Part shown: piece by piece, positions 1-64,000 of the stretch
Position numbering within the stretch: position 1 is the first letter of the stretch
How the letters are laid out: every line of letters starts with the position of its first letter
From: Sphyrna mokarran
Taxonomy: Eukaryota
Reading direction: 5' to 3'
Assembly: GCA_024679065.1 (NCBI GenBank)
Contig: JAGIQG010000005.1
Location: 92,256,001-92,320,000 of the forward strand
DNA length: 64,000 bases
Notes under the pieces: generated by a model
The model's input: the letters and a program-made list of their open reading frames with translations, nothing else
Databases searched by the model: none
What the model was told of the DNA's origin: nothing
Program-made: the position numbers and the translations under genes

Positions 1-1245
1 GACAATTGCACACTCCTGGGTGACTTGCACAGACGTGCATGACAGTCATATTATGGTCACGCACTCGTTGAATAGAAAGTGGAACCCCTTTCCGCTGATG
101 AATCCCAGTGGATTCTGTAGGGGGTCCTTGAGGACGATGGTGTGCAGTCGATGGCTCCCTGTACGTCCCTGCAATGGCTGCGAACCCTGCAGCCTGGACT
201 TCCTGATGGGCTTGGTCCAGGTTAAATTTGATGTACAGGCCAGCCTGGGGGTACAGGGCTTCTGTGATCTGCCTCACACAGATATGCACAGCTGATTGGG
301 AGATGCCACAGACATCTCCACTAGGGGTCTGGAAGGAGATAGTCGCATAAAAGTTCAGAGAAGCGTAAATTTGACAACAACCAAGAGTAGGTGTCCCTTC
401 CCTGCCTCTAGGTGCCAGGTCCTGCAACAGATTGCACTGATGTTGCACTATCTCATTTCGGAGGCAGAGGTGGAGACATCAGCGATATGGTGTCTGGCAT
501 CTGTTCAAATGACTCTCATGCAAGGAACTACCGGATCTCTGTTCCCTCCTTCTTCTACCAACATCCCTCCCACCTTACCCGCACCCCCCTGCCCTCCAGT
601 CACCCCCACCACCTCGGAATAATGGTGGCCACCTCCTGCCTCTAGTAGTCATTCCCCCTAGTCGTGCAAGTGGTAATGTCTGGGCCTCTTGTGTCCGCAA
701 TTCTTCTCCAGCTCCTTCTCCTCAGCTCCAACAGCAACCAAATGAACAGCAAGATAGATCAACTGCTTTGCAAAAGTCACCTCATCACTCTGAAGAATTG
801 GGGTGGGGGGGGTATGGTGATGGAGAGAAACACATGTCACATGTAGAGATTAAGGAACACTGCTTGCCCTTAGAAGAGCAAAAATCATTGTCTATACCCC
901 CTAGTTCCCCCAGCTACATGCTCCCCACTCTGTTCTTACCTCCTCCTCACTAACCCTTACTGATGAAGCGCACAAATCAGAGTTTTATGGAGCAGATCTA
1001 CCGATTTGGGATTGGCGAACATGGTGGTAAAGAGGAAGTGCCAGTAAAGTTGGGCATGCGACCCATTAATTCAATTTAAATGCATTTAAATGGCTGTCAC
1101 ACCCATTTCAGGTGCAGTCCCGATCATGTCCATTTTCGGGTCCTTGCTGAAGGGAGAACTGGCGCGGAGGTGAGTGCAGATCATGCTGCTTGCCTCACAT
1201 TCGATTTACCAAGTTTTCTCTCAACTCAATGGTAAAATCAGGCCC
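1..1245 (-). mobile_element. PIF/Harbinger DNA transposon right part (cut by window start) with decayed transposase
   Basis: Reverse complement of 1-200 gives frameshifted AAGFAAIAG..VQGAIDCT..FISGKGFH..MHVCASHPG (Harbinger DDE motifs). Terminus TGGTAAAATCAGGCCC ends at 1245, identical to the end at 32666 and similar to 49661. Confidence 0.85.
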
Positions 1246-1695
1246 TGAGTTTTGATTGGGCACCCAGACCAGGTGACCCTTACCCTGCTGTGATGTCCTT
1301 ACAGGGTCAATTGCAACAGTTCTTCAAATCTTATTGCTAAAAGAGAGAAAAATGAGTGCTGCTATATTAATTTGTTCATATTGATGTTTAGACTTCTGTC
1401 ATCTTTCTGCTTAACTCTGAAAATCCCATTCCCCACTAATAGTGATGTTGCAAAGTCCTGCCTATTGATATAGTTTCTTTATTGCAGAATATTCATCTTG
1501 GATGACCTGCATGGAATAGTATGCTAGAGTAGTGCCATAAAGGGCTATTTTGCAGTGAGACTTCCAGCTCTTCTCAAGGTAATTTGACAGCAGCTCCAGG
1601 AACCCCACTTTAGAATGGCTACTGTGATCGCATGACCCCTCTAAAGGGCAATCCTTCACAGACTATATGAGCAGGCCAGAACCAAAGGAGCAATA

Positions 1696-2018
1696 GGAGC
1701 GGCACAGTAACACAGTGGTTAGCACTGCTGCTTCACATCTTCGATTCCCGGCTCGGGTCACTGTCTGTGTGAAGTTTGCACATTCTCCTCGCGTCTGCCT
1801 GGGATTCCTCCGGGTGCTCCGGTTTCCTCCCACAGTCCAAAGATGTGTAGGTCAGGTTGATTGGCCATGCTAAAATTGCCCCTTAGTGTCCTGGGATGCT
1901 TAGTTAAAGGGATTAGTAGGCTGTGTACGGATATGGAAGTAGGGCCTGGGTGGGATTATGATGGGTGCAGACTCAATGCGCCGAAGAGCCTCTTTCTGCA
2001 CTGTAGGGTTTCTATGAT
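1696..2018 (+). mobile_element. HE1-like tRNA-derived SINE
   Basis: CACAGTGGTTAGCACTGCTGC head, TTCGATTCCC B-box, GGGTGCTCCGGTTTCCTCCCACAGTCCAAAGATGTG core, TTCTATGA tail. Confidence 0.9.
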
Positions 2019-2214
2019 GGTGTGCATTCCTGGGGCTGGAAGGCTTCAGTTGGAGTCAGGGCATTGTCGGGAGTAGATATGCAACATTGTGCTGTTAATT
2101 CCTTAATTATATGTACGAAATAATTCCTCAGAGGCTGGCATCCCTTCATCAGATTCCCTTCATTTATAAACTTATTTCTACTCCTAAGAGTGTTCCAGGT
2201 ACAAAGTCAGAATC

Positions 2215-2480
2215 TGGAATGCTAGTCGGCCATTTGTTCCCTTGAGTCTGTTCCAATATTCAGTGGGATCTGATCGTGGTTTTATCTCCAATTTCCTGCC
2301 TGTTGGCACCCTTGTAGATTAAAAATCTGCCTGACTCAATCTTGAACATATTCAATAACTCAGCCTCCACTGCTCATTGGAGTGGTGAATTCCAGAGATT
2401 AATGAACCTCTGAAAGAAATCATTTCCTCATCTCATTTCAACTGGGAAGTCACCTATTTTAAAACAGTGCCTTCAATCTT
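2215..2480 (-). mobile_element. old CR1 LINE 3' fragment
   Basis: Degenerate similarity to the 3' ends of the younger CR1 copies in this window (GCCTCCACTGC..GAATTCCAGAGATT..CCTCTGAAAGAAA). Confidence 0.5.
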
Positions 2481-4260
2481 AAATAGGGTAAAAAGAGGAT
2501 ATTTAGCAGCTGCGGGCAAGGGAAATTTGGTGACCTTTGCTTGCCTTTTGGCTTGTGGTTAAGCAGCAAGGAGTAGACTTTCAGAAGATCGTGGGAGAAA
2601 ATGTTAGAGGGGGGTGGTGGTGATGGTGGCTATAGGAAAAGCTTCAATTTTCCTTCTGAGCCCCAGAAAAATGGTTTTCTTCCTCCCGGCCCCACAAAGG
2701 GACATTTTTGACTTCAAGGGCCTTTTAGGCTTTCCCACCAGCTGCTGACATATTTCAGCTTGAGAAAGAAAGCTACAGAGTTTTCACCATTCAGGCCCTA
2801 GTGAAATTTGCTGTCACTGTCTTACATAGTAGGATCCCAATTTGCACAAAGGTATGAGGCTCTTTCCTATACTTTAAGCAGGTATCTCAGCCGCTGCAGA
2901 ACACAATGGGCTAGCATGAGAAACAGTAAAGGGTCAGGGTCAAGGATTTTAAGCACCTCGCTCATTCCGTAACCATAAAATTCCACCCAAGATCAACAGA
3001 CCTTCCAATGCTCCGCCCCTCACCCGCTCCAAGTCCTAAGGCGGGTAGGCCACTGAAATTCCAGCCATAATCAACTTGTTTTTTGTTTAAACCTGTCTGG
3101 TTTCCAATCATGAGATTGGGTTAAAACCAACCTCTGTAATTTAAGCTAAAATATTCGAGTCAAAAATGTCGTTAATGAATCCATCAGCGTTGAATTTAAT
3201 TTCCAATTTTATTGTATCAATTTTTTTCTCTCCAATGGTTCCTCATAGCTCTCTGATTAGTTAGAATGTATATTTTTTAACTTCTGCTTTGAACCCTGCT
3301 CAGACTGTCAGCTACATGTAATTAGCTTTGACAGTTTCCACTCTGTTTTTTTTTGGATGACAACTGTACAAAAATCGACCATAATTTGGATTTAATTGCC
3401 ATTGAGTTGGCAACCTCACTCAGAGGACACGAAAAAGTTTGTGTCAAACATGAAAAAATAGATTATGGATCTATTACCCAGAGGTCATACTGGGTAATAG
3501 ATCCATACTCTATACCCAACACGCAACACCCAGTTATGTGACACAATATTAGGGATGATTCTCCCGTCCCGCTGTGTTAATTTTTTTTAGTGCAGCAGGG
3601 TGGAAATTCAAGCAGTGGCTGATTCGTGCTGGCATCCTGTCCTTTGTGTATCTCCCAGCCTAAACTTTTTGGCGTTGATGAATCCAAGCTGAAAATAAGT
3701 GTAACAGATATTAGCATGCATTTACATTCCTTACCATCTAATTAGCAGGTCTGCGACTAGAATCTCTGCCCCCCCACTCTGGTATGATGACATGCTGGCA
3801 AGGATTACAACTGCTGCATTAAGGTTGGGACATAGCGTGGCAGCATTGAACAGGACTAAGGAGGTAAGTGTTATGGAGCTGCAGCCGCTGAAGTGCAGGG
3901 GAGATTGGAGACAGGGCCTTGCAGTGGGGTAGTCCTTGGAGAGTTGGAAGTGTTGTCCCCAGGCACAGGAATGTTCCATGTAGTTTCTGGGGGTGTGTGG
4001 TTGATTCCTTTACTGAATACTGGTTAGGCTGCAGTCTGGAGCCACTGGTTTGTTCCATTGTTCTGTCTGTGGGGTGTGGTGACGGACTGGACAGAGCGCT
4101 GGATTTAAGGAAGGAGGGGAAGTGCACCATGTGCTGTTTGAGGGCTCATCATTTCAGGCAGCTGGTGCTCCAAGCAGAGGTGTTCTGGTTAATATAGTCA
4201 CTGATACTACATGTGCCAGTGAGAGTCCCAACCATGGTCAGCAGGTTCTCCCATATGGCC

Positions 4261-5556
4261 CTATAGCCACAGAACAATGTGTGTCCAGGATACCAGCAAC
4301 ACCTTTGGCCGTGTCTCCAGGATGGCCTGGACCTTGTCACCCATGAGGCTAGATCCGAGTGCCAGACTTTCCACTGCAGACACCACTCTTGCTGTGTTGA
4401 CCTGGTTCTCATGCTGTGTTGGCATCACTTCCTGCAATAGCACTATGTTTGACTCCTTTAAATAGCCTTGCAGTCGCAGCATTGTTGCTGACAGCCCGTC
4501 CACAACTCCCTGGATTTGCTGATGCCCAGTATCTGGCTTGGGGCCAGCTGATACCTCACCTCTGGCAAACCTCCATGTGCCCGAGCCCTTAGATGCGCCC
4601 ACGTCCACCCGATGGGCATCAGCGACTGTGATGTGCTCACTGGTGAGCAGAAGCAGAAGTGTCAGCATGAACCAGATAGTCTCTGTGTTAGTGGGTTGTG
4701 CTGTTGGTACCTGTGCCAATTCACTGATGCTACCCTCAGAGAATTCCTCAGGGTTTCCCTTCGAGGTGTCATCCGAGGTATCCACGGGAGTTGGATCAGG
4801 AGCATCAGGGAAGGGGCCGTGACATCAGAAAGTTCATCAAATTCCAGCACTGTAAGAAAAACATACATTCGGGGAAGAGAGGGGAAAAAAGCCCATGCAG
4901 CATTAATCCAAAGAAAACTCAAGAATAGGGTTCAGCTGATGCTCACGTGCATGCCCGATGTTGATCTGGCTGACAGTGCCCATTCTAAGTGTACCCTGCC
5001 AGCTCCAGGGCACGCTGCTCAGACCCCGTCAGCAGCCGCAGATCCACCGCCAGTTTTCTCCTTCTCCAATGGGGACATAAGGGGGAGTGAAAGCATGATG
5101 TCTGGAAGGACCTGGGGTGCAATGTGTGTGGGGGTTGGGGAGCTAGCGTTGGCCATTTTGGGGAAATGGATTCCCACTGGGATTGCTGATTAAGGGGATG
5201 CCACTGGGGTTAGAGGCAGTACTTGGCAGGGTGCGATTGGTGGCTACCCTTGAGGTGTATGGGGATGGTTTGACATTGTAAGCGCAGCACATATTCAGGT
5301 ATCAGAATGGGATGCACACTCATCCTTGCCACCCAAAAAAGATCGTTTGCCTTCATATGGTACTGCTCTCTGGATCAAGGGGTCAGTATTCTGTCATTCA
5401 CTACAGATGTTACGGCCTCCCATACGGCGCTTGATGCACGACCCCGTGAGCAACAGCCCCGAGTAGGGTACAGCAGTCGTCACTTTCCTCCATCTTATTC
5501 AGCAGGCAGGTCTGCTCAGACTCTGAAAATCTGGAAGTGCTTTTCTTGGGTGCCAT
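4261..5556 (-). pseudogene. Harbinger Myb/SANT-like DNA-binding gene, three exons, disrupted
   Basis: Exon 1 5556-5324: MAPKKSTSRFSESEQTCLLNKMEE..AVWEAVTSVVN..KANDLFWVAR, donor decayed to ATGAGT. Exon 2 ends 4947 (EKEKTGGG). Exon 3 from 4849 joins track ORF 4261-4785. Confidence 0.75.
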
Positions 5557-5623
5557 CGTCCTGGCACGACTGCCTGTGCGTTCATCATTGTAGCTTATAT
5601 ACAGCACTGTCTTGTTAAGGGAG

Positions 5624-5967
5624 CCATGATGTGGAGATGCTGGCATTGGACTGGGATAAGCACAATAAGAAGTCTCTCTTAAAGATACAAACAATGTAAC
5701 ATTGTAATTGTAACAATATAACAATCTCACACTGTACCTTTAAGACTTGATTACCTGTAAAGACCCGGATTCCAATCATTATTTTGTAGATTGAGTTTGT
5801 GGCTTTATATGCCTTGTTTGTGAACTGAAATCCCACTCACCTGACGAAGGAGCAGTGCTCTGAAAGCGAGTGGTTTTTGCTACCAAATAAACCTGTCAGA
5901 CTTTAACCTGGTGTTGTGAGACGTCTTATTGTGTTTACCCTAGTCCAATGCTGGCATCTCCACATCG
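5624..5967 (+). mobile_element. non-coding Penelope-like (pLTR) insertion with hammerhead motif and inverted ends
   Basis: Direct repeat TTGTTAAGGGAG at 5612-5623 and 5968-5979; ~53 bp inverted ends; hammerhead core at 5841-5865 followed by AATAAA. Confidence 0.85.
5833..5873 (+). ncRNA. minimal hammerhead ribozyme motif, probably inactivated
   Basis: CAC-CTGACGA-A-GGAGC/AGT/GCTCT-GAAA-GC-GA-GTG. The expected U before the cleavage base is G. Confidence 0.7.
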
Positions 5968-7149
5968 TTGTTAAGGGAGTCCAGGTGCAGTCAGCTTGGG
6001 CCAGTCATGGGCCCATTAGTTAATTTTCATTGTGAATAATGTTCAGGTAACCTGGTTTCAATAGAGGGTGAGCCATCTCCAAAACTGCTGATCGGATGAA
6101 CTCAACAATACACTGTGGCCCGGAGAGGGGGGGGGGGGGGTGTTGATCAAGGGTTGCGCTCAACAAGGTGAATGCTCGAAGGCAGGGGGTGTACACGGCA
6201 GCACAGCACTGTGTGTGTGAAAAGCAGTAGTGAAGCCAGTGCTCTGTGTGGTGTGAAGAGGTGTGGGGGAATGGGGGGTGCTGGAATGGGGAGTCCAGTG
6301 ATGTCCCAGAGACTAGCGCATGTGCAGGGCCCTGCTCAGTGCACTGATTTCAGCCTCTTCAGTGGGAATAGACCCCACCCTTGGATTTTTAGAATGATTC
6401 ACACTCGTGCCCTCACAGTATACAGAGTGTGAGAGATTCACTTTGAAAACCCTTCTGAAAAAAAAACCACCAGGATTTACTCCAGTGGGACTTATTCGAA
6501 GTTTCATGCAAATTCGACACATACGTTTTTTGAGAGAATCCGCACCCATTGTTCACAACACAGGTATCACCTGAACAGCACAAGATAAACTTGCTGATAA
6601 ATCTCCATTCATGATTTCAATCCTGTTGCAATTAAGCTGAGGATTTCTCTTCTTTCCAGCATGGGACCATTTCTGGCAAGGCTGGCACTTATTGCTCAGC
6701 AGTAATGGCCCTGAGAAGTTGAATTAGCAGAAATCCTGCAGAAACAGCTTTAGCAATGCAGAGTGTGTTCCTAATGTTAGACACAGTGATCTTTTCTGTC
6801 AGAACACCCTGGGAACAGGAACACTAAGTGGAAGTTTCTGCTCCGGAGATTAAGTGCACTTGAGGATAGGACTAATGGCAAGTTTTTCATTGAATCAGGT
6901 TCTGATGTCTGATCTTCTGCTTGAAATCTTGTTAATTATGCAAAAGCGAGCTGCTTGCTGAATTATGCGTCATCATGGCATTTTGCACACATTTTGCACT
7001 CAGTATCATACAGCTCAGTTAGTGGGGAGACATTAGGATTGAATACCTATATTCAACAACATCTCACTTGTCATTTTGCACAAACAATATCATCAGCCCT
7101 TGCTGGAGAAGGCTCAGCACACACAATGGGCATGTATGCTTCCCAACTT

Positions 7150-8185
7150 CTGCTCCACCCCTTCTCATCATATTCCATCCATTTTTGTTGCAAACCACAA
7201 CAAAAGGGAGAAATTCCAGACTGCAGCTGGGACATTCAACAGATCAGCAAACTAAAGGAAAATGCTGCCACGTTTGTGGCATGGATGGAGATCGCTGTGA
7301 TGTGAAAGATGGCAACAGTCTATCCAGCAAACCAGTGTGGATGAGTCCTTCCTAAATTGATCACATTCTGACATTCACAATGAGTGACAGGCAGTTGTGT
7401 ATTCAGCCTGCTCATGAACTAAATGTATCTTCTCTCTCTTCCAGGTAGCTGCAGACCCAGACAGACCAGCACAGGCAACATAAGCCCCACTCCCTAAGCC
7501 AGCATGGAGGAGGATGGCGAAGATCAATTTGAAGAAGACCCATCATTGCATTTGCCTGCTCCCTCCATCAGCACAGAGACACACAGCGCGGAGAGTAATA
7601 GATAGAGATTAGGCTCAGGGTCACATTCTGGGGGACATCTCACTGACACATGTCCACAGCCAGAGGCAGTGATATCTCAAGTCACTGGCACTCAGAGAAC
7701 TGCTGGAGAACAGGTACCCACTGAGTCTGAGTCAGTTGATGATCGTCTGGAAGCAGAGATGCAAAGACAGGTGGTGGAACATCAGGCAGAGTTGTGAGAG
7801 GCAGTCAACAGACTAGAGCAAAGGATGGAGGATTCTGTCTGAAGGAGTGACTCCAACATGTGAGCGCCTTGAGATCTCCATGCAGAGGTCTTGGAACTTT
7901 GGCCCAACAGGTTTGCCGAATTTGCCCTCGGACATTCATTCCATCGCTATAACATTGGTGGTGAAGGGGGGCGGGCGGAGCTATTAGGAGCCTCAAAGAA
8001 TTAGGCAGGTGCCCTTGAGTACCAGCAGGGAGGAGGACCAGCAGCTGAACATCTCAGGGCCATCACCCAAGTGACTGTGAGAGTTTTCAGCTGATTCCAA
8101 TCCCCCCGCCGGTGACCCCATCAGCAACAGTTCCACAGGCTGGGGAGGGTTCACTTGTTCCATCTCCAGAAGAACATCTGCTGAA
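7150..8185 (+). pseudogene. decayed Harbinger Myb/SANT-associated gene, downstream exons
   Basis: Acceptor TCTTCTCTCTCTTCCAG at ~7444 followed by an acidic Ser/Thr-rich frame resembling exon 3 of the other Harbinger copies; converges on the transposase at 9330-10200. Confidence 0.4.
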
Positions 8186-8516
8186 ATCATAGAATCCCTA
8201 CAGAACACAAGGAGGCCATTCAGCCCATCTATATTGATCGCAATCCCATCCAGGCCCTATTCCTGTAACCCAACGCATTTGTCTTGCGAATCCCCCCTGA
8301 CAATACGGTCACTTTACCATGGCCAATCCACCTAACTCCCCCATCTTTGGACTGCGGAGGGAAATCAGAACACCCAGAGGAAATGCATGCAGATTCCATG
8401 AAGTCTTGATTTCTCCCAAGGAAACTCGACACAGACAGGGACGTGAGGCCAGAATTGAACCTGGGACTCTAGCGCTATGAGGCAGCAGCGCTAACCACTG
8501 TGCCACCATGCCGCCC
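8186..8516 (-). mobile_element. HE1-like SINE
   Basis: Reverse complement of SINE head (GCTAACCACTGTGCCACCATGCCGCCC) and tail (ATCATAGAATCCCTACAG). Confidence 0.9.
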
Positions 8517-9329
8517 AAGACACAGGGATTAGTAGTCAACAGGTTGTCTCCACATCTGCTGCAGAGACTGGGGATGCACCAAGATGAAGCAGTATGGTTA
8601 GAAAGATAAAGAAACCTTAATATCACTTTTGGGCCACAAGAATTCAATGTACATATCATGAATCTTTGTAAATACATCTGCTATTTATGACAATGATCTT
8701 GTCATTTGAATGTTTCTTGCGCATGGGCATCGATGAGGCCTCTTATTGCGAGGATCACCCAAACTCCCTCTCTGTGATCACCTCTATTTGTGAGCCTGAA
8801 ATACATGTGGTGTTTAGCTAACTCATTTTAGTCATGTGCCCTATGTCTAATGTCAGGGAAATGTGTTAACCTCTTTACTGAAAGTGAATGTAAATTGTGT
8901 TAGGAATTTAAGACACCATGGAGTGATGTGTGCTAAACTGCATTGCAGACTTACCATTCATGTTGTTTTTTCATCAGTTTGTGCCAAAGCACGGGACATG
9001 AAGCCATGATTGTCTCTCCAGCCATATGTCTAACTCTGTGGCAGCAAGAAGTATTTCAGTTAGAAGGACACAACTGTATCAAATCTACTTGGTGCAGGCT
9101 TTGCACTAGTATATTGCGTTTCACTCCCAAAACAGTTATGTACAGCTTTGGTTGCTGACCTTTCCAAAGATTAGGACCTGGTACAACATGAAGGTTGGAG
9201 GTCCAAGGCCTAATGTTGACTTTGCTCTTGATGTTCATGGTTGTAATGGCCTTTCAGATCACTGGCCTGTCATTAAGGTACAAGACAGATGTACTTGGAT
9301 GTCTTTGCCAGCACTTAACTCTTCCTGGA

Positions 9330-10200
9330 ATCTTGTGGCTATACGATTTTGCGGATTTGATGCTATCCTCATGTAGAAACACCAGATCATCATCCTCTTC
9401 AATTTTCTGCCCTTCCAATTCTTCATCATGTGAGGTGTTGGCCTCTTCCATGTCTCCTCCAGCAAGTGATCTCCCCTTTGAATCATCAGGTTTTGTAGGG
9501 CACAACAGACCATGATGATGTGGGACGCTGTCTGTGAAGACTTTGCAGAGCTGCAGTTGAACAGTCCAAGCATCAGATGTGTACATCTTTGGGCTGTTAG
9601 TGGTCTGCTCTATGATGGACTTTGTCCAATTATGTGCTGTGTTGTATTTCTTCTCTGATGCACTTTAATATTGTCACATTGGTTTCATGAGCCATTGGTT
9701 CAATGGGTACTTTTATCACCAGTTCAGTGAGTACCCCCTATCATCAAGCAACCAGCCCTGTAAGCATCGTGGCAGCTGGGGTGACTCAGGATGTATGAGT
9801 CATGGGAACTCCCAGAGGAACTGGCACAAACATACATGAGGTGCTTCTGATGTTTATCCACCAGCTGAACATTTAGGGAATGGAACTCTTTCCCGAGCGC
9901 ATCCAGGATATGTTCAACATTACCAATGCTTTCACTGTGTCTGCTCTGGTTAGTGATTACACCGAACCTGCACTTTTGGAATGAGTGGATGCCCTTCAGC
10001 CCATCATCCAATGTCATTTGGAGAAAACATCTTAGAGGCTTTGATTGATCATCCTGCAGATATCCAGCAGCTCACATTTCTGTCTGTTTACGCTCAAATT
10101 GATCAACTTCATTGTGAACCCAAATCTAATGTTAAAGAGCCCCAAATGGCAATGGATCTAATTGCACCTTCTCAATAAACTCTTCTGAGGTCTACCAGCT
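9330..10200 (-). pseudogene. Harbinger DDE transposase (HARBI1-like) remnant
   Basis: Track ORFs contain KEFHSLNVQLVD..VCASSSGSSHDSYIL and HIIMVCCALQNL, followed by an acidic tail; multiple frameshifts. Confidence 0.85.
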
Positions 10201-10514
10201 CAGGCTCCATTTCCATGTTATTATTTGAAGCAGTGTGACCCCTGTTAGGACCCTTATATCCAGCCTTGGGTTCCTCCCACACAGCCCCAGAACTCTTTCC
10301 TTGCAGGTTCTTTTCCAGTTCTTATTTTAAACTGTGCCCTAACTTTGGGCTGTCAAGATAGTGATACTGCATTTTTACTTTGTGACCAGTTTCTCTCCCG
10401 TCGATCATCCTGGCAGCTCACAGTGCTGAGATAGAACTCCCTCTGGTGATTCCCCAGCCTACTCCAGTAACCATCATTAGTGAGCTAACCTCACATTGAC
10501 TGTATCCCTGCAGC

Positions 10515-13500
10515 AAAGGAAAATTACAACACAAGAACAGGCCCTTCAGCCCTCCAAGATTGCACCACCATGCTGCCTGACTAAACTAAAACCCCCTACC
10601 CTGCCGGAGACCATATCCCTCTATTCCCATCCTATTCATGTATAGGTCAAGATGCCCCTTAAAAGTCACTATCATATCTGCTTCCACTATCTTCCCTGGT
10701 AACGAGTTCCTGGCACCCACCACCTTCAGTGTAAAAAACTTACCTCATACATCTTCTTTAAATCTTGTCCCTCATACCTTAAACTTATGCTCCCGAGAAT
10801 TGACTCTTCCACCCTGGGAAAAAGCTTCTGACAATTCACTCTGTCCATGCCCCTCATAATCTTGTAGACTTCTATTGGGTCGCCCCTCAATCTCTGTCAT
10901 TTCAGTGACAACAAACCAAGTTTCTCCAACCTCTCCTCATAGTTAATGCCCTCCACACCAGGCAGCATCCTGATAAATCTTTTCTGTACCCTCTCTAAAG
11001 CCTCCACATTCTTCTGGTAGTGTGGCGTCTAGAGTTGAACAATATCTTCCAAGTGCGGCCTAACCAAGGTTCTATAAAGCTGTAACATGACTTGTCAATT
11101 TTTAAACTCAGTGCCCTAGCCGATGAAGGCAAGCATGCCATATGCCTTCTTGACTATTTTCTCCATCTGCATTGCTACTTTCAGTGACCTGTGTACCTAT
11201 ATACCCAGATCCCTCTGCCTATCAATACTGTTAAGGGTTCTGCCATTTGCTTATATTTCCTAAATGCATTAGACCTTCCAAAATGTATTACTTCACATTT
11301 GTCTGGATTACACTCCATCTGTCATCTCTCCATTCAAGTCTCCAATTTGTCTGTATCCTCTGATGACCCTCATAGCTTTGTGTCATCTGCAAACTTACTT
11401 ATCAAGCCAGTTGCATTTTCTACCAAATCATCTATATATATATTACAAACAACAAAGGTTCCAGCATTGATCCCTGAGGAATGCCATTTGTCACAATCGT
11501 CCATTCAGAAATATACCCTTCCACTGCTACTTTCTGTTTTCTATGACCGAGCCAGTTCTGTATCCACCTTGCTAGCTCACTTCTGATCCCATGCAACTTC
11601 ACTTTCTGCATCAGTCTGCCATGAGGGACCTTGTCAAAGGCCTTACTAAAGTCCATATAAACAACATTCACTGCCCTACTCTCATCAATCATCTTCGAAA
11701 CTTCCTTGAAAATCTTGATCAAATTAGTGACACATGACCTCCCCTTCACAAAACCATGTTGCCTCTCATTAATCAATCCACTTATTTCCAAGTGGAATAA
11801 ATCCTGTCTCAAAGAATACTCTCCAATAATTTCCCTACCACTGACGTAAGGCTCACTGGCCTGTAATTACCTGGATTATTCTTGCTACCCTTCTTAAACA
11901 AAGGAACAACATTGACTATTCTTCAATCCTCACGGACCTTCCCTGTAGCCAGTGGGAATACAAAGGCTTTTCTCAAGGAAACAGGCTATTTCCTCCATTG
12001 CATTTCTTGGGTACATCTCATCAGGCCCAAGGGATTTGTCTACCTTAATGTTTCTCAAGAATCCCAATACTGCCTCCTTTTTGATCTCAACATGACTCAA
12101 ACTGTCTACACACCCTTTTTCAGACTCATCATCCAATAGATCCTTCTCTTTGGTGAATACTGACGTAAAAGTGAATACTCACTTATTACCTTGTCCATTT
12201 GCTCTGGTTCCACGTATAGATCCCCTCCCCTGTCTTTGAGTGGGCCAATCCTCTCCTTGGCTACCCTCTTGTTTTTTATATATATGTATAAAAAGCCTTG
12301 GGGCAGCACATAAGCACGGTGGGGTTAGCATTGCTGCTTCACAGCTCCAGGGAACTGGGTTCGATTCCCACCTTGGGTCACTGCCTGTGTGGAGTTTGCA
12401 CATTCTCCTCATGTCTGTGTGGGGTTCCTCTGGGTGCTCCAGTTTCCTCCCACAATCCAAAGATGTGCGCTTTAGGTTGATTGGTCATTCTAAAAATTGC
12501 CCTTAGTGTCCTGAGATGCATAGATTAGAAGGATTAGTGGGTAAATATATAGGGATATTGGGGTAGGGCCTGGGTGGGATTGTTGTTGGTGCAGATTTGA
12601 TGGGTTAAATGGCCTCTTTCTGAACTGTAGAGTTTCTACGATTTTCCTTAATCCTACAGGCCAATGATTTTTCATGACCCCTTTTAGCCCTCCTTACTCC
12701 TTGCTTAAAATTCTTTCTACTTTACTTGCATTCCACTCTTGCTTCATGTGTTCTCAGCCTCCTAACCTTGACAAATGCTTTCTTCTTCTCTTTGACTAGG
12801 CTTACAATATTGCTCTTTATCCAATGTTCCCAAAACTTGTCATTCTTATCCTTCATTCTTACAGGAATATGATTGTCCTGAATCATATTTACCCTGAATT
12901 CAATTTACCCTTGAAATCCTCCCACATGCCAGATGTTGATTTGCCCTAAAATATCTGTCCCCGGTCTACAATCTTTAGTTCCTGGCTAATATTGTTGCAA
13001 TTAGCTTACCCCCAATTTAGCATCTTCACCTGAGGACTACATTTATTTTTATCCATCAGGACTTCAAACTTACTGAATTGTGGTCACTGTTCCCGAACTG
13101 CTCCCCTACTGGAATGTCGACCATCTGACCAGGCTCATGGCCTAATACCAAGTCCAGTATGACCCCTTCCTAAATTGGACTATTACATACTGTTTTCACA
13201 AAACTCTCCTGGGTGCTCCTTACAAACTCTGCCCCATCCATGCCCCTGACACAAAGTGAGTCCCAGTCAATATAGGGAAAGTGAAAATCCCCCTCCACAA
13301 CAACTGTGTTACTTTTACACATTGCCAAAATCTGCCTACATATCTGTTCCTCTATTTCCCACTGGCTGTTGGGCAGCCTATAGTAAACCCCTAACATTGT
13401 GACTACCCCCTTCCTATTCCTGAACTCTACCCATATTGCCTCACTGTATGAGCCTTCTGAGTGTCTTCCACAGTATAGCTGTGATTCTCCTTAACCAATA

Positions 13501-14620
13501 ATGCAATTCTCTCATCCCTTTTATATCCCCCTTTATCCTACCTGAAACATCTGAATCCCAGAATGTTAAGTTGCCAATCCTGTCCTTCCCTTAACCAAGT
13601 CTCTGTAATAGCAACAATATCAGTTCCAAGTACTAATCCAAGCTGCAAGTTTATCTACCTCATCTGTTACTCTTCTCGCACTGAAACAAATGCACTTCAG
13701 TCCACCAGACCCTCTTTGATTAGCAACCACATCCTGTCTGCTCTTTCTTTGAGTCTTACTGGCCCTTCTCTTTTTTTGCCTTCTGTTAATTCACCTTTGC
13801 TTTGGTTTCCAACCCCCTGCCAAACTAGATTAAATCCTCCCGTGTGACACTAGCAAACCTCCCAACCAGAATATTTATGCCCTTCCAGTTTAGGTACAAC
13901 CCATCCTTCTTGTATAGATCCTACCTGCCCCAGAAAAGATCTGAATGATCCAAATATCTGAAACCCTCCCTCCTACATCACGTTTAGCCACATGTTGAAC
14001 TATCTTCCTATTTCTACTCTCACAGGCACGTGGTACAGAAAGTAATCCTGAGATTTTAATCGTAGATGTCTTGCTTTTTAATTTTCTACTTAAATCCTTA
14101 ATCTGCAGGATCTCATCACTCTTCCTACCTATGTCGTTAGTAGCAACATATACCACAACCTCTGGCTGTTCACCCTCTCCTTTCAGAATGCTTTTTCCCC
14201 ATTCAGGACATCCTGGATCCTGGCACCAAGGAGGTAACATACCATCCTAGAGTCTCTTCCACATCCATAGAAGCATCCATGTACAGCCCTAACTATAGAA
14301 TCCTCTATAACAATTGTTCTTGTGCTCTTTGTCTCTCCCTGCTTAACATCAGAACAAACCATTGTGCCACTGTTCTGGCTGCTGCTGCTTTTATCCCCTG
14401 ATAGGCCACTCCCCCCACAACAATATCCAAAATGGTATACTTGTTCGAAAGGGGAATGACCTCAGGTGATTCCTGTAATGACTGCCTGCCCCTTTTAGCG
14501 GTCACCATCTATCTGTCTGCACCTTGAGTGTGACCATGTCTCTAAAGCTCTTGTCTATGACGCTTTCTGCCACCTTCATTTTCCGAAGTGCATCCAACTG
14601 CTGCTCCAACCTATCCAAGT
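10515..14620 (-). mobile_element. near full-length decayed CR1 LINE (esterase-type ORF1, APE endonuclease, RT, 3' tail)
   Basis: RT: [36 protein letters not shown] (11432-11812). Endonuclease: GVYYRLPN..GDFHFPYIDW (13170-13397). ORF1: PEVVVYVATNDIGRK (13890-14240). Confidence 0.93.
12301..12642 (+). mobile_element. HE1-like SINE nested in CR1 ORF2
   Basis: SINE head, core and tail interrupt CR1 coding sequence, which resumes on both sides. Confidence 0.9.
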
Positions 14621-16348
14621 CTTGCACATTATCGATTACAATGTATTTTTATGATATTTATGCCATTGTTTTGCATATTTGTAAATAAATTATAAAGGGT
14701 CCTAGCAAATACCGTTTTCTGAAGATCATGTCCCTTTACAAATAAATAGAATTAGTCTGCAAACTTGTTAAGCATTGATTAGCTTTCAACTTCACTAGTA
14801 CCCATCTGAAATTGAAATGTGGTATAGTTCAACCCCAGTAATGATTAACTAGTTTTTCTTGAAAGACTGTACTGCAATCGGGATTTGCAAGGAACTACAG
14901 ATAAGATAGTCAATCTGCTAATTGTTAAACTGTGATGATTCATTCAGCAAGTCAGCTTATTTCAGAATAGGTTCATTCACAATGCAATCAAAGGCCAACT
15001 GCCTAAACAAATGTATGACATTCTCACAATGTTTCCTCTTAGATCCCTCCAGTCTGCATGGGGTGTTTATTGCATTGCACAGTTTCTTTAAGATTTCCCC
15101 TCTGCAACATCTTAAACGGATTTGGCCCGTTGGTCCCCTTTGCAGCACATAGCCGTGCACTGTGCAGCTTACAACAAACATTGCCTATACCAAACACAAC
15201 TATTTGTGAAAGACAAGTGGTTGTGTTTTGTTCAGGCATTACTGTTGTGCCTTAAATTAATCGATCCTGCACCTTCAGTGGAAACCATGCCCATAGGGAG
15301 CACTAGTTGGCGCAGTGGTTCTCCAACCTTTTGGAATGATTATATTGATTATATAATGATAATTATTCAAATGGATAATAATCATGGACTCCAATCTAAA
15401 TGATAATATAATATAATACTCATGATATGAAAGTGAGGAATGTAAAGTGTACTTCATAACGCTTTTAAGGAAAGATGAGATAGGTATGCTCCCTCTCACT
15501 GCAGTCTGTCAATCCTTGCTGTGATATTTGACAGTGACAGTGGTAAATCATTCTCTATTTACAAACAGGATATGGGAAAACTTTTATTTGCTGCCCCTTT
15601 CTTTAAGTATATGATAAAAAACATTCCCTCTCTTGCATAAGGTTGAACTTACCAGATGCCTATCACCAGCTTTGCTAACTGCAGGTCTACATCGAGCTGC
15701 CCTTCCATGTAGAATTTGCTGTGACATTCAGCCACCCCACTCTGCAAAGTGGCGCCCAGACTTCAATCCCACCTCTGGCCAGTCCTTAACTGCTTACTCT
15801 GCCTTGACACACCATGACCACAGCAACCTGGATGGCTGCTATCACTGCTCAGCCACAAAGCCAGCCCTTGTTGGCAAACACTTTGATATTATATTGTAGA
15901 GCCTCTGGGAGGTCTTTATAGACGTGTGAGAATCCATGGACAATTGATTTAGGAGAATCAGTATTTGGACATTGTGACCCTCGCATGAATCAATACTATC
16001 ATTGAATGAGGCTTCTCTCTGTGAGTGCAGGATTATTTCAATTTAGCCTCTATGCAATCTGAAGTCACAGCCAAATCTAACACTAGAAAGAAATTGAGTG
16101 AAACTCCCAGGAGCACAATCTCATTTTGTACAGTATCTTCAACTCTGTACAAAAATGTGTACAGTTTTGTAGTCAGTGCAAAACAGAAAAGGCTAAACCT
16201 GTGTAATGGAAAAGTGCTGATGGTGGAGTTAGTACTAAGAGAATAGTGTAGTACTGAGTCAAATATGGAGAAGCATGCTAAGATTTAGTTGAGGAAGTGC
16301 ATTTTATGATATATTGCCTGTAATTGTCGACTAGTAGTGGACACACAC

Positions 16349-16460
16349 GGTGGGATTTTGCAGCCTCACTCGGGCGAGATCGTAAAATCCTGCCCGAGGC
16401 CAACAGAGATTTCTGTTCTGGGAAATCCCTCCCCCTTCCCAGTTTTCAGCCACAGTTTTC
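16349..16460. mobile_element. short MITE fragment
   Basis: GGGATTTTGC..CTCGGGCGAGATCGTAAAATCCTGCCCGAG internal inverted repeats; similar to 49968 and 55840. Confidence 0.45.
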
Positions 16461-17049
16461 CAGCATTCCGTGCATATTGGTTGTCACCAAAGATACCAGT
16501 GGAGCTTAAAAGTTTTTTAGCATTAGTTGCAAAAAAAAATGTTGCAAGTCATGTTTGGATCAGAAAACCTAGACTGTGAAATGATTGGAAAATGTGTTTG
16601 CATTAAAAATGACAACAACTTGTGTTTATATTCATTTATCTGGAGCTAACAACATCAGTGACGAAACTTTTGCTTAAACGGTCTTAAGGGAGAAAGTAGA
16701 TTTGATCCCATCTGTGGTTTTGAAGTGATGAGGCCTATGTACTTGCTGTAAACAAAACCAATGCTTGAGCTGAGGTCTATTGCAGTTTACCTCAGATATT
16801 GATATGCTGTTAAACCACTGGGGTAGAATCTGAGGCGGAGATTTGTCATGCCAGATTTTTGCTCCTTATATTATCCGTTAAAAACTCCAATCAGAAGTGA
16901 AGAATGCTGCAATATGGGTGAGCATCTTCTGACTGGAATGAGGAAGTACATTCTGTGATATGTTTCCTGTCATTTGTGTGCTAGGAGTGGTTGCTAAAGG
17001 CACAGGGGCTCAAAATTTAAAGGCCATCCTCTCAAAAGTCCAAACAACA

Positions 17050-17170
17050 CTACTGCGAGGGCAGGAAGTCTGAAGTAGATCAGAAAGTTCTGGAAACGTT
17101 CATCAGGCCAATGGTATCTGTGAGCAGGAGAAAAGAGTTATGTTCTGAGTCAAATATGATTCTTCTTCAT
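17050..17170 (-). mobile_element. old Penelope-type terminal fragment
   Basis: Degenerate reverse complement of 34028-34162. Confidence 0.45.
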
Positions 17171-17598
17171 ATTTGATTTGAAATGCCTGGTAGCGGAATT
17201 CCTTTAAAGGAGCAATCCTTCAGGGCCACGTGATCGGGATGGACCCTACGAAGAGGCAGCGCAGAAGGCCGAGCCAGTGAGGAAAAAGGGATTCCTCCTT
17301 AGTTGGGGAGGAACCTGAGTTGAAGCCGGGGAGGAGAAGAGTAGAGATGTACTGCAGTTCCATCAGACCCTTGGTTACATGTATATAAAAATTGTTGCTA
17401 ATAAATTAATAACTCACAACCATAACAGGCTGCTTCTGAAATTACTGGAAAATGCTGCAAGTCTTGAGTATTTCTAGCATCTTCTGGATATATTTCTCTG
17501 AAGTATACTTGTCGAATTGAAAATGTCAGAACTTGACTTCTTTTTTCCATTCTGTTGCATTTAAACTAGAAGCCCTCATGTCACAATGACAGGGCACC

Positions 17599-17627
17599 AT
17601 GTCTGAGGTAGATGCACCATCAGTGCT
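17599..17627 (+). CDS. candidate first coding exon (MSEVDAPSV-L) of an unidentified gene
   Basis: Pyrimidine tract plus TAG at 17569, Kozak-like GCACCATG, donor GTAAGT at 17628, phase 2. Inference only. Confidence 0.2.
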
Positions 17628-18042
17628 GTAAGTGCAACTTGTTCCTGTCTGCAGGATAAAAGTACACTTCGCACTCATCCCCGTAGACTGGTAGAAATGC
17701 CTTCTCATCAGGATCAGCTTACAAAAAAGTCCCACTGTCAGAACCTCTGGACTAAAATGTTCAATCATTTTTCACTTCTTAACCACAATTTTAAAAAAAA
17801 TCTGGGTTTCAGTCTGCTTTTTGTACACAATTGGGAACATTACAGTAAATCCTCAGATGAAGGCAAATCTGAATGCAGCAGAGGCATTTATTAAGCTGCT
17901 AACCAGAGGATTAGTGAATCTAAACCTGCAAAGGTTGCTTCCAAAAGCTCTGGCAATTTGCATGGCCCTAATATTTTTTTGCTCTATTCCTTGAAGTTAA
18001 AATTGAGGAACTTCAGTCCAAATTTATTGCAATAGCGCCTGC

Positions 18043-18288
18043 TAAGAACAAAGCACAGGAACAGTCCCTTTAGCCCTCCAGGCCTGTGACGATCAAGATG
18101 GCCTAACTAAACTAAAGAAGATCCTTTTGCTCCACACAGTCTGCATCCCTCTAGTCCCTCCTTATTCATGTACTCACCCAAATGCCTCTCAAATGTTGCT
18201 AATGTGCCTGCTTCCACCAACTCCTCTGGTAGCGGATTCCAGGCACCCACCGCTCTCTGTGTGAAAACTTCCCCCGCACATCTTCCTT
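18043..18288 (-). mobile_element. CR1 LINE 3' fragment
   Basis: Matches the 3' end of the 10515 CR1 (ACAGGAACAG..CCCTTTAGCCCTCCA..CTAACTAAACTAA..CCTTATTCATGTA). Confidence 0.8.
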
Positions 18289-18849
18289 AATAGTTGCTGC
18301 TGTGGCAACTATTCATTTCACAGTCAATAAAATGGAGGCTGTGGTAAAATAAGGTGAAATTGCACATGCCAGAACTGCAACAATCTTCAAGAAAAGACAA
18401 AGCTCTCCCTAAGCGATCGTTTATGAAAGCGCAATGTCGAGCTACAACTAGGACGAGAATGCTCAGTGAATACACTGCTCAATTGGCATTAAAATTCTGA
18501 TCTGGGCCCTATAATTAGTCTAAGACCTGGGTTTTAAACAGCCTCCTGACTGATCCGTGCTGGAGGGCGGGGCCCCTTTCTCGTGGCCTGCCTGAGGGTT
18601 GAAGCAGGTGGGCAAATGAGCAGCGCAGATGTTGAACCAGAATTTTCCTCTTTTGGCCATGCAGTGAGAAAGGGGCAGCAAGCAGTTGGAAATACTCTTC
18701 CCTATCGCCCCTGTGACAGAAATGGAAGTTTGCTGACCTTATTTTTTTTATCAGTTTTGGACAATTCAGCTGAATTTGAATTTTACAGAACTGGCCTGGA
18801 CTTGCACTTTATTTGGTGGCTGTGTTGCAACAACACATTTGATTTACAG

Positions 18850-18957
18850 CAAGAGAACGCTCGATGATCTAATGGAACTGATTACCTGCAACCCTCTAGG
18901 GGTAAAGGATAAACAGTACAACTTCCTCACTGGAGTAATAATGCAACTGATAAAAAG
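18850..18957 (+). CDS. candidate coding exon KRTLDDLMELITCNPLGVKDKQYNFLTGVIMQLIK
   Basis: TTTACAG acceptor, AAG/GTAAAC donor, 108 nt, open in phase 2-2. Protein not recognised. Confidence 0.3.
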
Positions 18958-19221
18958 GTAAACACTAACAACCAGAAATATGGCTCCCTACTACAGTTGG
19001 CTACAATCTATGTTTATTAAAAGATTATTAAGTAAGGGTTTACTGGATATGCAAAACTCACTCCTGTTGTCTTCAGTCTTCTTTGTCACCCCAACTTTAG
19101 TGTCAAATATGAATAACAATGCGAGGAACAATCAATTCCTGCAATAACAACTACACAATGTCACTGATGAGATCTACAAGGACTTTGAGATGAGTATATT
19201 CTTTTCTCTTTTAAAACAGGG

Positions 19222-19548
19222 AAGGCAGTGGTGTACTGTCATTATCACTGGACTAGTAATCTAGAGACCCAGGGTAATGCTCTGAGAATGCCGGTTCAGA
19301 TCCTGCCATGACAGATAGTGAAATTTGAATTCAATAAAATCTGGAATTGAAAGTCAAATGATGACAATGAAATCATTGTTGTAAAAACACACTTGGCTCT
19401 TTAATGTCTTTTAGGGAAGGAAATTTGTTGTCCTTACCTGGCCTGGCCTACACATGACTCCAGACCCATGGCAATATTGTTCAGTTCAATACCATCAGGA
19501 ATAAGCAATGAATGTGGGTCCAGCCAGCAATGCTCATATCCCGTGAGC
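19222..19548 (+). mobile_element. second tRNA-derived SINE family with LINE-derived tail
   Basis: GGACTAGTAATCTAGAG head and GGGAAGGAAAT..CCTTACCTGGCCTGGCCTACACATGACTCCAGACCC body; related copies at 51790, 55985, 62415 and 63180. Confidence 0.7.
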
Positions 19549-20214
19549 AAAAACTTTTAAAAATTACGTTGGTTGTTATATGTGTATGTACTAGTGTTCA
19601 GATGCGATTGAATTTACAAATAATCTCAGAGTACTTTTACTCATCACACAGTGGCCTGGCAGAAGAAAATGTTGCATATCCCATAAACTGTCTGCAAGAT
19701 TGAGGAACACAATAGAGACTATGCAATAACAAATGGTCTCCAAATTCACCTAACCAACAATTTGACCTTCTAAATACGCTGGACCCTACCTGCAGCTGAA
19801 CACTGTTTCTTGGATGAGTGATCTGCAAATTTATTGAATGGGCCTTTGATGTCCAAATTTGGTAAATCAGCTGGTTGGACTAAATAATGTCAATTTCACA
19901 ATTATCATTACAATTGATGACAATCACTAACAATTGTTCCATCATTACAAGATCCAAGCTGTTGTGTTATCAGTATTCAGAAAAATGATGATAAATCAAA
20001 CTCGGGTAGTTAAAGGATTTACATGGTGAGAAGTGCTACTTGATGTACCCCCAGTATCATTACTGGACCACTGTTGTTTCTAATTTCCCAAAGTTATTTA
20101 GACTCAGAAACTCAAAGGAAAATAGTCAAATAGGCAGGTAGTACCAACCTTTGCAGAAGAAATTAAAGTGGGTTATTTCAATTTGAGAAGGCACTTTAGA
20201 AAATATACAATGAG

Positions 20215-21877
20215 TCAGGCAGGGAGATGTAAATGTAGTTGTGGAGAACACTGGGATACAGGGTTGCAAACTGGAAAATATTGAAGTAGATAAGGAGGAT
20301 GTGCTAGATATTCTTGAGGGTTTGAAGTTAGATAAGTCCCCTGGGCTGGACGGGATTTACCCTAGGATTCTCTGGGAGGCGAGAGAGGAGATTGCAGAGC
20401 CTCTGTCTCTGATCTTCAGGTCGTCGTTGGTTACGGGTATAGTGCCGGAAGACTGGAGGATAGCGAATGTGGTCCCATTGTTCAAGAAGGGGAATAGACA
20501 CTTTCCTGGGAATTATAGACCAGTGAGTCTTACTTCTGTTGTGGGCAAAGTATTGGAAAGAATTATTAGGGATAGGATTTATAGTTATTTAGAGAGAAAT
20601 GAATGATTGGGGATAGTCAGCATGGTTTTGTGAAGGGTAGGTCGTGCCTTACTAATCTTATTGAGTTTTTTGAAAAAGTGACCAAAGAGGTGGATGGGGG
20701 TGAGGCAGTTGATGTGGTATATATGGACTTTAGTAAGGCGTTCGATAAGGTGGCCCATGGAAGGCTTCTGCAGAAAATGCAGAGGTATGGGATTGAGGGT
20801 GATTTAGCTAATTGGATTAGGAATTGGCAAGCAGATAGAAGACAGAGGGTAGTGGTTGACGGAAGATATTCATCGTGGAGTTCGGTTACAAGTGGAATAC
20901 CTCAGGGATCTGTTTTGGGGCCCCTGCTGTTTGTAATTTTTATAAATGATCTGGATGAGGGTATTGAAGGATGGATTAATAAATTTGCGGATGACACCAA
21001 AGTCGGAGGAGTGGTAGATAGTGAAGAGGGGTGTTATAGTTTGCAGAGAGACTTGGACAAGTTGCAGAGCTGGCCGAGAGGTGGCAAATGGAGTTTAATG
21101 TGGAAAAGTGTGAGGTAATTCACTTTGGCAGGAATAACAAATGTGTAGAGTATAGGGCTAATGGTAGGACTCTTAATAGCGTTGAAGAACAGAGGGATCT
21201 TGGTGTATATGTGCATAGATCCCTGAAAGTTGGCAATCAAGTTGGTAAGGTTGTTAAGAAGGCATATGGAGTCTTAGCTTTTATTGGTAGGGGGATTGAA
21301 TTTCGGAGCTGCAACGTCATGTTTCAACTGTACAAAACTCTAGTGCGGCCGCACTTGGAGTATTGTGTACAGTTCTGGTCCCCGCATTATAAGAAAGATG
21401 TGGAGGCATTGGAGAGGGTACAGAGGAGGTTTACCAGATGTTGCCTGGTATGGAAGGCAGGTCTTATGAAGAGAGGCTGAGGGATTTGAGGTTGTTTTCG
21501 TTAGAAAAAAGGTGGCTAAGAGGAGACCTTATTGAAACATTAAGATGATTAGAGGTTTAGATAGGGTGGACAGTGATAGCCTTTTTCCTAGGATGGAGAA
21601 AGCTAGCACGAGGGGACATAGCTTTAAATTAAGGGGTGGTAGTTATAGGACGGATGTCAAAGGTAGGTTCTTTACCCAGAGGGTGGTAAGGGTAAGGAAT
21701 GCCCTGCCTGCTGCAGTTGTAGATGCGCCAAGTTTGGTGGCGTTTAAGAGGTTAGTAGACAAGTTTATGGACGAAAAGGGAATGGTTTAGATTAGAGGGT
21801 CATTTCTTTCTCCTAATTGGTCGGCGCAACATCGAAGGCCAAAGGGCCTGTTCTGCGCTGTAATGGTCTATGTTCTA
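20215..21877 (+). mobile_element. young 5'-truncated CR1 LINE (RT domain, few frameshifts)
   Basis: Consecutive ORFs 20241-21790: [50 protein letters not shown]; tail CTATGTTCTA. Confidence 0.95.
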
Positions 21878-22159
21878 AATACGAAAGAGAGTGGAAGAGT
21901 AGCAGATGAAATTTAATGTAGGATAGTATAAAGAACAATATTTTGGAAGGACAAATAGGCAAAAATGGTGCAGCAATAGTTATAGATAATGTTAAATAAA
22001 GACCAGGACATCTTAGTATACACAGGCTGAAATAGCCAAACAAACCTAGCAAAAAGTTAAACTATAAAGTCAAAACAGATAAAAATTGAAGTGAGCGAAA
22101 GCCATAATCAAACTGTACAGAACTCTAGTCACCACACAATTATATAAATGCTGGTCATC

Positions 22160-22722
22160 GAGACATTTAAGCATTGGGAGGGGAGTAAACAAGAGACTAA
22201 GGAAATTTGGCACGTCTGTTACAATGCTCACCAACTTCTACAGATGGACCATAGAAAGCATTCTTTCTGGTCGTATCACAGCTTGGTATGGTTCCTGCTC
22301 TGCCCAAAATGCCAAGGAACTACAAAGGGTCATGAATGAAGCCCAGTCCATCACTCAAACCAGCATCCCATCCATTGACACTGCCTACACTTTCAATTGC
22401 CTTGGAAAAGCAGCCAGTGTAATTAAGGACATCATGCACCCTGGATTCTCTCTTCCACCTCCTTCCATCAGGAAAAAGATACAAAAGTCTGAGATCACAT
22501 ACCGACCGACTCAAAAACAGTTTCTTCCCTGCTGTTAACAAACTTTTAAATGGACTTACCTTGTATTAAGTTGATCTTTCTCTATACCCCTAACTATGAC
22601 TGCAATATTATATTCTGCACTTTCTCCTTCCCTCCTCTGTGTACAGTAGGATTTGTCTTTACATGTGCAAGAAACAATACTTTTCAGTATATATTAATAC
22701 ATGTGACAATAATAAATCAAAT
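22160..22722 (+). mobile_element. Rex1/Babar LINE 3' fragment
   Basis: LTNFYRWTIESILSGRITAWYG..LQRVMNEAQSIT (ORF 22224-22538); tail AATAAATCAAATCA. Confidence 0.85.
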
Positions 22723-23220
22723 CAGAGTCCTAATTCTGATCGCTGTAATTTTCAGTGACTTGGAAAAACTTGGAAAAATGCACATTACTCAACTTTGAAG
22801 GGATTTGATCTTATAGAAGTGTGTGAGATTAAAAATTGCATGGAACAGGTAAACCTGGAAAATCACTTTGAATTTCATTGTGTAACAAGAATAAGAAATC
22901 GCAGCTTTAATCTTGTAAAAAGCATGTTAAGCTCTGATATCAGAGGGTTCCTGGTGCAGAAGGTGATAGACATACGAAAAGGACTCCCAAATGGAAGAAT
23001 GAGAGGGGAAACTTTGGAATAGTTTAAAAGGCCACCACTTGCTGCATTGGAGGTGTTTCCGTGTAATTGTAGATGGTTGGAATTTTAACGCCACCTGGCT
23101 AGCTCAATGCCAGTAATTAATTAAAATCGCTCAGGTCATTCAATAGCCCTGGAGCCGATGGGAACTGACAGCTTTGACTTCCACTGCTCTTCTGAGTAGG
23201 TAAGAAGAATGCCTGCCCAA

Positions 23221-24030
23221 GAACATAGGACACAAAACATTACAGCGCAGTACAGGTCCTTCGGCCCTCAATGTTGCGCTAACCAATGGAACCAATCTTA
23301 TGACACTCTAACTTAAACTATTCCAATGCTATCCATATGCCTATCTACTGACCATTTAAACGCCCTTAAACTTGGCAAGTCCACAACTGCTGTAGGCAGG
23401 GCATTCCACGCCCTTACTACCCTCTGAGTAAAGAACCCATCTCGAACATCCGTCCTATAACAACCACCTCTTAATTTAAAGCTATGTCCCCTCATGTTAG
23501 CCATCTCCATCCGAGGAAAAAGGCTCTCACTGTCCATCCTATCTAACCCTCTAATCATCTTATATACCTCAATTATGTCACCTTCTTCTCTCTAATGAAA
23601 ATAACCTCAAGTCGCTTTCCTCATAAGACCTATCCACCATACCAGGCAACATCCTGGTAAACCTCCTCTGCACCCTTTCCAATGCCTCCACATCTTTCTT
23701 ATAATGTGGCAACCAAAACTGTACACAATACTCCAAATGTGGCCGCACCAGGGTTTTGTACAGTTGCAACCTGAAGTCTTGGCTCAGAAACTCAATCCCT
23801 CTACCAATAAAAGCTAACACATAGTATGCCTTCTTAACAACCTTATCAACTTGGGTACCAACTTTCAGGGATCTATCCACAAGTATACCGAGATTTATCT
23901 GCTCATCTACACTACTAAGAGTCCTACCATTAGCCCTATATTCTGTACACATATTACTCTTATCTAAGTGAATCACCTCACACTTTTCTGCATTAAGCTC
24001 CATTTGCCACCTCTCGGCTCAGCTCTGCAG
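23221..24030 (-). mobile_element. CR1 LINE 3' fragment
   Basis: LYKTLVRPHLEYCVQFW..LERVQRRFTRM; RGHSFKL; GAACATAG tail. Confidence 0.93.
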
Positions 24031-24370
24031 CTTATCTTACCTCCGAGTTTTTCCAGGAATCCCAAGGGCAAAGAGGTCCTCATTAAGGAATGTTATCAGG
24101 ACTGGGATGCAATAATAACCAGATGGCTTGAGCACCAAATGGCAATGAGATTCTTATCATGCCAAACCAACAGTGAGGATGTTTGAAATCAGAACTGTCT
24201 CGTAGATGTATGTTTTTCAAATTAAAATATTTATTTTTCTAATTGGTCCACCTTATTGTCTAACGAGGGGCATACACGCGATGAGTCGTGAGAGGGCTGC
24301 TCTTGGATCTTTTTCAAGAGTATCCTAGTGCTTCACATTGTTAGTGTACACTTGACCTGGACCATTTGAT

Positions 24371-24692
24371 GGGCAACACGACAGCTCAGTGACTATCGCT
24401 GTGCTGTGCAGATACATGGATTTGGGCCTGTGTCTGTGGGAGTTTGTGCATTCTCCCCGTGCTTGTGTGGGTTTTCTCCGGGCGCTCCAGTTTCCTCCCA
24501 CATCCCAAAGATGAGCTCTTAGGATAATTGGCAGAACAAATTCTCCCTAAATTGTCTCAAATTTGGTTTTTTAATCCATAGATCTATAAACATAGACAGG
24601 GATCGCGGGTAGAGGCGGGAACATTGGGGTGGCGGCGCGGGCTCGTTGGGCCGAAGGGCCTGTTTCCCATGCTGTTTTGTTCTTTGTTCTTT
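24371..24692 (+). mobile_element. divergent HE1-related SINE
   Basis: GTCTGTGGGAGTTTGTGCATTCTCCCCGTG..GCTCCAGTTTCCTCCCACATCCCAAAGA core; GGGCCGAAGGGCCTGTTTCC tail. Confidence 0.75.
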
Positions 24693-26322
24693 GTAATTAT
24701 TCCAGGTGGAGTAGGAAGACTCCTTAAGATTCCACAAGACCTCATGCAGAACATTCCCAGGAACTAACCCCAGTGCTTACCTGTTGGATCCAGTGGAACC
24801 AGCTGCGGTGATGTAAATGAGATCTGAGTGTTACCTCCATTATCGGGGCGCAAGTTTTCTAAATCATAACTCTGCTCGCCAGCCAAGAAAAATGGCCTGA
24901 AGTTCAAACCAAGGCTTTTGTCTGCTTATGGAAACCGCAGTCTAGCCTTGAACACAAATATAGATATTGGGATAAAGCCAAAAGCTCTAACACACATGTC
25001 CTTAGCATCCACATGGGACGTTTGAAACATATGGAACATTTCCCTTTCAGAATAGTTTGGGTTTTCTGCTGCGTCTGTGATACTCTATCCATTTCTTTCT
25101 CTTCTGGCAGTGTGGTGCATGTTTTTTTGTCTGCTTCAGGTCATTTTGAGAATTTTCACATTCCTTCTGCTGCTTTTGGAAAATCTTTGAACAAGTGTCA
25201 ATAATGTGTTTTCTGCTAAAAGTCAAATTTTGAGAATTTAATACAAACTGCTTCATTTGCCCCATGACAAGCCACAAAAAAATCTTTCAACTAGGGATCA
25301 GCGTGTTAAAGGCTATAACACCTGATTACTCAAAACATTTCAACAGAAGGTAAGAAGTGAGTGTCTGCTGGGTTAGCATAGAAAAACAAATAGAGCCACA
25401 TTAATGACATTTGGCATTTGCATTAGTACAAAACAAAATTATATGAACATTTTAGTGATTGCAATATCCTGGAATAATAGAAATTTTAAAATTCACTTGC
25501 CTCTGCAATTAGAAATCTGCAATTGAGATCAAAGCACACAACAATACATCCATGTACTGTTGTCATCTGATCTTAGATGGAAGACCATAATGACTCTATG
25601 ATACTGTAAGCAAGTGTGTTGACCATTGACCATACCCAGCAAAAAGATATAGATGACTCATCCTGTTTGATTGAATCTGGCAAAACATCTAAGTGGCTGC
25701 AAAGTGCACTTAAATGCAGAAAGAAGCAGCACAGCCCAGGGTAGATGTTTATGGCCTTGCTATATATAATCAGCTTTCATCAGCTTTCTTCCCCTCATTT
25801 TGTTGTTGCATAATTTGGCCTTGCATAAATGCCTGTTATTCATTAACTCCATGTTAGCTAAAGGAAGATCCAGTGTGAAGTGACTTATAGTTTTTCCAGG
25901 AATCCCATTAAATTGTGAAATCCCGTACACAACATGTTACCAAAATAATGCTGGTCTGGACCAAAGTAGTTGGCTCAGCAATTCATCAGTGAATATTCAT
26001 ATCAGGATGTAAAATTATTAAAATGTCAAAGTATTGAGTCATTTAAAGCTTTTTAGTTAGCTTTCTGCGTGTTTGTGAATTGAGGATCCAACATTTGTAT
26101 CCTTTTTATGGACCGTCAACAGTTCTGTTTTAGAAAATCATAAAGATCTGATTAACATGTGACATTGTTCTAATTCTAATTCAAAGAAACAGTTATTTCT
26201 TTTGCTTTGCAATTAATTTGTTCAAGGCAGACAGGCTGATACGAGTGGTGAGATTTCTGACATGAGAACATGACTGAATGAGATAAACAGGTGAGTTTGA
26301 AATAGCATTGAGTTTATATAAA

Positions 26323-27333
26323 ATCATAGAATCCCTGCAGGGCAGAAGGAGGCCATTTGACCCATCGAGCCTGCACTGACAACAATCCCACCTAAGCCCT
26401 AACCCAGCATCCAGAACCCCAATTACCCTAATTTACCCTAATACTGAGGGGCAAATTAACATAGCTAATTCACCTGACCTGCACATCTTTGGAGTGTGGG
26501 AGGAAACTGGAGCACCCAGAGGAAACTCACACAGACATGGAAAGACATAGAACATAGAACACTACAGCACAAACAGGCCCTTTGGACCACAAGTTGCGCT
26601 GATCATACCCATACTTACTAGGCCATAAAACTATCTGTAACTCCCAATCCCATTAAATCCCATCCAGAAGTCTCTTAAAAGATCCCAGCGAGTTCGCGTC
26701 TACCACCACTTACGGCAGCCGATTCCACTCACTCACCAGGCTCTGAGTGAAAAGCTTACCCCTGACATCTCCTCTGTACCTACTCCCCAGCACCTTAAAC
26801 CTGTGTCCTCTCGTAGCGACCATTTCAGCCCTGGGAAATAGCCTCCAAGAATCCACCCTATCTGTACCTCTCAACATTTTATAAACCTCTATCAGGTCAC
26901 CTCTCAATCTTCGTCTCTCTAGGGAGAAGACACCTATCTTCATAAGGCATGCCTCCCAATCTAGGCAACATCCTTGTAAATCTCCTCTGCACATCCTTCC
27001 TGTAGTGAGGCAACTAGAACTGCACACAGTACTCCAAGTGGGGTCTGACAAGGGTGTTACAAAGTTGCAGCATTATCTCCCGACTCCTAAACTCAATCCC
27101 TCGATTAATGAAGGCTAGCACACCATAAGCTTTCTTGACCACATCCTCCACCTGCAAGGCTGATTTAAGAGTCCCCAGGGTCCTTCTGCTCCTCAACACT
27201 GCTAAGAGTCCTACCTTTGATATTGTACTCCTTCATCCCCGTGCAAATTCCACAGTCAGCCAAGGCTGGAATCGAGCCTGGGTCTCTGGCACTATGAGGC
27301 AGCGGTGCTAACCACTGTGCCACCATGCTGCTC
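26323..27333 (-). mobile_element. HE1-like SINE split by a CR1 (26323-26544 and 27241-27333)
   Basis: SINE sequence CACAGACATGGAAAG resumes as GTGCAAATTCCACAG after the CR1. Confidence 0.85.
26545..27240 (-). mobile_element. CR1 LINE 3' fragment nested in SINE
   Basis: LVRPHLEYCVQF; RGDLIEVYKMLRG..TRGHRFKV; CATAGAACATAGAA tail; same subfamily as 39590. Confidence 0.92.
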
Positions 27334-28335
27334 TTTAATATTTTTAGCTTTCTGACACTAACAGCTTCAGCCTTTAGTTCATGCTAGTGTGGTTACCTCT
27401 TTGATTGGTGCCATTATTATTCACAATTTAATCTCTTTAGCACTACTTAGAAAATCATTGATTTCAGTAAACGTTCGACCTAGGCTGCTGACAAGTTGCT
27501 TCCTGCATCTGGTGACTGAACATTAGTCATGGTTTAACCTGTACTATCAGATTAAACCCTAAGAGTGCAATTTTGGCTTCATGGATTCTAACTGAAAGAA
27601 CAGTTTAGCTCCTAAGAAATAATGAATGTTCTACTAATAGAAATAAGTTATGCCATGACTGACAGACCCTTCAGTAGAATAAGAACGTGGAAGTAAGTAA
27701 ATTAACAGCAGCTTACAATGAGGAAGATAACATTGATGACATCGAGGGAAAACTGTGTAAATTACATCTATTGGCTATATCAGCAAGATATGTAAGCAAG
27801 AAATTCAACCACACTCTTGTGAGGAGTGCACATCCTAGCGCTGCCAGTGAGATTTGCAAGATTGTGAATGCATGATAACTCAAAGTCACACACCCCAGCT
27901 GACTAATGCAACATTGGAATACCAATTGTAGACCACACAGGCCCTGACAATAACTCAGCAAACGTCAACCATTCAGTTGTACAATGGACCCTGCATTAGC
28001 ATTCCTATAAAGGGACAGGCATCCAATTTGTTGAGTAAGTAATTTTAACGAAATTCGACAAATGCAAAATATCTGAAAGTACTCTGGGATATTCTTGGAG
28101 GTGTTATGGTGAGTTCCTGGGTTTACCAGAGAGAGTTGCTGTGTCTGCACAGAGGAAGTGGGTGACCTGTCCACACACAAGGGAGATAGAACATTGGCTG
28201 CAGAGAGGGCAAATTCTGCACGGTAATCTTCGCCAAGTTGGAGTTAAACTCCTCTATACTGATTGACTTGCCAACCAATGCAACTAGAATCACTGAATCC
28301 ATCCTCATAAGCGTCCCAAAATCTAACCCATCAAA

Positions 28336-28664
28336 GGTGGCACATTGGTTAGCACTGCTGCCTCACAGCGCCAGGGACCCAGGATCCATTCCAGCCTTGG
28401 GGACTGTCTGTGCAAAGTCTGCACATTCTCTCTGCATGAGTTTCCACCGAGTGCTCTGGTTTCCTCCCATCATCCAAAGATGTGCAAGTTAGATGGATTG
28501 ACCTTAATAAATTTCCCCATAGTGTCCCTGAATGTGTGGGTTAGGGGGAATTAGCGGAGTAACTACATGGGGTTGTAGAGGTGGAGTCTGGGTAGGATGT
28601 TCTTTCATAGAGTAAGTGCAGATGAGATGGGCTGAATGACCTCCTTCTGCACTGTAGCAATTCT
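28336..28664 (+). mobile_element. HE1-like SINE
   Basis: Head TGGTTAGCACTGCTGCCTCACAGCGCCAGGGACCC, core and tail present. Confidence 0.88.
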
Positions 28665-28894
28665 AAGGTCCTCAGCTGATTTGTCTGCAATAATACTTAT
28701 CTGTGATCCCATCTAACCTCCAGTCAGATTGAAAATGAACTATCTTGTACCCCTGGCTTAAGTCCCCTGATGAATTACTGCTCCCAACTCTAAACTGGCC
28801 TTTATAATATATGTAATGCTAATATATGAGCTGGTAGCTATGAGGGATCAATTGACGGGGCTTCTTTATTAGTGCAGCTGATCTATCCTAACAA

Positions 28895-29221
28895 GGTGGC
28901 ACGGTGGCACAGTAGTTAGCACTGCTGCCTCAAGCACCAGGGACCCGGGTTCAATTCCGGCCTCGGGTCACCGTCTGCGTGGAGTTTGCACATTCCCCTC
29001 TGTCTGTGTGTGTTTATATTCCAGGTGCTCTGGTTTCCTCCCCCTGCCCAAAGATGTGCAGGTTAGGTGGATTGACCATGCTGAATTGCCCCTTAGTGTC
29101 AGGGATTAGCAGGGTAAATGTGCGGGGTTCTGGGAATAGGGCCTGGGTGGGATTGTGATCAGTGCTGACCTGATGGGCCAAATGGCCTCCTTCTGCACTA
29201 TACAGATTCTATGATTCTATG
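28895..29221 (+). mobile_element. HE1-like SINE, well preserved
   Basis: GGCACGGTGGCACAG head, GGGTTCAATTCC B-box, ATTCTATGATTCTATG tail. Confidence 0.92.
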
Positions 29222-29278
29222 AAGGAAAAGCTCTATTAAAAACCCTAAGGATGGACAGAAGGCAGGCAATGCAGGAAG

Positions 29279-30600
29279 ATGGCCACGAGAAAGACAGTCC
29301 CTTGTTTCTCAGATGCTGATCTGAGCAGATTACTGGAGGCTATGGAGGCAAGGCGGGACACCCTCTTCTCCCAGCAGGATGCCATCCTGGAGGAAAAGAG
29401 AGAAATGCAGTCTGGGATGACAACAAGCCAGGGTGTGACCAGGAGAACCGTGAAGCAGTGCTGCAAGAAACTAAATGATCTCATCTGGGCAGCAAGGGTT
29501 AGTGTTTTACCTCATTTGGTGAGGTAAATTCCCCCTAAATAACCATCATATTTCCCCACCCCCAGAACCCTGCATGTTTTCAGCACATGACCCACAGCAC
29601 CTCCCTTCTCCACCCAAGGATGTCACAAATCTTGCCCTCTAAGGGCCACCCCCTGATATCCTGTAGATGCCATCAGATTTTACACGGCTCCTTCTGTTCT
29701 CACAGGAGCAGAATATCCATAATCGCGAGGAGAGATGTGCCTGAGATCGGGTTCCTCATCCCCATTTGAGGAGTGGGCACTGGAGATTGCGGGAGAGGAG
29801 GGCATGTAGACCATTGGTGCCAGCTTTGTCGGGCTGGAGCCTAGAAGCGAGCACCTGACAATCCTCCACTTGCTGAAGAAATTTCAAATAATTTGCATGC
29901 AGCCCAGATTTTTCTCCCTCCCTTGCATTTAACTTTGTGCCCTCTTACAGGAAGGGATCCCGACACGTTTGGACCATTTAGCATCACAGCCCCCACTGCT
30001 GCTGCCACCCATCCTGCCCCTGACAGCTCAAAAGTCTCCTCAGAGGAAGCAGATGATTGGACCTCTGAGACCGGCACCAGTTTTACGTCAGCTTCCCCCT
30101 CACAACTTACCATTCCAGAGATGCTCACATCAGTGAGTCAGGTTAGTGCTGAGGCATCTGGGTCACTCTCTGGTGAGCACAACTAATCAGCTGAGGTACA
30201 TTGAGTGGAGGAGGGAAGGAGGCCTCGGGCACACAGGGACTTTCCCAAGGTGATGACTCAGGTGGCATCAGGCTACATGCTTGTCCTTGGAGATCATTTC
30301 TCCCTCACTGTTGGAGATGCAGCAACCGTGCCGGGGAATGCAGGAGCATCTGACAGCCACACTAGACCAACTGCAAGGAACTGCAAAGCTTTCTGGTGGA
30401 TCAGCTATCGTCTGTCATCAGGAGTAGAGTGTGGAGGCTGACTAGCCGGGCTTTGCTGAGGAGAAGCAGGAGGAGGAGGAATAAGAAGAGGAGGAGAACA
30501 ACAATGATAAGCAACCCCACCCAGATGCTGGAGGGCTGACAGCAGCAAGGATCCGGCATGCAAGGGGGCAAGGGAGGCCTTAATCACCAAGTGCTTTGGT
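29279..30600 (+). pseudogene. Harbinger Myb/SANT-like gene remnant (three exons) fused by deletion to a transposase acidic tail
   Basis: Exon 1 29279-29497: MATRKTVPCFSDADLSRLLEAMEARRDTLF..QCCKKLNDLIWAAR, donor GTTAGT. Acceptors at 29705 and 29950. GAG-rich tail ending AREALI-like at ~30570-30598. Confidence 0.75.
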
Positions 30601-31531
30601 TATTAGGACTTTGCATTTCATTCCAACCCCAACCACCCCCGTCACATGGGGTCTTATAATCTCCTGCCACATTCTAAACATCAGAGTGGTGAGTCTGTGT
30701 TACTGTATTAGTGAGTTTGGTGGCAGGCAGGAGATGTTGACGATACACTATGCGCCATTATGATGATGCACTGGAGCAAACTAATCTGACTCCTTCCTGA
30801 GCTCCGCACGCACGCTAACATCCGGGCCTACATCTGGGTGTGAGTAAGGGAACACCAAATCCCCATGTGGCATCCAAGGATGGTGGATTGGGGGAAATGG
30901 GAACCTCTCATGTGTTCTGGGAATGCCATGACATATGCTATAAGTTGCTGCCATTGCACGTCACCTGCTGTAGCCAGTGAATTATTTGAGCCTTGATTTT
31001 GTTAGGAGCAGTATGTCGAGGGGCCGCCCCCACTGACATCAATGTGCAGGGTCCCTCCAGCAGTCTTTGGGGTAAGTACATCCTTGTTAGAGACTAATTT
31101 GAGATAAATTAGTCACAAGTTAAGTGTGGGATGAAATAACATTTATTGTTGCCAACAATAGTGCTTTCAAAATGAGACTCTAAAGTGCCAAAATATTCTA
31201 CCTACCTAGTATTGCACTTCACCGTGCCATCTGCAACTTCTAAACCTTATGTGGCCTACCACTACATCTCAGTATCTCCTCAGGATGTACAGTGGAGTTG
31301 GAGGTGGCCAGCTGCCTATAGCACCCCGTGGCCTGTGATGCCTTCGGCCATCATCAACAAACATTTTTATCTCTCATGAAGCAGCTGGAAATGATTCAGT
31401 CTAGGACACCATCTGGATGGACTACTGCAACAATATCCCACAGCTGACATGATTGGCCTCATATAACCACAAGATCTTTCTTTCTGCTAGGTGTGACTCA
31501 TGATTCCCATTGACTTCAAATTTACCACATA

Positions 31532-32666
31532 GGGTCCAATTTTACCATTTGGTGGCTAAGGGCCATATCCAGGTATAATACAGATCCGAGCCTGGAATCC
31601 TCTTTGCAGCGCGTACATACGCTTTTTGCCAGCTCCGGTCTGATCCGTGCTGTGGGCGGGGATCAGTGCTACTGGAGCGATCACAGGTCTGAACTGCGCA
31701 TGTGCAGTTAAAAAAAATTGAAGAAGTGCGCCTGGATCAGGAAATTTATAAAAAAGCAGAGAGAGCTGACACAGATCATCCTCTGGGTGGTGTGGGGGGG
31801 AGAGGGCTGATTGTTGTCTGGTGGTGGGGGTGAGGTCAATCGCTCACTGCTGGAGGGGGGAGTAGCAGCAGATGAATCTCTGGTGGTGATCTCTAGTCGG
31901 AGGTGATTTATACAGCAACACTGCTCATAGCAGTATTTCCAGCAATTGAACGATTGTCTGCTGTTGACATAATCCATTAAATGCTCTGAGTACCTTTTTA
32001 ACACAATAAATACATTCAATCAGTCCATTATTTGTTCGCACCTCCTGATAGCAACACGTCCACTCAGGGAGGATGGACTCATTCCTCGGTGGAGAGGAGG
32101 AGGTCGCCTGCAGAGTGGCAGCGGACACCCCTGCCCCCCACCACCAGAGATCCATCCGCCCTCCCCTCCATCAGTGAGTGATCAGGCCTCTCACTGCCAC
32201 CAGACAACGATCACCCTCTCTCCCCTCCCTCTCCTCCCTCCCCCCAAAGGACATGCTGACCAGCCTCCTCCTGCCCCCCACCTCCCCAGCGGATGATTTG
32301 GGTCAGAGAGCCATTGCAGGCTCTGAATCCACTTCAGAGGTTCCCCTGCAAAATAAAAAACGGCTTCAAATTTTTATTTTGTAGCTCGCTTACACCATAG
32401 ATCCAGAACGGGCCAGAGAAAGGTCAAGTGGGATTTGGTGAGAGAGCTGGGCGCACAGTTCATTAAATTGATTTAAATGCATGCTAATGCATTTAAATGG
32501 TCGGGTCACCCGATTTGGGCAGAGACCAAGTCTGCATCCCAATCTGGTGTCAGTAAAGCCGCTATCTGCTTGGATTCGGGTGCAGATTGCATTAAAGGCC
32601 CGACGCCCGAATTTACTGCAATTTCACACCTGAAAACGGGCACAAGTTTTTGGTAAAATCAGGCCC
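31532..32666. mobile_element. complete non-autonomous Harbinger element (1135 bp)
   Basis: TIRs GGGTCCAATTTTACCA and TGGTAAAATCAGGCCC (13/16 match); 3 bp TSD ATA at 31529-31531 and 32667-32669. Confidence 0.85.
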
Positions 32667-32689
32667 ATAGAGTCAAAGGCCAACTTGAT

Positions 32690-33130
32690 CCCCAGGTAAT
32701 CATCCTTGAATCTGGAATTCATCTCTTTTGTCCATGTTTGGACCAAAACTGTGAGATCTGGAGCTTGTTACTTCTGTCAGAAAGAGGAAATAGCATTTCT
32801 CCAACACCATCTATTATTTTGATTAGAATTAATTTGGTGGAGCTGTTGGATTTGGATAAGTGTCAATGTTTTAACAATGCCTTGGCTATGGGTCTGGCTT
32901 GTTCTAAAGCACAGGTATTCAGCAGCACAGTTGGGATGTTGTTGCAGTTTGTAAGCCTTGCTGTGTCTAGCACACTCAACCATTTCCTGGTGTTTCATGG
33001 AATGAATCAAACTGGCTGAAGACTCACAACTTTGAGAGTGAGGATCTGACGAGGACCTGGCATTTCTGACTGAAGATGGTTGCTAATGCCACAACTGTGA
33101 CTTTTGGATTCATATTCTGGGGGCCAAAAT
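32690..33130 (-). mobile_element. decayed LINE (CR1/L2 group) ORF2 fragment
   Basis: Eroded NIPTVLLNTCALEQARPIAK-like segment resembling the pre-RT region. Confidence 0.45.
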
Positions 33131-33379
33131 GTTTGCAGTTGAAGCATTACAATTCATTTGCATATTTAAACAGAATCTTTCAACTTGTTGGCAGTGATGG
33201 GAGCACACTTAAAGTCTTGCATCTAAATTAAAACAGGTGGGAGAATAATTGTTTAAAGTTCCCATTACACATTTCTTTGCTTAACAATATTTTTCAGGCA
33301 TGACAAGAAAGGGAAACATGGTATGAGGGTTGAATTAATTAGGCCAGGTGCACAATTTTGATTTCCTGATGATGGGACA

Positions 33380-33584
33380 TGTTATGTATTTGTATTCATT
33401 CTTATTGGCTTACTGAGCTTTGCTGTGTTAATATGTTCATGTATTCACCGAAAATGATGACATAAATGTGGGAAACAGGCAGAGAAGAAGCAGCCATGTA
33501 AGAGAACGGACATTTGTAAATAAAGCTCTGTTGTTTTAAACATTCCATGCTCCATAGCATAATTCTCCACAGATACTTATTAAC
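33380..33584 (+). mobile_element. possible solo LTR
   Basis: TGTTA...TAACA termini and an internal AATAAA; no clear TSD. Confidence 0.3.
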
Positions 33585-34027
33585 ACGAAACAGTTTTTAA
33601 TAAAGCCCTATCCTAGGGATAAAGTCAGCGGCACGCAAGACCCTCATGTCACACAATTGTTTAAAGGTAATGTGTACCAGTCGGTTTTATTCAGTTCTGA
33701 GAAAGGTTAGTGGTTTTCCTGGTTTAGTTCTACAGCACAAGAGAGGAGAGCAGGAGAATGAACCCTTGCATGGAGGCTCCAGATTGGCAAGGGGAGTCAG
33801 TGGTGACGGGGAAGGTAGAGTGGGGTTGAGATCATGGAGGAGTGGAAATGAGATTGGGAGGTGATGGGGAGATAGTGACAGTGCTTGGGATCAGGAACTT
33901 GGAGGAGTGAAGTGGATAGGGTTTCCTAGATATGCCAATGGTGGGGGTGCTGCTAATGGGAACAGTCAGTAAGGGAAAGAAAATTATGGACCTAAAGGGC
34001 AATATCAGTATTTCCCTAATTGCCCAA

Positions 34028-34162
34028 TTCTGTTGCAGGGTCATCCAGCCTCCAAAACATTGACTCTATTCTCTCTCTACAGATTCTGACAAACCTGCTG
34101 AGATTTTCCAGCATTTTCTGTTTTTGTTTTAGATTCCAGCATCTGCAGTATTTTGCTTTTAT
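34028..34162 (+). mobile_element. Penelope-type terminal fragment with eroded hammerhead
   Basis: CTGTTGCAGGGTCATCCAGCCTCCAAAAC (decayed CTGATGA..GAAAC), then CCTGCTGAGATTTTCCAGCATTTTCTG..CCAGCATCTGCAGT. Confidence 0.55.
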
Positions 34163-35074
34163 CCTAATGCCCAAATATGTTCACCTCGGAATATTGGCTG
34201 ACAGAGTCAAGGCAGGGCTTGGAGTTCACTTACCACATTTCAATTGTCCCCACTGAGATTGCCCTTGAACAGCATCCTTCACAATGTGTAGAAGGGGGAG
34301 CCAGCTGAGTCTCTAAGTTCAGCTATGTCCCACAGAACCGTGAGTCCAAAACTAGATGTTAACGTGAACATTCAAGAATGAGTGAGCAAAGGAAACAGAA
34401 CATTGTTTCTTTTACAATGAAGGAAATTTCCCTAACTCCCCTGTAATCATCGATGTGTGCTGACCAGGGGGTGTGGCAGCACATTGAGCTCTCTGACTAA
34501 ACTCATCTCAATCAATGACTGTGATGCACGCATGAATAAAGTGAAACCAATGTCATGTGAAATATTGACAGGTAAAATTTAATTTTGAAAATTACCTGTA
34601 CTTCCTTTCTGCTCTCAACTCTTATTTTACTGGCAATGGAGTTGAACAGGAAGTTGGTAGCTGTGATGCAGAATCTCCCTGTTTGACCAGGAGACTATTT
34701 CATAGCCTGCCCAAATCTGATGCATTGTCAGCTGACAGGGGTTTTATCAATGAAAAGCATCCCCTGCCACTGAATCATATGTGTTTTCCTTGCATACCGT
34801 TGACACTTAGTATTTTAATTATACTTAGTGAGAATGGGAAAAAGAAGGCCCTATTCCAGTTGTGACATTGGATTAGCACACTGTTGATAATATCAAGGCC
34901 CTTATTTGCAGAATGATGTCACATTTATATTGCTTAATACAAATTATCTTCTAAATCAAATCTTTAGGCAAAAAGTGACTTCAGATTATAGAAAGATTAG
35001 ATATTAAATAAAAAGAAGTAAAATTCCACTGATTAAAAATAGGTAATAGAGGAGATGGTGAAGAAAAGAAGAGA

Positions 35075-35301
35075 TTTATTTATTGGTATTACATGCAGGC
35101 TTGCATTAACACTGCCATGAACTTACTGTGAAAATCTCCTAGTTGCTACTGTGGCAATAAACCCAGAGCATCTGGAGGAAACCCACGCAAACACGGAGAG
35201 AACATATAGACTCCACACAGGCACTAACCCAAGCCGGGAATTGAACCCAGGTCCCTGGCACTGTGAGGTACAGTGCTAACAACTGTGCTACCGTGCCACC
35301 C
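35075..35301 (-). mobile_element. HE1-headed SINE variant with a different 3' part
   Basis: Reverse SINE head at 35162-35301; 35075-35150 is an unrelated tail ending AATAAATAAA on the minus strand. Confidence 0.7.
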
Positions 35302-35829
35302 TAGAGATTAGAGATAACAAGGTCGAACAGGACAAATAAAACTGAGTGAACTGATGTTTGTTTTCAATTATGAATCTTACTTGGAAAAGGATAATAAATT
35401 ACTCCTCCTTCAACTCATGAAGACAAATGTTTTCTCAGTGCCATAATGTGCGTAAGTTTAACAAATAGAAACTCGAATTTCCTTGTTTAATCAGCAAGCT
35501 ATAGATAGTCTCTTCTGTCAATGGCTGTGCTGATACTAGTGCACCGACTGCCCAGTTACCAGCTTGTACTTACCACATTGATTGTTAGAATAGATTTATC
35601 CCTTCACTTCGTTCTGCCTGGTTTGTATTTCTTTCAAAAGCCCATTACCTCAGACTGATATATTACTTCTTTGGTGGTTGTGGTGGTTTGGGGGGGTGGA
35701 TATGGGGGAGGGGGGTGGGGTCCAAGGTGGCATGCTGCTGAAGTAGCAACTCATGAAGATGTTAGAAAGGAAACAGCAGGACTTGTCTGATTTTAACGTC
35801 TCCCTCCCAAGATTAGCAAGAGTGAATAC

Positions 35830-35946
35830 AATGCCGCTGGGTTGGAAGACACTCCTAAGGAGCGCTAGCCTGGAATTTTATGCTCAAATCCTATAGTTGG
35901 ATTTGACCCCACAACATTTTGACTGAGAGGTGTTACCAAATGAGCC
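35830..35946 (-). mobile_element. ancient tRNA-SINE head, possibly DeuSINE-type
   Basis: Reverse complement GGCTCATTTGGTAACACCTCTCAGTCA..GTTGTGGGGTCAAATCC..TTGAGCATAAAATTCCAGGCT. Confidence 0.45.
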
Positions 35947-36154
35947 AATCACACAGAAGAGGAACAAAGCACGAAGCTTGAGAAAAATAAAACATGAAAA
36001 TGAGGTAAACCTCTGGTCACTCTGCTGCCTCATATCCTATTTCTCTGAGCTCCAGTACTGCATTGCAATCCATTTCCCCCTCCTCCCTCCCTCTCATAAC
36101 CCCCGCCTCCTCTCCCAATGCAAAGTCCAGAAACAATTTTTACTTTTCAATTAG

Positions 36155-36244
36155 GACATGTTTACCTGTAGCTGGACACACTCTTACCTTGGAAGTTGGT
36201 GAAAAGGAAATGGTGCAGACCAGGAATGAAATGACTTTAAATTG
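36155..36244 (+). CDS. candidate coding exon TCLPVAGHTLTLEVGEKEMVQTRNEMTLN
   Basis: TTTTTACTTTTCAATTAG acceptor, TTG/GTAAGT donor, 90 nt, open in phase 2-2. Confidence 0.3.
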
Positions 36245-38640
36245 GTAAGTTAGCTCCCCAAATTTTAAACAATTTTTAGTTTAAAAGTTTGAATTATCCA
36301 AGGCCCCCTCATGCCCCTATACTGTTTGTCAAAGTGGGGGGAGGCCAACAAAGTTTCCCTCCCCCAGAAATTGATACATATCACATGGTAATATTGAATC
36401 AATTTGGCTTCTTCTTTGCAAATGAAGATGAACCTGTATATCTGGGCTTCCAATTGGATAGGTCTTTTCAGCATTTGGTTTTAAACTAACCTCAGTGACA
36501 AGATTATTTGCATGTTTCCCCTGTATAAAAATTCATGCAGATGTACATCCTCTTTGCCATGCACAAGTACAAGCAGAAACTGGTTCCTACCATCTCAGAG
36601 ATTCCTGTTTGGTTTCATTCTGCAGGAGCTTTTGGACACACACAAAATCTTGCTTTTGCTTTCTGTTATTCTTCTCAGTTTGCACTCTTTATGGGGCAGG
36701 AAAAGATTAAGGGATTAAGCTGTTTTCACAGTGTATTTTGCCACGATTTCTCATCTCAAGTCATTCATTGTATTAATTGATATATGTATTGGCAACGTTT
36801 CATTGAAATACTACTGTACATGCAAATCAATGCTTGTTTAATTTAGAATTCATGAAGTTGAAGCCTGTGCCAGAAACGACATTGAGTACAGAGGAGGAAT
36901 AGTCAAGGAATCTTTACTTTGTGAGTGAGGGCTTTGCATGCACATGTGGGAGTGAAATTCCTCTGTTAATGAAAATAGGAGAAAGCCTGTTTGTCTCCAA
37001 TAATGAATGACTCAATAACAAAACAGCCTTCTAAGATATTGTGGATGGAGCTATCCGAGACTCTATGCCAGCCAGGCCCTGCCTGCAGTGTGTGACTTAT
37101 TAGCACATCATGAATGTTCTGCTCAGAAATTCCACCCATTGATATTAATGGATAGAAAACCTCAGCCAGATACACCCTTTCCTGAAAGTTACCTGTTTTG
37201 TTTTTCTTTTCACTTCTTAACTGGAATTCTCCTCTAAAGTTAGGAATTCCTATTTCTGGGAATTCCTCAGCAAGCTTGAAGGTGAGGAGGAGTTCAAAAC
37301 CAAATGAAAAGCTGTTGTAAAGGACAAAGGAAAACAGATAAAGATTACATGTGAAATATGGGCTGGAGAGAGAATGCACAGTTCAAAGAGACACTCAGAA
37401 ATGTTCAAATCTGCAGAAAGCTTTGAAAAATAAAACAAATGAAAAATACTGACCTAAAAAAAGACAAAGGAAATGCATGCAAAAACTGCAAGTAGGTACT
37501 GATTGAGTAAAACATAACTGCAGTAAATTTTCCACTCCCATCTTCAGTCAAAATAAATGGTGATCCATAGCAATACTGGCAGTTTTACCATGTACAATGG
37601 CAAGACTACGAGACTGCAACAGACTTAATTAAAGAACCTGAAAAGATAGATTAGCTACACTTTTAGCACTAAGATGTGGGACTGCTATAGTGTGTATACC
37701 ATTTTAAGTCTAACTGGCCAGCAAAGAAAACAGATAACAGAAATTTTGAATGCACATCTTGAACCTGAGCAAATATGATATATGAATGCTATGTGTTCAA
37801 CCCTGGGGTTCAGGGTGAAAATGTGCACATGACTCCAGTAACACAGCAGAATCATATGAATTGGGTCAGCTAAAAAACATCTGATTAAAGATATTGGATG
37901 AGAGAGACCACCTGGTGAAAGCAGGTCTACTGAAAAATGAGAAACTGGCACTGGAGAAAATGTATTGAAATGTAGACATTGTGAAACATCAGCAAGAGTA
38001 GATGTCTGGCAGAGCAGGAGAGACATTATGCTGAGAGACAGTCCAAGCTGCAAGAGCAGAGCAACCTCAGGTAAAGGGCAGAATGCAAATACTGCAAAGG
38101 ACAGCACACACAGGAAAATAATTTTTTTCCAGCATGCAGAAAACAGTATTTTAACTGCAAAGGGCAAAATCATTTCACACGGAAGTATTTGGTGAGGGAA
38201 AAAAAACCTATACAGATGGCCACTAGAGAATTATCAGCACAGGAGTCTGATAAAGAACTATGCATGATACAACACGTTGGTTCAGTCAAATCGATAAGAG
38301 ATAGATGGTTTGTGACTGTTACAACGGTGACCACAGAGGGAGAGTATCAAATGAACGCTAATGTGTCTTGCTACGTCCTGACCTTCACAGGTCTGTGTGA
38401 AGTGATTCAACATGGAGCACCAAAAATGAAGCCCTCAAAAGTAAGATTGAAACGATATAATGGTATAGTACTTGTACCGAGAGAACAAATGAGTCTGATA
38501 GCCCAATGCAATGGCAAGAAGAAAGCTCTCAAGACCCAGATCGTAGATGGGGTACCTGGCCGCTCATCTTATCTGGAGCAAGTCTAAAGCTTAGGCTGCC
38601 AAAAGTGAAAGGACAACAAAAGATCCCAAAGAATGGACAT

Positions 38641-38930
38641 GACTTGTCTGGGCTTGCAAAATCTCACTTACTGTCCTGTCTGGAAACAATACACATCTCT
38701 TTAACCTATGATTAATGCTATCTCCAATCACATTGTCTATACCTTTAAGATTGAATAGCAGGTTAGCTGTAACAACTTGCATTCTTATCAGTATTCTGTA
38801 AACTTCACATCCTCGTTTGTGATCAGAACTCTCCACTCACCTGATGAAGGGTCAGAGGCCTGAAAGCTAACGGCTTTTGTCACCAAATACACCTACTGGA
38901 CTTTAACCTGGTGTTGTGAGACTTCTTACT
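38641..38930 (+). mobile_element. Penelope-like pLTR fragment nested in the Gypsy remnant
   Basis: Collinear with 5730-5930 (ACCTTTAAGA..CCACTCACCTGA..GACTTTAACCTGGTGTTGTGAGAC). Confidence 0.85.
38833..38873 (+). ncRNA. minimal hammerhead ribozyme motif
   Basis: CAC-CTGATGA-A-GGGTC/AGA/GGCCT-GAAA-GC-TA. Core intact; helix I partner altered (ACGG). Confidence 0.7.
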
Positions 38931-39589
38931 ACAAAGAAAACAAATCCAGAGAGAAGGAAACAGAAGATTTCAGAGCAAGGAAGACAGACGAACCCAGAGT
39001 GATTCGAGTGAATCATAAGATTGTTGAAGATCACATCAGTGCAATGAAGTATGCGGGCTGAAGGTAAATGATTCACTTCTGCAGGAATATGTTCACATTA
39101 GAGTTGAATGGAAGATTTGAAGGGCAGGATTCCAGCTGAGTGTATACTGCTAACAACATAGGATAAACTGAAGTCTTCAATGAACCAAGCTGCAAGAAAT
39201 TGGAACAAATAAATTACAGAAATGACACAAAGATACCAGGAGGAAAGAACAATCCACAATTCCACAACTGGCAACTCAAAGCAAGAGTTAGAAAATCTCA
39301 ACCAGGTATCTCAATCTTCCTTCAGTGCCATACACCAATATCTATCTTTATACATGAAACACTCAGGGCCTGGAATATCCTACAGCCTAGAGTTTCTGTT
39401 CAATTGCATCAGTATTTTTTGAACACAGCTGAAGCCAGTCAAATCTGTGCAAAAGCTGAAGGCATTTTAAGTCCAATTTGTGTATTGGGCTTAGCAAATT
39501 ATTGTGATCTTTTGTGCTCGTTTAAAAAGCAACACACTTTCAGACTAATCACCATTGGAAGTTTCTGTTAATTGTGCCTACTTGCAGGC

Positions 39590-40328
39590 AATTGCAGCAG
39601 GAGTACAATATCAAGGGTAGGCGTCTTAGCAGTGTTGAGGAGCAGAAGGATCTTGGGGGTTTGAGTCCATAGGACTTTTAAATCGGTCTTGCAAGTGGAG
39701 CATGTGGTCAAGAAGGTGTATGGTATACTGGACTTCATTAATTGAGGGATTGAGTTTAGGAGTTGGCAGGTAATGCCACAACTTTATAAGACCCTTGTCA
39801 AACCCCACTTGGAGTACTGTGTGCAGTTCTGGTTGCCTCACTATAGGAAAGATGTGGAAGCTATTGAGGGTGCAGAGAAGATTTACAAGGATGTTGCCTG
39901 GATTGGGAGGCATTCCCTATGAAGATAGGCTGAGGACCTAGGTCTCTTCTCCCTGGAGAGATGAAGGTTGAGAGGTGACCTGATAGAGGTTTATAAAATG
40001 TTGAGAGGAATAGATAGGGTGGATTCCTGGAGGCTATTTCCCAGAGCTGAAATAGTCGCTACGAGAGGACACAGGTTCAAAGTGCTGGACAGCAAGTACA
40101 GAGGAGATGTTAGGGGTAAGATTTTCACTCAGAGAGTGGTGAGTGAATGGAATCGGCTGCCATAGTGGTGGTGGAGGCGAACTCGCTGGGGTCTTTTAAA
40201 AGACTTCTGGATGAGTACATGGGATTAAATGGGATTGGGAGTTACAGATCGTTCTATGGTCTAGTAGGTATAGGTATGATTGGTGCAACTTGTGGGCCAA
40301 AGGGCCTGTTTGTGCTGTAATGTTCTAT
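39590..40328 (+). mobile_element. CR1 LINE 3' fragment
   Basis: RGDLIEVYKMLRGIDRVDS..TRGHRFKV (ORF 39968-40165); TGTAATGTTCTAT tail. Confidence 0.92.
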
Positions 40329-40364
40329 CTTAATATCAAACCTTTTTAGGTATGAGGATACTAA

Positions 40365-41520
40365 TTTCTTGTTGCAAAAATATACTTTATTCTTATGATA
40401 TCTAGAAGAACACTGCAAAACATTTCAAATGACCGTCACAGTGCAATAACATTCAGGTTTTCTATATAGACCATGTTTCATTCTGAGGTTCTTCAATACA
40501 ATCAGATATATGCCAGGCATTTCAAAATAGTCATTATAAAATGTTGCTTAAGTTGTTTACATGTTTGAATAGTTTACCTAAATCACATTTCATGGTGATA
40601 TGCTTCAATATAACTGTGTTACATGTAATATTTACTGTCTACATTCAGTGTGAACCATACAGCCCAAAGGTATTCTATTCAATTCCCCTCCCCTTGATGT
40701 ACTATTTCTGAAAGGTCTTAGACAGTGACTTCTTTTCATTGCACCTCTGCAGTAGCACTCCCAAGCTTTAGTGCCTCCCTCAGTACATACTCCTGGCTTT
40801 GGAATGAGCCAGTCTGCAACACTTGATCAGCTGCACTGAAGACCAACAAGTTTCAGAGAGACTAAAGAGCACCTTTCATTGAGTTGATGATCCTACAGCT
40901 GCAGGTGATGTTTGTCTTGATAGATGTCCCTGGAAACAGCTGTAGAAAACAGTGTCCTATGTTATGGAGCAGTTCAAGATGAACCTCAACAAAAACCATT
41001 GCATCTCTCTCCAGATCTTTGCAAAGACACATTCCACAAGGAGGTGGACAATGGTCCCATCCTCATCAGTCATCTCGAGAGTAACATGTAGATGGGATAA
41101 GATTCTGCGCATGTTGGAAGGATCTGACAGGGAGGGCCTTTCTCACCACCAGCCAAATTAAACTTGATGCTTTGAAAGTTTTAGGCAATGAGGCATTCGG
41201 CCAAATGACCTTTACAGTCTGCTCAGGGAACCATCCAACAAGATCCACCATCTCTCTTTCCTGTTGGGTGTCTAGGACATGCAGACCATTGCCTGAAGGA
41301 CTTGTGGGGAAAGGTGTTTCTCTGACTAAGTTTTTCCACGAGGGACAGGTGGTACTATGTACATGGCCCAACTACTTGGAGGTTAGATGGCAGAATAGCC
41401 AAGCCCATCCTTTGCAAAACCAGGAACAGATAGAAACTCAGCACCTAGTGACACTTGGTGGGGCAATCTTACCAAAAAAACTCGAAGTACTGAACAGTGT
41501 GAAAACAGAAGTGAATTGCA
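40365..41520 (-). mobile_element. Tx1/L1-group LINE 3' fragment
   Basis: VKVIWPNASLP..WLVVRKALPVRSF (zf-RVT-like region, ORF 41066-41371); AATAAA and A-rich end near 40385 on the minus strand. Confidence 0.7.
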
Positions 41521-42679
41521 CCTGATTTTTTTGGCAAGAAAATAATATCAAATCTTGATTCCCTCCCCCCCTCCCAATCACCTCTGCTGTTGGCTGGGGG
41601 CCATGTGTGATCCTCACCAGTGAGAACCTGCACAGTGAAGTCATTAAGGCAATTGAACCCAGACGATTGAGTCCAAAGCTCACTAATGATATTTAAATGA
41701 AAATTTAAATATAAAATGGCATGAGGCTGACCATGCCAGCATCATCAAGAGAGGCAAGAAACCAGGCATGACGAGGCGGTAAGATCACTACCTTGGTGTT
41801 TGCATACTGAGGATCTTCACACAGCTTGATGCAGCCTCAAGTTAAGGGTGATGTTGAGCAAGTTTTCTTCCCTCTGCCTTTATGTGGAGGTTTGTACATC
41901 ATGCCCCTGTGACAAGGTTTTAGATATTTTAACAAACTGACTGGTGTACACCAATGTGACTTAGTAAATGGTTCTGCAAAGCCTTTTAAGGAGATTTTCA
42001 AATGATGATGTATAACACACTGATTAAAAATATTTTTGTGATAAACCTATTTTTGTGATAGAACTGTATCAGGTTACCATGCTTAAATATATCATGGAAT
42101 ATTTAAAAATATAGATATGTTTCTAAATTGCTGCCTGATAATGTTTGTCTATGAAAGATTTTATGTTAAGTTTAGCCAGACATTTGAGGAAAATAAACAC
42201 ACTAAAACCTTAATGCAATTTTGTATATAATTTACATCCAGTTCACTGATCCCAAAATGAAACACTTGGCCAATATCTTTAACTTGGGATCTATAGTTCA
42301 GATTTGTTATTGATTGCTAACCATATCTTAATCATATGGAAACACATTTGCTCTCCTCTTACCCCCCTTGGTAATCAATGAATGATGACTTATTAAATGC
42401 AGGATCCACCCAAATACTTTACTGCTGAATCACTTGGTTATTCTCAGATCAGAGCAATTGTCTCCAATTTGCACATTGAAAATTCGAAAGATATATCTGT
42501 CAGTATACTTATTATTTGCCACCCGCAAGAGCTTTAGTAATTTTTAAAAATTATTTAACATTGTCAGCCTCCAGAAATGATTCTTAATATAATGAAGTAT
42601 AACTTATATCTTTGAACATTGAATCATCAATCGCACGTCATTGCCAATATTTAGCCTCTGATTTTTTTTATATAGAAAT

Positions 42680-42990
42680 ATAGAATCCTTAAAGTGCAGA
42701 AGAAGACCATTTGGACCATCAAGTCTGCACCGATCATAATCCCATTCAAGCCCTATCCCCATATCCCCTTGCACTTACCTTAGCTAGTCCCCCTCACCCT
42801 AAGGGGCAATTTAGCATGGCCAATCCTCCTAACTTGCATGGATTTGGACTCTGCAAGAAAACCAGAGCACCCAGAGGAATCCCATCCAGCTAAGGCAAGA
42901 ATGTGCAAACTTCATACAGACTAGCTGAGAAATGAACCGGGGTTCTTGGCACTGTGAGGCAACAGTATTAATTACTGTGCCACTGTGCCA
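42680..42990 (-). mobile_element. HE1-like SINE
   Basis: Reverse head, core and tail. Confidence 0.85.
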
Positions 42991-43767
42991 TTCAGATTTT
43001 TACCTCCTAGGCTTAAAATAATCCATTTTGTGGCCACTTCTGGAGATTTGCTATGGGAGTTTGGAATAGGATCAGCTCCTGAGATTGGCAGCAGCCTGTT
43101 CTCAAAATGAAAGTAAGATACGCAAGTTGGTCCTTATTTACTCCAAGGTAAAGTTAATAAATATCTAATTGAGCACAAACAGTGGCAATATGGTCATGTC
43201 ACTTGCTATTTAGTATATACGTAAAAATCTCAAAGATAATTATAATTGGTGATACAAATGTTCTTATAGTTGTTTTGCAAACTCCTCTGCCAAAGAAACT
43301 AATTAATATATTCCAAGAAAATACAGCTTTTTCTATGTCTTTACCTCATTTTCCAACTGCCAAAACCCTGAATCCTGTGTTCTCAAACTTGACTTTTTCA
43401 ATGACCTTCAAGGCCTTTCAAATGCTACAGAAGATAAACCTCAACTCATGCAAAACATTTCTCTCAACATCTCATCCATCTTATCACACTCACCTAACAA
43501 CCTTGTCCTTACTACCCACCTTCACCCTGTCCCCACTGCTTTACAATCCCTCAAGCTTCAAATCATCAAATTTGTGTGCAATTTTCTCTCTGATTCCACT
43601 CCTCACAACCTTTGCAAATTCCTCAAACTATTGTTTCTGTTTACATCTTCTCTTCCTATTCTAATTTATTGGCATTGCCTCCCTTTAACAACTCTGCTGT
43701 TCAAGACAGATTTTGGGCTTCCAGTGCTCACAGTCTAGAACTTCCTTCCTAAATTCCTGTGATTTTG

Positions 43768-44245
43768 AATTGATTTGATTTATTATTGTCACATGGATTA
43801 ATATACAGTGAAAAGTATTGTTTCTTGCTCGCTATACAGACAAAGCAAAACATTCATTGAAAATGTAACGAGAGAGTGCAGAATGTAGTGATACAGTCAT
43901 AGCTAGGATTTAGAGAAAGATCAACTTAATACAAGGTAGGCCCATTTAAAAGTCTGACAGCAGCAGGGAAGAAGCTGTTCTTGAGTTGGTTGATATGTGA
44001 TCTCAGACTTTTGTATCTTTTTCCCGACAGAAGAAGGTGGAAGGGAGAATGGCCGGGATGCAAGGGGTCCTTAATTATGCTGGCTGCTTTACTGAGACAG
44101 CGGGGAGTATAGACAGAGTCAATGGATGGGAGACTGGTTTGCATGATGGATTAGGCTACATTCACGACCTTTTGTAGTTTTTTGCCGTCTTGGGCAGAGC
44201 AGGAGCCATATCAAGCTGTGATATAACCAGAAAGAATGCTTTCTG
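43768..44245 (-). mobile_element. Rex1/Babar LINE 3' fragment
   Basis: LPSIDSVYTPRCLSKAASIIKDPLHPGH..LKNSFFPAAVRLLN; TTGATTTGATTT tail; same family as 22160. Confidence 0.88.
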
Positions 44246-44952
44246 TTCATTACATCTCAACCTTCTTTTCAGAAATATTAGGACTTACCTATTCAACAAC
44301 GCACTTTACCCTGTTTGGGTTTCATTTATACTGTGGGTCACTTCAGAATGTTTCACTACAGTAAAAATGCTGAGTCTATACATTCATATGGTCTTGGTGT
44401 CCAGCTAGGATGAATCCACCTCTGCCATTAGCATCAAACTCGCTGATGTATCTGGAATCTGGGAGGGGGATGGTGGTGGTGGTGGTAATAATGGCGGCGG
44501 TGACAGGGGGTGGGTGGAATCGATCACTTCATTTAAACAAAGGAAGTTGAATCACTTAATTTAAATGAAGCAGTTTGTGCATCTGAAGCACGCGTGCAAG
44601 GAGATTGTAAAATATGGCCTGAGGACCTGATAACAAACCCTGTTGAGATGGATTAAGTATTTCCTTCCTATTAAGTCTTTTATAAAGGAAGGGACAATGA
44701 TGGGGGCGGGTGGTGGTGATGGATGGGATTGGAGACAGGAGATCAAAATGAGAAATCTTTGTTACATTTGTAAACCTTAAAGGCCCAGAACACAACCCAG
44801 ATCATTACTTTAACAGTTAGTACATCTGCTTTCACACAATGTGTAGGCCACACATGCAGCACCCATCAAACAGCAGGATGAAGTTAAGAAAGCTTGTGGT
44901 CTGAGATTCTAATTCGACCATGTCCTGTTTCAAGCCACTGGCCTTGTTTGGG

Positions 44953-45079
44953 CTATGATGTAGAGATGCCGGCATTGGACTGGGGTAAACAGCTGACAAA
45001 GAGGACAGCCTCAAAAGCTTGTGAGTTTACTATCAAATAAATAGGTTGGGCTTAAACCTGGTGTTGTCAGACTTCTTAC
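44953..45079 (+). mobile_element. 127 bp Penelope-like insertion (inverted end plus eroded hammerhead)
   Basis: TTGTTTGGG direct repeat at 44944-44952 and 45080-45088; sequence shared with the 5626 and 58341-58477 copies. Confidence 0.8.
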
Positions 45080-46196
45080 TTGTTTGGGGTAGCCAGAAAT
45101 CTTCCCCTAATGAGGTTTCCTTTGGAGAGAAGGGTGAAAAAATGGACAGATCTGGATCCCAGTATGATTTCTGGGCCATTCTGCTGAACCCATGCTGCAG
45201 TTATGAGAGGAGTGCAACAAAGGGTTCAATGATTTTCAGTCATGTTATGCAAATCTTGTGGTTGTTGTCCTTTAAATAATATTCTAAATTTGCCTTTGCC
45301 AATGACTCCTACAGCTCACTTTTTCCGGCAGGTACCATCTCCAATAGCACGTGGAGAATTAAAAATGAAGGCATATAATTTAGCCCCATATCTGAAATCA
45401 CATCTGTGTCACCCATTGATTTCCTCTACAATGGATGGAAAATCCTGTGAATTACAACCGCTGGATTTTGATTTGTGTGACTGAGAATTCATGTCAATAC
45501 TCAAAAAAATCAGACATTACAGAAAATCGGTTTCAGAGAGAGGAGCAGAATTTGCATTTGTCATCTTTATTTTCTTGTAACTGATCCTGAAGGCAGGGAC
45601 GCGTGCTGTGTGATTGTTCCCACGCATGGTATCAGCCTCATGTCACTTCATCCAGGTGCCCATTGCTGAGGTGAATGTCAGCATGGGACATATCCTGTGG
45701 ACCCTCTTAATTGATTCTATCCTTTATGAATACATACTTTTCACAGAGGCCACCAGATCATGCTCCCAAGAGTGAGGACGCTTACATTTCCAGATTTGGA
45801 ACGCTGAGTCTAACTGGAGCAGTTATTGCTGCCAACATTCTGTGGATCAAAGACCAAACCTGGGATCACGGATTCTTATCTTGGTTCTTTACCACTCATT
45901 TCATTTGTCCACTAAAGCTCAAGACTGGGTGGGGGTGGGGGAAGGAGATGTGGGATGTGAGGAACAGAATTGAACTTTTTATTCCACCTTTAAAAGGATG
46001 GCAGAAGCAGAGCCAGTAGAGTTTTCAGAAAAGAAAATATACTTTAAAAGCAAACATTTCCAGGGCTATTAGGAAAGAGCAGGAAAGTGGGATTGATTGA
46101 AAAATTCTTTCGAAGAGCTGGTACAGACACAATGGACAGAATGGACTCTTATGCCAAATGATTGAATGATTTCTATGAGTAACTGAATAATTAAAT

Positions 46197-49100
46197 AGGG
46201 CTGGCATATGGCACAGTGGTTAGCACTGCTGCCTCACAGCTCCAGGGACCTAGGTTTGATTCCTGATTTGGCTCACTCTCTGTGTAGAATTTGTACACTC
46301 TCCCCATGTCTGTGAGGGTTTCCTCAAGATGCTCTGGTTACCACCCACAGTCCAAAGACATGTGGGTTAGATGCATTGGCCATGCTAAGTTGACTTTTAG
46401 GCCCCTATTTTATTACTTTGATTCAAGTTGCTGGGAGAAACTTGAAACCGACTTTTTGACCCGTTCTCCAGCGCTCCTATACGCACTCTGCCTGAAAAAA
46501 TATCAGTGATTCCGAATTGGGCTGCCCAAGCCTGTGGATGGGGCTTAACGCACCCAAAACCCTGCAACTCTGATCGGCTCCAACTGCACATGTGCAGAAA
46601 AAAAATGACAGAATAACAGTCCCCAGCCACAGTGCTCCTAGGAGGGGTAATGTCTCCCCTAGCGCCCATAGACGTTGCCCCACACCCACAACATTAATAA
46701 GCCCCTTTTTCCCCCCCCCTACTACCCAGACTGACACAGGCCCTTCCTCCCTCCCCCTTGTCAATCTCAGGCAGAAAGGCAGCGGAGCCCTACTTACACA
46801 CACCTACTCCATCCTCCCCCCGCACTGATTTCAGACAGAGTGGCAATGCCCCCTACCCACTCTTCCCCCTCATTCAGCTAAGGCAGAGAGATCCACACTG
46901 CTCTTTCCACCCCACAGTTACCAGGCAGGGTGATCGCCCTCAGCCTGGCCTCCCATCTCCTCTGGACTCCGATGGCTGTGTGTCACCTCCCTCTCTCTCC
47001 TCTGTCCTCACTTGCCTTCCCCTCAATGCTATCAAACTGTATGGAACTTGTTGGAAAGTTCTGCCAAACTGCCTGCAACTGATCTGCCCTAACGAGGGGC
47101 AGCTCCATTTAAAAACTCAAGAACTCAAGAAAACAGGCATTCCTGCACAGGATGTGCACATGACCAGCCACCTGATTCTCTAAGGGTGACTTCAGGAGAC
47201 TGCTGGAGGCAGCAGAGACAAAACATGATACCCTCTTCTCTCCAGGAGGATGCAGACCCAGGGGAACTAATCAAACTGGGAAGCAGTGCCAGAAAAAAGT
47301 CAATGACAAGATCCATGCAGCAAGGGTGAGTGCTGAACCCCATCTTGCATCTTCCCCCAAATCTCACCCATCCCCAGCACCCTGCCTGCTTCCAGCTCCC
47401 AACTCCCAAGCAGCTCCTTCCAAAACCCCCGAAGAGCCCACTGCACTTGCCCTTTAAGGGGCACCACCTTATATTCTGCAGGAGTCTCTACAGGAGAAGA
47501 CCGACCATAACACCCAGAAGGAGGGCAAAGACAGACAGTGGTGAGTCAGATTTCCGGGTCCTCACCTCCTTTTGAGGAGCAAGTGCTGGAGCTTTCCAGA
47601 GGAGGGGAGATGTGGGCCATCAGCAACAACATGGTTGGGCTGCCATTAAGACTTGTCAATCCTCCATTCACTTTGAGGCATCATCTGACGCTGCCAGTCC
47701 TAGAGGATCACCTGTATCCTACCAACTGTTGTCAAGTCTCTGCGATGGCCACTTGAGTCAGGGGCCACCAGTAAATGGCCACAGCAAGTGTCCTCTGAGA
47801 CTGGGCCATGCTCTGCAAGCTCTCAGCTATGATCTCTGAGATTGGGCCATGTTCTCAAGGGCTGCTGCCATAGCCCACTGTATCTCAGCACTGTTCCGCT
47901 GGGTCTCCCGCAAACTCTGCAGCCATTGGCCGCAGAACCTTGAGAATCCTGTTCAGTCTCTCAGCTGTGGTCTGCTGTGACTTGACCATTGCTTGGGGCC
48001 TGTAATTCAGAAGGCCCTAGGGTGATCAGATCTCTGCCTGCAACACAGGACACAAGGTTAAGACCAAGGGAGCGAGAGGAATCCTGGATGTAAAACACAT
48101 GATTCACATTTCTCCATTGAAATTAGATCAAAGAAAATTACACCAAGAAAATTATATCACTTTGATGCCAGAGATTCTGGAGCTCACTGCAAAAGCATCG
48201 CTGTCCCATGGAGTGACCCAGAGACCCACAGGAACCTAAGAGAGGAGGAAGGGCTCAAACCAATGCCAGGACCCTCCAGCCAAGAAACTGTGGCTGTGGC
48301 TGCACTTATGCCCACCTTCTTGACACCAGGGCATCTCGGGGACAATGGGATGAAGAGGGTGTCATGGAAACATTCCAGACACCTGGATTGGGCAGGGCCC
48401 TCAAGGCCAAGGGCCTCCAAAGGACACCTGCCATGTACATCACAGGCCACAAGGTGAAGTAGGCAGCTGGTCCTTCCACCTTTGATGTACAGTCTGGGGA
48501 GTCACTGAGACGTAGTGATAGGTGAGGAAGATAGGGTGAAGGCCTGCCCTAGTTAGGAAGGCATTTAAGCACCTTAATGGTTTCTATTCACAAGTTTTTA
48601 TGGTAGAGCATCTTATTTAAACACCTTTATTGCAGTTAAATGTTTTTTCACCATCCACCTGTGACTAATTTGTCTCAAGTAGGAATCCTCTTCCATTGAT
48701 CGCTGGAACAACGCTTCATGTTGATGTCAGTTGGGGAGGGCCCTCAATGCTGTGCCACTGAGAAACCAACAAGCAATTCCTTCCTTTTCCCCCATTCCAT
48801 ATACCCCAGGGCCCTGTATGGGGGTTTCAGATCCCTTACCCACTACACAAACATGGGTCCAGGTACTGGGGTGCATGCAGCACTCAGATAGGAGTCAAAC
48901 TAGTTTGCACCAGGGCATCAACATAATGGTGCTTAGCGAGTCACCATCACCATCCTGCCTGCCAAAAAACTCACTAACACAGCATTTCCTGGCCCACCAC
49001 TCTGATGTGACAATGTTGCAGAACATAGAAAGAATTTTGAGGGAGGACAGAACCCACAGATACCATCCCCTAGTGACTGGACCACTTGATGATCAGGGCC

Positions 49101-49808
49101 AAATGCTCCCCAATATCACAGCTCCTTGCAAAGGTGAGGTACTGCAGCAGTGCAACTTGCAAAGGCTTTGTGCACTGAAGTGAGCTAAGTGCACTAGGGC
49201 CCAATAGCACCGCAAGACCCAAGTTCAGTACTAAAACCCGGGTCAGTGCTGCAATTTGGACATTGGAGGAGCAGCCCCCTCCCCCGCCACCCCCACCCAC
49301 CTTTACAATCACCAGAGCCGTCACCAACCTGAGACAGAAAATGCCCACAGCAACAGGACACCCATGAGTAGCAGAGAGCCGTTGGACGCTATACACTTAC
49401 CTCCTCACTAACCCTCATTGACCAAGTATCTGAATTGGACTTTTGTGGAACATGTCTGTTGTGCTGATTCCAGATTGGTAAATGTATTTAAATGGCCATC
49501 GCATCATTTTTGTGCATGATTCTGATTGTGTCCATTTTCGGGCCTTGGTAAAGGGGGAACTGGCGCAGAGGCAGGTGTAGATCACGCTACTCACCTCACG
49601 CCCAACTTTAACAGGTTTTTGCTCCCGAAAATGGGCACAACTCAATGGTAAAACCGGGCCCTTATTGTCCTGGGATGCATAAGTTAAAGGGATTAAATGA
49701 CTAAATATATAGGGTTATGGGGATAGGGCCTAGGTAGAATTGTGATCGGTGCAGACTTGATGGGCCAAATGGCCTCCTTCTACATTGTAGGGATTCTATG
49801 ATTCTATG
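46197..49808 (+). mobile_element. HE1-like SINE split by a Harbinger element (46197-46399 and 49662-49808)
   Basis: ATTGGCCATGCTAAGTTGACTTTTA resumes as TTATTGTCCTGGGATGC; compare the intact SINE at 1860-1899. Confidence 0.88.
46400..49661 (+). mobile_element. Harbinger element (3.26 kb) with TTA TSD and Myb/SANT gene remnant
   Basis: Ends GGCCCCTATTTTATTA and TGGTAAAACCGGGCCC, with TTA on both sides. Exon FSKGDFRRLLEAAETKHDTLF..QCQKKVNDKIHAAR, donor GTGAGT at 47326; exon 2 from 47494. Confidence 0.85.
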
Positions 49809-49967
49809 AATTTGAATCAAATTGGAAAGTTATTTGCTGAGAAAACTATTCAAGGAGCACAGTTGGAAAAAATGTCTAAAATCTTTACATAATCTTAGTT
49901 TCAGCTACATAAAACCTTTTAAATTGTTTCATAAAGATTCTGTAGAAATGATATTTACCATATATGG

Positions 49968-50085
49968 TGTGGGATTCTTCAGCCACGCTCACCTGAAAAA
50001 CCAGAGATTCCTGACCAACTTCAGTGTCATTTTTCACTGCCTGCTAGAATTCCAGTGGCAGACGGGATGAGAGAAGAGTCTGCCC
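49968..50085. mobile_element. short MITE
   Basis: GTGGGATTCTTC..GAAGAGTCTGCCC inverted ends; related to 55840 and 59483. Confidence 0.5.
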
Positions 50086-51122
50086 TGTTTTATTTGTTTT
50101 GTTTTTATTATTATGTCTTGTTTTGTTATCATCCTACTTGCAGGATCATATTGGAAAATAACTGGCATAGTATTCCATCAAAATTGTCAACAAGAATGTG
50201 GGCAACATGTGATCAAGGACGCAAATTATGTCATTGTAATCACTTTTTTTATTGTGGGAAAGGAATTTAAGCAAAACAAAACATTGCAGAACTTTACAGG
50301 AGTCAAAAATGCATCGCTAGCTTGGCAGCCACGCATGATGCACAGTCATCTGATTTGTGCTCTTTTATGGAACTCCCTCACCCAGATCAGGAGTTAGATT
50401 TTTTTTGTGTTAACAGTTACTAAATGGATGTTTGCTGTCCATACAAGTGCACCTCTTTTCTTGCCAGCAATGATTGTGAGCTCTTTCAACAGCCAGCTTA
50501 GTTGGGCCACCAGAGGTTTTTAACAAAGCACAATTTTATTTACTGGAGAGCATCAATCTTCAGCAAGGAGTTCAAGCAGAGCAACAATAATGGGGTTATG
50601 GGGCAATGCAGTCTTGCCTGCGGTCCAGACCTTAAAAGGTGTTCAGGGTGAGATTTTGTAATGTGCACAAAACAGTCAGAAGGTTAATTAGCAACTGTGT
50701 GACTGCGTCTCAATAAATTGTCTTGCCAAATATTTTTTATTCATCCTCACTGTAAAAGTTGGCATAGAAGCATGCAGCAAATTACAGGGAACTCTGCCAG
50801 CTGCTGATCTCTGTAAATATATAGACTTTTGCATTTTCCACTGTGTCATTTTGCTATATCACAATGTTACTGCATTGGTCAATTATTGGGCAATGTATCA
50901 AGCACAAAATGTTAGATCAGCACAAAGTTGCTTAGAGTTGCACTTGCACATTTTCACATAAGGCTGCTGTTCTCCTGGCCACTTGGGTCGAACTCATTAT
51001 CTTTCACAATCTTCCTTCTTCTGCACTTTTATATCTGTATGTAACAGAACGCAAATATTCACTTCAGCACATAATTTGTTACTCAAAGTTCTAAATTTAG
51101 GCTTATCACACAAATGTTTTGA

Positions 51123-51678
51123 CTAGTGCGGCCGCACTATTTTCTTGTGTACTATATTTTCTTGTGTACAGTTCTGGTCCCCGCATTATAAGAAAGATGT
51201 GGAGGCATTGGAGACGGTACAGAGGAGGTTTACCAGGATGTTGCCTGGTATGGAGGGCAGGTCTTATGAAGAGAGGCTGAGGGATTTGAGGTTGTTTTCG
51301 TTAGAAAGAAGGCAGCTAAGAGGAGACCTTATTGAAACATATAAGATGATTAGAGGTTTAGATAGGGTGGACAGTGATGGCCTTTTTCCTAGGATGGAGA
51401 AAGCTAGCACGAGGGGACATAGCTTTAAATTAAGGGGTGGTGGTTTTAGGACAGATGTCAGAGGTAGGTTCTTTACCCAGAGGGTGGTAAGGGTATGGAA
51501 TGCCCTGCCTGCGTCAGTTGTAGATGCGCCAAGTTTGGTGACGTTTAAGAGGTTAGTAGATAAGTTTATGGATGAAAGGGGAATGGTTTAGGTTAGAGGG
51601 TCACAGCTTGTTCCTAATTGGTCGGCGCAACATCGAAGACCGAAAGGCCTGTTCTGTGCTGTGATGTTCTATGTTCTA
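51123..51678 (+). mobile_element. young CR1 3' fragment, near-identical to 21340-21877
   Basis: ORF 51145-51591 open to the native stop; TGTTCTATGTTCTA tail. Confidence 0.95.
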
Positions 51679-51789
51679 GTGTTATAGAAATCATGGACTC
51701 GAATATATAGCAAAATGCTTCTTGTGGAGTCATGGTAAGGATTGAGATCATCTTAATGCAGAGCTTCAACTGTATATATGACTTTCTTT

Positions 51790-52142
51790 TTCTTTATTCT
51801 TTCTGGTGATGTGGGTTTCACTGGCAAGGCCAGCATTTGTTGCTCATTTGTAATTAGTCTTGAACTGAACAGCCATTTCAGAGGGCAGTTAAGAATCAAC
51901 CACATTGCTGTGAATCTGGACTCACATGTAGGCCAGACCAGGTAAGGACAGCAGATTTCCTTTCCTAAAGGAAGTTAGTGAACCAGATGAGTTTTTAGAA
52001 CAATTGACAATGGTTATATGGTCATCAGTAGTCTTTTAGATTCAAATTCCAGCATCAGCCAAGATGGAATTTGACCCCAGATACCCAAAGCATTAGCCTG
52101 AGTCTCTGGATCATTAGTCCAGTGACAATATCACTACACCAC
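51790..52142 (-). mobile_element. second-family SINE
   Basis: Reverse complement of the 19222 type. Confidence 0.75.
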
Positions 52143-53632
52143 AATTTCTCAGATATCTCTCTGGCTATTTCAAGGGACAGCCCACCATAAGGAGAAAACA
52201 AGAATTGGTTGGATTTGTCAGGGAATGGCACAGGTTAACATCATCTGAATTTCACTGAAATGACTACAACTAAGTGACCAAGACAGGTATTTTTTGGAAT
52301 CTGGAAAAAGAGTCACTGGACCATTTCCATCTCCAGAATCAAGCTCTGCTACACAACTATCATCTTTCTCAATCCTTCCTTGCAGAAACATCTAGAAAGA
52401 ACACAAATTTATGAAGTAAGAGGCAGGAAGACTTTGGATAAGGAAATTGAAATTGGATACTGAACACAGCAGGACTATACAATGTAAGGACTAATAAATA
52501 CTCAAGTTTTTGTGATGTAAAGGAAGTTCAAGTATGAGCTGGAATGCCAATTTCATTTAGCTTGGAAATTGAGCTCGTGTGTGGAATATTATAAAATATC
52601 AACAGGAAAATTGTATTAATGGAAGTGATTAGGTCCTGAATAATGACTGCAGCAGTTGAGCAGTTTCTTAAATCGGAAATTCTTCTGAGTGGTCCTCTCT
52701 TCTTCAGCTTTCACTGTTTTGCTTTTCCTGGAAGATCTTTCATTGGCCCCCTGCTCAGGGCAAAGAGTGAAGGACACAGTCGGCAACAATGATCTCATTC
52801 CAGCCTTGACAAGATTATACAGTACAGTTTTCCTGTTTGATTCCAGCAATGGAATGCTGTTCGAGGTTTATTCCACAATAAGTAGGCTCGATGCCTAGCC
52901 ATATTGAAACTTTCATGAGCTCTTTGAGTCAAAGCTACAAGTTTGATAACGGTGGAAGATTTTCAATTATTACTCTCTCAAACAATTCCAGGTAGGTTGT
53001 TATATTCCATTGAATGTTTAGAAAACACCTTTCCAGAACACCCAGGAAACCCAGTCATAGACAATCCACTCAATGCTCAGGGGATAATTTTCACCTTTAC
53101 CATCTTGTGAAAAATTATCCTCATGTTATTGTTAGTATTAAACATGCAATGTGGAGCCATTAATGCAATGGCAGATACGGAAAGTATGAATTTACATCAG
53201 ATACTGGCTACTAGGCATAGAAGCCTATTGTCTTCTATGTGATCAAAGCTACTTTAACTTTTTGATATTGCTTTCTTTTGCACTCATTAAATAATGTTAG
53301 TGCTGGGAAATTAACGACATGCTTGATTTTCAGGTGGAGTGTGTCATCAGTCTGTCAACAAAGATACTCTGTTATTTTTAGGCCCTTACTTCTCTTAAAA
53401 CTGGCATTTAAGTGACAGAATGTCAGTCACCAGATTGAGGCCTGAAAAACGTATCAGTGCAGCTACCATCAAAGGAAGTGACAGAATATGGAGACAGTGG
53501 CATCAGCGAATAGAGGTCCTGGGGAAGCAGTGACCCAGGTTAATTATATGCAACCAGGGAAGTACATTTACTCCTCCATATAATAATTTGACATTTACCC
53601 TTGGCTGGTTTCTTCAGTTCCATTGCACTTGT

Positions 53633-53966
53633 GTGGGTGGCACAGTGGTTAGCATTGCTACTTCACAGCACTAGGGACCTGGGTTCGATTCCAGTCTTGG
53701 GTAACTGTGTGAAGTTTGTACGTTCTCCTGTGTCTGCGTTGGTTTCTTCCAGGTGCTCCAGTTCCCTCCCACCGTTCAAACATGTACAGGTTAGGAGTTT
53801 TGGCTATGTTAAATTGCCCTTTAGTGTCCCAAGATGGGTAGATTAGGGGGATTAATGGGGTAAAAACATGGTTATAGAGATAAGGCCTGAATGAGATGCT
53901 TTGTCAGAGAGTCGGTGAATGCTTAATGTGCTGAATGGCCTCCTTTTGCCTGTAGGGATTCTATGA
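53633..53966 (+). mobile_element. HE1-like SINE
   Basis: Head, GGGTTCGATTCC B-box, core, GGATTCTATGA tail. Confidence 0.88.
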
Positions 53967-55837
53967 TGGAGTATTCTGATAGTTTAAATCTAAATTGGCA
54001 ACTGGGGTCCTACTTATGTCATAGACCTCCTACTCTCATATTGAAAGTGAAATTCTCCTTGAATACATAGGTTTGGGTGTGTGGATATAGACTCCTTTTC
54101 AAAAGAATGTAAATCACTTTATTGGTCTTAACACACAGTAAAGCGATTGAAACTGTTACCAGCTCTTTATTGACATGCAAAGTGCATCTAAATTGACCCC
54201 TTACTGTCAGTATTAAGGTCAGGTATAGCTCAACCATACACAGAAAACAAATCCTTAGAGACTGTAGAGTATCAACAAGCATAGATGAAGCTTTTGTTTC
54301 TATGTTCCACAGCAGCAACCCTGAGGCCACTCTGTATGAGGGTACCAATTAGGAAGGGAGTTTTGCTTTCTGTAGGTGCACCTACTGGGATATGGATTGA
54401 AAGCAACCAAAAGTCAATTAATTCACTTTGCAACCTCATAGCCAGCAAGTTTGAACTGGACTCAAACCCAAGTACTGGAGAAGAGGCCCGTGCCTAAATA
54501 GGAATGGCCACAGTTCCCCAGATGTTGTCATATTTAATCAATACCAACAACTTTGTAAGGTTGGTGCCAATAAAGTCAAATAGTACCTGCTGTTTGGCAT
54601 GTTGTGTGAAATATATATTTTTAAAGATTACGGACCCATTTTGGAATAAATACGGCACGGTACGTGAGGATTGCAATCGATGTTAGATTTGATTTGATTA
54701 CTGAACAGCAAAATCAGATTTTTGTAAAACTTCTGAACGGAAATGAAATGTTAAATGTCATTTTAAAAAAATGGCATGTTTCACAGACAGTCTCAGAGGT
54801 GATTAGAATGGTCTGAGAATTAAATGAACATTCATAAAAAAAGCTGCTACTGAAACTCAAATATCAGAAAAAATCTTAAAAGCTGAGAGAGAAAAAAGAC
54901 ACAGAGTGAACTCTTCAGCTCTCAGGAATGTATTGCAAGCTCTTTCTTGAGCTTTACTGCCAAACACCCAGCAGAATTTACAAGGCACCTGTAGATCTAT
55001 GGTGAGGGAAACCAGGTATCGATCAAGTTTTCAGCACTGCCGTGTGCCTAAATTATGAACACCGTCAATGCCACATTTTATAAATCTTGCCATGTATTTA
55101 GTGCATCCATCTCTGAACTGACAGCATCGAGCAAGACAGTGTGCCTGACATGTACGAATTAAAGGCAGCAAGGTCAGACTGGAAATAATGAATCATCTGT
55201 TCCACCATTTGTAGCCGTGTCAATATAAAACCAAATTAATTCTGAAATGACTCATTGTGGTGTTTCCTGCCCAAACAGTTTTTGCAGAGAGGAAATCCTA
55301 TTTAAAGGTATACCTTTAAATGAGGTTAAATGGGCAAGATTTCCTATGCCATATATGTGACAAATGTAATTGTTTTTTTTAAGTCTGCAAGCTATTTGTA
55401 GAATGCCGTGGGAGGTCTCTTCATGCATGTCAAAAATACTTTGTCAGTTGATGGCAGCTAAACTTTGCAGCAGATCATTTGTCAGTTAGAATCTAACCGA
55501 ATGGAAACCTTCAAGTGTTGGAGGCGACTTGAGAAAATGAGGTGTTTAAGGTTAGCCTGATAATAAATACTTAGAGAACATGATACACACAAACAAAAAT
55601 CAGAATTTACAATTGACCTTTCAATCACCCATGTTCTTGCATTTCCTGAATTAAAGAACCTTCGGTCTGATTTTTATGAGTCTGCTGTGACACTTCTAGA
55701 CGATTGTGACAGAAATTTAGGATTACAGTCAGAAAATATTTTGAGTTATATCCCTAGATTTGTTGTGACTGGGAAACAATAAGAAGCTTCCTGAAACGTT
55801 AGATAAGAAATACACTATGGTGAGTGCCACAGATAAC

Positions 55838-55964
55838 AGGTGAAATTTTTCAACTGTGCTTGCCCCAAAATCAGAAAATCCCACCCAAGGACAACGGATG
55901 TTTGCATGATCCATCCCCCGCCCACTATGATTCCCATGGCGGGCAGAACGGAAAAATTCCCCCC
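55838..55964. mobile_element. short MITE
   Basis: GGTGAAATTTTTC..GAAAAATTCCCCC inverted ends; a reverse-oriented relative lies at 59483-59620. Confidence 0.55.
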
Positions 55965-55984
55965 AATCTGTTATCTGTGGGAGC

Positions 55985-56562
55985 AACCTGGCATGATGGT
56001 AATGTCACCGGACTCTTAGCCCAATGGCCCAGCTAATATTCGAGGGGTATATGTTTAAATTCCACCATGGCCATTGGTAGAAATTAAATTCAGTGTGGAA
56101 TTGCTAAGAAGTCTATCAGTGATTGTTGTTTTAAAAAAAAAGCCCCATCTGATTTAAGATTGCGTTTTAGGGAAAGAAATCTGCTCTTCTTACATGGTCT
56201 GAACTACATGTAAATCTAAGTCCACATCCATGTGGTAGACTCTTAACTGCCCTCTAAAATAGCCTGGCAAGCCATTCAGTTCAAGCAATTAAAGATGAAC
56301 AATAAATGCTGGCCTTGCTGATAAAGCTTACACTCCATAGAAAAAAGAAGGAAATACCAGTGATTATGAAACTATAATAAGGTTTATAAAAACATATCTG
56401 GTTCACTAATGTCCTTTGGGAAAGAAATCTGCCCTCCTTATCAGGTCTGGCTGACATGTAACTCTAGTTCCAGAGCAATGTGTTTGACTCTTAACTGCCC
56501 TTAGAAATGGCAAGCTACTCAATTCAAGAGCAAATAGGAGTGGGAAAGAAATGCTGGCCTTT
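55985..56562 (+). mobile_element. second-family SINE followed by a tandem partial copy
   Basis: GGGAAAGAAATCTGC..ACATGTAA..GACTCTTAACTGCCCT occurs twice (~56170 and ~56418). Confidence 0.7.
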
Positions 56563-56817
56563 TAAAATTTAAAGCAATTGACATGATACTATGGGCTGAT
56601 TCTGATGGTAAACAGAACTGGCATGGAACCAAGGAATCCTGCTTTTGCAGGGCCTGTTACTATTTGAGACCTAATGGTATATTTGACTCGTACACTTTCC
56701 CTTCATTGAAACGAGTGCTGGCCGAAACAATAAATAAAATGAAAGTTTTAGTTTCGTAAGTTGTTTGTGACAAACAGATAAATGGCAGATTAATATAATA
56801 ATCTGGTCATAATTGAC

Positions 56818-57115
56818 TAGAATCCCTTGAATGCAGAAGGAGGTCATTTGACCCCTCGAACCTGAACCGACAACAATCCCACCCTTTTCCTGTAACCTCA
56901 TGTATTTACCCTGTACTCCTCCTGACACTAGCATTGTCAATCAACCTGATCTGCACATCTTTAGACTGTGAGGGGAAACTGGAGCTCCGAGGGGAAACCT
57001 GCACAGACATGAAGAGAACATGCAAACTCCACACAGTCACTTGAGGCCTGAATTGAACCCGAGTCTCTGGCACTGTGAGGCAGCAGTGCTAGCCATTGTG
57101 CCACCATGCTGCCCT
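56818..57115 (-). mobile_element. HE1-like SINE
   Basis: Reverse head, core and tail. Confidence 0.88.
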
Positions 57116-58240
57116 TAAGTTATGAAATGCTGAAGATTCAAGCTATTCTTAATATAGAAATAGGCCAACAAAGTCACAAATTTAAGAGATATATGATGAA
57201 TTATGAATCTCTAGAACTTGTTGGCTGAATAATGTCACCCGACTGTTTGCTTTGCTCAAACTCATCTAGCCTTTGGCCTTCTGTTAATGTTAAGAACTTG
57301 TTAAATGACACATTTTTGTCCATTAAACTTGCTACAGGAAGTTGTTTAGCAATTAAAGGCATAGGTACCTTTTTAACAACACGATAATTGTCAGTGCAAC
57401 CAATCAACATCTCTGTCCCAGAAAGGGAAATTTTTAAAGTATGTTTCCCACAAGTAGTAAATTATTTTAATTAAAATTTTTGTAGCTTTTCCTACCTTTC
57501 CTTTCTATCTTTTCTCTCTCCTTCTCTCAGTTCAATCTTTCATTCTCATCTTTACTTTTTTTTCTGTACAAGTTTTGACTCTAAACTCTCGCTTTATCTC
57601 CATCAATCCCCTGTTTCTCCCTCAATCCTTAAATCTCATTGGTTAAGGAGAATTGTTACCTGTTCCATGATTCTGGTTGCCCCTGTTATCAGCTTACACT
57701 CCCAGAAACCTATAGAGAAAAGACCTGCTAACACAAGTGCAGGAAAATATCTAACTAACATGGCATTCTGTAACATTCCTATTCTTAGAATACTGTAATC
57801 TAAAGAGAATTTGCATCCTACAGGCAGAATTTTACCATGATTTGTCAGACTGTCAGGCTCTGACTAAAATTGGCATGCATTTCTCCAAATGCACAGTAAG
57901 TTTACAGACCATAATATCTGGCATTCTGACAAAAGAAACCTGAGAATGTGGTTTACACCATCAGTCTGGGGGTTGGGGCGTGATAGAACCAGCAAGTTCG
58001 GCTCCACAGATATAGAGGTGCCATCTTTAAAGGGCACCCTAATCAGCAAAGAGTTCTAAATTCCTCCAGCAGCCTCATCTGTTCCCCTCACCCCAACAAA
58101 AAGCTATCAGAGGCTCTTCCCCACCTCTTGTCCCCACTCCACCATTGATAGCAACCACTACAGAATATCATTGGTGCTCTCCCCTCAATAAGAAGTCTGA
58201 CAACACCAGTTTAAATGCAACCAATTTATTTGATAGTACC

Positions 58241-58282
58241 CTCGCAAGTTTTCAACTCTATGGCCTTCGTCAGGCGAATGAG
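58241..58282 (-). ncRNA. minimal hammerhead ribozyme motif (minus strand)
   Basis: TTCGC-CTGACGA-AGGCCATAGAGTT-GAAA-AC-TT-GCGAG; helix I (TTCGC/GCGAG) pairs. Confidence 0.65.
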
Positions 58283-58340
58283 ACGTTCTAGTCTCTCTCC
58301 AACAGCACACATACCAGCACAGTGTGAGAGACCAGAACAC

Positions 58341-58382
58341 CTCATTCACCTGATGAAGGCCATAGAGTCGAAAGCTTGCGAG
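58341..58382 (+). ncRNA. minimal hammerhead ribozyme motif (plus strand)
   Basis: TTCAC-CTGATGA-AGGCCATAGAGTC-GAAA-GC-TT-GCGAG; palindromic AAGCTT where helix III would lie. Confidence 0.7.
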
Positions 58383-58999
58383 TTTACTATCAAATAAATC
58401 GGTTGCATTTAAACTGGTGTTGTCAGACTTCTTACTGTGTTTACCCCAGTCCAACGCCAGCATCTCCACATCATGACTGCTCTCCCCTCAATGCTAGGTG
58501 TCCCTCACTGCTGGTATCACCCTTCAATGTCCATTCCCCCCCACGAGTGCAAGTTTCCCCTTACTACCTGATCCCTCCTCACTACCAGCTACCCCCTGTG
58601 ACTGCAAGTTTCCTCCTTACGACCCAATCCTTCCTCACTATCCATTACCCCCTGTGACTGCAAGGTCTGTCTTTGAATTGCCGCATTCCTGTCACTTCCA
58701 AGTCCCCCCTTCAAAGATCTCAGCGATCCCTCCACCCACCAAACATAACGGGAAACTCACCCCTCCAAATGGGCTCCCAAGCTTTGCTGGGACAGTGCTA
58801 ACCTGTGCCTGAGAGCAGTGCCAACCTGTGCTGGGGCAGTGCCAATCTGTGTGGGCACGCTCCTCTCCCCCCACGGGCTATACTTTGCACCCCTGGGAGG
58901 ATGGAGGGGAATTTCCTTGACCGATTCATGCCTCCATATATCTGTTATCACCTTTGCCGACATGACGTCACATTTCTGAAGCATGAATATTAAGTAATT

Positions 59000-59023
59000 G
59001 GGGGGGGGGGGGGGGGGGGGGGG
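59000..59023 (+). repeat. poly-G run (24 nt)
   Basis: Seen directly; a G14 run lies at 6127-6140. Confidence 0.9.
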
Positions 59024-59052
59024 TCATTTGGCGAGGGCTCGTTCATAATATT

Positions 59053-59215
59053 CATAGAATCGTAGAATACCTACAGTGCAGAAAGAGACTTTTTAGCCCA
59101 TCAAGCCTGGACTCAGGCCCACTCCCATAAGTGCACTTATTTACTCTGCTAAGCTCCTTGATACTAAGGGTCAAATTAGCATGGCCAATCAACCTAACCT
59201 ACACATCTTTGGACA
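59053..59215 (-). mobile_element. HE1-like SINE 3' half
   Basis: CATAGAATCGTAGAAT tail; TTAGCATGGCCAATCAACCTAACC. Confidence 0.8.
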
Positions 59216-59929
59216 ATATTAAAATTTATTTGTATCTATTACAATTAGCTCCTTACTCCTGGTGGGTGGGAATATTGGTGAAGAGTGTGGAAAATCGGGA
59301 AATGCGTTCGACCTTTGCCAACGAGAATTGCATTTTCCAATTCTCACAGGATTTTGCATCTGCATTGCTATTCTTACTAGTAACTAACACGGGCTCAAAA
59401 TTCCACCCAAAGTATATCTTTCTTCCTCAGATATTTAGTTGAACTTCTATGTATTTCCATGTATTTTACAAGGACATGGAGAGGGGGTAGTTTTCCTATC
59501 ACACCCACCATGGGAATGGTAGCCGGGGCCGGGGTGGTTGTGGGCAGACCATGCAAAGGTCCCTTCATCTCATGTGGGACTTTCCAGTTTTGTGGCAAGA
59601 CCGGCCAAAAAATACCTGCCAAGATCTCTGCATAGGATGAGACCATGAGGCACATTGAGTCTGCTCAACAATTCAGAAAGATAATAGTGAACGTTTATTC
59701 TCCAGCCTGAGCCCCATGTCCCTTGATTCCCCTAATATCAGATTTGAATATACAGGACTGAGCAACCATAGTCATCCAAAGAACAGCATTCGAAAGATTC
59801 ATTCAGCTGGCATTCATTTCAATGAAGGAAAGGTGGAAGAGTCAAAAATACCCTCTTTCTATCCTCCTCAGTGCTTAAATTCCCATTTAAATTTGGATCA
59901 TCGGCAAACTTGAATAAATCACAATTGGG

Positions 59930-60750
59930 ACCATTGTTTGACGCCTGTCTTCGGGTGCAAAAACGTGGTAAAGTTGGATGTGAGGCCGTTACCGTGATCC
60001 GCGCTGGCGTCCACACAGATTGCCACTTTATTGCAACCCGGGAATGACAGTGATTCAATTTGCTCCCAAAACGGGCACAACGGCAATTTACATGTATTTG
60101 CATGCATTTAAATTAAATTAATGAACTGCCCACCCAACTTTATCAGCATTTCCCCATTTACTATCCCATTTGCCAATCCAGAACTGTGCCGTAATGGACC
60201 TGCTAAATAAAAGTCTAAATTGGACGCAGTAGCTGCTGAAGAGCACGTTCAGAGCTTCCAATAGCTCTCTGACTCAGATCAGTGGTGTGGGGGAAGGAGG
60301 GAGCCGGGTCAAATCATTCTCTGGAGGGGGGGAGGGAGAGTGAGGCCAGATCGTTGTCTGGTTGGGGATGGAAAGAGGAAGAGATGGGGCTGATGTATCT
60401 CAAAAGGTGGTAAGGGGGAGGGCTGATCATTGTTTGGTGGGGAGGGAGGAGGAGGCGGATCAGATGTTCCTCTGGGGGCTGGGGTGAGTGAGGCCAGGCC
60501 ATTCTCAGAGACGGGGTGGGGAGATGAGTGAGGCCAGATTGTTGTCTGGGGGAGGGGTGTGTGAGTGAGGCCAGACCATTCCCTGGGGTTCCAGAGGGGG
60601 ACTGAGGCCAGGTCGTTGTTTGGGGGAGGGGAGAGGAGGGAGTTCCGATGGCTCACTGATGCGGGTGGGGCAGATGGGAGTCCATTAATGGGGAGGTCAG
60701 ATGTATCTCTGATTGGGGGGGCAGGGATGGGAGTCTTTTTTTCAGCAAGT
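59930..60750 (-). mobile_element. Harbinger subterminal fragment with internal G-rich tandem repeats
   Basis: GCATGCATTTAAATTAAATTAATGAACTG resembles the reverse complement of 32454-32483; GAGTGAGGCCAGA units recur over 60337-60612. Confidence 0.65.
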
Positions 60751-60959
60751 TCTGTACTGCCAGATGACTATTTAAAATAGTGACTGCTTAGAAAGAAAAT
60801 AATGTAAATTGAGAGTCAAGGAGCTTACTGTTGACAATAGTTCATCTGAATGGTGTTATTTTGGCTTTGCATGTGGCCTGGGGTAATTTATTGATTTTGT
60901 GTTCCTAATGGGAAATCTTTTTTCAAGCAATAATGGTGGAAGTGTGTACCATGTACGAG

Positions 60960-61305
60960 ATGTACGACAGGAGCTCACCAAGACTCCTTAGAAAGCACCC
61001 TCTAAACCCATGATCTCTAACATCTAGAAGGACAAAGGCAGCAGATAGATGGGAACACCACCACTTGAAGATTCCACTCCAAGTCATCCACGATCCTGAT
61101 TTGGAAATATATTGTCATTCCTCCACTGTTGCTGGGTCAAAATCCTGGAACTCTCACTAACTGCATGTGGGTATTGCTGCACCACATGGACTACAGCACT
61201 TCAAAAAGGTAGTTCACCACCATCTTCTCTAGGGCAATTAGGGATGGGCAATACATGTTGGCCTATATCCCATGAAAACCCACATCCCATGAGTGAATTT
61301 TAAAA
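60960..61305 (+). mobile_element. LINE (CR1/L2 group) 3' end sharing its tail with the second SINE family
   Basis: SPRLLRKHPLNP-like end of ORF; tail GGGCAATTAGGGATGGGCAATA..CCCACATCCCATGA. Confidence 0.65.
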
Positions 61306-61347
61306 ATCAAAGTTTGCCTGCCCGGTTTGAATTTGAACCTAGCTGGA

Positions 61348-62303
61348 CAGTTAACTGTTCCATGCTGCATTTTCAATGGCAATGTGCCTCCACCGATCAG
61401 AGTCCACTCAGTCTGCATTCTCTTCTCATGTAATATCTTTTTGTTAGTTTTTTTTTGTGAGCTGTCTCAGTGAGTGCAAGACAAAAAGCTTTGATAGCAT
61501 GTCTCTTTTTCTCATCCATACCCAAGTGACAATTTTATAAAATATTATCCATCTCTAACTGCCCTTGAACTGAGTAGCTTGCTGGGCCATTTCAGAAAAT
61601 ACATTGCTAATGCCCACATCCTACCAATGAATTTTTAAAAATATTTTCTCGGATTTGCCAATGCATTGCAAATTTATCTAAGTTTTTCCCTCTATTAGAA
61701 ACTGCTTTCATGAAGGGCATTAACTCTTTTATTTCACATTCTTGCTTCTATTTCTATTGGTGTTAATGTTCCTTTCTAGTTTCTGTAGTTGGAATCTTAT
61801 CAACCTTCATGTCAGTGGGATGTTCCCATCCTGCTGCAGTGAACGGAGATTTGGCTGGCTGCCAAATCCTCTAATTTCACTGCAGTGGAAGCGTGGCGCA
61901 CACCGCCAGTAAAATCATGGCCAGTGTCTTTTCTTAATTTGTTTGAAATCTCTTCTGTCTTTGTTGGAGTTACCATTTTCATTTCTCATGCTATCCTTCT
62001 TATTTTAAGTGTGCCTTTTCATCCTCCCTTCACTTGGTTGAGTGATTTTGCTCTCTAACTTAGTCGGAATTACTCTTCCCTCCAGTTCTTTGTTTTTTAA
62101 AAATAATTTTAGGAATGTAAGTGTTCCTGGCAATGGCAGCAATCCCTAATTGTCCTTGAAAAGAAATATGCTATCAAAGCTTTTTGTCTTGCACTCACTG
62201 ATGTAGCTCACAAAAAAACGAACAATTGATATGGCATGAGAAGAGAATGCTGATTGAGTGGAGGCACATTGCCATTGAGAATGCAGCACAGAACAGTTAA
62301 CTG
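61348..62303. repeat. inverted repeat pair (61348-61508 and 62159-62303), probably Penelope-type ends
   Basis: 34 nt perfect inverted match at 61467-61500 / 62168-62201, plus flanking similarity. Confidence 0.8.
61788..61922. mobile_element. hairpin-forming MITE
   Basis: CTGCAGTGAA..GAGATTTGGC-TGGCT-GCCAAATCCTC..TTCACTGCAG; ends GGAATCTTA and TAAAATCATGGCC. Confidence 0.6.
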
Positions 62304-63174
62304 ACCATATCTCTGTGGGTGTGCATGAAGTACACAGACATCAGTGGTTCCTCCAGGGAACGACTTCTGTCTGTGTACTGCACACACACCCACAGAGCTA
62401 TCTTCCTGTAGCAGCTAGCTCAGCCATTTCAGAGGTCAGTTAAAAATCAACCATTTTGTTATGAGTTTAAATTCACATGTGGACCAGAACGGCTAAGGAC
62501 TGTAGATTCACCAAGAGCCTAACAATCTGGTAGTTTCCGGTAGTTATTAGACATAAATTTTATTCCAATTTTATTCATTACTGTCACTCTGCTGATAAGT
62601 GACATTTGAACTAATTGACTTCAGAATTTGAGCTGAGGCCTTGGATTTTACTAGGTCAGCAATATTATCACTAAACTCCATTCTCTCTATGTCTCATCTT
62701 GGTGACCCTATCCCTACCATTTAACTCTATTGGGTTCCTCTCTGTCTTTAACTAATTTTTGTTGGAATAACTCCTCTTTCTAATATCTTTGCCAGAGTGA
62801 TTCTTCTCTCTCTGGTATTTACCTCTACCTTTTATCTTTGTTGGAGTGACTCCTTTCTCTATCTCACCCTTGTTGTATTAATCCTCTTTCTGTCTTCACT
62901 TTGCCAAACTGACTCCCCTCTTTACCTCTTTTCATTGCTGGTGCATCACCTTTTCCTTCCTGGAGAAAGTTATTGCCTCCTCTTTTCCCAAATCCCACAT
63001 CTGTCTTGTACCATTGGGTGTACGACCCTTCAATTCGGCATCTCTCTGTATCTCTCATCTCTCTTCCTACATTTTCAATCATTCTCTATATTTGCTTAAT
63101 ATGTTGTCTGCCTCCACTTCTCATGTATGGTGGAAGAAGCATTAACAAAGATTGGTAAGCAGACTATCATTTTT

Positions 63175-63340
63175 TTTTAATTCATTCAGGGACTTGGGCG
63201 TCACTGGCTGGCCAGCATTTATTGCCCATTCTTAGTTGCCTGCGGGTAATTGAGAGTCAACTACATTGCTGTGTCTCTGGAGTAGGCCAGACCAGATAAG
63301 GACTGCAGATTTCCTTCCCTAAAGGACATCAGTGGATCAA
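63175..63340 (-). mobile_element. second-family SINE 3' part
   Basis: GGCCAGCATTTATTGCCCAT..GAGTCAACTACATTGCTGTG..AGATTTCCTTCCCTAAAGGAC; another copy at 62415-62680. Confidence 0.75.
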
Positions 63341-64000
63341 AAGGGGTTACTGTTGACCTACTCACGTATAGACAAGTGAAGGGTGAGGATGAAGTCGCAT
63401 TCCCTGTAAAATATAGAATTGGCTATGGCGACGAGGATCAGTGTAATACAAATTTGTTGTCATTTAACTAGTTTGTAAATCTTGGGATGAAGCTTCCATT
63501 CAAAGCCTTTCATCTTTCACAGTGATAGCATATTTGATGTAACTTCAGTAATGGCTCAATTTTAAAATATATTTGCTACTTGGAAATGTAGGAAATAGTT
63601 ATCAAAGTGGCACAGAAGCTTTCAACAACTGCACTGATGCTTTATGATGTATGTTGACAATGGAGTATTTTAATTATTTATTGAGCACCAAATGAATCTT
63701 CAAGATCAAGAAACATGGCTTAATAATGATAGGATAATTCAATAAAAATCTGTAGAATGTACCATGAGTGTATCGTAAGGATATCTTACTCATAGATGCC
63801 TTGCTAATGATTTCTAAAAATTGACTTTCTGTGAAAAAATTCCATTTTCAGCTTAAGTTACATCCTCAGGTTTCCGGAGCTGAGGTTGAAACCACAATTT
63901 TCTGACTCAGACCTTGCTACCACAGGGCCAAAGTTATCACTGAAATATTCATTCTTTTATAATTATCTGTGAATTTCTGGAACAATTTTGTCACAAGTGC

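Follow-up and report, generated by a model that had tools for sequence, protein, structure and literature searches.

Within the window (the whole 64-kb stretch of DNA analysed here), a 288-nt insert lies between perfect 15-bp direct repeats (15 of 15 positions identical). It contains two 108-nt arms, inverted copies of each other that differ at exactly 10 positions and are separated by a 28-nt spacer (Table 1). The hairpin folds at -174 kcal/mol (z = -21.3), a stability reached by none of 100 shuffled sequences, and each arm holds a hammerhead core followed by AATAAA. This geometry (repeats, arms, mismatches, spacer, two hammerhead motifs and AATAAA) had been described in the original prediction and is reproduced in full, whereas the palindrome AAGCTT that it reported exists in the plus arm only, the minus arm reading AAACTT, which is not self-complementary. 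The plus motif comprises CUGAUGA, an extra A, a 3-bp helix II, GAAA and the palindromic AAGCUU, with one A-C mismatch in helix I; from the sequence, its cleavage is predicted after position 58377.

Table 1. Features of the hairpin insertion, with their positions in the window.
Feature	Position	Strand	Basis or remark
Left TSD copy, 15 bp	58175..58189	no strand	repeat and two empty-site contigs
Insert, 288 nt	58190..58477
Inverted tail-less pLTR (element 3' end)	58190..58322	-	116 of 133 aligned nt identical to L048; 108-bp arm plus 25 unpaired nt that make up most of the loop
Left arm, 108 nt	58190..58297
AATAAA, mirror copy	58225..58230	-
Degenerate minimal type-I hammerhead motif	58241..58278	-	core (58273-58250) intact; helix II closed by G-U instead of G-C; palindrome of helix III broken
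Spacer between arms, 28 nt	58298..58325
Locus-specific inversion junction	58323..58325	no strand	3 nt in neither copy; within a short CACA-G-TGTG palindrome
Sense pLTR copy (right arm, 108 nt), truncated on its 5' side at about 200 nt past the stop codon of the endonuclease	58326..58433	+
Minimal type-I hammerhead motif	58345..58382	+	core 58350-58373; sequence, family alignment, covariation, folding
AATAAA, conserved pLTR word of the family; putative poly(A) signal	58393..58398	+
PLE tail, 44 nt, one side only	58434..58477	+
Right TSD copy, 15 bp	58478..58492	no strand

The arms derive from the 3' end of a Penelope-like element (PLE). Extending the element upstream across 29 further copies reached the C-terminus of a GIY-YIG endonuclease, and a copy of the same subfamily as the locus (L048) gives a GIY-YIG Pfam match above the cut-off (E 8.2e-5), the arm starting about 200 nt 3' of its endonuclease stop codon. 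The arms are 87-93% identical to this copy, the sense arm together with its tail matching it at 139 of 150 nt. Alignment to L048 also indicates that the loop is not a separate part, as 25 of its 28 nt extend the inverted element copy; the tail is carried by the sense side alone. A protein search of the genome gave 55,197 first-look candidates. In a sister subfamily, L094 encodes a 915-aa ORF with RVT_1 (E 2.6e-9) and GIY-YIG (E 4.4e-4, below the Pfam cut-off), and full-length ORFs were found only in this younger subfamily, whose pLTR is 76-79% identical to the locus arm. Of the four long copies, all from this younger subfamily, two (L095 and L097) are themselves paired head to head, with a size of 2.6-2.7 kb and 99% identity, and so repeat the layout on a larger scale. 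Copies L094-L097 carry CHSNLCKTC (CX4CxxC) immediately upstream of the GIY-YIG region; a CX2-5CxxC motif in the RT-EN linker has been tied to Neptune and Nematis (PMC8557442), and by this linker motif the element would be of Neptune/Nematis type.

The locus thus presents all four features of an EN+ PLE insertion: a parent with a reverse transcriptase plus a GIY-YIG domain at the C-terminus, an inverted 5'-truncated copy, a one-sided tail and a TSD. Both the Penelope-like origin and the inverted 5' pLTR segment proposed in the original prediction are borne out, the former by L048 (GIY-YIG) and L094 (RT and GIY-YIG), the latter by the left copy. The young sister subfamily, with open frames of 817-915 aa in L094 (2360-5104, plus strand), L095 and L097, may have been recently active. 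Named protein relatives of the ORF are mostly from sharks, and pieces of it occur inside annotated shark isoforms (NOXP20-like, cytochrome P450, septin 5a, XRCC5, PPP1R12A-like, USP8), which represent either exonisation or annotation artefacts.

An inverted pLTR, a one-sided tail and a TSD together form a published PLE layout (PMC3846280, PMC8557442), and the hairpin is an ordinary inverted-pLTR PLE scar of this kind. As in Adineta vaga Pen2a and the EN+ PLE scheme (PMC3846280, PMC8557442 Fig. 2), the inverted 5'-truncated copy lies at the 5' end; a 30-40-nt tail on one end, a short TSD and a junction palindrome are likewise common to the scheme and the locus (PMC3846280, PMC8557442). Unlike the A. 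vaga elements described in PMC3846280, the locus has no ORF left, both its copies being only about 135-150 nt long, and its tail of 44 nt and TSD of 15 bp (family median 13) compare with a 31-nt tail and 8-10-bp TSDs there.

Three more insertions of related PLE subfamilies are found in the window. One (5622-5966) has tails on both ends and a flanking repeat of about 11-12 bp, and comes from a subfamily whose helix II differs; a mirror-image stub (44955-45085), flanked by a repeat of about 10 bp, has its inverted tail on the left and the arm without a tail on the right; and a lone tail-less pLTR end (38811-38930) shows a third helix II variant. The window also holds another inverted-repeat pair (61344-61509 and 62159-62307), a short palindrome of a repeat (62307-62401) and, in the right flank of the locus, short degenerate tandem repeats (a 55-nt pair at 58554-58664 and three 16-nt copies at 58793-58852). 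Translations of 20214-21480, 23578-24018, 51127-51591 and 11432-11866 resemble what we take to be CR1/L2-type LINE reverse transcriptase. In a search for host genes, no Pfam match was obtained among 113 unmasked frames of at least 50 aa between window positions 40000 and 64000.

According to the original prediction, recurrence of the same loop would make the hairpin a mobile non-autonomous element. In favor of a MITE- or retrozyme-like unit of 288 bp copied as a whole, the full layout does recur with a TSD proper to each locus: a search with the 288-nt query yielded 3757 first-look candidates, and all 40 that were scored match nearly the full length of the query. The junction, in contrast, does not: a 31-nt pattern spanning it, searched with a tolerance of 2 mismatches, matched once in the 2.77-Gb genome, at the locus itself. 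Among the 40 scored candidates we retained 28 distinct look-alike loci, this one included (30 fetched, 2 duplicates removed), a set chosen by similarity to the query. Their inner junctions are distinct in all 28 cases and their outer ends are fixed in all 28: measured from the arm end, inverted copies terminate at -1 to +11 nt and sense copies at +38 to +43 nt. Direct repeats of at least 10 bp (median 13) flank 26 of the 28. Arm lengths, moreover, range from about 10 to 900 nt in an even genome sample (described below). The genome search with loop and arm junctions that had been proposed therefore recovers the layout, each time with its own TSDs, but not the junction, and we consider propagation of the hairpin as a unit barely credible. 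Non-LTR retrozymes (bioRxiv 10.64898/2026.07.22.740005) are, like the locus, short, non-coding, hammerhead-bearing and PLE-derived, but they are described as head-to-tail tandems, whereas the locus is a single pair arranged head to head, its junction private and nothing pointing to mobility as a unit; no tandem copy or head-to-tail monomer was found near the locus (56000-60500).

The two arms of a locus share variants beyond what shuffling produces (56 within loci versus 21 under shuffled pairing, with a maximum of 38 in 5000 shuffles), and thus come from one source. Ongoing conversion between arms is unsupported, as only 3 of the 56 shared variants are private to a single locus.

An empty orthologous site, which the original prediction had suggested looking for, was seen in two sequencing runs from two studies (X10 and X13). 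The left flank (58062-58192) aligns to one contig in each, the alignment ending at 58189 with 15 differences in 128 nt, and both contigs continue into sequence that matches the right flank, starting at 58493 (for X10, about 23 of 28 letters agree by eye). Since each holds a single copy of the 15-mer at the empty site, the 15-mer is a true TSD. The flanks are 88% identical in these relatives without the insertion. The contigs are short (533 and 812 nt) and likely orthologous to the locus; assuming this orthology, the insertion postdates the divergence from the X10 and X13 organisms. The left flank had no match in runs X2 and X3, and searching X1, X2, X4 and X7 with 57500-58900 gave no bridging contig, matches being swamped by family copies; X1 may be the source of the window itself. 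A flank search for paralogous empty sites within the same genome returned, beyond the locus, only the element itself.

An Rfam scan of 57000-59500 (E<=10) detected no hammerhead and 5 weak unrelated matches. The motif was scored instead by descriptor and by covariation, using 60 sequences: 58 sampled copies and both arms, with one tandem duplicate excluded and 7 of 66 matches lacking an alignable core. In helices I and II, 79.9% of cells are paired, versus 72.1% after shuffling and 27-46% when the alignment is slid; double-change cells number 70 versus 26.7 in shuffles, although relatedness of the copies inflates such cell counts, and the number of covarying pairs alone is not above shuffles (142/500). 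These values point to a minimal hammerhead with covarying helices I and II at the family level. The dimer-type minimal hammerhead of the original prediction thus stands for the family, and the hammerhead search that it called for came out negative with Rfam and positive by covariation.

The motif matches metazoan PLE hammerheads as described in PMC4209133 in its CUGANGA and GAAA core, the extra nucleotide between 9 and 10.1, the G10.1-C11.1 pair, the palindromic 15.2-16.2 and the short helix I. It differs in helix II, which has 3-5 bp in the shark family and 7-8 bp in Schistosoma, and both copies at the locus carry decay mutations; sharks are not mentioned in the results and discussion of that paper. 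Minimal hammerheads on opposite strands, 100-700 bp apart, have been reported there as well (PMC4209133, Cervera and de la Pena 2014).

At the locus itself the ribozymes appear impaired. The plus copy keeps all core bases with one helix I mismatch, and the minus copy has the G-U closing pair and has lost its palindrome. In folding of the isolated arms, the pairing probability of helix II does not exceed 0.01. Because the arms face outward, the antisense arm is transcribed first in either direction, and all simulated transcript prefixes show the core already paired as it emerges; imposing helices I and II on the fold costs about 64 kcal/mol (-110 instead of -174 kcal/mol). Both hammerheads are accordingly predicted by the folding models to be locked in the full hairpin. 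For comparison, single minimal motifs have been reported not to cleave and dimers to cleave at a low level (PMC4209133), and for PAc, a Poseidon element of Anolis carolinensis, cleavage is reported only with protein (PMC11167929).

These results bear on a possible co-option of the locus as a regulatory RNA, be it a self-inhibited ribozyme, a two-way cleavage/poly(A) cassette or a hairpin source of small RNAs. Its very stable fold (-174 kcal/mol), the intact plus core and the AATAAA on both strands would suit such a role. Yet the order of transcription, the core pairing in all simulated prefixes and the energetic cost of the ribozyme fold run against it and leave the bidirectional cassette of the original prediction unsupported, and the palindrome needed for dimers is lost in the minus copy. 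Arm divergence is 9% here and 7% in the median look-alike locus, and 4 of the 10 arm differences fall on family CpG sites, as expected under neutral decay and without a sign of extra conservation. The insertion is missing in relatives whose flanks are 88% identical, and tens of thousands of similar short pairs are expected in the genome (see below). We therefore hold co-option to be highly unlikely; "self-inhibited ribozyme" remains apt as a physical description, with no sign of selection or of a regulatory role. Of 59 genomic copies, just 8 satisfy a strict descriptor, which locates selection in the source elements, and the hammerheads at the locus would be pLTR passengers, selected in those sources and decaying here. 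The locus is thus very probably a single, heavily 5'-truncated EN+ PLE insertion in which the element's end is present twice between 15-bp TSDs, as a sense copy with the tail and an inverted copy without it. Since both hammerhead motifs carry mutations and the hairpin is predicted to sequester them, the insertion is likely inert.

To place this insertion among its relatives, we used an even sample of 130 evenly spaced 10-kb stretches (1.3 Mb), searched with a profile, pairs being defined as pLTR ends at most 4 kb apart. The sample contains 107 pLTR ends and 32 head-to-head pairs, from which we estimate some 68,000 pairs genome-wide (Poisson range 47,000-96,000); a flanking repeat of at least 9 bp was read by eye in 19 of the 32, so this figure is possibly high, and some sampled pairs may be two separate insertions. 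In 23 of the 32, at most 400 bp separate the arm ends, which extrapolates to about 49,000 comparable short pairs genome-wide. One tail was found in 27 pairs and two in 3, with 2 undecided and none lacking both, tail-less pairs being harder to detect. An apparent bias of tail strand relative to the assembly (23 versus 5 in the first 700 kb, L104-L173) shrank to 15 versus 12 in the next 600 kb (L174-L233) and was dismissed as chance.

How such pairs form can be addressed through the extents of their arms, which we compared by a uniform rule over the 27 one-tail pairs of the even sample. In 20 of these the arms stop within 30 nt of each other in element coordinates, versus 9.2 expected (rho 0.62), and the arm that reaches further is the tail-less one in 17 pairs and the tailed one in 4 (p 0.007), the other 6 being ties. 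Of two similarity-selected sets, one shows the coupling again (7 of 14 versus 1.9 expected) and the other does not show it clearly (2 of 9 versus 0.7); the direction bias is absent from both (8 versus 5, and 3 versus 4). Arms that end at nearly the same element position suggest that both nicks prime on one RNA. In such an insertion, the GIY-YIG domain would nick each strand of the target, the two cuts lying about 13-15 nt from one another, and each target 3' end would prime reverse transcription, one starting at a far site that includes the tail and the other at a near site about 40 nt upstream that excludes it. Both reverse transcriptions would stop after about 135-150 nt, and the two antisense cDNAs would join at a short palindrome, the gaps being filled.

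The same element, and the same verdict on the locus, would follow if one cDNA had snapped back and copied itself, the endonuclease resolving the hairpin at the tail boundary. Self-priming with EN-mediated resolution has been proposed in PMC3846280 and PMC8557442, and it fits the short palindrome at the junction as well as the near-perfect palindromes formed by many pairs, including some whose arms measure 1 kb (1077/1078 and 1013/1016 nt); with endonuclease resolution it would likewise yield near-symmetric arms. A fold-back from a tailed cDNA, however, cannot add upstream element sequence to the tail-less arm, which here reaches about 25 nt further, as it does in 17 of the 21 untied pairs, though a deletion at the centre of the hairpin could blur this argument. 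Against fold-back also stands the in vitro activity of the Anolis protein, which cleaves and elongates both strands and begins RT at two sites that delimit the tail (PMC11167929). We thus favor two primings on one RNA for this PLE family and regard fold-back as a less probable, if still serious, explanation.

The Anolis element, Poseidon PAc (PMC11167929, Frangieh et al. 2024), resembles the shark element in having two fixed ends about 40 nt apart that set the tail and in that both strands can be primed. It differs in that Poseidon lacks the CX4CxxC linker (Neptune/Nematis type) of the shark element, and the shark hammerhead's location, about 200 nt after the ORF stop, is a further difference from PAc (PMC11167929). 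PAc start sites in vitro show no strand difference, whereas one of each is seen in 27 of the 32 shark genomic pairs (PMC11167929 for PAc). A search of the titles and abstract beginnings of openly accessible literature found, among the papers listed, no one-RNA, two-nick model for PLE inversions. In LINE-1 twin priming, both target nicks prime reverse transcription and produce a 5' inversion with a TSD; the L1 inversion segments copy non-overlapping parts of the RNA, whereas at the locus one and the same stretch of 108 nt is present in both copies, each made from its own fixed start point.

As a more specific and tentative proposal, which we think may well prove wrong, a dimer of the PLE protein would prime both nicks on ONE RNA, with the leading reverse transcriptase starting at the near site and the trailing one at the far site. 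Such an ordered two-headed insertion would explain the single tail (27/32), the shared stop point (20/27) and the further reach of the tail-less arm (17 versus 4).

The locus itself is of little weight, being one among an estimated 47,000-96,000 similar insertions. In this genome, hairpins that carry two hammerheads are common debris, which can be told apart from real mobile units by the junction test. The class as a whole may be of importance: the formation of inverted PLE structures has been called an open question (PMC8557442), and this genome provides a very large natural collection whose clear end rules can discriminate two-nick priming from fold-back. If true, ordered two-headed insertion would make the origin of PLE inversions testable from a single genome.
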